A DNA stretch of 19,157 nucleotides from a virus. The notes below the pieces were generated by a model. It ran no database searches, was not told the origin of the DNA, and was given only the letters and a program-made list of their open reading frames with translations. The position numbers were made by a program, and so were the translations under genes. Shown piece after piece: positions 1 to 19,157 of this stretch (positions within the stretch are counted from its first letter, which is position 1; every line of letters starts with the position of its first letter). Location: IMG/VR virus record IMGVR_UViG_3300045988_018683; one strand, written 5' to 3'.

Positions 1-111
1 GTGGGAGGGGTGTGGGTTTGTGTGAAGATTTTCCCTTGTGGTTTTTTTTATTTGTGTATTATTTTTTTTTGTTCTGTGACTTCGTTGTCGTTTTGTTTTG
101 TTTATGTCTCT

Positions 112-140
112 ATTATATTTTTTTTACGCTTGCATGTCAA
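112..140 (-). promoter_or_regulatory. Outward-facing consensus sigma70-type promoter in the left ITR (TTGACA-17 nt-TATAAT)
   Basis: On the - strand, TTGACA lies at 140-135 and TATAAT at 117-112, with a 17-nt spacer. It points toward genome end 1. The mirror copy is on the + strand at 19018-19046. Confidence 0.6.
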
Positions 141-149
141 GTTTTTTTA

Positions 150-164
150 TTTTCGGGCGTGTCG
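150..164. repeat. 15-mer TTTTCGGGCGTGTCG, repeated at 330-344 (both copies inside the ITR)
   Basis: Exact 15-nt direct repeat, copies 180 bp apart. The second copy covers the -35 region of the inward ITR promoter. Confidence 0.8.
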
Positions 165-174
165 TTTTTTTTTA

Positions 175-252
175 TTGACGTTGTGTCAATGGTTGTATGT
201 GCAACAATCTATGTTGACGTTGTGTCAATGGTTGTATATGCAACAATGTGTG
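175..252. repeat. Two tandem 39-bp direct repeats inside the ITR (mirror copy 18906-18983)
   Basis: TTGACGTTGTGTCAATGGTTGTAT(G/A)TGCAACAAT occurs at 175-213 and 214-252. Each unit carries the small dyads TTGAC-N5-GTCAA and GTTG-N6-CAAC. Confidence 0.9.
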
Positions 253-261
253 TCCTGCTAG

Positions 262-283
262 GTTACGGTTACGTAACCGTAAC
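262..283. promoter_or_regulatory. Perfect 22-bp palindrome in the ITR, candidate operator (mirror copy 18875-18896)
   Basis: GTTACGGTTAC|GTAACCGTAAC is fully self-complementary. It is built from two GGTTAC units followed by two GTAAC(C) units. Confidence 0.85.
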
Positions 284-356
284 TTACTGCTCGTCCTGTG
301 GTTGTTTTTTATTGTTTTGCTGTGTTTTGTTTTCGGGCGTGTCGCCGTTTTGTTTG

Positions 357-365
357 TGTTATAGT
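357..365 (+). promoter_or_regulatory. Inward-facing extended -10 promoter in the left ITR (TGTTATAGT); mirror copy on the - strand at 18793-18801
   Basis: A TGn plus TATAGT element lies about 30 nt upstream of the SD AAGGAAAGGA and the ATG at the inner ITR edge. Confidence 0.5.
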
Positions 366-396
366 GTAGTTATCAAGTTCAAGGAAAGGAAATAAA

Positions 397-483
397 ATGA
401 ACATACTAGGGGTTGATGTTTATAACGATAATGCAATACCGGTTGATTTGGTTGTCGTTAAACGTGCTGAAAGAGGAGAATAA
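397..483 (+). CDS. Hypothetical 28-aa early micro-protein (MNILGVDVYNDNAIPVDLVVVKRAERGE)
   Basis: Its ATG is the last part of the ITR and is preceded by the ITR-encoded SD AAGGAAAGGA. Amino-acid composition is balanced. It is too short for the ORF track. Confidence 0.25.
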   Translation: MNILGVDVYNDNAIPVDLVVVKRAERGE

Positions 484-485
484 AT

Positions 486-554
486 ATGTTTGCTTCTGTC
501 CTTATTATTTGCGCGTGTGTTGTTGGTGTTGTTGTCGTTTTTGGTATGATATAG
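486..554 (+). CDS. Hypothetical 22-aa hydrophobic peptide (MFASVLIICACVVGVVVVFGMI)
   Basis: A strong SD AGAGGAG lies 7 nt upstream of ATG 486. The product is a single hydrophobic stretch. Confidence 0.25.
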   Translation: MFASVLIICACVVGVVVVFGMI

Positions 555-556
555 GG

Positions 557-754
557 GTGGTTGTTTTGGTGGTCTTTCGGTTTATTGGGTGCGCGATTTT
601 GTTTTTCGCGCTTGTGGTGGGTGTTTCTCTTGCTGTTGTCGGCTTGAGTGATTCCGTGCATAATGATTTTCGTGATGTAATGTCTTTTATTGCCATCACG
701 GTGACATTGTGTTTGGTTGCCGTCGCCCTATTGGTTTTCCTTTATAATATATGA
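557..754 (+). CDS. Hypothetical small membrane protein (two hydrophobic segments); start uncertain
   Basis: This is the C-terminal part of track ORF 413-754. GTG 557 is my guess for the start. The upstream part translates to Cys/Trp/Phe-rich text typical of T-rich DNA. Confidence 0.3.
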   Translation: MVVLVVFRFIGCAILFFALVVGVSLAVVGLSDSVHNDFRDVMSFIAITVTLCLVAVALLVFLYNI

Positions 755-772
755 TTGGGAAGGATGGTTGAA

Positions 773-1018
773 ATGTGTATGAATGATATGAATGTCGCTG
801 TGTTTACGTCACCTTTTATGGGTGGTGGTGTGCGCTTGTGGTATTGTCCTCATGGACATCGGTACGAACTTAGGTATGCTGTCCGTGTTCGCACTTCGAC
901 TGGTTTTTGCGATGCTAAGGCATTGTGCGCATATGACGCGTGCGACCTTTCTCAGGTGGCCGATTTGATGTTGGACGCTATTGACATTGCCCGTACGCCG
1001 CTCTTGGATAGGGAGTAG
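773..1018 (+). CDS. Hypothetical early protein (81 aa)
   Basis: ORF 755-1018. ATG 773 lies 8 nt after GGAAGGA. No family recognised. Confidence 0.5.
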   Translation: MCMNDMNVAVFTSPFMGGGVRLWYCPHGHRYELRYAVRVRTSTGFCDAKALCAYDACDLSQVADLMLDAIDIARTPLLDRE

Positions 1019-1020
1019 TC

Positions 1021-1224
1021 ATGTATTTCCGTGGTTGGCTGCATTCGTGGATATGCGGCACGTGTCCGAACGCTGATAGTTATTGGCGACTGCGTGCGTT
1101 TTGGGCCGGTAGGCAGCATAAGCGTAGCGCCACTAATCCGCCGAAACGGTGCCCTGACCGGCAATTGTGGGCGGCCATGTGGATATATGGTGACAGTGAT
1201 TTCGTAGACGAATTGGAGTTTTGA
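1021..1224 (+). CDS. Hypothetical early protein (67 aa)
   Basis: ATG follows directly after the upstream stop, with AGGGAG 5 nt upstream. No family recognised. Confidence 0.45.
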   Translation: MYFRGWLHSWICGTCPNADSYWRLRAFWAGRQHKRSATNPPKRCPDRQLWAAMWIYGDSDFVDELEF

Positions 1225-1227
1225 GAC

Positions 1228-1404
1228 ATGTATAGCACTTTCGTTGCTCTCGCATACTTAAGGGATGTGAGTAAACCGCCTATCGAGGTGGGTTACTCGT
1301 CTTCTTACGAGGGTGCGTCGGACTTGATTAAACGGTGGGCGGCCATCCGCTCTCATACGGAGAATATCAGCTATTTTCGCGTTGAGGAACGGTATTATGT
1401 TTAG
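1228..1404 (+). CDS. Hypothetical early protein (58 aa, MYSTFVALAYLRDVSKPP...)
   Basis: Not in the track because it is under 60 aa. GGAG lies about 9 nt upstream. Its end overlaps the next start by 8 nt (ATGTTTAG). Confidence 0.4.
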   Translation: MYSTFVALAYLRDVSKPPIEVGYSSSYEGASDLIKRWAAIRSHTENISYFRVEERYYV

Positions 1405-1915
1405 GCGCGGTGATGACAGGCGGCCTATCTACCGTATGCGTGACTTCGATGATTCCATCATGGAAAGCAAGCGTATTGCCTGCGCCACGAAAGGCCATAA
1501 GCGTGAGTTGAACTTGAAGCGTTTCGACATGGGTGTTGGTGATTTTGAAACGTGCTGCCGTGCAGTGAACATGCTATGCGAACTATGGCGTGACGCACCT
1601 AGCGCATGGTTTACGCAAGCGGTGGTTACGGTGTCGCAGATTTGCGGGAGCATGTGTATCGGCGATGGACTCGCCGCCGCATTGTCTCGCACGTATGATG
1701 TGGAATATTTGGACGGTTCCGTCAATCCCCCTAATTTGATTGCATGGTGCGCCGTCTGTGCCGTCAAGGGCGGGACTTCGTATGACTGTTGTACGATTTT
1801 TGACAACCCGCAGGCGCGAAACCTGATTATCGCCGTATTTAAAAATTTTGACAGACTGGACACGAAGCGATATAATGACAATGAATTGCAAAAAATCTTA
1901 CTGCAAGGGAGGTAA
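1397..1915 (+). CDS. Cys-rich hypothetical early protein (172 aa, 10 Cys)
   Basis: Track ORF 1382-1915. ATG 1397 lies 8 nt after GAGGA. Cys clusters are CC, CxxxC, CxxC and CC. Confidence 0.6.
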   Translation: MFRRGDDRRPIYRMRDFDDSIMESKRIACATKGHKRELNLKRFDMGVGDFETCCRAVNMLCELWRDAPSAWFTQAVVTVSQICGSMCIGDGLAAALSRTYDVEYLDGSVNPPNLIAWCAVCAVKGGTSYDCCTIFDNPQARNLIIAVFKNFDRLDTKRYNDNELQKILLQGR

Positions 1916-1919
1916 AAAA

Positions 1920-2234
1920 TTGGCTAGAACCAAAACCGATATTTTCCGCACGCGAGTCTATGCCGTGCTCAAGGGGATGGAATTGGTTGACGGTGATTTT
2001 ATGGAAGCTGAGCATGTTATCGATGGGCGTTTAAAAGACGAACGTGCGTATTCGGTTCGTGCGAAAAGACTGTTTCCGAATTTTATTCCGCGGTCCATCA
2101 ACATTTTTTCGCAAAAAGTTTCCATGGATGAGGAAACTTTTTACAAGTATGCGACTTTCGAGAAACCTCAAGAATGGAAACCGGAAGAGCATACAAAACG
2201 ACACGCCGAAGTTGAAAATAACGAAGACGTGTGA
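1920..2234 (+). CDS. Putative phi29 p6-like double-stranded DNA-binding (histone-like) protein, 104 aa
   Basis: TTG 1920 lies 7 nt after the strong SD AGGGAGG and just after the upstream stop. Size, acidic C-terminal tail (EVENNEDV), position immediately upstream of the SSB, and patches such as MELVDGDF and ETFYKYATF resemble my recollection of phi29 p6. Confidence 0.4.
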   Translation: MARTKTDIFRTRVYAVLKGMELVDGDFMEAEHVIDGRLKDERAYSVRAKRLFPNFIPRSINIFSQKVSMDEETFYKYATFEKPQEWKPEEHTKRHAEVENNEDV

Positions 2235-2240
2235 TATAAA
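2232..2240 (+). promoter_or_regulatory. Extended -10-like element TGATATAAA upstream of the SSB gene
   Basis: TGn plus TATAAA, overlapping the TGA stop of the upstream gene. Confidence 0.35.
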
Positions 2241-2296
2241 AGATTTTAGGCATAAGCCTGAAAATAAAATAACAACAATCTAGGAAAGGTTAAACA

Positions 2297-2731
2297 ATGG
2301 AAAACAACAATAACGCACTCGTCGCATTCAACACCGAAAACACCGAACTCGGCACCGTCCAGCACTTCATTGACACTTCGACGCGCGAAGGCAAAATCAA
2401 GCTCTACAGCGCATTGCAGAACGCCGAAAAGCTCGACGAACACCTTAACGAGCCGTTGAACATGACGAACGCCGTAGCCCAGTCCGTGCAGGTGACCGAC
2501 GAACAGACTGGCGAAATCTCCAACACCGTGCGCGTTATTATCGTAACCGATGACAACAAGGCGTATGCGGCCACCTCCCCGACTCTTGCCGCAGGACTTA
2601 ATACCATGTTCGGTATCTTCGGCACGCCGAACACTTGGACGGAACCGTTGTGCATCAAGGTGGTGGAACGCCGTTCCCGCCGCGGGTTCAAGTTTTTCAG
2701 TATCGAGCCGGTGGACGAGGAAGCCAAGTGA
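2297..2731 (+). CDS. Single-stranded DNA-binding protein, phi29 p5-like
   Basis: SD GGAAAGG. EGKIKLYSA, the central TGE...V..I..DD...Y.A.S pattern and the C-terminal IKVVERRSRRGFKFFSI parallel phi29 p5 (EGQIKIFNA ... VKVVQGTSSKGNVFFSL). It sits upstream of the TP and polymerase genes. Confidence 0.65.
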   Translation: MENNNNALVAFNTENTELGTVQHFIDTSTREGKIKLYSALQNAEKLDEHLNEPLNMTNAVAQSVQVTDEQTGEISNTVRVIIVTDDNKAYAATSPTLAAGLNTMFGIFGTPNTWTEPLCIKVVERRSRRGFKFFSIEPVDEEAK

Positions 2732-2734
2732 ACT

Positions 2735-2743
2735 TGCTATAAT
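2735..2743 (+). promoter_or_regulatory. Extended -10 promoter TGCTATAAT upstream of the terminal protein / polymerase genes
   Basis: Perfect TGnTATAAT just after the SSB stop codon. It is bracketed by the 8-bp inverted repeat GTGAACTT (2728-2735) / AAGTTCAC (2752-2759). Confidence 0.5.
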
Positions 2744-2762
2744 CACAATGTAAGTTCACCAT

Positions 2763-2788
2763 GAGAGCACCCCTTGTTGGGTGCTCTC
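2763..2788 (+). terminator. 10-bp perfect hairpin between the SSB and TP genes (weak terminator or attenuator)
   Basis: GAGAGCACCC-cttgtt-GGGTGCTCTC followed by TCTATCT, which is only a weak U-tract. Confidence 0.35.
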
Positions 2789-2810
2789 TCTATCTGAAAG
2801 GACTGCAACC

Positions 2811-3893
2811 ATGTCACGGAAGAGGGAGAAACCAGCCCCCCGCGCAGTCGTATCACAGAACTATCGCACCCACCAAAAACCGGATATCAGCAACGTCGCC
2901 ATCAAAGCCGATAAGCAGCAGCGCAAGCAGTATCAGCAGCAGCGCAAGCACCTCAAGAAGATTCAGGCCGCGCAGGCACGCGCCGCACGCGACATCAAGC
3001 AACTCGGCGCCTACTCCCACTCAAATCTCGCCAAAACCGCGGACAAACAACTAGTCAACATCGCCAAAACCTTGGGCAAGGAGTGGGAGAAGCAGAAGAA
3101 ACAAGCCATAGCGGAAGCGAAAGCAACACCATATCACGACACCGCCGTGGAAAAGCCGACGAAAAAAGACTACATATTTGCCCAGCGCACGCCCATCACC
3201 GACGAGCAAATCGACTCGGAACCCGTGGCAAAACGCCGCAAACTCCTGCGTCAACAGCAGAGGAAAATCAATGCGGCGCGACGTAAAATCAACGAATGGA
3301 ACAAGTCTCAAGCCATGCCCGCGAAAAGCGTGTATGAGCAGCGTGTGGCCGAAATCACCGGAACCACAGGCGAGGGTTTCGGACGCAATCAGATAATCCC
3401 ATCAAAACTCACGGACTTTCTGCAAATGACCAACGTCCTATCAGACGAAGCGTTTGTGCGCAGCCAATTGGAGAGCGGACACCGTAACGAACTGCTTGAG
3501 CAGATGCACGATGCCGCAAAAATCCTCGGACTTAGGACGGAACAAAAACGTAAACCGTCCAAAAAGCGGAGAACCGGCAAACAGAGCAAAGACTTGTATA
3601 ATGAACATGATTGGCCATCGTACATGTCGCGTGGACGCTATGAGGTTTTCGAGAAAATCTTGGCCACCACGCTCGGCTCGAAACGGTTGAAACGGTTCCG
3701 CCAACTTTCAGACGCGCAAAAACGCGCGTTTATCGAACAGACGGACGCACCTCGAATCGTATTCGACTGGACGGTATATGACCCAGTACGGCACGGTTTT
3801 ACTTCGGTGTTCAGAGATAACAGCAAGGGCTATCAGCGTTCGCGACGGCAGTTTGACCGGTGGTTGGCCGAAGCGGCCGCGTTGGGAAAGTAG
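2811..3893 (+). CDS. Putative terminal protein (primer for protein-primed replication), 360 aa
   Basis: ATG 2811 follows AAAGGA. The protein is very basic (K/R/Q rich) and lies immediately upstream of the protein-primed polymerase, as phi29 gene 3 does. The genome has ITRs. No direct motif was recognised. Confidence 0.6.
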   Translation: MSRKREKPAPRAVVSQNYRTHQKPDISNVAIKADKQQRKQYQQQRKHLKKIQAAQARAARDIKQLGAYSHSNLAKTADKQLVNIAKTLGKEWEKQKKQAIAEAKATPYHDTAVEKPTKKDYIFAQRTPITDEQIDSEPVAKRRKLLRQQQRKINAARRKINEWNKSQAMPAKSVYEQRVAEITGTTGEGFGRNQIIPSKLTDFLQMTNVLSDEAFVRSQLESGHRNELLEQMHDAAKILGLRTEQKRKPSKKRRTGKQSKDLYNEHDWPSYMSRGRYEVFEKILATTLGSKRLKRFRQLSDAQKRAFIEQTDAPRIVFDWTVYDPVRHGFTSVFRDNSKGYQRSRRQFDRWLAEAAALGK

Positions 3894-3920
3894 CTGACGG
3901 CAAACAAGGGAAGTTGTACC

Positions 3921-5372
3921 ATGACCATGCAAGACAAACGAGTGGGATTATGGTGCGCGGATAACGCCATACGCTTTACGGACGGCACCGTCATGCGTGA
4001 CATTACCGCGCCCAATCGTCTGCTGGCGTCTATCATGTCGGGCGGCAAACTCACCGTCTACGTGACTAACCCCGACATACTAGACCCATTCATTGCGCAT
4101 GTCGTACATTTCCTCCCGCACGACGAACATAATGCTAACCTGAGCTGGGACTCCATTACCTCGAAAAAGGGAAAATTTTTCAGCTTCACGGTACGTATCG
4201 ACCGTGAAAATTACGTCCGTTTTTTCGACATATCGAATCTTTTACGCGAGAATTGCCGTCTGACCATGACCGACACCCAGCTACTCAGTATCTTGCGTGA
4301 GTACGATAATCGCGGATTGTGCAAAATCACCGCGGGCGGTGCGAGTATGGAGGCTTTCGCCGCTGGCGAGTGGAAATGGTATTACGACAAATTCCCACAA
4401 CTCGGAACCGAAACCAAGAAGTCATTACATGACGCCTATATCGGCGGCTTCATGCTCGCCAAGGAAGGGACTTATGGCAAGGCTATCGACGTTGACTGTA
4501 ATAGCATGTATCCAAGTATTTTGCGGGACGAGTGGCTGCCGTGGGGCGAACCGGAACCATATGAAGGCAAGTACGAGGAAGATACCGATATGCCGTTGCA
4601 TTGCGATGAAATCACGTTTCGTGCGGAACTCAAGCCGGACGGATACCCTTTTCTATTGGACAATCGTAGTATCTACGGGCTGAATCGACTTACTTCGACC
4701 CGTGGCTACATCACGCGCGTATTGACGGATATCGACCAACGATTGCTTTACGAAAACTATGACGTGAGCGTCTACAAGCATGTTAGGGGGTGGAAATTCC
4801 GCCGCTCCAAGGGGTTTTTTCGCTCGTTCGTTGACGAATGGGGAGAATTGAAACAGCGGACGACGGGCGAAAAACGGCAGATGGCGAAACTCATTATGAA
4901 CGCTCTTGTAGGCAAGATGGCGAGTCTGCCAAAAGGTGCCGTCATGCTCCCACTATCCAAAGACGGCATAACCTTGGATTGGGGTGTCGCCCAGCGTGAG
5001 GAGTCGAACCTGAAAACCGACTACTTACCAGTTCCCGTTTGGGTCAACGCCCACGCACGCCGCAGGCTTATGTACGTGTGCCATGCCAACTCTGACCGGC
5101 TCTTGTATGCGAACACGGACGGTTGTATTTTGAGCGGTTGGGGTCCTGCGAAATCATGTGACATCCACCCGACCGAACTTGGCAAATGGAAAATAGCCGC
5201 CCAATACGAAAAACTGACCATCCTTGGAATGAACCGTTATCAAGGGTGGCGGGATGACGGGGAAGTTGACGTCTGCATGGCCGGAAACATGTTATCGCAC
5301 CCTATCCCCTATGACCAATTCCAGCATGGGACGCAGGTCGTGGACGATTACGGGACAATTGTCATGTTATAA
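3921..5372 (+). CDS. Protein-primed family-B DNA polymerase (phi29 gp2-like), compact at 483 aa
   Basis: Recognisable motifs are GLCKITAGGASMEAF, AYIGGF (YxGG), motif A DVDCNSMYPS, LPWGEPEPYEGKY, motif B KLIMNALVGK, motif C YANTDG and KLGKWK. All are collinear with phi29 DNA polymerase. Confidence 0.9.
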   Translation: MTMQDKRVGLWCADNAIRFTDGTVMRDITAPNRLLASIMSGGKLTVYVTNPDILDPFIAHVVHFLPHDEHNANLSWDSITSKKGKFFSFTVRIDRENYVRFFDISNLLRENCRLTMTDTQLLSILREYDNRGLCKITAGGASMEAFAAGEWKWYYDKFPQLGTETKKSLHDAYIGGFMLAKEGTYGKAIDVDCNSMYPSILRDEWLPWGEPEPYEGKYEEDTDMPLHCDEITFRAELKPDGYPFLLDNRSIYGLNRLTSTRGYITRVLTDIDQRLLYENYDVSVYKHVRGWKFRRSKGFFRSFVDEWGELKQRTTGEKRQMAKLIMNALVGKMASLPKGAVMLPLSKDGITLDWGVAQREESNLKTDYLPVPVWVNAHARRRLMYVCHANSDRLLYANTDGCILSGWGPAKSCDIHPTELGKWKIAAQYEKLTILGMNRYQGWRDDGEVDVCMAGNMLSHPIPYDQFQHGTQVVDDYGTIVML

Positions 5373-5373
5373 T
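5365..5373 (+). promoter_or_regulatory. Extended -10 promoter TGTTATAAT overlapping the polymerase stop codon
   Basis: Perfect TGnTATAAT. The polymerase TAA stop is at 5370-5372. Confidence 0.45.
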
Positions 5374-5379
5374 GTCTAG

Positions 5380-5550
5380 TGTCTTCACGAGCGTCGATTT
5401 TCGGCTGGGGAACAACACGGGTCGGACTGCCACGGCTGAAAACGCCGCCGACCGTGAACATCACTATCGTGGCGGTAGTGCCCTACGATTTTCACTTCGC
5501 GCTCACATAGGACAGTTAGACCCCGCGCGATTGCGGGGTCATTTATTTTC
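5380..5550 (+). ncRNA. Candidate structured non-coding RNA of about 165-170 nt (possible pRNA-like RNA, or the early-operon 3' UTR)
   Basis: Bounded by the promoter at 5365-5373 and the intrinsic terminator at 5519-5550. There is no ATG between 5375 and 5557 and no SD. Hand-found helices lie at 5416-5456 (with a 7-nt bulge) and 5466-5489. Confidence 0.35.
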
Positions 5551-5552
5551 TC
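5519..5552 (+). terminator. Rho-independent terminator ending the early region
   Basis: GACCCCGC-gcgatt-GCGGGGTC followed by ATTTATTTTCT. Confidence 0.8.
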
Positions 5553-5558
5553 GCCGCA

Positions 5559-5567
5559 TGATATAAT
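5559..5567 (+). promoter_or_regulatory. Extended -10 promoter TGATATAAT, candidate late promoter
   Basis: Perfect TGnTATAAT directly after the terminator and about 37 nt upstream of the scaffold gene. Confidence 0.55.
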
Positions 5568-5603
5568 TTTGATGGAAACACTACCAACGTAAGGAGAATT
5601 TGC

Positions 5604-5885
5604 ATGGCAGACCCAGACAATGAAGGCGAGGCCACCACCACCCCACCGCCGACCGAAGAGGAACAGCAGACCCAAACCGTGGATGATGAAGTCAAGCCGA
5701 AAGAGGAACAGGAGCCGGAACCGAAACAGGAGCCGGACGTTTCCGCACGCCTTGACGCACTCGAAAAGGAATTGGCCGCGCTGAAAGCCATGCTGGACAC
5801 GCTCGGCTATAATGACCCCGCCCCGTCCGACAATGACGGCGACAACGACGAGACTCAAGAGTCCATCGAAGATTTGTTCGACTAA
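5604..5885 (+). CDS. Putative scaffolding protein (93 aa, very acidic, coiled-coil segment)
   Basis: SD AAGGAG. It lies immediately upstream of the capsid gene, as phi29 gp7 does, and is of similar size. It is D/E/P/T rich, with the helical stretch LDALEKELAALKAMLDTL. Confidence 0.5.
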   Translation: MADPDNEGEATTTPPPTEEEQQTQTVDDEVKPKEEQEPEPKQEPDVSARLDALEKELAALKAMLDTLGYNDPAPSDNDGDNDETQESIEDLFD

Positions 5886-5906
5886 AAGAGTTAGGAGATA
5901 TATATA

Positions 5907-7622
5907 ATGTCTAATGTCCGACCGTTGGCCGGCAAAGGTGACGTTGAGATTTTCAATGCCATCCGCTCCGCCACCTCACCCCAGTTCCAGACCCGTATCC
6001 CGAGCGTCACGCAGGGCAATATCCGCAACGCGGTAGACACCATGCGTAATTTCCCCTATCTGCGTGACGAGTTCACTGGCGTGCTTATCCAGCGCCTGAT
6101 TGGGCTTTATATCCAACACGCTGACTGGGACGACCCGCTGAAGCTCATTGGCTCCCCACGCACCCTCAAGCGTTACGGTAGCACGTATGAGCAGGCCGCA
6201 GTCGGTCTCGTCAAGGCACGTACCCGCAACTTCAACAAAGAGTATCTCGGTGACGACGTGTACGGCCGCTACAGTCTGCCGACCGCAAGCGTGTTCCATC
6301 CGCTGACCTTTGACCACTACTATCCGGTCACCATCCCAGAAGACGCTCTGCTGACCGCTTTTGATGGCGAAAGCGGCATGTCGGATTACATTGCGGAAAT
6401 CATGAACGCGCCTATCCTCTCGGATAGAAACGACATGTACTTGATGAAGACCCAGTGTTTCGCGGAATACGCGCGTAAGGGCGGCTTCTACCGCGTGCAT
6501 ACGCCAGACGTTGGCAAGGCCGACTCTACCGAAGCGGATGCCAAGGGCCTGCTACGCTTGATTCAGCAGGTGGCGAACGAATTGAAGGCGTCCCCCATGT
6601 CGGCTATGCCGCGCTATAACGCCATGAGTTGGGTGACCCCGTGGCGCGACAGTGAAGCGATTCTCTTTGCTACCCCGCAGGTTATCGCCGCATTGAACGT
6701 CGAAGCCCTCGCCGCAGCGTTCAACATCGATAAGGTGAACGTTCCGTACAGGATTATCCCAATTCCTGAAGATATGTTCGGTATCGGCGGCACCGCTGGC
6801 AAGGGGCAAGCCGTTCTCACCACCGAAGACTTCTTCTTCTGCTGGGACGAAATGCTGGAAACCACCAATAGCCCCGTCAATCCGATTGACGGCACCCGCA
6901 ACATCTTCTACAAGCACCGTGGCAGCATTACCCCGAACCCGTTTGCGAACGCTGTACTGTTCTGGACGGGCGAAGGCTCCAATGAGACGGTGACTCTGCC
7001 GGACACGCTCACCACCTCGAAGCCCGAATTTACCTTGCGTGTGCGCAAGTATGGTCAGACTGCCGTCACTCCGCAAAACGTGTCCCGTGGCGACTTGGTG
7101 CAAGTGGTGTCCACCATTTCCAGCGCCAACAAGGATAAGGCGACATTCCAGCCGGTCGGCGTCAAGTACGCTGTCGAAGGCGCAACCAGTCAGTTTACGA
7201 CCATCGATAACGACGGCATTTTGCGTTGCGGTTTGGATGAAACCGCCGAAACGCTCAAGGTCACCGCACAGGCCACCTATATTAATCCGGCCACTCCGGA
7301 AATCGACCAAACCGTATCCGCCGCGCTCGATGTGCCGGTGGTGGGCGCTTGGCTTGGCGGTTGGAAGGCAGGAGCCATCGAGTCTCTTGAGATTCGGGGC
7401 GAAAAGTCAGTCAAAGTGAACGGCCATGTCGCGCTTAAGGCGATTGCCACCAAGACGGACGGCAACACCGCGGACGTGACCAACCTAACCGTGTGGACGG
7501 TGGACGCTAACGCAACCATCACCCCTAACGGCGTGCTGACCGGTAAAACGCAGGGCGCCGCAAATGTCTCCGTGAAGTTCGCGGGGGCCGCAGGAACGGC
7601 AAAGGTAACCGTCACCGCGTGA
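5907..7622 (+). CDS. Major capsid protein (phi29 gp8-like) with C-terminal Ig-like (Big_2-type) domain(s)
   Basis: SD AGGAG. The N-terminal IFNAIRS and central ALNVEALAAAFNIDK parallel phi29 gp8 (IVNAIRN ... LDVDVLAKAFNMNR). The C-terminus VALKAIATKTDGNTADVTNLTVWTV...GAANVSVKFAG..GTAKVTV looks like Big_2. Confidence 0.8.
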   Translation: MSNVRPLAGKGDVEIFNAIRSATSPQFQTRIPSVTQGNIRNAVDTMRNFPYLRDEFTGVLIQRLIGLYIQHADWDDPLKLIGSPRTLKRYGSTYEQAAVGLVKARTRNFNKEYLGDDVYGRYSLPTASVFHPLTFDHYYPVTIPEDALLTAFDGESGMSDYIAEIMNAPILSDRNDMYLMKTQCFAEYARKGGFYRVHTPDVGKADSTEADAKGLLRLIQQVANELKASPMSAMPRYNAMSWVTPWRDSEAILFATPQVIAALNVEALAAAFNIDKVNVPYRIIPIPEDMFGIGGTAGKGQAVLTTEDFFFCWDEMLETTNSPVNPIDGTRNIFYKHRGSITPNPFANAVLFWTGEGSNETVTLPDTLTTSKPEFTLRVRKYGQTAVTPQNVSRGDLVQVVSTISSANKDKATFQPVGVKYAVEGATSQFTTIDNDGILRCGLDETAETLKVTAQATYINPATPEIDQTVSAALDVPVVGAWLGGWKAGAIESLEIRGEKSVKVNGHVALKAIATKTDGNTADVTNLTVWTVDANATITPNGVLTGKTQGAANVSVKFAGAAGTAKVTVTA

Positions 7623-7643
7623 GCGTTGACAGCCAACCGGTAG

Positions 7644-7684
7644 AATAGGTGTGGATAGACTTTTATCCACACCTATTATTTTTA
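7644..7684 (+). terminator. Rho-independent terminator after the capsid gene
   Basis: A 14-bp perfect stem, AATAGGTGTGGATA-gacttt-TATCCACACCTATT, followed by ATTTTT. Confidence 0.8.
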
Positions 7685-7696
7685 GGAGGGTTTTTT

Positions 7697-9937
7697 ATGA
7701 GCGCTAATGACCTGCCGATTAATTTTAGTTACGCGAAATGGACGCCGAACACTCGTTTTAAATTGTGTAACGTGCCGTGGGACATGGGGTACAGGGATAT
7801 CGTCAAATGGGACAGGCAGGCCCAGCAAGAGTATTTCAGCCGGTTGAATGGTATCGAATTTACCAATTGCACCATGTCAAAATATGGATTGCCGGTACGA
7901 TTGCCGGTGCCGTTTGCTCAAGCGTCCCAATATAATTATCTGATTGCGACGAATGACTACGATTTCGACACCCCCCGTAGTTGGTATTATTTCGTCCAGA
8001 CATGCGACTATGTCAACGCGAACACCACGCAATTGAATATCCAGTTGGACGTGTGGCAGAGTTTCCAGCATGATATCCAATTGGGTAACGCCTACGTGGA
8101 AAGGGGGCACGTGGGGATTGCGAACGAGAACGCATGGAAGGACTATGGAAAAACCTACTTGGACCTGCCCGAAGGGCTTGACACGGGGAAATGCACCGTG
8201 CTCACCAACGAAGTTTGGAAACCGCTTATGGACGTTGGTACGCATGATAATGTGAAATACGTGTCCTATGGATTGATTATCGTAAGCACGACAGACCTCG
8301 AAGCGGATACCGGCACCAAGGATAATCCAGTGGTCAACACTGCAAACGGCAGCGCGTTTGAAAACCAGCTCAACGGTACCAGCATGTACTATTTGGACAC
8401 TCCGGCCGATATCGTCACATTTTTCTCCGAAGGAATGAACGCCCCGTGGGTCACGCAGGGTATTTGCGGCATCTACGCAGTGCCGCACCTGCCGCAAGCG
8501 TTATTGGACGGGCAGCCGAAAAAAACGGAACTTTTCGGGCATTCCGTAGGGTTTATCGGCAACTGTTGGGAACTCCGCAAGGCTAAAAGCGATTCCAGCG
8601 CACGCTACACGGACATTATCGATATCAAAAACTTCCGCGACATTTTCAAGCTGCCGGAACGCTATAAGTATCTGAAAAAGTTCATGACGGCGCCTTACGC
8701 CTACGTCGAATGCAGTTGCCTGAACGGCACCGTAATCACATATGAGCCGGAACAAATACCAAGTGCTGACCTGACTATCCGTGAATCATGGAATTACGCG
8801 CCACCGTCTCCGCGCTTGAATTTTTACGCGCGCGGATATCATGCCGGAAACATTGGCGAACGTCAGCCATTGACGGACGGCAAAGGATTGCCCATTGATA
8901 CTGGCGAAATGCTCAACGCATCCTTTGGCATTACTAATTTTCCAACTTTCATGGCCGTCAACAATGGCTCGGCATTAGCGCTTGCGAACAGTGCGTACAC
9001 GCGCCAATACGCCCAGCAAAGCGCTGATTGGAGTTTCCAGAAAACCCAAATGGGCATCAATAACGCCTACGCGCAAGCCCAACTGGGAACACAGTACGCG
9101 AGTGCGCAAAACCAGCTCGGAACCAGCAACCGCAACGCAATGATGGCTATAAACAATCAAGCCGCGCAGATGTCGGCTGATTTGACGTTGAAAAACCTGA
9201 GTTTCGGTAACCGAATGAACCAACTCAATACCATCGGTTCAGGCGTGGCGAACGCCGTTGGTTCTGCCGTGACCGGTAACGTTGGTGGCGTGGTGGGCGC
9301 CGTGGCGGGTACAGCCATAGGCGCGGTGGCCAACCAGATGTCATACAATAACGCGGTAGATTCGAACAGTCAGCAATTATCGAACACTTTGGCGACGAAC
9401 GGCGCAACCACCTCACAGTCGAATGCCTACAGTCTCGCGCAAACCAACCTGAGCAACCAACAGACCATGCAGCTCGCGGACATGAACAAGCAACTGGCTC
9501 AAGCCACCGCGCAAGGCGATTACGAGAACACCATTGCCGGCATCAACGCGCAGGTGCAACAGACGCAGACAGTACCGCCCACCACGTCGGGAGCGCTTGG
9601 CGGTGACGCTTTTAATCTTGCTAACGGGCTGATTGGCGTCATGGTACGGTTCAGGCAGATATCCACCGCGGCCATGCAAGCCATCGGTGAAGTATGGTTA
9701 AGGTACGGCTACTATGTGCAACGCTTCATGAGACTGCCGGAAAATCTCATGGCAATGAGCAATTTCACCTATTGGAAAGTGCATGAGTTGTATGTTCGTA
9801 GTTCGACGTGCCCAGAAGAATACCGACTGACAGTCAAAGGTATTTTCGAAAGTGGTGTGACCGTGTGGACCGACCCCGATAAAATCGGCGTCACCGACTA
9901 TGCGGACAACGTGCCATTATCCGGTATCGCATACTAG
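7697..9937 (+). CDS. Tail knob / distal tube protein (phi29 gp9-like), 746 aa
   Basis: ATG 7697 lies 6 nt after AGGAGGG. The N-terminal ...YNYLIATNDY...SWYYFVQ...TTQLNIQLDVWQSF...AYVERGHV matches the gp9 pattern ...SYIMFQNADY..KWFYAFV...FEIDVLQTW...REHV. The C-terminal YGYYVQR ... GVTVWTD matches gp9 YGYKINR ... GITLWHTD. Confidence 0.8.
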   Translation: MSANDLPINFSYAKWTPNTRFKLCNVPWDMGYRDIVKWDRQAQQEYFSRLNGIEFTNCTMSKYGLPVRLPVPFAQASQYNYLIATNDYDFDTPRSWYYFVQTCDYVNANTTQLNIQLDVWQSFQHDIQLGNAYVERGHVGIANENAWKDYGKTYLDLPEGLDTGKCTVLTNEVWKPLMDVGTHDNVKYVSYGLIIVSTTDLEADTGTKDNPVVNTANGSAFENQLNGTSMYYLDTPADIVTFFSEGMNAPWVTQGICGIYAVPHLPQALLDGQPKKTELFGHSVGFIGNCWELRKAKSDSSARYTDIIDIKNFRDIFKLPERYKYLKKFMTAPYAYVECSCLNGTVITYEPEQIPSADLTIRESWNYAPPSPRLNFYARGYHAGNIGERQPLTDGKGLPIDTGEMLNASFGITNFPTFMAVNNGSALALANSAYTRQYAQQSADWSFQKTQMGINNAYAQAQLGTQYASAQNQLGTSNRNAMMAINNQAAQMSADLTLKNLSFGNRMNQLNTIGSGVANAVGSAVTGNVGGVVGAVAGTAIGAVANQMSYNNAVDSNSQQLSNTLATNGATTSQSNAYSLAQTNLSNQQTMQLADMNKQLAQATAQGDYENTIAGINAQVQQTQTVPPTTSGALGGDAFNLANGLIGVMVRFRQISTAAMQAIGEVWLRYGYYVQRFMRLPENLMAMSNFTYWKVHELYVRSSTCPEEYRLTVKGIFESGVTVWTDPDKIGVTDYADNVPLSGIAY

Positions 9938-9941
9938 ATAT

Positions 9942-9978
9942 AATGGAGAGAGTCGAGAAAACTCTCTCCATTATTATT
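9942..9978 (+). terminator. Hairpin terminator after the tail knob gene
   Basis: A 12-bp stem, AATGGAGAGAGT-cgagaaa-ACTCTCTCCATT, followed by ATTATT. Confidence 0.55.
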
Positions 9979-9991
9979 AAGGACGGTGACT

Positions 9992-10930
9992 ATGGGCAGG
10001 CGCAATAACGCGCGCAAGGCCGCGCACTGGGACAATCAGAGCGTGCTTGGTTCCATGTGGGGCAATTTGAATCTGCCGGAAATGCGGCAATCCTTACGAA
10101 TCAACCAGTATATGAAGTTGATTGAAATGCTGGCAGTGAGTCGATTCAAATGGATTAATCTACCCCCGTATATTGACGAGCGCTATTTGGAACTGACTTT
10201 GTTTGAAAACGGTTTGGCGCTGTTTTTCCCCGACAAGCGCAAGGGGATTCACCGTTTTATGGTCACGGCGGGCAATATCGGCGGAGTCAACAATTACAAT
10301 AATCCGACGTCATTCCAGCCGGTGGCCACGAACTACTCGCACCCTCAAATCGGCTCAAAGGAATGCGTACCCATCTGGGATAATCAGCTTAGATGTACCA
10401 TGATTGACGTCATGTGGAATTACGCCACACGGCTCGCTATCGCAGACCGAGCATTGGACGTGAATCTGGACAATATCAGCGTCCCGCTGATTATCGCCAC
10501 GTCAGAAACAAACAAACTCACCGCCCAAAATTTGATGAAGGCGCGTGAAGATGGCGACCCATACATTTATACGTACGATTCGGCGGACATTACGGGCATG
10601 TTCCAGACATTCCCCAACATCACCCCGTTTCTGGCGGATAAAATCATCACCACGAAAACACAGATTTGGAACGAACTCGTAAACTATTTGGGTATCGACA
10701 ACAGCACCACGGAGAAGAAGGAAAGGTTGCTTGAGTCGGAAGTCACGGCTGGAAACAGTCGTACGAACGTGTTCCGCCTAAGCTATTTGAAGGCACGTCA
10801 ACAGGCGTGCGACACTATCAACCGGTTATGGCCGCAAATGGCCGATTCCGGCAAACCGATAAGCATTGAATGGAACGACACCACCTCTGGCGGACTCTTG
10901 GACGTGGACGGAAATAAGGAAGAGGAATAA
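9992..10930 (+). CDS. Portal / head-tail connector (upper collar) protein, phi29 gp10-like
   Basis: ATG 9992 lies 8 nt after AAGGA. FKWINLPPYIDERYLELTLFENG and TTEKKERLLESEV match gp10 [23 protein letters not shown] and LEKKERMVTDEV. At 312 aa it is close to the roughly 309 aa of gp10. Confidence 0.85.
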   Translation: MGRRNNARKAAHWDNQSVLGSMWGNLNLPEMRQSLRINQYMKLIEMLAVSRFKWINLPPYIDERYLELTLFENGLALFFPDKRKGIHRFMVTAGNIGGVNNYNNPTSFQPVATNYSHPQIGSKECVPIWDNQLRCTMIDVMWNYATRLAIADRALDVNLDNISVPLIIATSETNKLTAQNLMKAREDGDPYIYTYDSADITGMFQTFPNITPFLADKIITTKTQIWNELVNYLGIDNSTTEKKERLLESEVTAGNSRTNVFRLSYLKARQQACDTINRLWPQMADSGKPISIEWNDTTSGGLLDVDGNKEEE

Positions 10931-10932
10931 TC

Positions 10933-11745
10933 ATGGTGCAAGATTTGAGCATGTACGCGGTCAAGGACAGCATGGCGGACTACACGCTGACGCTCGGCAA
11001 TCTCATAGACCGTGGATATGATACGGACGAAAAACTGCACTTGAGCGCACAATATTATCCGATTTTCGACGAAGCGTATAGGGAGAAACTCAATGAGAAA
11101 ATCGTAGCCCACTACGCACTGCGTGAAATCGGCAGCGAAACCCCGCAAATGTTCGTCTTTTACTTGGGGCGCACCATGCGGGAGCAAATGGACTATTACA
11201 ATCAACTGTATTTGTCTGCGCAACGCAAGTTCGACCCGTTCATCACGTCCGACATCCGACAGGAAATGGATTCGACCAGTACCAACGAGTCAAGCGGCAA
11301 ATCTTCGGGAACACAGTCGAACGAGTCCAGTGCCAATAGTACGTCCGACACCACCGCCGACAATTCCAGCATGACGTTCAACAGCGAGTTCCCGCAGACC
11401 CGTATCGATGATTTCCGTAAGTTCGCCACTAGCGCCTCACAGACCGACTCGACAGGCAACACGCACACAAGCACACAGCAGGACAGCAGCACCACCGCGT
11501 CAAGTACCAGCAACACGGATTACGCGCACTCCTCGGACAAAGGAAACAGCACGTCACATACGCTCGGTACCAGCGGTTCGCAGTCCCAACTCTTGCAGGA
11601 CTGGCGTAACACCATGCTCAATATCGACATGATGGTCATTAACTCGCTGGAAGACCTGTTTATGGGAATGTGGGGCAGTGGCGACAATATGACCAACGTG
11701 CCGCAACTGTACAGTACGTCACTCGCCTACAATCTCGGCCACTAG
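10933..11745 (+). CDS. Lower collar protein (phi29 gp11-like) with a long Ser/Thr-rich insert
   Basis: Position directly after the portal gene. The N-terminal YYPIFDEAYREKLNEKIVAHYALREIGSETPQMF is the pattern I associate with picovirus lower collar proteins. Confidence 0.65.
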   Translation: MVQDLSMYAVKDSMADYTLTLGNLIDRGYDTDEKLHLSAQYYPIFDEAYREKLNEKIVAHYALREIGSETPQMFVFYLGRTMREQMDYYNQLYLSAQRKFDPFITSDIRQEMDSTSTNESSGKSSGTQSNESSANSTSDTTADNSSMTFNSEFPQTRIDDFRKFATSASQTDSTGNTHTSTQQDSSTTASSTSNTDYAHSSDKGNSTSHTLGTSGSQSQLLQDWRNTMLNIDMMVINSLEDLFMGMWGSGDNMTNVPQLYSTSLAYNLGH

Positions 11746-11776
11746 AGTATACTTGGAATAGACAGATTGGAGGATT

Positions 11777-12376
11777 ATGGACGGAATCAACACATGCGCC
11801 GCGCCGCTCGACATTGACCCGCGACAACGCTATTTCACCACCGTGCAACCGTTTTCATACCGTGATACGCTCACCATACTCGGGTATGTGCAGGAAGTGG
11901 CCGAACACTTGGACGAACTGCGCGAGTCGGTGGACAATCTCGCCAAGGACGAAAACGCGGACGTCGAAGCCATCAAACAGCTTGTAGCCGGTTTCAGCGA
12001 ACAATTCGAGCGCATAGATAAAACCTTGGATGATTTGGAAAAGCAGGTCGGACAGTACGAAGACTCTGACTTGACCTATAATCCGACTCGTGGCAAGTAC
12101 GAAGACTCGAAAAACACGAACCGTGACATGTATCGCGAGTTGGCCGTGTTCGGTGCGCGAGTCAATCAGATGGCGCAACTATCCGTGCCAATGGCCTCCG
12201 CACACACGTGTCTTGAGTTCGCAGTGCTTGGTAACAAAACCATTTTTCACAATGACGAGCCACGCGTCACGCCACGCGACATACGCGTGGATGACGGCGA
12301 ACCCGTCAAGCCGCTATCGGTGGAAAATCTCGCCAACGGCGTCGTGGTCAACAATTACATGAAAACCGCACAGTAA
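11777..12376 (+). CDS. Hypothetical virion or structural protein (199 aa, coiled-coil centre)
   Basis: SD GGAGGA. Located between the collar and fibre genes. No family recognised. Confidence 0.6.
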   Translation: MDGINTCAAPLDIDPRQRYFTTVQPFSYRDTLTILGYVQEVAEHLDELRESVDNLAKDENADVEAIKQLVAGFSEQFERIDKTLDDLEKQVGQYEDSDLTYNPTRGKYEDSKNTNRDMYRELAVFGARVNQMAQLSVPMASAHTCLEFAVLGNKTIFHNDEPRVTPRDIRVDDGEPVKPLSVENLANGVVVNNYMKTAQ

Positions 12377-12385
12377 GGAGCAACA

Positions 12386-12739
12386 ATGACACAGAAAACA
12401 CCAAACTATAATTTGGAAAAGTACGACGCGACGGACGCGCCGAACCTACAAGGCCAATACAATCGCTCGATGGATATTCTTGATACGACGTTGAAAACCC
12501 AGTCGGACAAGATTGACGCCATTCCAACACCGGAAAACCTGCCGGACGGGTTGAAAGCGTTTTGCTCGGCCTTGAGTCTGACCAACTCTAACGCGGAAGC
12601 GCTCGGCACTGCGCTCAACCATTTTCTAAACCGTACTCCGGCAGCGAACGGCGGACAGTACACCGTCAAGAACCTGAACGACACCAAGGTCACCGCCGAA
12701 GGACTACCGTTCGTTTCCACCACCTCTACGGGACAGTGA
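12386..12739 (+). CDS. Tail fibre / appendage protein paralog 1 (117 aa) with the shared N-terminal motif
   Basis: SD AAGGAG. It carries the N-terminal motif NYNLEKYDATDAPNLQGQYNRSMDILD, shared with the next two ORFs. Confidence 0.65.
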   Translation: MTQKTPNYNLEKYDATDAPNLQGQYNRSMDILDTTLKTQSDKIDAIPTPENLPDGLKAFCSALSLTNSNAEALGTALNHFLNRTPAANGGQYTVKNLNDTKVTAEGLPFVSTTSTGQ

Positions 12740-12745
12740 TGCAAT

Positions 12746-12928
12746 ATGACAGACAGTCAGCAGACCACGCCCGTGAACTCCGCCGCATATGATGTGACGC
12801 GCCATTGGGGGCTACCGCTCTACAATGACGCTACACCAATGGACATGCGTGACGGCTATAATCGCGCCATGCGCATGATTGACCAGATTCTCACCCAGCT
12901 ACAGACTCAAATTCGAGAAAAGGACTGA
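12746..12928 (+). CDS. Tail fibre N-terminal-motif-only paralog 2 (60 aa)
   Basis: HWGLPLYNDATPMDMRDGYNRAMRMID followed by a short helical tail. The SD is weak, so translation is probably coupled to the upstream gene. Confidence 0.5.
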   Translation: MTDSQQTTPVNSAAYDVTRHWGLPLYNDATPMDMRDGYNRAMRMIDQILTQLQTQIREKD

Positions 12929-12933
12929 ACACA

Positions 12934-14826
12934 ATGGCAACCGTGTATACGAAAACCGACAATTACGGACTGAACCTTTACGGGGACAACGACCCCGCCG
13001 ACTTGAGGGACGGCTATAACGGCAGCATGCGGACCATTGACGCCACTTTGGAACAGCATCTTAACCGCATCGAGGGCGTGGAAGCGCGAGAAACACATGA
13101 TGAAGCGGTTATGAAGGCGCTGCTTGTGGATAACACGGTGGATAAGGCAACCGCAGCGAAAACCAAGTGGGACAAGTCAAGTGCGGACGCCGCCGCCGCC
13201 GCAAGCAAGGCCGACGCAAACACGACAATTCTCAACGCACTCGGCGCTGGGTCTACCGTCAATGCCGCCGCCCAGAAAACCAAGTGGGATAATGCGGTTG
13301 CCACCGCCAACGGCAACACTCAGGCGCTGGCCGCGCTCGGGAGCAATACCACCGCCACCGCCGCCGCAAATAAGACCAAGTGGGATAACGCCGCCACAAG
13401 AGTCGCGGAACTTGCTACCGCGCGTGTGGACAGCAAGCTATCCTCACATTTCATCATTCATGCGCACCGTGGCTCGTACCGTTTCCCCGAAAACACTATG
13501 GAGGGAATCATGTGGGCGGTACGTCACGGGTACGTGCCGGAAATCGACGTACAGCTCACGTCGGACGGCGTGCCAGTTATCCTGCACGACACGTCTACCG
13601 CCCGAACCATGACGGGAACCGCCGCCAACGTGTCCTCCATCACCTACAAGGACTTCATGAGCCGCGAAGTCAAAGCGAAAGTGCATGGTGGCAATACCGG
13701 CAGACCGGTGAGCATGGAGCAGGTACTACAGGCTGTGGGCGATAGTCCGGTTGATTTTGAAATCAAATCGTTGAACAACGCCACCACCGACGCAATGCTG
13801 GAATTGTTGCGAAAGTATAATGCCACCGCAATCCACGAATTGACTTCGTTCAGTTGGGAGCAGTGCGTACGCGCGGTGCAAGGCGGAGTGAAATACGTGT
13901 CATGGACGTGGGATGTGGATGCTATGCCGCATTCTTGGATTGACATGAAAAATGCGGGCATTTTCTGCGGCAATCCGCGGGAAGACAAACTCACCTCATC
14001 AATGGTCAACGCCGCGCATTCGGCTGGAGTCAAGATTAATCCGTGGCTTATCAATGACCCCGTAGCCTACGAGCGTGTTACCGCGCTCGATGTAGACGGT
14101 ATCACCTCCAATTGGCCGGATTACGCTAGCGGACAATTGGAACGAAACTTCACCCCGTTCAGTTCAGGCCAGAACGTTTTCATGCGCCCGAACTACGCTC
14201 CCGCAGGTAACCAGGTATCACAGGAAATACCGGACAATGTTAGAGCGAAAAGTTCGTATCTTGCACCGGACGGGCTTTTTCAGTTGGGTGATGCAGATTC
14301 TCAGATGCTAGTGGAAATGGTTGAATGTGGCACGGTATCCCTACCGGTCACTATCGACCTTGAAGGCTTCGAGTCCAAAATACAGATTGGAGACGCAGGG
14401 GAAACGAAGAACATTGCGGTAATCGCAGCGAAAGAGTCAACCCCTATCAGCCAGTTTAACGACAAGGCGACGGCTGGACAGGTCGGTATCATTGCAGGCG
14501 TTCGACGTAATGGTGATACTTTCGGTGGCTTCTATCGGGACAACGAAGAAACGGTGGCATTCGACAGTACCCCCCCAGTGTCTCCATCCGTACCAAATGA
14601 CAAAGCGGTGGGAGTCCATGCAAGTTTCGTGCTCGACCGTGACCATGCTCGAATCGTCTGGGCATATTCCAATGGGCAGTCGGGCGATGTGACTACCGGC
14701 AACAATAAGGGCGTCACGTTGCCCGACACTGACAAGTACCGTCTGTTCGTCCGTCTTGCACGCAATTTTAAGAGTGTGTGGAAAATTAGGGTGCGCCCAG
14801 CGGACGGACTCTTATACGAGAGCTGA
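12934..14826 (+). CDS. Tail fibre / appendage protein with a glycerophosphodiester phosphodiesterase (GDPD) domain, 630 aa
   Basis: Four parts: the N-terminal shared motif NYGLNLYGDNDPADLRDGYNGSMRTID; three KTKWD repeats; the GDPD signature IIHAHRGSYRFPENTMEGIMWAVRHGYVPEIDVQLTSDGVPVILHDTSTARTM; and about 220 aa of unassigned C-terminus. Confidence 0.75.
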   Translation: MATVYTKTDNYGLNLYGDNDPADLRDGYNGSMRTIDATLEQHLNRIEGVEARETHDEAVMKALLVDNTVDKATAAKTKWDKSSADAAAAASKADANTTILNALGAGSTVNAAAQKTKWDNAVATANGNTQALAALGSNTTATAAANKTKWDNAATRVAELATARVDSKLSSHFIIHAHRGSYRFPENTMEGIMWAVRHGYVPEIDVQLTSDGVPVILHDTSTARTMTGTAANVSSITYKDFMSREVKAKVHGGNTGRPVSMEQVLQAVGDSPVDFEIKSLNNATTDAMLELLRKYNATAIHELTSFSWEQCVRAVQGGVKYVSWTWDVDAMPHSWIDMKNAGIFCGNPREDKLTSSMVNAAHSAGVKINPWLINDPVAYERVTALDVDGITSNWPDYASGQLERNFTPFSSGQNVFMRPNYAPAGNQVSQEIPDNVRAKSSYLAPDGLFQLGDADSQMLVEMVECGTVSLPVTIDLEGFESKIQIGDAGETKNIAVIAAKESTPISQFNDKATAGQVGIIAGVRRNGDTFGGFYRDNEETVAFDSTPPVSPSVPNDKAVGVHASFVLDRDHARIVWAYSNGQSGDVTTGNNKGVTLPDTDKYRLFVRLARNFKSVWKIRVRPADGLLYES

Positions 14827-14843
14827 TAGACGTCACTTTTAGC

Positions 14844-14888
14844 TAATAGCCATACCACTATAATGGTGGCATGGCTATTACTTTTAAT
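14844..14888 (+). terminator. Hairpin (15-bp stem, one mismatch) plus CTTTTAAT, overlapping the next gene's start codon
   Basis: TAATAGCCATACCAC-tataatg-GTGGCATGGCTATTA. The ATG at 14871 lies in the 3' arm. Confidence 0.45.
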
Positions 14889-16094
14889 GATTGGATTAAG
14901 CAGACCCAAGGCCGATACTGGGACATGGACGGCGCTTACGGCGCACAATGCTGGGACTTGTGGGCTAAATACTGCATGGATTTATACGGTGCGTCCGTAA
15001 GCGACTGCATCACGCCAACCGGATACGCGGAAGGAAACTACACAAGGTTTCCCACGAACGCGAAAATGGCGCAGATTTTCGAGAAGAAGCCCGCCGACTA
15101 CAGTCCCGTAAAAGGTGATGTGGCGTTTTGGAATTTCTCAAGCCAACACACAGGCTCACACGTATCCATTGTCATAGAAGACGGCGTGCATAACGGGCGC
15201 ATCACCGTGTTATCGCAAAACCCTAACCCCGCGCAGCGCATGACATTCGACCTGACCGCCTTTTTAGGCTATCTGCATCCGAAAGCACTGGGTGAGGGGG
15301 GTGGAACGACGTCCACGGAAAATAATCCGACAGGCGACAATAGCAGCGGGTCAGCTGATTCTGCGCGTGGTGGCGCGTGGATACATTGGCAGGGCGACAA
15401 CCTCTACTTACACGAGAGCGATAATGCCGGGACGCGAACCCGTATTTTCTACCGTACGACGGCCAACAATTTTTCTGAAAAAGCGTCACAATCCCAACCG
15501 CCCAGCGACAACGGACAGGCGCATCCATCCGTCTCGTTGTCGGCCGAAAACTCGTACGCCCTCTATGTTGTCGGCACCGTCGAAGCGGGTTTGCGCTGGG
15601 ATGCAGTCGAAGCCGCGAACCTCCAAGGCATCGGAATTGCGCAATGGAGTTTCGAGCGACGCCTGCAAGTACTCAACGCCATGAAAGCCGCCGACCCAAC
15701 CGGATATGCGGCATTCAAAACCGCCGCGCCTGAAATAGCCGCGCTCATGGAGTCAGGCGGTGCGTTCAAACGTTCGCTCACCTCGTCGGAAGCGGCCGCG
15801 TTCCGCACATGGGCCGGACGCAGCGAGTCACGCGACGGACAGCGCAAGCAGTTCGCAGAAGACTACGCAGGCTACCCCAAACAGTATACTGACACTAAAA
15901 TGCAAATACTTTGGGTTACGGCGTATCACCAGTCGCCCGCTAACGCGCTCAAGGTGCCGAAAGCGCCGAATCTCGCACAACTTAAAAACAATATTCTGAA
16001 CACATATCCGTTCGGCCCGTACACGACACGATACAATCAGGCATATTCATTATTGAGTGTGTGGGACGGCAAGTCAAACCCGCCATCATTCTAA
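14871..16094 (+). CDS. Virion-associated peptidoglycan hydrolase (tail lysin): N-terminal CHAP domain plus a tentative C-terminal lysozyme-like domain
   Basis: CHAP signature DGAYGAQCWDL ... GDVAFW ... GSHVSIV. The central linker is Gly/Ser/Thr rich. The C-terminal GTVEAG...GIGIAQWSFERR resembles phage tail lysozyme domains. The position corresponds to phi29 gp13. Confidence 0.7.
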   Translation: MAITFNDWIKQTQGRYWDMDGAYGAQCWDLWAKYCMDLYGASVSDCITPTGYAEGNYTRFPTNAKMAQIFEKKPADYSPVKGDVAFWNFSSQHTGSHVSIVIEDGVHNGRITVLSQNPNPAQRMTFDLTAFLGYLHPKALGEGGGTTSTENNPTGDNSSGSADSARGGAWIHWQGDNLYLHESDNAGTRTRIFYRTTANNFSEKASQSQPPSDNGQAHPSVSLSAENSYALYVVGTVEAGLRWDAVEAANLQGIGIAQWSFERRLQVLNAMKAADPTGYAAFKTAAPEIAALMESGGAFKRSLTSSEAAAFRTWAGRSESRDGQRKQFAEDYAGYPKQYTDTKMQILWVTAYHQSPANALKVPKAPNLAQLKNNILNTYPFGPYTTRYNQAYSLLSVWDGKSNPPSF

Positions 16095-16099
16095 AAGCG

Positions 16100-16108
16100 T
16101 GGTATACT
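16100..16108 (+). promoter_or_regulatory. Extended -10-like element TGGTATACT after the tail lysin gene
   Basis: TGn plus TATACT, 6 nt after the TAA stop at 16092-16094. Confidence 0.3.
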
Positions 16109-16170
16109 TGATAATGGCAGCGGTTGTATGATGACCTTTCCCCTTGAACGGCTGCCATATGATAGGTTGG

Positions 16171-16210
16171 TGGAGGGCGTGCGAGTCATGGCGCACGCCC
16201 TCCACTAGTT
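16171..16210 (+). terminator. GC-rich 13-bp hairpin upstream of the packaging ATPase gene (terminator or leader structure)
   Basis: TGGAGGGCGTGCG-agtcatgg-CGCACGCCCTCCA followed by CTAGTTT, a short U-tract. Confidence 0.4.
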
Positions 16211-16226
16211 TAGGAGGTTTGCAAGC

Positions 16227-17294
16227 ATGACATTGCAGACGCTCGACGAGAGCGATTATTACGACTTGCACAATCTGTTGACGCGAAACGCCCCGTGGAA
16301 CTTCATAATCGGCGCACGCGGCCTAGGCAAGACATTTGCCGCGAAACGGTACGGTATAAAAGAGTACATCAAGCATGGCTATGAGTTCATCTATCTACGC
16401 CGTACGGACGTGGAACAGCATCGCAAGGAAACGTTTTTCAAGGATATCCAAGAGTACTTTCCATCATACGAGTTTCGAGTCAATGGAGAAAAAGGGCAAT
16501 TACATAAGACGTCATGGGATGAAAAGGACTGGCGGACATGCTGTTACTTCGTCGCCCTCTCACAGGCGGGAGGGTTGAAGTCAGTCGCCTATCCTAAAGT
16601 ACACTTGATTATCTTCGACGAGATTTTCCCCGACAACTTACGGTTCTTAAGCAATGAGGTGAACTCGTTCAGTGAATTTTATAACACGGTGGACAGGTGG
16701 CAGGACAGGACGAAAGTATTGTTTTTGTCTAACGCGGTGCAGAAAGCTAACCCGTATTTTGCAAAATACCGGCTGGACATTGGCGCACAGCAAGCCAACC
16801 AACAACAATACAAACTCTACTGTAGTGGGTTCATATGTCTCGAATTGGCTGACTATGGCGGTTTCTCGGCAAAAGTCGCCAAATCAAAGTTCGGCAGATT
16901 CTTAGAACGGTACGACGAAGACTACGCCGACTACGCAATCCGCAACAAATTCCGCGACGAGTCTGACACATTGCTGGCACCCATACCACCAGACGGCGAA
17001 CTATCCTACATCTTGGACACAACAGACTATGCGCGTTTCGGGATATGGATATCCGTGTCCGAACGTGACGGGCATGTTTCACAATATGTTTCACGACGCA
17101 TTCCAAAGGACAACAATCGCCCCGTCTATACGCTAGACCCGAACCACGTTAACGAAAAGACATGGTACGTCAAAAAGTCGGATGATATCATACGACGACT
17201 CACTACCGGCTACCGACTTGGCAAAATACGATTCGACGACTCGCAAATCAAAGCAGACTTTGGTTTAATAATAGGAGAATTGCTAGGAAAATAG
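16227..17294 (+). CDS. DNA packaging (encapsidation) ATPase, phi29 gp16-like
   Basis: SD AGGAGG. WNFIIGARGLGKTFA (Walker A), EFIYLRR, VHLIIFDE (Walker B) and LSNAVQKANPYF align with gp16 LNFVIGARGIGKSYA, QFIYVRR, IVFDE and LSNAVSVVNPYF. Confidence 0.9.
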   Translation: MTLQTLDESDYYDLHNLLTRNAPWNFIIGARGLGKTFAAKRYGIKEYIKHGYEFIYLRRTDVEQHRKETFFKDIQEYFPSYEFRVNGEKGQLHKTSWDEKDWRTCCYFVALSQAGGLKSVAYPKVHLIIFDEIFPDNLRFLSNEVNSFSEFYNTVDRWQDRTKVLFLSNAVQKANPYFAKYRLDIGAQQANQQQYKLYCSGFICLELADYGGFSAKVAKSKFGRFLERYDEDYADYAIRNKFRDESDTLLAPIPPDGELSYILDTTDYARFGIWISVSERDGHVSQYVSRRIPKDNNRPVYTLDPNHVNEKTWYVKKSDDIIRRLTTGYRLGKIRFDDSQIKADFGLIIGELLGK

Positions 17295-17309
17295 GAAGGA
17301 ATAACAACA

Positions 17310-17675
17310 ATGACCACAGCGGACGTATGGTGCGCTATCGCAGTGATGTTCTTCATCGCCACCGATTACGTTACCGGCATGGCGAAAGCCATCATGCAGG
17401 ACAATTTAAGCTCCGAAAAAATGCGGGAGGGGTTAGGTCACAAGTTCGCCTATATAATCCTCACGTTGACAGCATGGTTTATCGATGAAGTTAACCTACA
17501 CGTCGACTTAGGGTTACCGGTTTCTGTATTCGTCTGCACTGTCGGCGGAATTTGTTTAATTGAACTCACGTCGATTTTGGAAAACATCACCGAAATCAAC
17601 CCTGAACTAGCGGACGCGCCATTCATGCAGATTTTCGCCAAGAACGACACTCAATCGAAACACGGCAGAAAATGA
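17310..17675 (+). CDS. Holin (phage_holin_4_1 / LL-H-type family)
   Basis: SD GGAAGGA. Three hydrophobic segments. The motifs DYVTGMAKA, SSEKMREGLGHK and LIELTSILENI are typical of this holin family. It lies upstream of the endolysin gene. Confidence 0.75.
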   Translation: MTTADVWCAIAVMFFIATDYVTGMAKAIMQDNLSSEKMREGLGHKFAYIILTLTAWFIDEVNLHVDLGLPVSVFVCTVGGICLIELTSILENITEINPELADAPFMQIFAKNDTQSKHGRK

Positions 17676-17848
17676 ACACAATCATATCATATTGGATATT
17701 GAGCGTACTCACGGCGATAGGGCTTGCGATGTGGCTCGCATCCTACGCCGTACAGTATCCGCAATTCCACCATGCCGCATTCATCTTCATGCTCATCACA
17801 GCAACCCCGTGGACAGCGGCAACATTATATCTGACACAAACCATGTAA
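17672..17848 (+). CDS. Small two-TM membrane protein (58 aa), possible second holin, antiholin or lysis accessory
   Basis: Not in the track. Its ATG overlaps the holin stop (ATGA). Sequence is MNTIISYWILSVLTAIGLAMWLASYAVQYPQFHHAAFIFMLITATPWTAATLYLTQTM. It fills the holin-endolysin gap exactly. Confidence 0.5.
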   Translation: MNTIISYWILSVLTAIGLAMWLASYAVQYPQFHHAAFIFMLITATPWTAATLYLTQTM

Positions 17849-17858
17849 AGGGACAAAA

Positions 17859-18509
17859 ATGAACATCCAAGAATGGATTAACACAGTCAACGGCAAAACC
17901 ATCGACGTAGACAGGGCATACGGCGGCCAATGCTGGGACCTATGGTCGCACTACGCCCAGCACGTGTACGGTATTCCACAAGCCGACACGAACACGGTAG
18001 ACGGATACGCGGCAAGCGTGTACACGGCACGGTACGGACGTAGCCGCGCACTGCAAAACACGTTCGAGCGAAAACCTGCCAACTATACGCCCGTCTACGG
18101 TGACGTGGCATTCTGGAAATGCAGCAGAATGAACCACGTCGCCATCGTAGTACGAGACAACGGCAACGGCACGCTACAAACCATCAGCCAAAACCCCAAC
18201 CGTGCCGGATACGTCAACATCGGCAAAAAAGGCATCATCGGCTACTTTCATCCACGCAACAGCAGCAACAATACCACCACCACCACCACACGCGCCTATC
18301 GCGTCAACGTCGACGTGCTCAACGTACGCTCGGCACCAAGCATCCACAGTCAAGTCGTGGCGCAATACCGCAAAGGACAAACGGTCAACCTCATGAGCGG
18401 AACCACCATTGCGGACGGTTATGTTTGGGGCCACTACGTAGGCGGGTCGGGAAAGACACGCTATGTCGCGCTAAAAGCCGTGAACGGTACGAACAAATAC
18501 CTCGTATGA
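17859..18509 (+). CDS. Endolysin: CHAP domain plus C-terminal SH3b-type cell-wall binding domain
   Basis: SD AGGGA. CHAP signature DRAYGGQCWDL ... GDVAFW ... NHVAIVV, a T-rich linker, then YRVNVDVLNVRSAPS...VVAQYRKGQTV...GYVWGHY...RYVA, which is SH3-like. Confidence 0.85.
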   Translation: MNIQEWINTVNGKTIDVDRAYGGQCWDLWSHYAQHVYGIPQADTNTVDGYAASVYTARYGRSRALQNTFERKPANYTPVYGDVAFWKCSRMNHVAIVVRDNGNGTLQTISQNPNRAGYVNIGKKGIIGYFHPRNSSNNTTTTTTRAYRVNVDVLNVRSAPSIHSQVVAQYRKGQTVNLMSGTTIADGYVWGHYVGGSGKTRYVALKAVNGTNKYLV

Positions 18510-18515
18510 CATAAG

Positions 18516-18548
18516 GAAAGCCCCTAGGTTGATGTCCTAGGGGCTTTC
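18516..18548. terminator. Bidirectional hairpin terminator between the convergent endolysin and right-end genes
   Basis: A 13-bp perfect stem, GAAAGCCCCTAGG-ttgatgt-CCTAGGGGCTTTC, followed by TTGTTAT on the + strand. Confidence 0.7.
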
Positions 18549-18558
18549 TTGTTATCTA

Positions 18559-18759
18559 TCATGCTTTCTCGAACGCTTCAATAAAATCAGCGGACGGAAA
18601 AGAATCACAATCCTCATACTCCTCAATAGTCATATTATTGACCAACGCCACATGATGCAGATTTTCGACAATCACATCAATATCAAAATCGGTTAGTTGT
18701 TGGTCGCTGTTCAAAATATAATCCTCGGCGTAATCCTTGATGATGCTGTTGTTAATCAT
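18559..18759 (-). CDS. Highly acidic 66-aa early protein read inward from the right ITR
   Basis: The real start is the ATG at 18759-18757, preceded by the ITR-encoded SD AAGGAAAGGA. The 195-aa track ORF is an in-frame run-on into the ITR. The protein has 9 Asp, 7 Glu, 2 Lys and no Arg. Confidence 0.65.
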   Translation of the reverse strand: MINNSIIKDYAEDYILNSDQQLTDFDIDVIVENLHHVALVNNMTIEEYEDCDSFPSADFIEAFEKA

Positions 18760-19157
18760 TTTATTTTTCCTTTCCTTGAACTTGATAACTACACTATAAC
18801 ACAAACAAAACGGCGACACGCCCGAAAACAAAACACAGCAAAACAATAAAAAACAACCACAGGACGAGCAGTAAGTTACGGTTACGTAACCGTAACCTAG
18901 CAGGACACACATTGTTGCATATACAACCATTGACACAACGTCAACATAGATTGTTGCACATACAACCATTGACACAACGTCAATAAAAAAAAACGACACG
19001 CCCGAAAATAAAAAAACTTGACATGCAAGCGTAAAAAAAATATAATAGAGACATAAACAAAACAAAACGACAACGAAGTCACAGAACAAAAAAAAATAAT
19101 ACACAAATAAAAAAAACCACAAGGGAAAATCTTCACACAAACCCACACCCCTCCCAC
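18756..19157. repeat. Right inverted terminal repeat (ITR)
   Basis: Reverse complement of 1-400 with two extra A residues next to the inner end (GGAAAAATAAAATGA versus GGAAATAAAATGA). Confidence 0.95.
19018..19046 (+). promoter_or_regulatory. Outward-facing consensus sigma70-type promoter in the right ITR
   Basis: TTGACA at 19018-19023, a 17-nt spacer, TATAAT at 19041-19046. It points toward the right genome end, about 105 nt away. Confidence 0.6.

Follow-up and report, generated by a model that had tools for sequence, protein, structure and literature searches.

Predicted outward-facing promoters in the terminal repeats of a phi29-like Bifidobacterium phage and a possible role at the genome ends

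The genome, its ends and its terminal repeats

The DNA analysed here (hereafter the window) comprises 19,157 bp and is the complete linear genome of a phi29-like Bifidobacterium podophage. Among its products are a protein-priming family B DNA polymerase (PF03175; DNA_pol_B_2), a phi29-type SSB (PF17427), and a Gp16-type packaging ATPase (PF05894, Podovirus_Gp16, E = 4e-45), which, together with the linear genome bounded by inverted terminal repeats (ITRs), identify it as a phi29-like protein-primed podophage. A 370-aa ORF upstream of the polymerase gene is the putative terminal protein, for which profile searches returned no family match. Nearly all genes read from left to right, and one 66-aa gene is directed inward from the right ITR. 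The closest cultured relatives are the Bifidobacterium podophages BP1 (~79% identity, 72% of the genome) and BD811P1-3, from which we infer Bifidobacterium as the host genus. When the window was compared by megablast with 50,697 phage records, only Bifidobacterium phages and one faecal contig matched.

The two ITRs are 397 bp long and 99% identical. Position 1 is a genuine physical end of the genome, as indicated by an adaptor junction in the BP1 record and by the ends of independently assembled contigs. The homologous GTGGGAGG of BP1 directly adjoins an Illumina adaptor (...CTCTTCCGATCT) in that record, and the independent contigs begin at GTGGGAGG or a few bases inside it; two relatives (L097 and L055) carry 2-8 additional bases ahead of it. 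The comparison establishes where the genome really ends and reveals that the public BP1 reference record is mis-assembled, with adaptor sequence included. The BD811P1-3 records were unusable for the ITR comparison since they lack the ends, retaining only 0-55 nt of the ITR.

Each ITR contains two promoters arranged back-to-back, one reading outward to the terminus and the other inward to the early genes (Table 1). In the window, the outward -35 and inward -10 elements are ~220 bp apart. ITRs of the BP1 type lack the region corresponding to 175-300, including the 39-bp tandem repeats, which places their divergent promoters ~58 bp apart. The distance from the outward promoter to the inward one is therefore variable among the relatives, while its distance to the genome end is fixed. 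Box 1 lies at approximately -49 to -59 relative to the predicted outward start. The mirror copy of the inward promoter drives the 66-aa gene at 18759-18559 (-), and its TGnTAnnnT signature is kept in the relatives (TGTTATGAT, TGTTATTAT, TGGTATGAT, and TGGTATAGT).

The base composition and duplex stability of the ITR are uneven. The G+C content is 33-39%, and 80% of the + strand of 1-174 is G+T, which would fit the mutational bias expected of the strand displaced in protein-primed replication. The terminal 16 bp form the most stable duplex of the ITR, with a nearest-neighbour dG of -24.1 kcal/mol vs. an ITR mean of -19.2 kcal/mol. The outward -10 element falls into the least stable 16-bp window (starting at 111; dG -13.0 kcal/mol). 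The terminal core of 78 bp is presumed to be the replication origin by analogy with the phi29 family.

Table 1. Features of the terminal repeats and of the replication-operon promoter. Conservation is the mean column conservation among relatives.
Feature	Position	Strand	Remarks
Left ITR	1-397	.	inverted repeat; position 1 is the physical end
Terminal core, presumed protein-primed origin	1-78	.	conservation 0.96; 28 distinct rows of a 29-row alignment
Predicted non-coding run-off transcript, ~105 nt	1-105	-	start predicted near 105
Substitution-rich segment	79-111		indel-free in 27/28 relatives
Part of this segment	79-100		conservation 0.80
Start-site region	101-111		conservation 0.77
Outward promoter as drawn on the ITR map	105-140	-	
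Outward promoter, left copy, TTGACA-N17-TATAAT	112-140	-	sequence scan
-10 hexamer TATAAT, left copy	112-117	-	sequence scan; conservation 0.96
17-nt spacer, left copy	118-134	-	A8 tract adjoins the -10
A8 half of the spacer, next to the -10			conservation 0.99
9 nt of the spacer adjoining the -35			conservation 0.66
-35 hexamer TTGACA, left copy	135-140	-	sequence scan; conservation 0.95
A-rich tract immediately upstream of the -35 (A/T tract of the ITR)	141-153	-	conservation 0.91
Box 1, CGGGCGTGTCG, candidate regulator site	154-164	+	conservation 0.94
Two 39-bp tandem repeats with operator-like palindromes TTGACgttgtGTCAA and GTTGtatgtgCAAC	175-252	.	between the divergent promoters
Perfect 22-bp palindrome GTTACGGTTACGTAACCGTAAC	262-283	.	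kept in long-type ITRs of relatives
Box 2, CGGGCGTGTCG	334-344	+	overlaps the -35 position of the inward early promoter
Inward early promoter, extended -10 TGtTATAGT	357-365	+	followed by RBS AAGGAAAGGA and ATG at 398
Replication-operon promoter, second class of perfect TTGACA-17-TATAAT	1848-1876	+	precedes the replication genes
Right ITR, mirror copy	18761-19157	.	inverted repeat
Outward promoter, right copy	19018-19046	+	sequence scan; -35 at 19018-19023, -10 at 19041-19046
Predicted right-end run-off transcript	19053-19157	+	identical in sequence to the left one; placed by symmetry

The outward promoter and its conservation

An earlier reading of the window from its sequence only (the sequence-only reading) had placed a perfect TTGACA-17-TATAAT promoter in each ITR, firing outward to a terminus about 105 nt away. 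Both copies were found exactly there, inside the 397-bp ITRs and facing the nearest end, and both match the consensus at 12/12 positions with a spacer of 17 nt. Transcription starting ~7 nt past the -10 element, close to position 105, would give a run-off product of ~105 nt, in agreement with that reading. The A-rich tract upstream of the -35 element resembles an UP element and may act as one. By chance, ~0.01 perfect TTGACA-17-TATAAT matches are expected per window, and three matches were reached in 0/200 shuffles.

There are indeed three matches, contrary to the earlier claim that the ITR promoter is the only perfect consensus in the window. Downstream of the third lie an RBS (AAGGGAGGT) and, at 1920, the TTG start codon of the first gene of the replication module. 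The operon behind it comprises a 104-aa gene and the genes for SSB, the putative terminal protein, and the DNA polymerase. In BP1 and in 57 of the 80 IMG/VR relatives, distant ones among them, this promoter matches the consensus perfectly. Across the clade, perfect consensus promoters fall into exactly two classes, namely the outward ITR promoter and the replication-operon promoter. The 104-aa protein (1920-2234) is placed like gene 6 of phi29 and has no Pfam or PHROG match, and the profile search detected no p6 homologue in the window.

We retrieved 80 relatives from IMG/VR via the polymerase gene, among which 28, in addition to BP1 and the window, reach the promoter site. Column conservation was computed from a 29-row alignment of the site containing 28 distinct rows, and perfect hexamers were counted over the 28 genomes covering the site, including the window. 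Of these 28, 19 have two perfect hexamers, and the promoter is weakened or lost in the other nine. Among additional contigs from ENA, it is perfect in 5/7, two of which (19.6-19.7 kb) carry it at both ends. The same outward promoter is present in BP1, a phage of B. pseudocatenulatum U19. The spacer is 17 nt long in 28 of the 29 aligned rows. The -35 element reads TTGACA in 25/29 rows and TTAACA in three, and is deleted in one (L036), which lost it through a 24-nt deletion. The -10 element is TATAAT in 23 of 28 sequences, with TACAAT in two genomes and CATAAT in another, and L008 (TATAAC) and L068 (TCTAAC) lack its critical final T. The spacer sequences themselves vary widely (TGCAAGCGT, AACTGGCGT, GGTTAGGAT, and GGTGAACGT). 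The footprint is therefore that of a promoter, in which the hexamers and their spacing are kept and changes accumulate in the upstream half of the spacer and around the start site (Table 1). Even though 79-111 is rich in substitutions, the entire stretch 1-111 is free of indels in 27/28 relatives, and the distance from the promoter to the genome end is thus fixed.

The vegetative consensus of B. breve is TTGACA/TATAAT with a 17-bp optimum, and expression is highest for the B. breve promoters that approach it most closely (PMC5746004). The outward promoter matches this consensus of the presumed host genus. Because of its promoter-like footprint, its agreement with the host-genus consensus, and the identical consensus ahead of the replication operon, it is very probably a real vegetative (sigma-A/sigma-70 type) promoter, as the sequence-only reading had supposed. 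The case for a real and strong promoter appears as good as sequence alone can make it. The promoter also appears to be maintained by selection in both ITR copies, and it is a candidate for a very strong and compact Bifidobacterium promoter. The comparison shows that it is favoured but not indispensable, since it is impaired in natural variants and since distant relatives do without it. Two more distant relatives with ITRs of their own (L077 and L078) have no outward promoter at up to 2-3 mismatches, and neither do BadAztec1 and Av-1.

The run-off RNA and readings of the promoter

The predicted run-off RNA consists of A60 C29 U9 G7 (85% A+C), and its minimum free energy (MFE) is only -5.7 kcal/mol for 105 nt. 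The earlier description of an A/C-rich RNA with almost no G, no ATG, and little structure is thus accurate. It had also excluded a coding role, which holds beyond ATG because GTG, TTG, and CTG are absent as well, ruling out a hidden small ORF. No terminator-like site was found between the predicted start and the end (1-105). The G+T-rich + strand of the ITR explains the A/C-rich transcript without selection on the RNA. The RNA lacks conservation over its 5' 27 nt, and the conserved 3' part falls on the presumed origin.

Searches for a function of the RNA gave negative results. Scanning the whole window against Rfam at E <= 10 gave no relevant match, the phi29 control scoring 145 bits, so that the run-off RNA does not match the packaging RNA (pRNA) covariance model (RF00044) even at this threshold. 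A stable multi-helix pRNA fold with a three-way junction and interlocking loops is incompatible with the MFE and the A+C content given above. As for an antisense regulator, the best duplex with the phage mRNAs reaches -39.1 kcal/mol, which 32 of 40 dinucleotide shuffles equalled or bettered, and this role was rejected.

How probable, then, are explanations other than a role of transcription at the origin? A chance match in A/T-rich non-coding DNA is practically negligible: the low G+C content of the ITR raises the odds of TATAAT-like strings, but the expected number of matches is far below one, the promoter is perfect in most of ~35 diverged relatives while neighbouring bases change, and it recurs in two other phage lineages. 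The comparative data effectively refute it. A functional RNA, made from both ITRs and acting in trans as a pRNA counterpart or as a C-rich, G-poor decoy for Rho or another RNA-binding protein, seems improbable to us. The phi29 pRNA likewise comes from the last outward unit before the end, the window encodes a Gp16-type ATPase, which in phi29 depends on pRNA, and Av-1 has an annotated putative packaging RNA that faces its right end. Furthermore, the ITR transcript of asccphi28 is significantly structured (z = -3.27), and 29 C vs. 7 G in 105 unstructured nucleotides would be typical of Rho-loading sites. These points are set against the composition and weak folding of the RNA, the missing Rfam pRNA match, pairing with the phage mRNAs no better than that of shuffled versions, the unconserved 5' part together with a conserved part that coincides with the presumed replication origin, and the Cp-1 counterpart, which is not significantly structured (z = -0.89).

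The outward promoter might instead be a partner of the divergent inward early promoter, supplying negative supercoiling near a free end, serving as an RNA polymerase sink, or forming a switch with proteins bound to the boxes and palindromes. An A-tract next to a perfect consensus makes for very tight binding of RNA polymerase, the back-to-back layout is common to the window and the BP1-type ITRs, and Cp-1 has the same layout with ~45 bp between the -35 elements. Conserved boxes and operator-like palindromes also lie between the two promoters. However, a short untranslated transcript would experience little rotational drag and generate little supercoiling, and the gap between the promoters varies from ~58 to ~220 bp while the distance to the end is fixed, which points to the end rather than the inward promoter as the reference point. 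We consider such a partnership unlikely. A similarly low probability applies to a DNA-level origin architecture with incidental transcription, in which phased T-tracts would nucleate a p6-like bending protein and TATTATA-T8 would be a melting or bending element. In this view, one ITR-binding protein would recognise both TGTCAA, as a half-site, and the TTGAC-N5-GTCAA palindromes. T-runs occupy 118-125, 142-148, and 165-173 at intervals of 23.5-24 bp, and the repeat of the phi29 p6 complex measures 24 bp (PMC4974454). TGTCAA occurs three times per ITR, and L078 retains TGTCAA, the T-run, and the box without the -10 element. A unit similar to the -10/T8 one (repeat family D1, 82%) is present at 42-69, and the spacer's A8 part shows more conservation than its role as a spacer would demand. 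This architecture, however, leaves unexplained both the exact host-consensus hexamers at exactly 17 nt around a variable spacer and the perfect outward promoters in the unrelated ITRs of Cp-1-like phages and asccphi28, and TGTCAA has no genome-wide enrichment.

The reading we prefer, tentatively and at somewhat less than an even chance with the promoter call included, is that a genuine host-polymerase promoter directs transcription that crosses the origin and acts in cis, so that the end would be opened or cleared. The vegetative RNA polymerase of the host would start ~105 nt from the end and run off the terminus. Its template would be the strand bearing the 5' terminal protein, as expected for phi29-type replication, so that the polymerase would meet a capped end. 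Upon entering the G+C-rich terminal duplex, it would melt it, and the non-template strand would be extruded in single-stranded form as the 3'-ended template for the complex of terminal protein and DNA polymerase. The assignment of the non-template strand as the replication template follows from the sequence geometry and the protein-priming mechanism. The same passage of the polymerase could sweep off end-bound proteins, and protein-primed initiation would be helped at both origins. The act of transcription would matter, not its product, since the RNA is unstructured, belongs to no Rfam family, has no antisense target, and is unconserved in its 5' quarter, and since its conserved part coincides with the presumed origin.

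We favour origin opening because the end duplex is unusually stable, phi29 needs p6 at this step, and no p6 homologue was detected here. The stability profile of the ITR, with its maximum at the terminus and its minimum around the -10 element, supports it, as does the recurrence of perfect outward promoters in unrelated ITRs (Cp-1, Cp-7, and SOCP; asccphi28). Several considerations stand against origin opening. The promoter is missing or impaired in L036, L008, L068, and the three relatives with TTAACA, and the more distant L077, L078, BadAztec1, and Av-1 have ITRs without it. Moreover, phi29 replication in vitro is not known to need transcription, and an RNA polymerase moving outward would meet the forks from that end head-on. 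In addition, the conserved, regularly spaced T-runs and the recurrent TGTCAA could serve DNA-level roles.

Comparison with known systems

The sequence-only reading had implied that such promoters are without precedent among phi29-like ITRs, which turned out to be incorrect. Outward ITR promoters are found in Cp-1, Cp-7, SOCP, and asccphi28, and promoter A1 of phi29 fires at its left end. The kind of promoter described here is already annotated in the Cp-1 group and asccphi28, and the Bifidobacterium clade is a further case. The Cp-1 record (NC_001825) annotates a -35 (172-177) and a -10 element (150-155) on the - strand of its 236-bp ITR, mirrored at the right end, and the sequence is a perfect TTGACA-16-TATAAT. 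Cp-7 (LK392619, annotated) and SOCP have the same site. As in the window, the perfect hexamers lie on the terminus-directed strand inside the ITR and hence at both ends, and the outward promoter of Cp-1 diverges from inward early promoters (222-250 and 316-344), the inward early promoter of the window likewise residing in the same ITR. The run-off product of the Cp-1 group would be ~143 nt long and, like that of the window, has no annotated terminator or gene; the Cp-1 RNA shares the lack of significant structure. Unlike in the window, the spacer is 16 rather than 17 nt, the distance to the end is 143 instead of 105 nt, the Cp-1 RNA has no A/C bias, and the hosts are Firmicutes (Streptococcus phages). 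The Cp-1 record gives mapped starts for the inward promoters and none for the outward promoter.

In the Lactococcus phage asccphi28 (NC_010363), "putative promoter P1" within the 577-bp ITR is a perfect TTGACA-17-TATAAT reading outward. In contrast to the window, a putative terminator T1 is annotated 23-75 nt from the end, and the predicted transcript of ~300-345 nt is balanced in composition as well as significantly structured. The window thus shares with the Cp-1 group and asccphi28 a terminus-directed consensus promoter inside the ITR at both ends. The megablast search revealed no sequence similarity that would indicate common descent with their ITRs; the likeness appears to be one of architecture, without demonstrable homology between ITRs that look unrelated. 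Literature searches found no stated function for the outward promoters of Cp-1 or asccphi28, the original papers on these phages being outside their scope. The outward promoter, at up to 2-3 mismatches, is absent from BadAztec1, Av-1, 44AHJD, Reje, Tillums, and LE1-1, and judging from these scans it is a lineage-specific and patchy feature rather than a general phi29-like trait.

Promoter A1 of phi29 (328-356, -) fires at the left end and yields the pRNA (Rfam match 201-318, -), and early leftward transcripts of phi29 run off the genome end (PMC11476376). Like the promoter in the window, A1 belongs to the last outward unit before the left end, has a non-coding product, and occurs in the same phage family; the window in turn resembles the pRNA unit in having an outward non-coding unit beside the end of a phage with a Gp16-type ATPase. 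The phi29 ITR, however, is only 6 bp long, so that the A1 unit is present at one end only, and pRNA is a highly structured RNA of 120-174 nt, unlike the almost unstructured RNA of the window, which fails the covariance model. Whether phi29-like phages outside Bacillus produce a packaging RNA from the same position can be answered for the Bifidobacterium clade as apparently not.

Protein-primed origin opening is understood only for phi29, with protein p6, and for adenovirus, with host factors. The phi29 genome ends are unwound by the p6 nucleoprotein complex, which nucleates close to them with a repeat length of 24 bp (PMC4974454). If transcription opens the ends of long-ITR protein-primed phages in general, an RNA polymerase run into the capped end would replace or supplement such a p6-like unwinding protein, and the unstructured A/C-rich RNA would be the clearest case of an irrelevant product. 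Outside protein priming, transcriptional activation of origins is known from lambda ori, by transcription from pR, and from the primary origin promoters of T7. To our knowledge, there is no experimental link between transcription and protein-primed initiation. The lambda and T7 origins and the phi29 p6 complex share with our reading only the logic that something opens the origin, which makes them functional analogies. A general transcription-driven opening or clearing, with a maximal-strength promoter through each origin evolved repeatedly in at least three lineages (the Bifidobacterium clade, the Cp-1 group, and asccphi28), is a more doubtful proposition than the role proposed for the window, but not a far-fetched one. 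A conserved end-aimed promoter at a fixed distance, seen by now in three unrelated ITR families, suggests a simple alternative in which host RNA polymerase would open or clear the ends of these genomes.

Candidate regulatory sites within the inverted terminal repeats

The inverted terminal repeats (ITRs) carry several short elements around their divergent promoters. A box, (TTTT)CGG(G)CGTGTCG, repeatedly adjoins extended -10 promoters (TGnTAnnnT) in both orientations and at varying distances, and even BadAztec1, a very distantly related Bifidobacterium phage (polymerase identity of 32%), has it in its ITR. The box may be bound by a regulator, either one of the host or a conserved one of the phages. 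Two 39-bp tandem repeats and a perfect 22-bp palindrome lie between the outward and inward promoters. They are found in long-type ITRs and are missing from BP1-type ITRs. The palindromes within the 39-bp repeats, as well as the 22-bp palindrome, look like operators.

Features of the genome ends and the replication operon (window coordinates unless a relative is named)
Feature	Position	Strand	Remarks
T-runs of 7-9 nt	42-173		centres 45.5, 66, 121.5, 145, 169
Box	154-164; 334-344		mirrored at 18994-19004 and 18814-18824
Box copy	2199-2208		inverted and shorter
Box copy, BadAztec1	about 176-189
Two 39-bp tandem repeats	175-252		palindromes TTGACgttgtGTCAA and GTTGtatgtgCAAC in each
Perfect 22-bp palindrome	262-283		GTTACGGTTACGTAACCGTAAC; after the 39-bp repeats
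28-aa ORF	398-484	+	first gene, left end
22-aa hydrophobic peptide	486-554	+	after the 28-aa ORF
TTGACA-17-TATAAT	1848-1876	+	third perfect consensus match in the window
RBS; TTG start	1906-1914; 1920	+	downstream of promoter 1848-1876
104-aa protein gene	1920-2234	+	immediately upstream of SSB
Stem-loop, 15-bp stem	18514-18550		strong; between convergent late (+) genes and right-end early (-) gene
66-aa protein gene	18559-18759	-	first gene, right end; very acidic
'Packaging RNA', Av-1	16295-16402	+	as annotated; reads toward right end

First genes and relatives with altered ends

Identical inward promoters and ribosome-binding sites (RBS) stand at both ends, but the first genes differ. Neither the 66-aa protein of the right end nor the 28-aa ORF and the 22-aa peptide of the left end gave a family match. 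The stem-loop downstream of the right-end gene is conserved in BP1 and is probably a bidirectional terminator.

One relative (L036) has lost the -35 element through a 24-nt deletion between two T-runs (about 100-130), leaving ACGACA-18-TATAAT. In another (L078, 1-330), the left end carries three tandem copies of a unit that is rich in G and T and about 110 nt long; this relative retains TGTCAA, a T-run and the box and has no -10 element.

The public BP1 record (PQ571273.1) is mis-assembled at both ends. Its first 290 nt or so (1-291) are foreign or rearranged and end in an Illumina adaptor, to which the genuine terminus, GTGGGAGG, is joined at 292; on the right, the record lacks roughly the last 88 nt before the terminus. 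The ITRs are almost wholly missing from the records of the cultured Bifidobacterium phages BD811P1-3. The 'packaging RNA' annotated in the Av-1 record is antisense to ORFs B and C and gave no Rfam match to pRNA, the phi29 packaging RNA, at E <= 1.

The replication operon and the terminal DNA

The perfect promoter at 1848-1876 lies within the 3' end of the ORF at 1382-1915 and is predicted to drive the genes of the 104-aa protein, SSB, a putative terminal protein and the polymerase. Of the 80 IMG/VR relatives, 57 keep its consensus perfect, including some at only 65-75% polymerase identity, and so does BP1. The 104-aa protein had no match in Pfam or PHROG. We found no support for the 'DNA methyltransferase' label on its BP1 homologue. 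The gene occupies the same place, next to SSB, as phi29 gene 6, which encodes p6.

The terminal DNA itself shows an extreme strand asymmetry, with G+T reaching 80% on the + strand of 1-174. Strong skews of G over C and T over A continue to approximately position 900, which would fit biased deamination of the strand that is displaced at each end, but the asymmetry is unusually strong. The centres of the T-runs are spaced by 20.5, 55.5, 23.5 and 24 bp, recalling the 24-bp periodicity of the nucleoprotein complex that p6 forms at the phi29 genome ends.

Follow-up and report, generated by a model that had tools for sequence, protein, structure and literature searches.

A phi29-type DNA polymerase with a shrunken exonuclease domain and altered polymerase motifs, probably proofreading-deficient, in a Bifidobacterium podophage

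The polymerase gene and its genome

The window, by which we mean the whole stretch of 19,157 nt analysed here, is the complete genome of a phi29-like Bifidobacterium podophage. [quoted passage not shown] Its inverted terminal repeats (ITRs) extend to both ends and are 397 nt long, unlike those of phi29, which have 6 nt. The main features around the polymerase gene were as follows.

1..397, no strand: left ITR (presumed replication origin), 99% complementary to 18761-19157
2297..2731, + strand: phi29-type SSB (PF17427, E 1.4e-16; phrog_6243)
2781..3893, + strand: putative terminal protein, 370 aa, basic, assigned by its position immediately upstream of the polymerase gene
3906..3913, + strand: Shine-Dalgarno sequence AAGGGAAG, 7 nt upstream of the polymerase ATG
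3921..5372, + strand: DNA polymerase gene (PF03175, phi29 polymerase match in the PDB, AF2/Foldseek)
18761..19157, no strand: right ITR, 397 nt, pairing with the left ITR

The polymerase gene begins with ATG at 3921 and its stop codon ends at 5372, giving a product of 483 aa. Public annotations of the related genes begin at differing, later codons, with products of 471 aa in phage BP1 and 445 aa in phage BD811P2. The Shine-Dalgarno sequence is identical in motif and spacing before the homologous starts of these two phages, and the N-terminal peptide is conserved as well, so we favoured the start which gives 483 aa. Uninterrupted ORFs of this length were present in at least 120 sequence clusters. 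The putative terminal protein had homologues at the corresponding place in BP1, BD811P1-3 and BadAargau2; it had no family match in Pfam or PHROGs and no similarity to the terminal protein of phage Av-1. Searches of the 19-kb genome with Pfam and PHROGs identified no second polymerase gene, and no exonuclease or helicase was found elsewhere among all sizeable ORFs.

The product is a protein-primed family-B polymerase (pPolB) of the phi29 type. It matched PF03175 with 96 bits (cut-off 25.8; E 3.1e-27), though only over aa 136-388 and profile positions 176-437, and it matched phrog_1907 with E 5.5e-42. The best PDB match was phi29 DNA polymerase (gp2; PDB 1XHX/2PYJ) with E 6.7e-42 in HMMER, where only aa 117-438 could be aligned, to residues 168-498 of phi29. 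The full-length AF2 model had a pLDDT of 92, and with Foldseek its TM-score was 0.82-0.84 to phi29 polymerase (1xhx/2pyj) and 0.43 or less to RNA/DNA-primed family-B polymerases (PolBs). The palm, fingers, TPR1, TPR2 and thumb of phi29 polymerase are shared: the HMMER alignment is ungapped through phi29 261-358 and 398-420, covering TPR1 and TPR2, two insertions peculiar to pPolBs, and the model shows a beta-hairpin at 340-358. The nearest relatives in an exhaustive search were phage pPolBs, and the tree placed the protein, with its short relatives, among phi29-like phage polymerases and not in the clade of primer-independent PolBs (piPolBs).

Remnant of the exonuclease domain

In phi29 polymerase, the catalytic exonuclease residues are D12, E14, D66, D169 and Y165, with K143 as auxiliary, and D12A/D66A is the standard exonuclease-minus enzyme (PMC4974454). 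We compared the window protein at these positions with a close family of 121 sequences (at least 76% identical), with 18 representatives of the wider clade of short polymerases, and with 105 canonical relatives. The corresponding regions of the gene are listed here.

3921..4310, + strand: N-terminal pseudo-exonuclease domain, aa 1-130 (hhalign, domain-only AF2 model, exonuclease HMM)
3936..3968, + strand: Exo I remnant KRVGLWCADNA, aa 6-16, without D-x-E (sequence, MAFFT, hhalign)
4059..4091, + strand: Exo II remnant YVTNPDILDPF, aa 47-57, with Ile53 at the Asp66 position
4260..4274, + strand: Exo III remnant LTMTD, aa 114-118, with Tyr165 replaced by Leu and Asp169 kept as Asp118

The N-terminal part of about 130 aa truly descends from the exonuclease domain known in phi29 polymerase, with a shrunken fold and nothing new. 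Alignment with hhalign against the canonical exonuclease domain gave a probability of 98.5% (E 3e-14). A domain-only AF2 model (pLDDT 87) had phi29 polymerase chains as its sole significant Foldseek matches, with TM-scores of 0.61-0.64 at 8-9% identity, so structure prediction also returned a reduced exonuclease fold of phi29 type.

The first-pass annotation had described Exo I as lacking D-x-E, and this holds in every register, since aa 1-30 contain just four acidic residues (D5, D14, D21 and D27), of which no two stand at i/i+2; in no register do acidic residues occupy both Exo I positions. MAFFT placed A13 and N15 at the D12 and E14 positions, while the hhalign match begins after Exo I, implying that the beta1 strand is lost. 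The two alignments disagree, which makes the register ambiguous for the first strand. D14 was conserved in 119/121 close relatives, and the position was acidic in 11 of the 18 short-clade representatives.

Exo II had been considered roughly kept, which was not borne out. The phi29 D66 aligns to I53, and this position is I/L/V in 116/121 close relatives. At N50, 69 of the 121 sequences have N and 48 have D. The two nearby aspartates also vary within the close family: D52 is D in 79, R in 16, E in 12 and G in 6 sequences, and D55 is D in 105, N in 8 and T in 5, with A also seen. The changes described here and below exceed what chance would give: the canonical relatives have N62, K143, K498 and D456 in 105/105 each, and Y390 in 93/105.

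Exo III was confirmed to have lost its Tyr and kept its Asp. In the close family the position of L114 is L/I/V/M and D118 is present in 120/121; across the short clade the D118 column is acidic in 10/18. The segment between Exo II and Exo III is shortened, as had been noticed, by a gap of 35 residues directly before Exo III, which removes the positions of K143 (Kx2h) and Y148. At the K143 position (in the Kx2hxA motif, which only family-B exonucleases have), 17/18 short-clade members have a gap, where all 105 canonical relatives have Lys. The protein is 92 aa shorter than that of phi29, and the loss beyond this gap, to a total of about 90 aa, falls at the extreme N-terminus, the beta2-beta3 hairpin and the C-terminal palm/thumb.

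The computational checks suggested in the first-pass annotation all gave concordant results. Neither the profile alignment nor the survey of homologues showed the DnaQ-like DEDDy constellation (four carboxylates plus a Tyr, in Exo I D-x-E, Exo II Nx2-3(F/Y)D and Exo III Yx3D) in the window protein, the 121 close relatives or the 18 clade representatives, and of these residues the window protein keeps just D118, at the D169 position. With an HMM built for the canonical exonuclease domain the score was 8.8 bits here, about 0-23 bits across the short clade and 159-244 bits in intact relatives. Columns of the N-terminal domain were acidic in at most 12/18 representatives, and the polymerase carboxylates D192 and D400 were invariant. 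Several other residues of the domain are strongly conserved within the close family, including D77 (121/121), D103 (120/121) and H63, H67 and H70 (at least 90%). The conserved carboxylates (D14, D103, D118, D77) are a point against a dead site, and a residual metal site in this sub-branch is conceivable.

The remnant is under purifying selection. Its pN was 1.3-1.4 times that of the polymerase domain. Its dN/dS was about 0.1, and that of the gene about 0.05-0.1, both rough values with dS saturated between the three genomes, so the selection reading rests mainly on the pN ratios.

Polymerase motifs and their distribution

The polymerisation motifs are partly retained and partly altered.

4494..4514, + strand: motif A DCNSMYP, intact, with catalytic D192 (121/121) and Y197 as the steric-gate Tyr
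4887..4913, + strand: motif B KLIMNALVG, with phi29 Y390 replaced by Val330 and Ser388 by Ala328
5106..5123, + strand: motif C YANTDG, with phi29 D456 replaced by Asn398, catalytic Asp400 kept and Ser replaced by Gly401
5232..5240, + strand: KxY motif as NRY, with Lys498 replaced by Asn438 and the basic residue moved to Arg439

The catalytic carboxylates of phi29 polymerase (PMC4974454), D249 in motif A (Dx2SLYP) and D458 in motif C (YxDTDS), correspond to D192 and D400 here, and both of these are present in 121/121 of the close family and 18/18 of the short clade. Motif A and the second Asp of motif C are therefore shared with phi29. The YANTDG reading of motif C given in the first-pass annotation was borne out, with N398, T399, D400 and G401 each in 121/121. 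Its view that the polymerisation part is otherwise well conserved was right for the fold, including the aligned TPR1 and TPR2; the motifs, where Y390, K498, S388 and T434 (now N376) are replaced, do not agree with it. Two losses had been overlooked, that of the motif B Tyr (in Kx3NSxYG) and that of the KxY Lys. Val330 is present in 118/121 close relatives, and all 18 short-clade members have V/I/T/A there, whereas 93/105 canonical relatives have Tyr; the KxY Lys is kept in 105/105 canonical relatives and is non-Lys in 18/18 of the short clade. In place of the canonical pPolB set Y390, D456 and K498, the protein has V330, N398 and N438.

These characters are not those of one protein, as the feature was first described. 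In a tree of polymerase domains, the short polymerases with the reduced exonuclease domain, of 454-496 aa, formed a monophyletic clade, which points to a single origin, and throughout this clade the motif B Tyr and KxY Lys are absent. About 12 other full-length representatives also had weak exonuclease scores. Members of the clade are found in BP1 and BD811P1-3, which are cultured phages that form plaques, and in the honeybee phages BadAztec/BadAargau; these polymerases are orthologues with the same truncated N-terminal domain. The window protein is 74-86% identical to those of BP1 and BD811P1-3, and about 31% identical to those of BadAztec/BadAargau2. BP1 and the BD811P phages share the NTDG motif with it, while the BadAargau2 polymerase is unlike it in retaining DTDS and in having no first strands of the N-terminal domain. 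The NTDG motif is a later step, in the sub-branch of the window, by the order DTDS, DTDG, NTDG. Other cultured podophages of Actinobacteria or the gut, namely Av-1, Eggerthella LE1-1 and Hungatella CH17P1, had no exonuclease loss and were all fully canonical.

In public records the polymerases of BP1, the BD811P phages and the Bad phages carry no annotation beyond "DNA polymerase" or "hypothetical protein" and their start codons are assigned inconsistently, and in the literature searched we found no comment on their exonuclease or motif losses. A description of exonuclease loss in phi29-like phages was also not found there, though our coverage was incomplete and an earlier one may exist.

Similar losses are known in more distant polymerases. 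In the pPolB of Mavirus-type virophages and the pPolB-S1H fusions of polinton-like viruses, the loss is paired with the gain of a helicase (S3H or S1H), for which compensation has been proposed; these are elements of eukaryotic viruses with TP-vOTU fusions, and unlike them the window phage encodes no helicase. The catalytic subunits of eukaryotic Pol alpha and Pol zeta, and archaeal PolB2, are also family-B enzymes which keep an inactivated exonuclease domain as a structural module. Unlike the window protein they are RNA/DNA-primed cellular enzymes with accessory factors, none being the sole replicase of a genome, and their kinship with it goes no further than the PolB superfamily. Motif C of archaeal PolB2 also contains just one Asp (PMC7544198). 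In piPolB, the first Asp of motif C is naturally replaced by Thr and KxY is varied, and the enzyme polymerises efficiently (PMC5695915, PMC7544198). The piPolBs of pipolins differ by primer-free initiation and by an active exonuclease (D59A/E61A are needed to kill it), and the resemblance is convergent because the nearest relatives of the window protein are phage pPolBs.

Proofreading and the possible role of the remnant

The phi29-type polymerases are the textbook single-subunit replicases, which combine protein priming, extreme processivity, strand displacement and proofreading, and the exonuclease domain of phi29 polymerase is closely bound up with both strand displacement and the binding of the terminal protein. 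From the residues lost, we strongly infer that the polymerase of the window is proofreading-deficient. We consider it likely that it is the working, sole, protein-primed replicase of the phage, capable of strand displacement and dead in proofreading, with the old exonuclease domain kept as a scaffold.

The history of such an enzyme may be pictured as follows. In the ancestor of the clade of Bifidobacterium-type podophages, the exonuclease domain, then about 190 residues long, would have shrunk to about 120-130, with decay of the DEDDy/Kx2h residues that carried out catalysis. The remaining shell would have been retained as one wall of the tunnel for the downstream template, together with TPR2, palm and fingers, and presumably also because the terminal protein docks partly on it. 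Polymerisation would proceed through the two kept carboxylates, Asp192 of motif A and Asp400 of motif C. The pocket of the nascent base pair and the contacts with the primer terminus would have been remodelled, with the motif B Tyr changed to Val/Ile and the KxY Lys lost or shifted, and in the sub-branch of the window motif C would then have drifted from DTDS through DTDG to NTDG.

The phi29 exonuclease domain is part of the template tunnel and takes part in strand displacement; phi29 mutants of the exonuclease site are reported to be impaired in this activity, so retained strand displacement is an assumption here. Since no helicase is encoded, the enzyme must unwind DNA alone. The homology, the fold, the missing motifs, the selection, the distribution in the clade and the lack of a second exonuclease or a helicase gene are observed; the lack of exonuclease activity, the scaffold role, the strand displacement and a lowered fidelity are inferred from them. 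The Y390S mutant of phi29 polymerase has a discrimination of about 3e2; by analogy, the enzyme of the window would be too error-prone for a 19-kb genome, so compensating features would have to exist.

A different reading is that the substrate has changed and fidelity has not just been relaxed: the remodelled pocket (Tyr to Val, KxY to NRY, DTDS to NTDG) and the loss of editing would be adaptations to copying or incorporating non-canonical nucleotides or damaged DNA, which would be excised if proofreading were present. The substitutions at three motifs contacting nucleotide or primer are coordinated, clade-wide and strongly conserved, Tyr390 of phi29 polymerase governs the handling of 8-oxo-dG, and piPolBs, in which two of these motifs (PolC and KxY) vary as well, are intrinsically capable of translesion synthesis. 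On the other side, no gene for nucleotide modification or biosynthesis was detected in the genome with Pfam and PHROGs, the base composition outside the ITRs was unremarkable, and the idea is wholly one of deduction. We regard it as improbable.

It is about as improbable that proofreading is supplied in trans, by a host exonuclease (DnaQ-like or another 3'-5' enzyme) or a small phage protein, with normal fidelity. Bacteria have trans-acting proofreading subunits, namely the epsilon subunit of Pol III, and the window has about ten small early ORFs (12-2283 and 5372-5885) without detectable function in Pfam and PHROGs. However, no ORF matched the canonical phi29-type exonuclease HMM in a six-frame scan of the genome, or exonuclease families of Pfam and PHROGs. 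The phi29-type polymerases proofread intramolecularly and encircle the DNA, leaving little access for a partner, and no precedent was found in the literature searched.

Slightly less credible again is that the shrunken domain is still an exonuclease, working through a reduced non-canonical site such as D14, D52/D55 and D118, perhaps with the His cluster H60/H63/H67/H70 in place of the Tyr, as in DEDDh enzymes. The conservation of D14, D103 and D118 (each in at least 119/121 close relatives) and of the three histidines named above agrees with this reading, and a string resembling D-x-E/D survives in some members of the clade, such as WDGET in P0122. If the enzyme does proofread, a new minimal exonuclease site would be defined. 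But the candidate positions are not conserved among the 18 representatives of the same architecture, D52 changes to R/G and D55 to N/T/A even within the close family, and the segment of K143, Y148 and Y165 is physically deleted. The canonical HMM also reaches no more than about 0-23 bits in the clade, and single substitutions of canonical residues are sufficient to make phi29 polymerase exonuclease-minus.

That the gene is decaying, mis-assembled or given a wrong start, with the phage relying on another polymerase, has practically no chance of being right: the later starts annotated for BP1 and BD811P2 might suggest it, but it is already refuted by the uninterrupted ORFs in at least 120 independent clusters, the conserved Shine-Dalgarno sequence and N-terminal peptide, the low dN/dS and the invariant catalytic residues, and further by the high-confidence AF2 model, the lack of another polymerase gene and the same gene in cultured lytic phages.

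With a proofreading-dead replicase as the preferred reading, this clade of viable cultured phages is a natural experiment which separates the structural from the catalytic needs of the exonuclease domain, and it allows us to ask how much fidelity a 19-kb dsDNA virus needs. It also bears on how a family-B active site can function when its motif B Tyr, its KxY Lys and motif C's first Asp are missing. Sequencing relies heavily on phi29 polymerases engineered to be exonuclease-minus, so a natural version of compact size would be of direct interest if it is strand-displacing.

We are doubtful, though we think it possible, that the enzyme goes further and is a natural mutator replicase, one which has shed the proofreading site, the KxY Lys and the motif B Tyr that senses the minor groove, and which is still processive, helicase-independent and protein-primed. 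If so, it would be a compact, naturally exonuclease-minus, strand-displacing polymerase of about 55 kDa, with a mutation rate like that of RNA viruses, of an order between 0.1 and over 1 change for each 19-kb genome copied; DNA microbes typically have roughly 0.003 per genome. An elevated rate, if true, would bear on the arms races between phages and hosts in the gut. In human gut metagenomes, Bifidobacterium phages of this kind are plentiful and highly diverse.

Polymerase gene and its short relatives

The open reading frame at 3921-5372 (+), reported in the first-pass annotation as a compact protein-primed polymerase, exists as described. Its start is preceded by a Shine-Dalgarno motif (AAGGGAAG, 7 nt upstream), and because this motif and the N-terminal peptide are also kept in the Bifidobacterium phages BP1 and BD811P2, the 483-aa start is supported. 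Public annotations of these two polymerases begin later (471 aa in BP1, 445 aa in BD811P2). The comparison indicates that the public starts are too late and that both proteins are 483 aa long, encoded at 4813-6264 of the BP1 genome and at 3273-4724 of the BD811P2 genome, the latter with a GTG start codon.

The window protein is 84% identical to the polymerase of BP1, a podovirus that was isolated and imaged (PMC12694917), and its identity to the polymerases of B. dentium phages BD811P1-3 is 74-77%. Public assemblies hold at least 120 clusters of full-length 483-aa proteins with 76-90% identity to it. When 1.8 billion representative proteins were searched exhaustively, 1577 relatives emerged, the nearest being short proteins of 454-496 aa, followed by polymerases of the ordinary 540-620 aa. 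In a neighbor-joining tree of 362 polymerase-domain columns, 20 short sequences formed one clade with no canonical sequence inside. Cultured phages with the short polymerase were Bifidobacterium podophages only: BP1, BD811P1-3 and the honeybee phages BadAztec/BadAargau (470 aa). Fully canonical polymerases occur in Actinomyces Av-1, Eggerthella LE1-1 and Hungatella CH17P1.

Profile, fold, TPR insertions and catalytic Asp residues are those of a family-B DNA polymerase primed by protein, and it is the only polymerase of this phage. It departs from the definition of a DEDDy exonuclease and from three "conserved motif" definitions. Sequence methods detected its polymerase half only: the Pfam match (PF03175) is restricted to aa 136-388, and HMMER against PDB aligned phi29 residues 168-498 with aa 117-438 (E 6.7e-42).

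The N-terminal domain and its exonuclease site

Profile alignment and structure matches both show that the N-terminal domain is a homologue of the exonuclease domain with the core fold preserved. With hhalign, the N-terminal 150-aa profile of the short set matched the exonuclease-domain profile of 105 canonical relatives (ordinary-length polymerases with an intact domain, phi29 among them) at 98.5% probability (E 3e-14). The AlphaFold2 model of the full-length protein (pLDDT 92, about 89-95 in the N-domain; pTM 0.90) superposed on phi29 polymerase with a query-normalised TM-score of 0.82-0.84, which would be unattainable if the N-domain did not fit as well. To avoid bias from canonical exonucleases, the N-domain was also modelled from short-clade sequences alone (pLDDT 87). 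Significant PDB matches of this model were confined to the nine chains of phi29 polymerase (E 1e-4 to 1.6e-3; TM-score 0.61-0.64 over about 187 alignment columns, 8-9% identity), and the best match beyond them had E 0.27.

The exonuclease site of phi29 polymerase consists of Asp12 and Glu14 (Exo I), Asp66 (Exo II), and Asp169 and Tyr165 (Exo III), with Lys143 of the Kx2hxA motif as an auxiliary residue (PMC4974454). The acidic residues within aa 1-30 of the window protein are D5, D14, D21 and D27, and they make a D-x-E in no register, so the reported absence of Exo I holds. MAFFT put A13 and N15 at the Asp12 and Glu14 positions, the same register as the alignment by eye, whereas the hhalign match begins downstream of Exo I; the motif is absent in both. 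Exo II had been described as roughly kept, a view that we do not share: the Asp66 position is Ile53 (I/L/V in 116/121 members of the close family, at least 76% identical), and the neighbouring D52 and D55 vary to R, G, N, T or A within that family. The shortening between Exo II and Exo III, also reported earlier, is a 35-residue gap directly before Exo III, where the Lys143 and Tyr148 positions are gone. At Exo III itself the Tyr is lost and the Asp kept, as proposed: Tyr165 is replaced by Leu114, and D118, equivalent to Asp169, alone is retained.

Scored with the HMM of the canonical exonuclease domain, the window protein reached 8.8 bits and the other short proteins -2 to 23 bits, against 159-244 bits for intact relatives; with the polymerase-domain HMM the window protein still reached 258 bits. 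Among 18 representatives of the short clade, N-domain columns are acidic in at most 12, while the catalytic Asp residues of the polymerase are invariant. Judged from these sequences, exonuclease loss is a property of the whole short clade. The exonuclease of the window protein is probably catalytically dead; the first-pass observation is confirmed and extended, and its interpretation as a proofreading-deficient enzyme gains support.

The remnant is still under constraint. Non-synonymous divergence of aa 1-116 is just 1.3-1.4 times that of the polymerase domain, with dN/dS about 0.1 (dS saturated). Helicase-independent strand displacement by phi29 polymerase rests on a narrow tunnel around the downstream template, formed by the exonuclease domain, TPR2, palm and fingers; residues of the exonuclease domain also influence how the enzyme displaces the strand and binds the terminal protein (PMC4974454, PMC6351526). 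When all sizeable ORFs of the genome were scanned against Pfam and PHROG, neither a helicase nor another exonuclease came up, and a six-frame scan with the exonuclease HMM found no other exonuclease. The simplest reading is that the replicase keeps the exonuclease shell as a structural element. The sole invariant N-domain residue (18/18 short-clade representatives) is Asn106 (window 4236-4238) in an N-L-x-R motif; it replaces the phi29 Lys124/Lys125 loop, which touches the exonuclease-polymerase linker, and is a candidate inter-domain contact.

A His-rich stretch, H60-x2-H63-x3-H67-x-E69-H70 (window 4098-4130), lies at the end of the second N-domain helix. In the close family, conservation of H63, H67, E69 and H70 is 90% or more, but this does not extend to the wider short clade; a lineage-specific metal site is possible.

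Outside the short set, about 12 full-length phi29-like polymerase representatives (535-589 aa: P0170, P0178, P0193, P0194, P0207, P0211, P0215, P0232, P0238, P0240, P0255, P0262) also lack parts of the DEDDy set. Their exonuclease HMM scores are 12-109 bits, below the canonical range, and they have no close cultured relatives. Since they occupy at least four separate places in the tree, decay of the exonuclease may have happened repeatedly among uncultured phi29-like phages.

Polymerase active site and fidelity

Motif C is YANTDG, and N398, T399, D400 and G401 are each found in 121/121 close relatives, so the reported change of the first Asp to Asn is real. Within the short clade DTDS is basal, DTDG is nested in DTDS, and NTDG is nested deeper. 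The polymerisation fold had been called otherwise well conserved, but the polymerase site shows two further losses that had been overlooked. Phi29 Tyr390 of motif B is Val330 here (V in 118/121 of the close family; V/I/T/A in 18/18 short-clade representatives; Tyr in 93/105 canonical relatives). Lys498 of KxY is Asn438, with Arg439 alongside (N in 121/121; non-Lys in 18/18; Lys in 105/105 canonical relatives). Ser388 and Thr434 are also changed, to Ala328 and Asn376.

In phi29 polymerase, Asp249 and Asp458 serve as the catalytic carboxylates (PMC4974454). Because the equivalents of both are retained, and because piPolBs naturally carry Thr at the first motif C position and are yet proficient replicases (PMC5695915, PMC7544198), we consider the D456N change less alarming than its appearance suggests.

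Wild-type phi29 polymerase discriminates 1e4-1e6-fold against wrong nucleotides (PMC4974454), while Y390S, a mutant of the tyrosine described as invariant in motif B, discriminates only about 3e2-fold (PMC1976434). The window polymerase would be unable to edit its own errors. By arithmetic from these values, an unedited 19-kb copy would contain roughly 0.02-2 errors at phi29-like insertion discrimination, and the motif B change could raise this figure, unless compensating features exist. A markedly lowered fidelity is a tentative prediction, at best about as likely as not.

Proofreading loss by itself has precedents. Pol alpha, Pol zeta and archaeal PolB2 retain inactivated exonuclease domains as scaffolds (PMC7544198), and the protein-primed PolB of mavirus has an exonuclease remnant only, with lower fidelity predicted (PMC11161782). 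In mavirus and polinton-like viruses the loss goes together with the acquisition of a helicase (PMC11161782), whereas the window phage has no such gene. For phi29-like phages we found no report of exonuclease loss in a partial coverage of the literature that included a 2024 review of this phage group and the BP1 papers, and a prior description may exist. It is the combination that makes this enzyme a worthwhile biochemical target: the sole replicase of cultured phages, working without helicase and with a constrained pseudo-exonuclease shell, also lacks the Tyr of motif B, the Lys of KxY and the first Asp of motif C.

Genome ends and gene content

An inverted terminal repeat (ITR) of 397 nt, 99% complementary, occupies 1-397 and 18761-19157. 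As it extends to both ends, the window covers the entire linear genome of a phi29-like podophage. The repeat far exceeds the 6-nt ITR of phi29.

Gene order in the window
Small early ORFs, first in order
2297-2731, phi29-type SSB
2781-3893, basic K/R/Q-rich ORF of 370 aa, directly upstream of the polymerase
3921-5372 (+), polymerase
Phi29_MCP capsid protein, listed next
Tail knob, connector and lower collar, listed after the capsid protein
12934-14826, tail-region protein with GDPD domain, 630 aa
14871-16094, CHAP-domain peptidoglycan hydrolase of the tail module, 407 aa, also with a weak lysozyme-like region
17310-17675, holin
17859-18509, CHAP-SH3 endolysin, 216 aa, adjoining the holin
gp16-type packaging ATPase, listed last

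ORF 2781-3893 presumably encodes the terminal protein. It matched no profile family and had no similarity to the Av-1 terminal protein; homologues were found only in Bifidobacterium phages, including the BadAargau2 ORF at the same position (E 4e-18). The polymerase would initiate on this protein at the ITR ends, and elongation would be processive and strand-displacing, through a tunnel of which the dead exonuclease shell still forms a part.

CHAP-domain peptidoglycan hydrolases are encoded by two separate genes. The GDPD (glycerophosphodiester phosphodiesterase) domain points to breakdown of teichoic acid on the host surface; the equivalent position in BP1 holds a pectate-lyase-like beta-helix protein.

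Inside the ITR, two 39-nt repeats stand in tandem at 175-252 (mirrored at 18905-18983), each starting with the -35-hexamer-like TTGACG, and may be early promoters in duplicate or sites bound by an origin protein. The element TTTTCGGGCGTGTCG occurs twice, at about 149-163 and 329-343, and GGTTACGGTTACGTAACCGTAAC forms a near-perfect palindrome at about 262-285. Positions 1-1000 are strongly skewed in composition, with GC 0.41 against about 0.52 in the remaining genome, GC skew +0.33, AT skew -0.44, and T- and G-rich tracts on the + strand.

Follow-up and report, generated by a model that had tools for sequence, protein, structure and literature searches.

Between the DNA polymerase gene and the first structural gene of the phage genome analysed here lies a unit (positions 5365-5552) that begins with a promoter element and ends with a terminator. 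It raises the question whether a structured RNA is encoded at this place and, if so, whether this RNA could be a counterpart of the packaging RNA (pRNA) of phi29. The preliminary description of this DNA had proposed the former and put forward the latter as a possibility. pRNA is a rare case of a natural RNA that acts as a structural part of a motor, in which it forms a ring. It multimerises via intermolecular kissing (PMC4201828), and a review of 2024 still described it as a peculiarity of phi29 and the Bacillus phages related to it (PMC11476376). Literature searches brought up no pRNA described for phi29-like phages of actinobacteria. In the present analysis the unit proved to be non-coding and conserved, its RNA covaried and showed a phi29-like architecture, and the same genome carried genes for a phi29-type connector and ATPase. 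From this structural analogy and genomic context we consider it likely that the locus is the gene for a divergent prohead or packaging RNA.

Genome context and transcription signals

The window, i.e. the whole stretch of DNA analysed (19,157 nt), is the complete 19.2-kb genome of a phi29-like Bifidobacterium podophage with inverted terminal repeats of 397 bp. Family profile matches revealed a phi29-type gene set consisting of the capsid protein Phi29_MCP, the gp10 connector, the gp16 ATPase, a gp9-like tail knob and the protein-primed polymerase; in addition to the matches listed in Table 1, PF25622 was matched with E = 2e-57. The genes preceding the RNA are arranged in the order SSB, 370-aa ORF and polymerase. 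The 370-aa ORF gave no family match and occupies the slot of the terminal protein in related phages. The first gene 3' of the RNA unit encodes a 93-aa protein for which family profile searches returned no match.

Table 1. Positions in the window of the genes, transcription signals and RNA elements discussed in the text
Feature	Position	Strand	Basis or details
Protein-primed family B DNA polymerase gene	3921-5372	+	PF03175, E = 3e-27; phrog_1907; ORF list
P1, extended -10 element TGTTATAAT	5365-5373	+	Sequence; conserved in relatives
Domain I, three-way junction, ~135 nt	5380-5514	+	RNAalifold consensus; pair counts in two sets
A-like closing helix, 5' strand	5380-5410	+	Consensus, both sets
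C-like helix, 5' strand (H1 of the preliminary description)	5416-5425	+	Pairs with 5448-5456; G5421 unpaired
7-nt bulge ACUGCCA, 5' strand only	5426-5432	+	Covariation, both sets
E-like hairpin	5433-5447	+	4-bp CGGC/GCCG (5433-5436/5444-5447), 7-nt loop UGAAAAC (5437-5443)
C-like helix, 3' strand	5448-5456	+	Covariation, both sets
D-like hairpin	5462-5480	+	7-bp helix 5462-5468/5474-5480, 5-nt loop GUGGC (5469-5473)
A-like closing helix, 3' strand	5481-5514	+	Consensus, both sets
Intrinsic terminator	5519-5550	+	9-bp G+C-rich hairpin 5519-5540, U-rich tail AUUUAUUUUC
P2, second extended -10 element TGATATAAT	5559-5567	+	Sequence; conserved in relatives
Scaffolding protein gene (probably), 93 aa, acidic	5604-5885	+	ORF list; equivalent gene so annotated in phage Ayka
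phi29 gp10-type connector (portal) gene	9986-10930	+	PF05352, E = 1.5e-39
phi29 gp16-type packaging ATPase gene	16227-17294	+	PF05894, E = 4e-45

The two signals on which the preliminary description had built its unit were both recovered. The perfect extended -10 element P1 overlies the polymerase stop codon (5370-5372), and its parts TG and TAT(A/G)AT were kept in all 77 relatives. Within the window TGNTATAAT occurs three times (2735, 5365 and 5559) versus 0.48 copies expected. The strong terminator consists of the hairpin and a tail extending to 5550, and its stem showed compensatory changes in relatives, from C-G to U-A in 19 sequences and from G-C to C-G in 20. From these conserved signals we infer that the unit is transcribed. 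The transcription start is predicted at about 5380, approximately 7 nt past the -10 element, which coincides with base 1 of the closing helix. The unit thus comprises the extended -10 element, about 135 nt of structured RNA and the intrinsic terminator, with the terminator hairpin as the 3' domain of a predicted primary transcript of about 170 nt. This size, as read from the conserved signals, compares with a pRNA benchmark of 120-174 nt with own promoter and terminator. Past the terminator, ATGATATAAT of P2 was near-invariant across the 77 relatives, and P2 is presumed to be the promoter of the late (structural) operon.

The preliminary description had further stated that no ATG is present from 5375 to 5557. 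This is literally correct; however, an ATG at 5372-5374 overlaps the polymerase stop (TAATG) and begins a frame that stays open for 64 codons (5372-5566), which could specify a 64-aa protein translationally coupled to the polymerase. In the relatives, however, the start was absent from 51 of 77 sequences and the frame of the remainder ended at 5 to 68 codons. A ribosome-binding site is absent as well, the ORF extends through the terminator, and the substitutions in the helices are compensatory, not synonymous. A protein-coding gene was dropped on account of this non-conserved frame; the comparative data already refute it and leave it a probability of practically nil.

Fold of the RNA and covariation in relatives

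The consensus fold was obtained from RNAalifold, and covariation was counted in two independent sets of relatives of 77 and 38 distinct sequences, with 500 shuffles and slid structures as controls. In the 77-sequence set 97.4% of the cells were paired and 18 pairs had changed on both sides, compared to 9.1 ± 1.5 in the shuffles; the corresponding values for the 38-sequence set were 97.2% and 21 pairs, compared to 11.2 ± 1.9. The observed number of two-sided pairs was matched by none of the 500 shuffles, and slid controls reached at most 7. Folding and covariation were among the checks suggested in the preliminary description; the region folded better than its shuffles (z = −3.15) and the three-way junction covaried in both sets.

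The A-like closing helix is composed of the segments P1a (5380-5385/5509-5514), P1b (5389-5394/5499-5504), P1c (5401-5403/5486-5488) and P1d (5408-5410/5481-5483), which are set apart by conserved internal loops. One of these is a 3 × 4 loop (5386-5388/5505-5508) and not a pure bulge. G5393-C5500 was replaced by A-U in 9 sequences, and full compensations in P1a and P1b were seen in divergent members. In the C-like helix five of the nine pairs had changed on both sides in the 77-sequence set and seven of nine in the 38-sequence set. This helix, the inner stem and the 7-nt bulge had been drawn by hand in the preliminary description and were retained by covariation in both sets. In the E-like hairpin, G5435-C5445 has become A-U in one relative (L080). 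The D-like helix was paired in 100% of the cells, with two-sided changes at 5/7 pairs in the larger set and 7/7 in the smaller. A different helix previously assigned to this part, H2 (5466-5473 with 5480-5489), had to be abandoned: it suffered 19 uncompensated breaks at one pair, showed no real covariation and is incompatible with the D-like hairpin, whose seven pairs all change on both sides.

A contact between bulge and hairpin loop, proposed earlier as ACUGCC with GGUAGU, persisted in another register. The proposed complementarity is present in the window, but its register was not kept in relatives, where one position alone was broken by four independent G-to-A changes, and it occupies the 3' strand of the D-like hairpin. 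The supported contact joins GCCA (5429-5432), the last four bases of the bulge, to UGGC (5470-5473) within the D-like loop. The pair G5429-C5473 was GC in 62, GU in 9 and AU in 6 sequences of the larger set and GC in 27, GU in 5 and AU in 6 of the smaller; it was never unpaired and never A-C in either set. The change of G5429 to A arose at least three independent times, each time on a U background. A5432-U5470 was broken in 7 of 77 sequences (U·U in six, A·C in one). We infer that this pairing takes place between rather than within molecules.

Complements of 3 to 4 bp between a bulge and a loop often arise by chance. A scan with a loose descriptor, requiring a C helix, a bulge, an E hairpin, a D hairpin and at least four complementary bases, recovered the window RNA, the phi29 pRNA and the RNA of Curtobacterium phage Pize, together with about 35 further matches in 440 kb, which makes the scan too unspecific to serve as a statistic.

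Comparison with phi29 pRNA

The known pRNA family, Rfam RF00044 (Phage_pRNA), covers the Bacillus phages phi29, PZA, B103, M2/Nf, SF5 and GA-1. With a gathering threshold of 100 bits, phi29 as positive control scored 145.4 bits; the window remained below the threshold, with no match in 5300-5620 at E ≤ 10, and nine related actinophage loci likewise gave no match at E ≤ 10. Sub-threshold matches to other Rfam families (mir-2242, anti-hemB, Ms_IGR-7 and others) were dismissed as chance or terminator hairpins. Similarity between the window RNA and phi29 pRNA was detectable neither in sequence nor by covariance models.

The three-way junction, in turn, matched the RF00044 consensus element by element, with an A helix formed from the ends, a C/E arm with a bulge in its 5' strand and a D hairpin. 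The bulge, present in the 5' strand only, measures 9 nt in phi29 pRNA and 7 nt in the window RNA, the E helix 4 bp in both, the E loop 6 and 7 nt, the D helix 6 and 7 bp, and the D loop 5 nt in both. The D hairpin passes into the 3' strand of the A helix without an intervening nucleotide in either RNA. Both E loops contain UGA (UUGAGU in phi29), a motif shared with the other clades described below. In both RNAs the contact is made by the four 3'-terminal bases of the bulge and of the D loop, with GCCA/UGGC in the window RNA and AACC/GGUU in phi29 pRNA. The overall sizes are about 170 nt, as predicted, for the window RNA and 174 nt, with a core of 120 nt, for phi29 pRNA. Differences concern the junction linkers, 5 nt + 5 nt in the window RNA versus 1 nt + UUU in phi29, and the A helix, which has an essential 3-nt bulge (CCA) in its 5' strand in phi29 and internal loops, one of them U-rich, in the window RNA. 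The breaks at A5432-U5470, these internal loops and the missing RF00044 match qualify the pRNA reading.

With respect to genomic setting, both RNAs are encoded 3' of the polymerase gene, each with its own promoter and terminator, which in the window are predicted from the conserved signals, in protein-primed podophage genomes of about 19 kb that specify a gp10 connector and a gp16 ATPase. The gene order also speaks for a pRNA: it is terminal protein, polymerase, small ORFs and pRNA in phi29, and SSB, 370-aa ORF, polymerase and RNA in the window. The window RNA gene lies mid-genome, co-oriented with the late genes, whereas the phi29 pRNA gene is found at a genome end, and the host belongs to the Actinomycetota instead of Bacillus.

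RNAs of the same design in other actinobacterial phages

RNAs of the same design were found in phi29-like phages of Curtobacterium (Pize, Grotle, Ayka, Reje, Thatch and others), Arthrobacter (Anjali, Mendel, Tillums, Swim) and Microbacterium (PineapplePizza), at the corresponding locus, flanked by the replication genes and the scaffold/capsid genes. None of them was annotated in the fetched records. Like the window RNA, they have a GC-containing 7-nt bulge, a helix of 3-4 bp, an N-UGA-NN loop, the complementary GC in the hairpin loop and a strong hairpin with a U run next. The bulge/loop complements varied by clade: GCCA/UGGC, GCAA/UUGC, UUGCA/UGCAA, CAGCU/AGCUG and CGC/GCG. Domain I is shorter than that of the window RNA (107-115 nt), and where the A-like helix of the window RNA has internal loops, the A helix of the Curtobacterium and Arthrobacter RNAs is interrupted in its 5' strand by a clean bulge of 3 nt. 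No obvious sigma-70-type promoter was seen in front of these RNAs or between the hairpin and the scaffold gene.

Three covariance models were built, R1 from the window family, R2 from Curtobacterium, and R3 from R2 plus Arthrobacter and Microbacterium. With default filters R1 did not find the distant phages; with filters off, its best two matches were the RNA regions of Grotle and Ayka, full length but weak (E ~0.04). R2 recovered the Arthrobacter and Microbacterium phage RNAs with E = 2e-6 to 5e-5. Neither R2 nor R3 matched the window RNA, phi29 pRNA, the L096 clade, Voltaire or Av-1, and a chain of homology from the window RNA to phi29 pRNA could not be built with R1, R2 and R3. As R3 recovers neither the window RNA nor phi29 pRNA, the models lend no support to common descent with phi29 pRNA; what the RNAs share is the design. 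We regard it as fairly likely that these RNAs of Curtobacterium, Arthrobacter and Microbacterium phages, like the window RNA, function as genuine pRNAs.

The lack of homology to phi29 pRNA in the covariance models would also be expected of a small RNA that acts in trans in some other way, for instance in the regulation of host or phage mRNAs, as a decoy against a host defence or in replication, and whose resemblance to pRNA is convergent; the conserved, structured unit with its own promoter and terminator is in line with this. Against such an RNA stands, besides the absence of an Rfam family match, that conservation is highest in helices, junctions and internal loops rather than in a single-stranded seed region. 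Moreover, among the genomes searched, all of phi29 type, the design recurs at this locus in four phage groups (Bifidobacterium, Curtobacterium, Arthrobacter and Microbacterium), which favours a role in virion assembly or packaging over a host-specific target. We consider a trans-acting small RNA of this kind quite unlikely.

The recurrent locus bears on yet another function, that of a cis-acting leader or attenuator, in which the structured domain, by binding a small ligand or a factor from phage or host, would govern the level of read-through at the terminator 5519-5550. Read-through into the scaffold/capsid operon would time the switch from early to late expression, and in all clades examined the element does lie exactly where the replication genes give way to the structural genes. 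Many riboswitches are laid out as a closing helix, a three-way junction with a loop contact and a terminator behind it, and the window RNA shares this arrangement of junction followed by terminator. In Pize and Mendel about 25 nt, without a promoter, separate the hairpin from the scaffold ribosome-binding site, so that late mRNA must traverse the element, and immediately upstream both phages have a gene for a small ribbon-helix-helix protein. As no room for a promoter is left between hairpin and scaffold gene in Curtobacterium and Arthrobacter phages, their RNAs could be leaders. In the window family, however, the near-invariant P2 lies 3' of the terminator, which makes the late genes independent of read-through. 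The terminator stems vary freely (ACCCCGCG to GCCCUCCG) without a matching change in domain I, and no conserved anti-terminator pairing was visible in the window-family relatives. The combination that would mark a riboswitch or attenuator, no promoter between element and genes plus a competing conserved pairing, was thus not found in this family; as Pize and Mendel do lack the promoter, the test is weaker for those clades. Furthermore, a closing helix with some 30 nt in each strand and conserved internal loops is more in keeping with an arm that docks a protein than with a switch, and a leader would leave the element-by-element match to phi29 pRNA unexplained. Altogether a leader or attenuator appears unlikely.

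An earlier claim similar to our reading of the window, namely of a pRNA in a phi29-like actinobacterial phage, is found in the database record of Actinomyces phage Av-1 (NC_009643), where a misc_RNA 'packaging RNA' is annotated at 16295-16402. This stretch folded no better than shuffled sequence (z = +0.53) and gave no match to RF00044 or to R1 to R3. It lies near the right genome end, where it shares sequence with ORFs B and C of the opposite strand, whereas the window RNA lies at the polymerase/capsid boundary. The annotated Av-1 stretch does not look structured; the annotation seems to have been guessed from position and has nothing to do with the window RNA. BadAztec phages have a structured gap of 178 nt in the same place as the window RNA, with an extended -10 element over the polymerase stop; as this gap is represented by two distinct sequences, its elements could not be assigned to the design with confidence.

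Proposed role in DNA packaging

Taking the divergent packaging RNA as the preferred reading, a mechanism analogous to that of phi29 can be outlined. Transcription from about 7 nt past P1 to the terminator would yield an RNA of about 170 nt, the first 135 nt of which would fold into the three-way junction. The long, loop-interrupted helix of the 5' and 3' ends would be equivalent to the A helix by which phi29 pRNA holds the gp16 ATPase. The first arm, with its 7-nt bulge, 4-bp helix and UGA loop, would correspond to the phi29 C helix, CE bulge and E hairpin, and the second, a 7-bp hairpin with a 5-nt loop, to the D hairpin. Pairing of GCCA with UGGC would then link neighbouring RNA molecules into a ring, as in phi29. 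This ring would rest on the prohead at its gp10-type connector, where the RNA is presumed to bind, and would in turn hold the gp16-type ATPase, presumably through the A-like helix; the ATPase would pump the terminal-protein-capped genome into the head. One hint at prohead binding may be seen in the translated N-terminus of the connector, which is basic (MGRRNNARK).

If this holds true, RNA-dependent DNA packaging is no peculiarity of Bacillus phi29 relatives, but would be widespread and possibly ancestral in phi29-like phages, of which roughly 2,100 genomes are known, including abundant Bifidobacterium phages of the human gut, with the three-way junction, the bulge/loop ring contact and the UGA loop as conserved core. 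A second, highly divergent pRNA lineage would reveal which features are essential, namely junction topology, the position of the ring contact and the UGA loop, and would permit direct tests of RNA ancestry in this phage group. It would also supply new G+C-rich three-way-junction modules for RNA nanotechnology and mend the annotation of dozens of phage genomes that are recorded without this gene.

Phages of the window type were frequent in human gut metagenomes. Cultured isolates of such phages exist, BD811P1-3 for Bifidobacterium dentium DA811 and BP1 for B. pseudocatenulatum U19, which makes experiments feasible.

A structured non-coding RNA downstream of the polymerase gene

Both transcription signals of the preliminary description were recovered behind the polymerase gene: the extended -10 element over its stop codon and the terminator, a G+C-rich hairpin followed by a U-rich tract. 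The motif TGNTATAAT is present in three copies (2735, 5365 and 5559) compared to 0.48 expected by chance, all on the + strand and at gene boundaries; the phage possibly uses TGNTATAAT promoters where its modules meet. The copy directly after the terminator, absent from the earlier account, is likely a late promoter. The unit had also been described as free of open reading frames. The region is indeed non-coding, but an ATG at 5372-5374, which overlaps the polymerase stop as TAATG, had been missed. It opens a frame of 64 codons (5372-5566) that automatic gene callers may annotate. The start is missing in 51 of 77 distinct relatives and the frame of the remainder ends after 5 to 68 codons. Because of this lack of conservation we consider the RNA region non-coding, and a protein-coding reading of 5372-5566 is essentially excluded.

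Genes, transcription signals and RNA elements of the window
Feature	Position	Strand	Basis or remark
Inverted terminal repeats	1-397, 18761-19157		each with inward perfect TTGACA-17-TATAAT promoter and 40-bp internal repeat, 175-253
SSB gene		+	family/profile search
Extended -10, TGCTATAAT	2735-2743	+	third perfect copy, between SSB gene and 370-aa ORF
370-aa ORF	2781-3893	+	no family match; slot of the terminal protein in related phages
Protein-primed family B DNA polymerase	3921-5372	+	family search
Extended -10, TGTTATAAT	5365-5373	+	over polymerase stop codon
Closing helix, 5' and 3' ends	5380-5385/5509-5514, 5389-5394/5499-5504, 5401-5403/5486-5488, 5408-5410/5481-5483		four segments
First arm, outer part	5416-5425/5448-5456		5-nt linker, 9-bp helix; RNAalifold and pair counts
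First arm, inner part	5433-5436/5444-5447		7-nt bulge ACUGCCA (5' strand only), 4-bp helix, 7-nt loop
Second arm	5462-5468/5474-5480		5-nt linker, 7-bp hairpin, 5-nt loop GUGGC; runs straight into closing helix 3' strand
Terminator hairpin	5519-5540		9 bp, then AUUUAUUUUC
Extended -10	5559-5567	+	directly after terminator
93-aa acidic protein		+	ORF list
Phi29_MCP capsid protein		+	family search
gp9-like tail knob		+	family search
gp10-type connector	9986-10930	+	family search
Lower collar protein		+	family search
Tail fibre with GDPD domain		+	family search
Endolysin		+	family search
gp16-type packaging ATPase	16227-17294	+	family search

The window sequence by itself folds better than its shuffles (z = -3.15). 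Two collections were compared, a first set of 76 distinct homologues of the region (70-91% identity), drawn from GenBank phages and from IMG/VR, and a second, independent set of 38 distinct sequences obtained by a pattern scan of metagenome contigs and a subsequent covariance-model search. RNAalifold and explicit pair counting agreed on one structure, a three-way junction of about 135 nt (domain I, 5380-5514), in which 97.4% and 97.2% of the cells form standard pairs in the first and second set, respectively. Changes on both sides were found for 18 pairs in the first set and for 21 in the second, where the alignment was fitted to the secondary structure of the model, the tertiary bulge/loop pairing lying outside that model. 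Column shuffles gave 9.1 +/- 1.5 and 11.2 +/- 1.9 such pairs and reached the observed count in 0 of 500 cases for either set, and sliding the partners by 1-3 columns left at most 7 and 6. The most divergent members keep the pairing although the sequences of their hairpin stem and closing helix are entirely different. The 9-bp helix and the inner stem with its 7-nt bulge, initially proposed by hand, belong to this structure in both sets. The second proposed helix (5466-5473/5480-5489) had to be abandoned: one of its pairs is broken 19 times without compensation, and there is no covariation of note. It is also incompatible with the strongly supported hairpin of the second arm.

Each strand of the closing helix carries a near-invariant octamer, CGAUUUUC (5395-5402 and 5486-5493). 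Aligned antiparallel, the two copies yield G-C, A-U, three U.U, U-A, C-G and G-C, a conserved U-rich internal loop that is a candidate protein-binding site. The loop of the first arm (5437-5443) reads UGAAAAC or UGAGAAU: A5440 accompanies C5443 and G accompanies U, with three exceptions (GAGAAC twice, GAGAUU once). No normal pair is possible; possible reasons for the co-variation are a contact, either tertiary or with a protein, and an isosteric A.C/G.U pair.

Contact between bulge and hairpin loop

The bulge had first been paired as ACUGCC with GGUAGU (5426-5431/5474-5479). This register was not retained: four independent G-to-A changes break one pair, other positions break as well, and the pairing occupies the 3' strand of the supported hairpin. 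One register over, the contact consists of G5429-C5473, C5430-G5472, C5431-G5471 and A5432-U5470. The first of these is GC in 62, GU in 9 and AU in 6 sequences of the first set and GC in 27, GU in 5 and AU in 6 of the second, with no A-C or other unpaired state in either. On a neighbour-joining tree the G-to-A change at 5429 arose at least three times, every time with the partner already U. C5431 is replaced by U four times, the pair persisting as G.U. The contact is weakest at A5432-U5470, where position 5432 is U in six sequences (U.U) and a seventh has an A.C mismatch. A few both-side changes are seen in the discarded register too: C-G has become U-A in 4 sequences, and U-A has become C-G in 4. 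They may be by-products of the hairpin covariation or hint at an alternative conformer.

Comparison with phi29 pRNA and proposed function

The window, 19,157 bp long, comprises the complete linear genome of a phage, with all large genes on the + strand, including the connector and ATPase of a phi29-type motor. Its inverted terminal repeats, 397 bp in length, are far longer than the 6 bp of phi29. The polymerase is short (483 aa) and matches PF03175 over residues 136-388 only (profile positions 176-437); its N-terminal exonuclease part is either reduced or very divergent. The nearest isolates, Bifidobacterium phages BP1 and BD811P1-3, share 75-80% DNA identity, and the ~230 nt from the polymerase gene to the next gene are unannotated in all of them. 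Near-full-length relatives were also present among human gut metagenome contigs (L168, L129 and L183), with coverages of ~3187x, 474x and 306x given in the contig names; window-type phages can therefore be very abundant in some samples.

The Rfam model RF00044 detected phi29 pRNA at 145 bits as a positive control and gave no match in the window RNA region even at E <= 10, which counts against membership; the model's printed consensus structure was used for comparison. Both RNAs have an A helix formed from the two ends, an E helix of 4 bp, a D loop of 5 nt and no linker from the D hairpin to the A helix. In both, the bulge that separates the C helix from the E helix is confined to the 5' strand (9 nt in phi29, 7 nt in the window RNA). 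The D helix has 6 bp in phi29 and 7 bp here, and the E loop is UUGAGU in phi29 versus UGAAAAC or UGAGAAU in the window family. In both, bulge and D loop interact through their four final bases (AACC/GGUU in phi29, GCCA/UGGC here). The sizes are similar, ~170 nt for domain I (~135 nt) plus terminator domain compared to 120 + 54 = 174 nt. Gene order agrees as well: the RNA follows the polymerase gene in the window, and the phi29 order is terminal protein, polymerase, small ORFs, pRNA. The comparison thus supports the same design in the same context; homology is not part of the claim.

A divergent pRNA is the best explanation and a probable one. A transcript of ~170 nt would multimerise through the bulge/loop contact, with pairing between rather than within molecules. 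The multimer would bind the prohead at the gp10-type connector and the long closing helix would hold the gp16-type ATPase during packaging, for which the RNA would be necessary. The window connector begins with MGRRNNARK in translation; in phi29 the connector N-terminus is the part contacting pRNA, according to PMC1636484. That the RNA acts in trans in some different role we regard as improbable.

A 2024 review on the phi29-like phages describes pRNA as, to current knowledge, confined to phi29 and its relatives among the Bacillus phages (PMC11476376). According to a 2026 review (PMC12990946), phi29 pRNA was the sole natural RNA shown to be a homo-oligomer of more than two protomers until the recent ROOL/GOLLD work. 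Our literature search found no report of pRNA in actinobacterial phages, and the window-type RNA is annotated in none of the phage records fetched. As a pRNA outside the Bacillus phages it would be new.

RNAs of similar design in other actinobacterial phages

A gap of ~160-175 nt lies just upstream of the scaffold-like and capsid genes in Arthrobacter phage Mendel, Curtobacterium phage Pize and Glutamicibacter phage Voltaire. In folding, the three gaps surpass their shuffles by a wide margin (z = -6.5, -4.5 and -4.3, respectively). Each has a domain closed by its ends and, behind it, a strong hairpin with a run of U. Pize and Mendel leave no room for a promoter between hairpin and scaffold gene and carry a small ribbon-helix-helix gene immediately upstream, as would suit the main rival of the pRNA reading, a cis-acting leader or attenuator where early genes give way to late ones. 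For the window RNA such a role seems unlikely, given the near-invariant promoter after the terminator in its family and terminator stems that vary without matching change in domain I. Leader and pRNA could also coexist, termination yielding the short RNA and read-through the late mRNA.

The pRNA-like design recurs across clades. A Curtobacterium-type covariance model (R2) built from eight sequences (seven phage isolates and one IMG/VR contig) detected the corresponding RNAs at 30-35 bits (E = 2e-6 to 3e-5) in Arthrobacter phages Tillums, Anjali and Swim, at 29 bits in Microbacterium phage PineapplePizza and at 24 bits in one IMG/VR contig, always over the full length and in the expected position. 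When the window-family model was applied unfiltered to nine small loci, its two top matches came from Curtobacterium phages, namely Grotle and Ayka, and covered their RNA region at full length on the correct strand (12 bits, E ~0.04), with bulge, E hairpin and D hairpin aligned as expected. In a structure-based alignment all members share a GC-containing bulge of 7 nt (PineapplePizza, 6 nt), a helix of 3-4 bp, a UGA-motif loop and a GC-containing hairpin loop. Bulge and loop are complementary as GCCA/UGGC in the window family, GCAA/UUGC in Pize, UUGCA/UGCAA in Grotle and Ayka, CAGCU/AGCUG in Anjali and Swim, and CGC/GCG in Reje and Fairywren; the pair flanking the GC core varies among the phages between U-A, C-G and A-U, with a few mismatches. 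A further IMG/VR clade (L096-L104) is built alike; its bulge is AUCGGCU, its loop GUGAUA and its hairpin loop GCCN. Since a cross-clade model (R2 plus Arthrobacter and Microbacterium) matched none of the window RNA, phi29, Voltaire and Av-1, the family is linked only in part by sequence.

A 'packaging RNA' annotated in the record of Actinomyces phage Av-1 (L093, 16295-16402) is the sole earlier claim that we came across. It folds no better than random sequence (z = +0.53), sits at a different genome position and shares its stretch with ORFs B and C of the opposite strand. Where other actinophages carry the RNA, Av-1 has a 141-nt gap (4471-4611) before ORF8 and the capsid gene, with a promoter and terminator hairpin; no covariance model built here matched it. 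In PineapplePizza the RNA homologue (4631-4734) runs across the start annotated for gene 7 (4676-5137), a start codon that was probably called too far upstream. Finally, Bifidobacterium phage BadAztec1 (12680-12860, minus strand; two distinct sequences compared) has the layout of the window: TGCTATAGT overlaps the polymerase stop, followed by a GUGAGCG...CGCUCAC closing helix, a hairpin with loop UUAAGU and a G+C-rich hairpin upstream of the scaffold-like gene.
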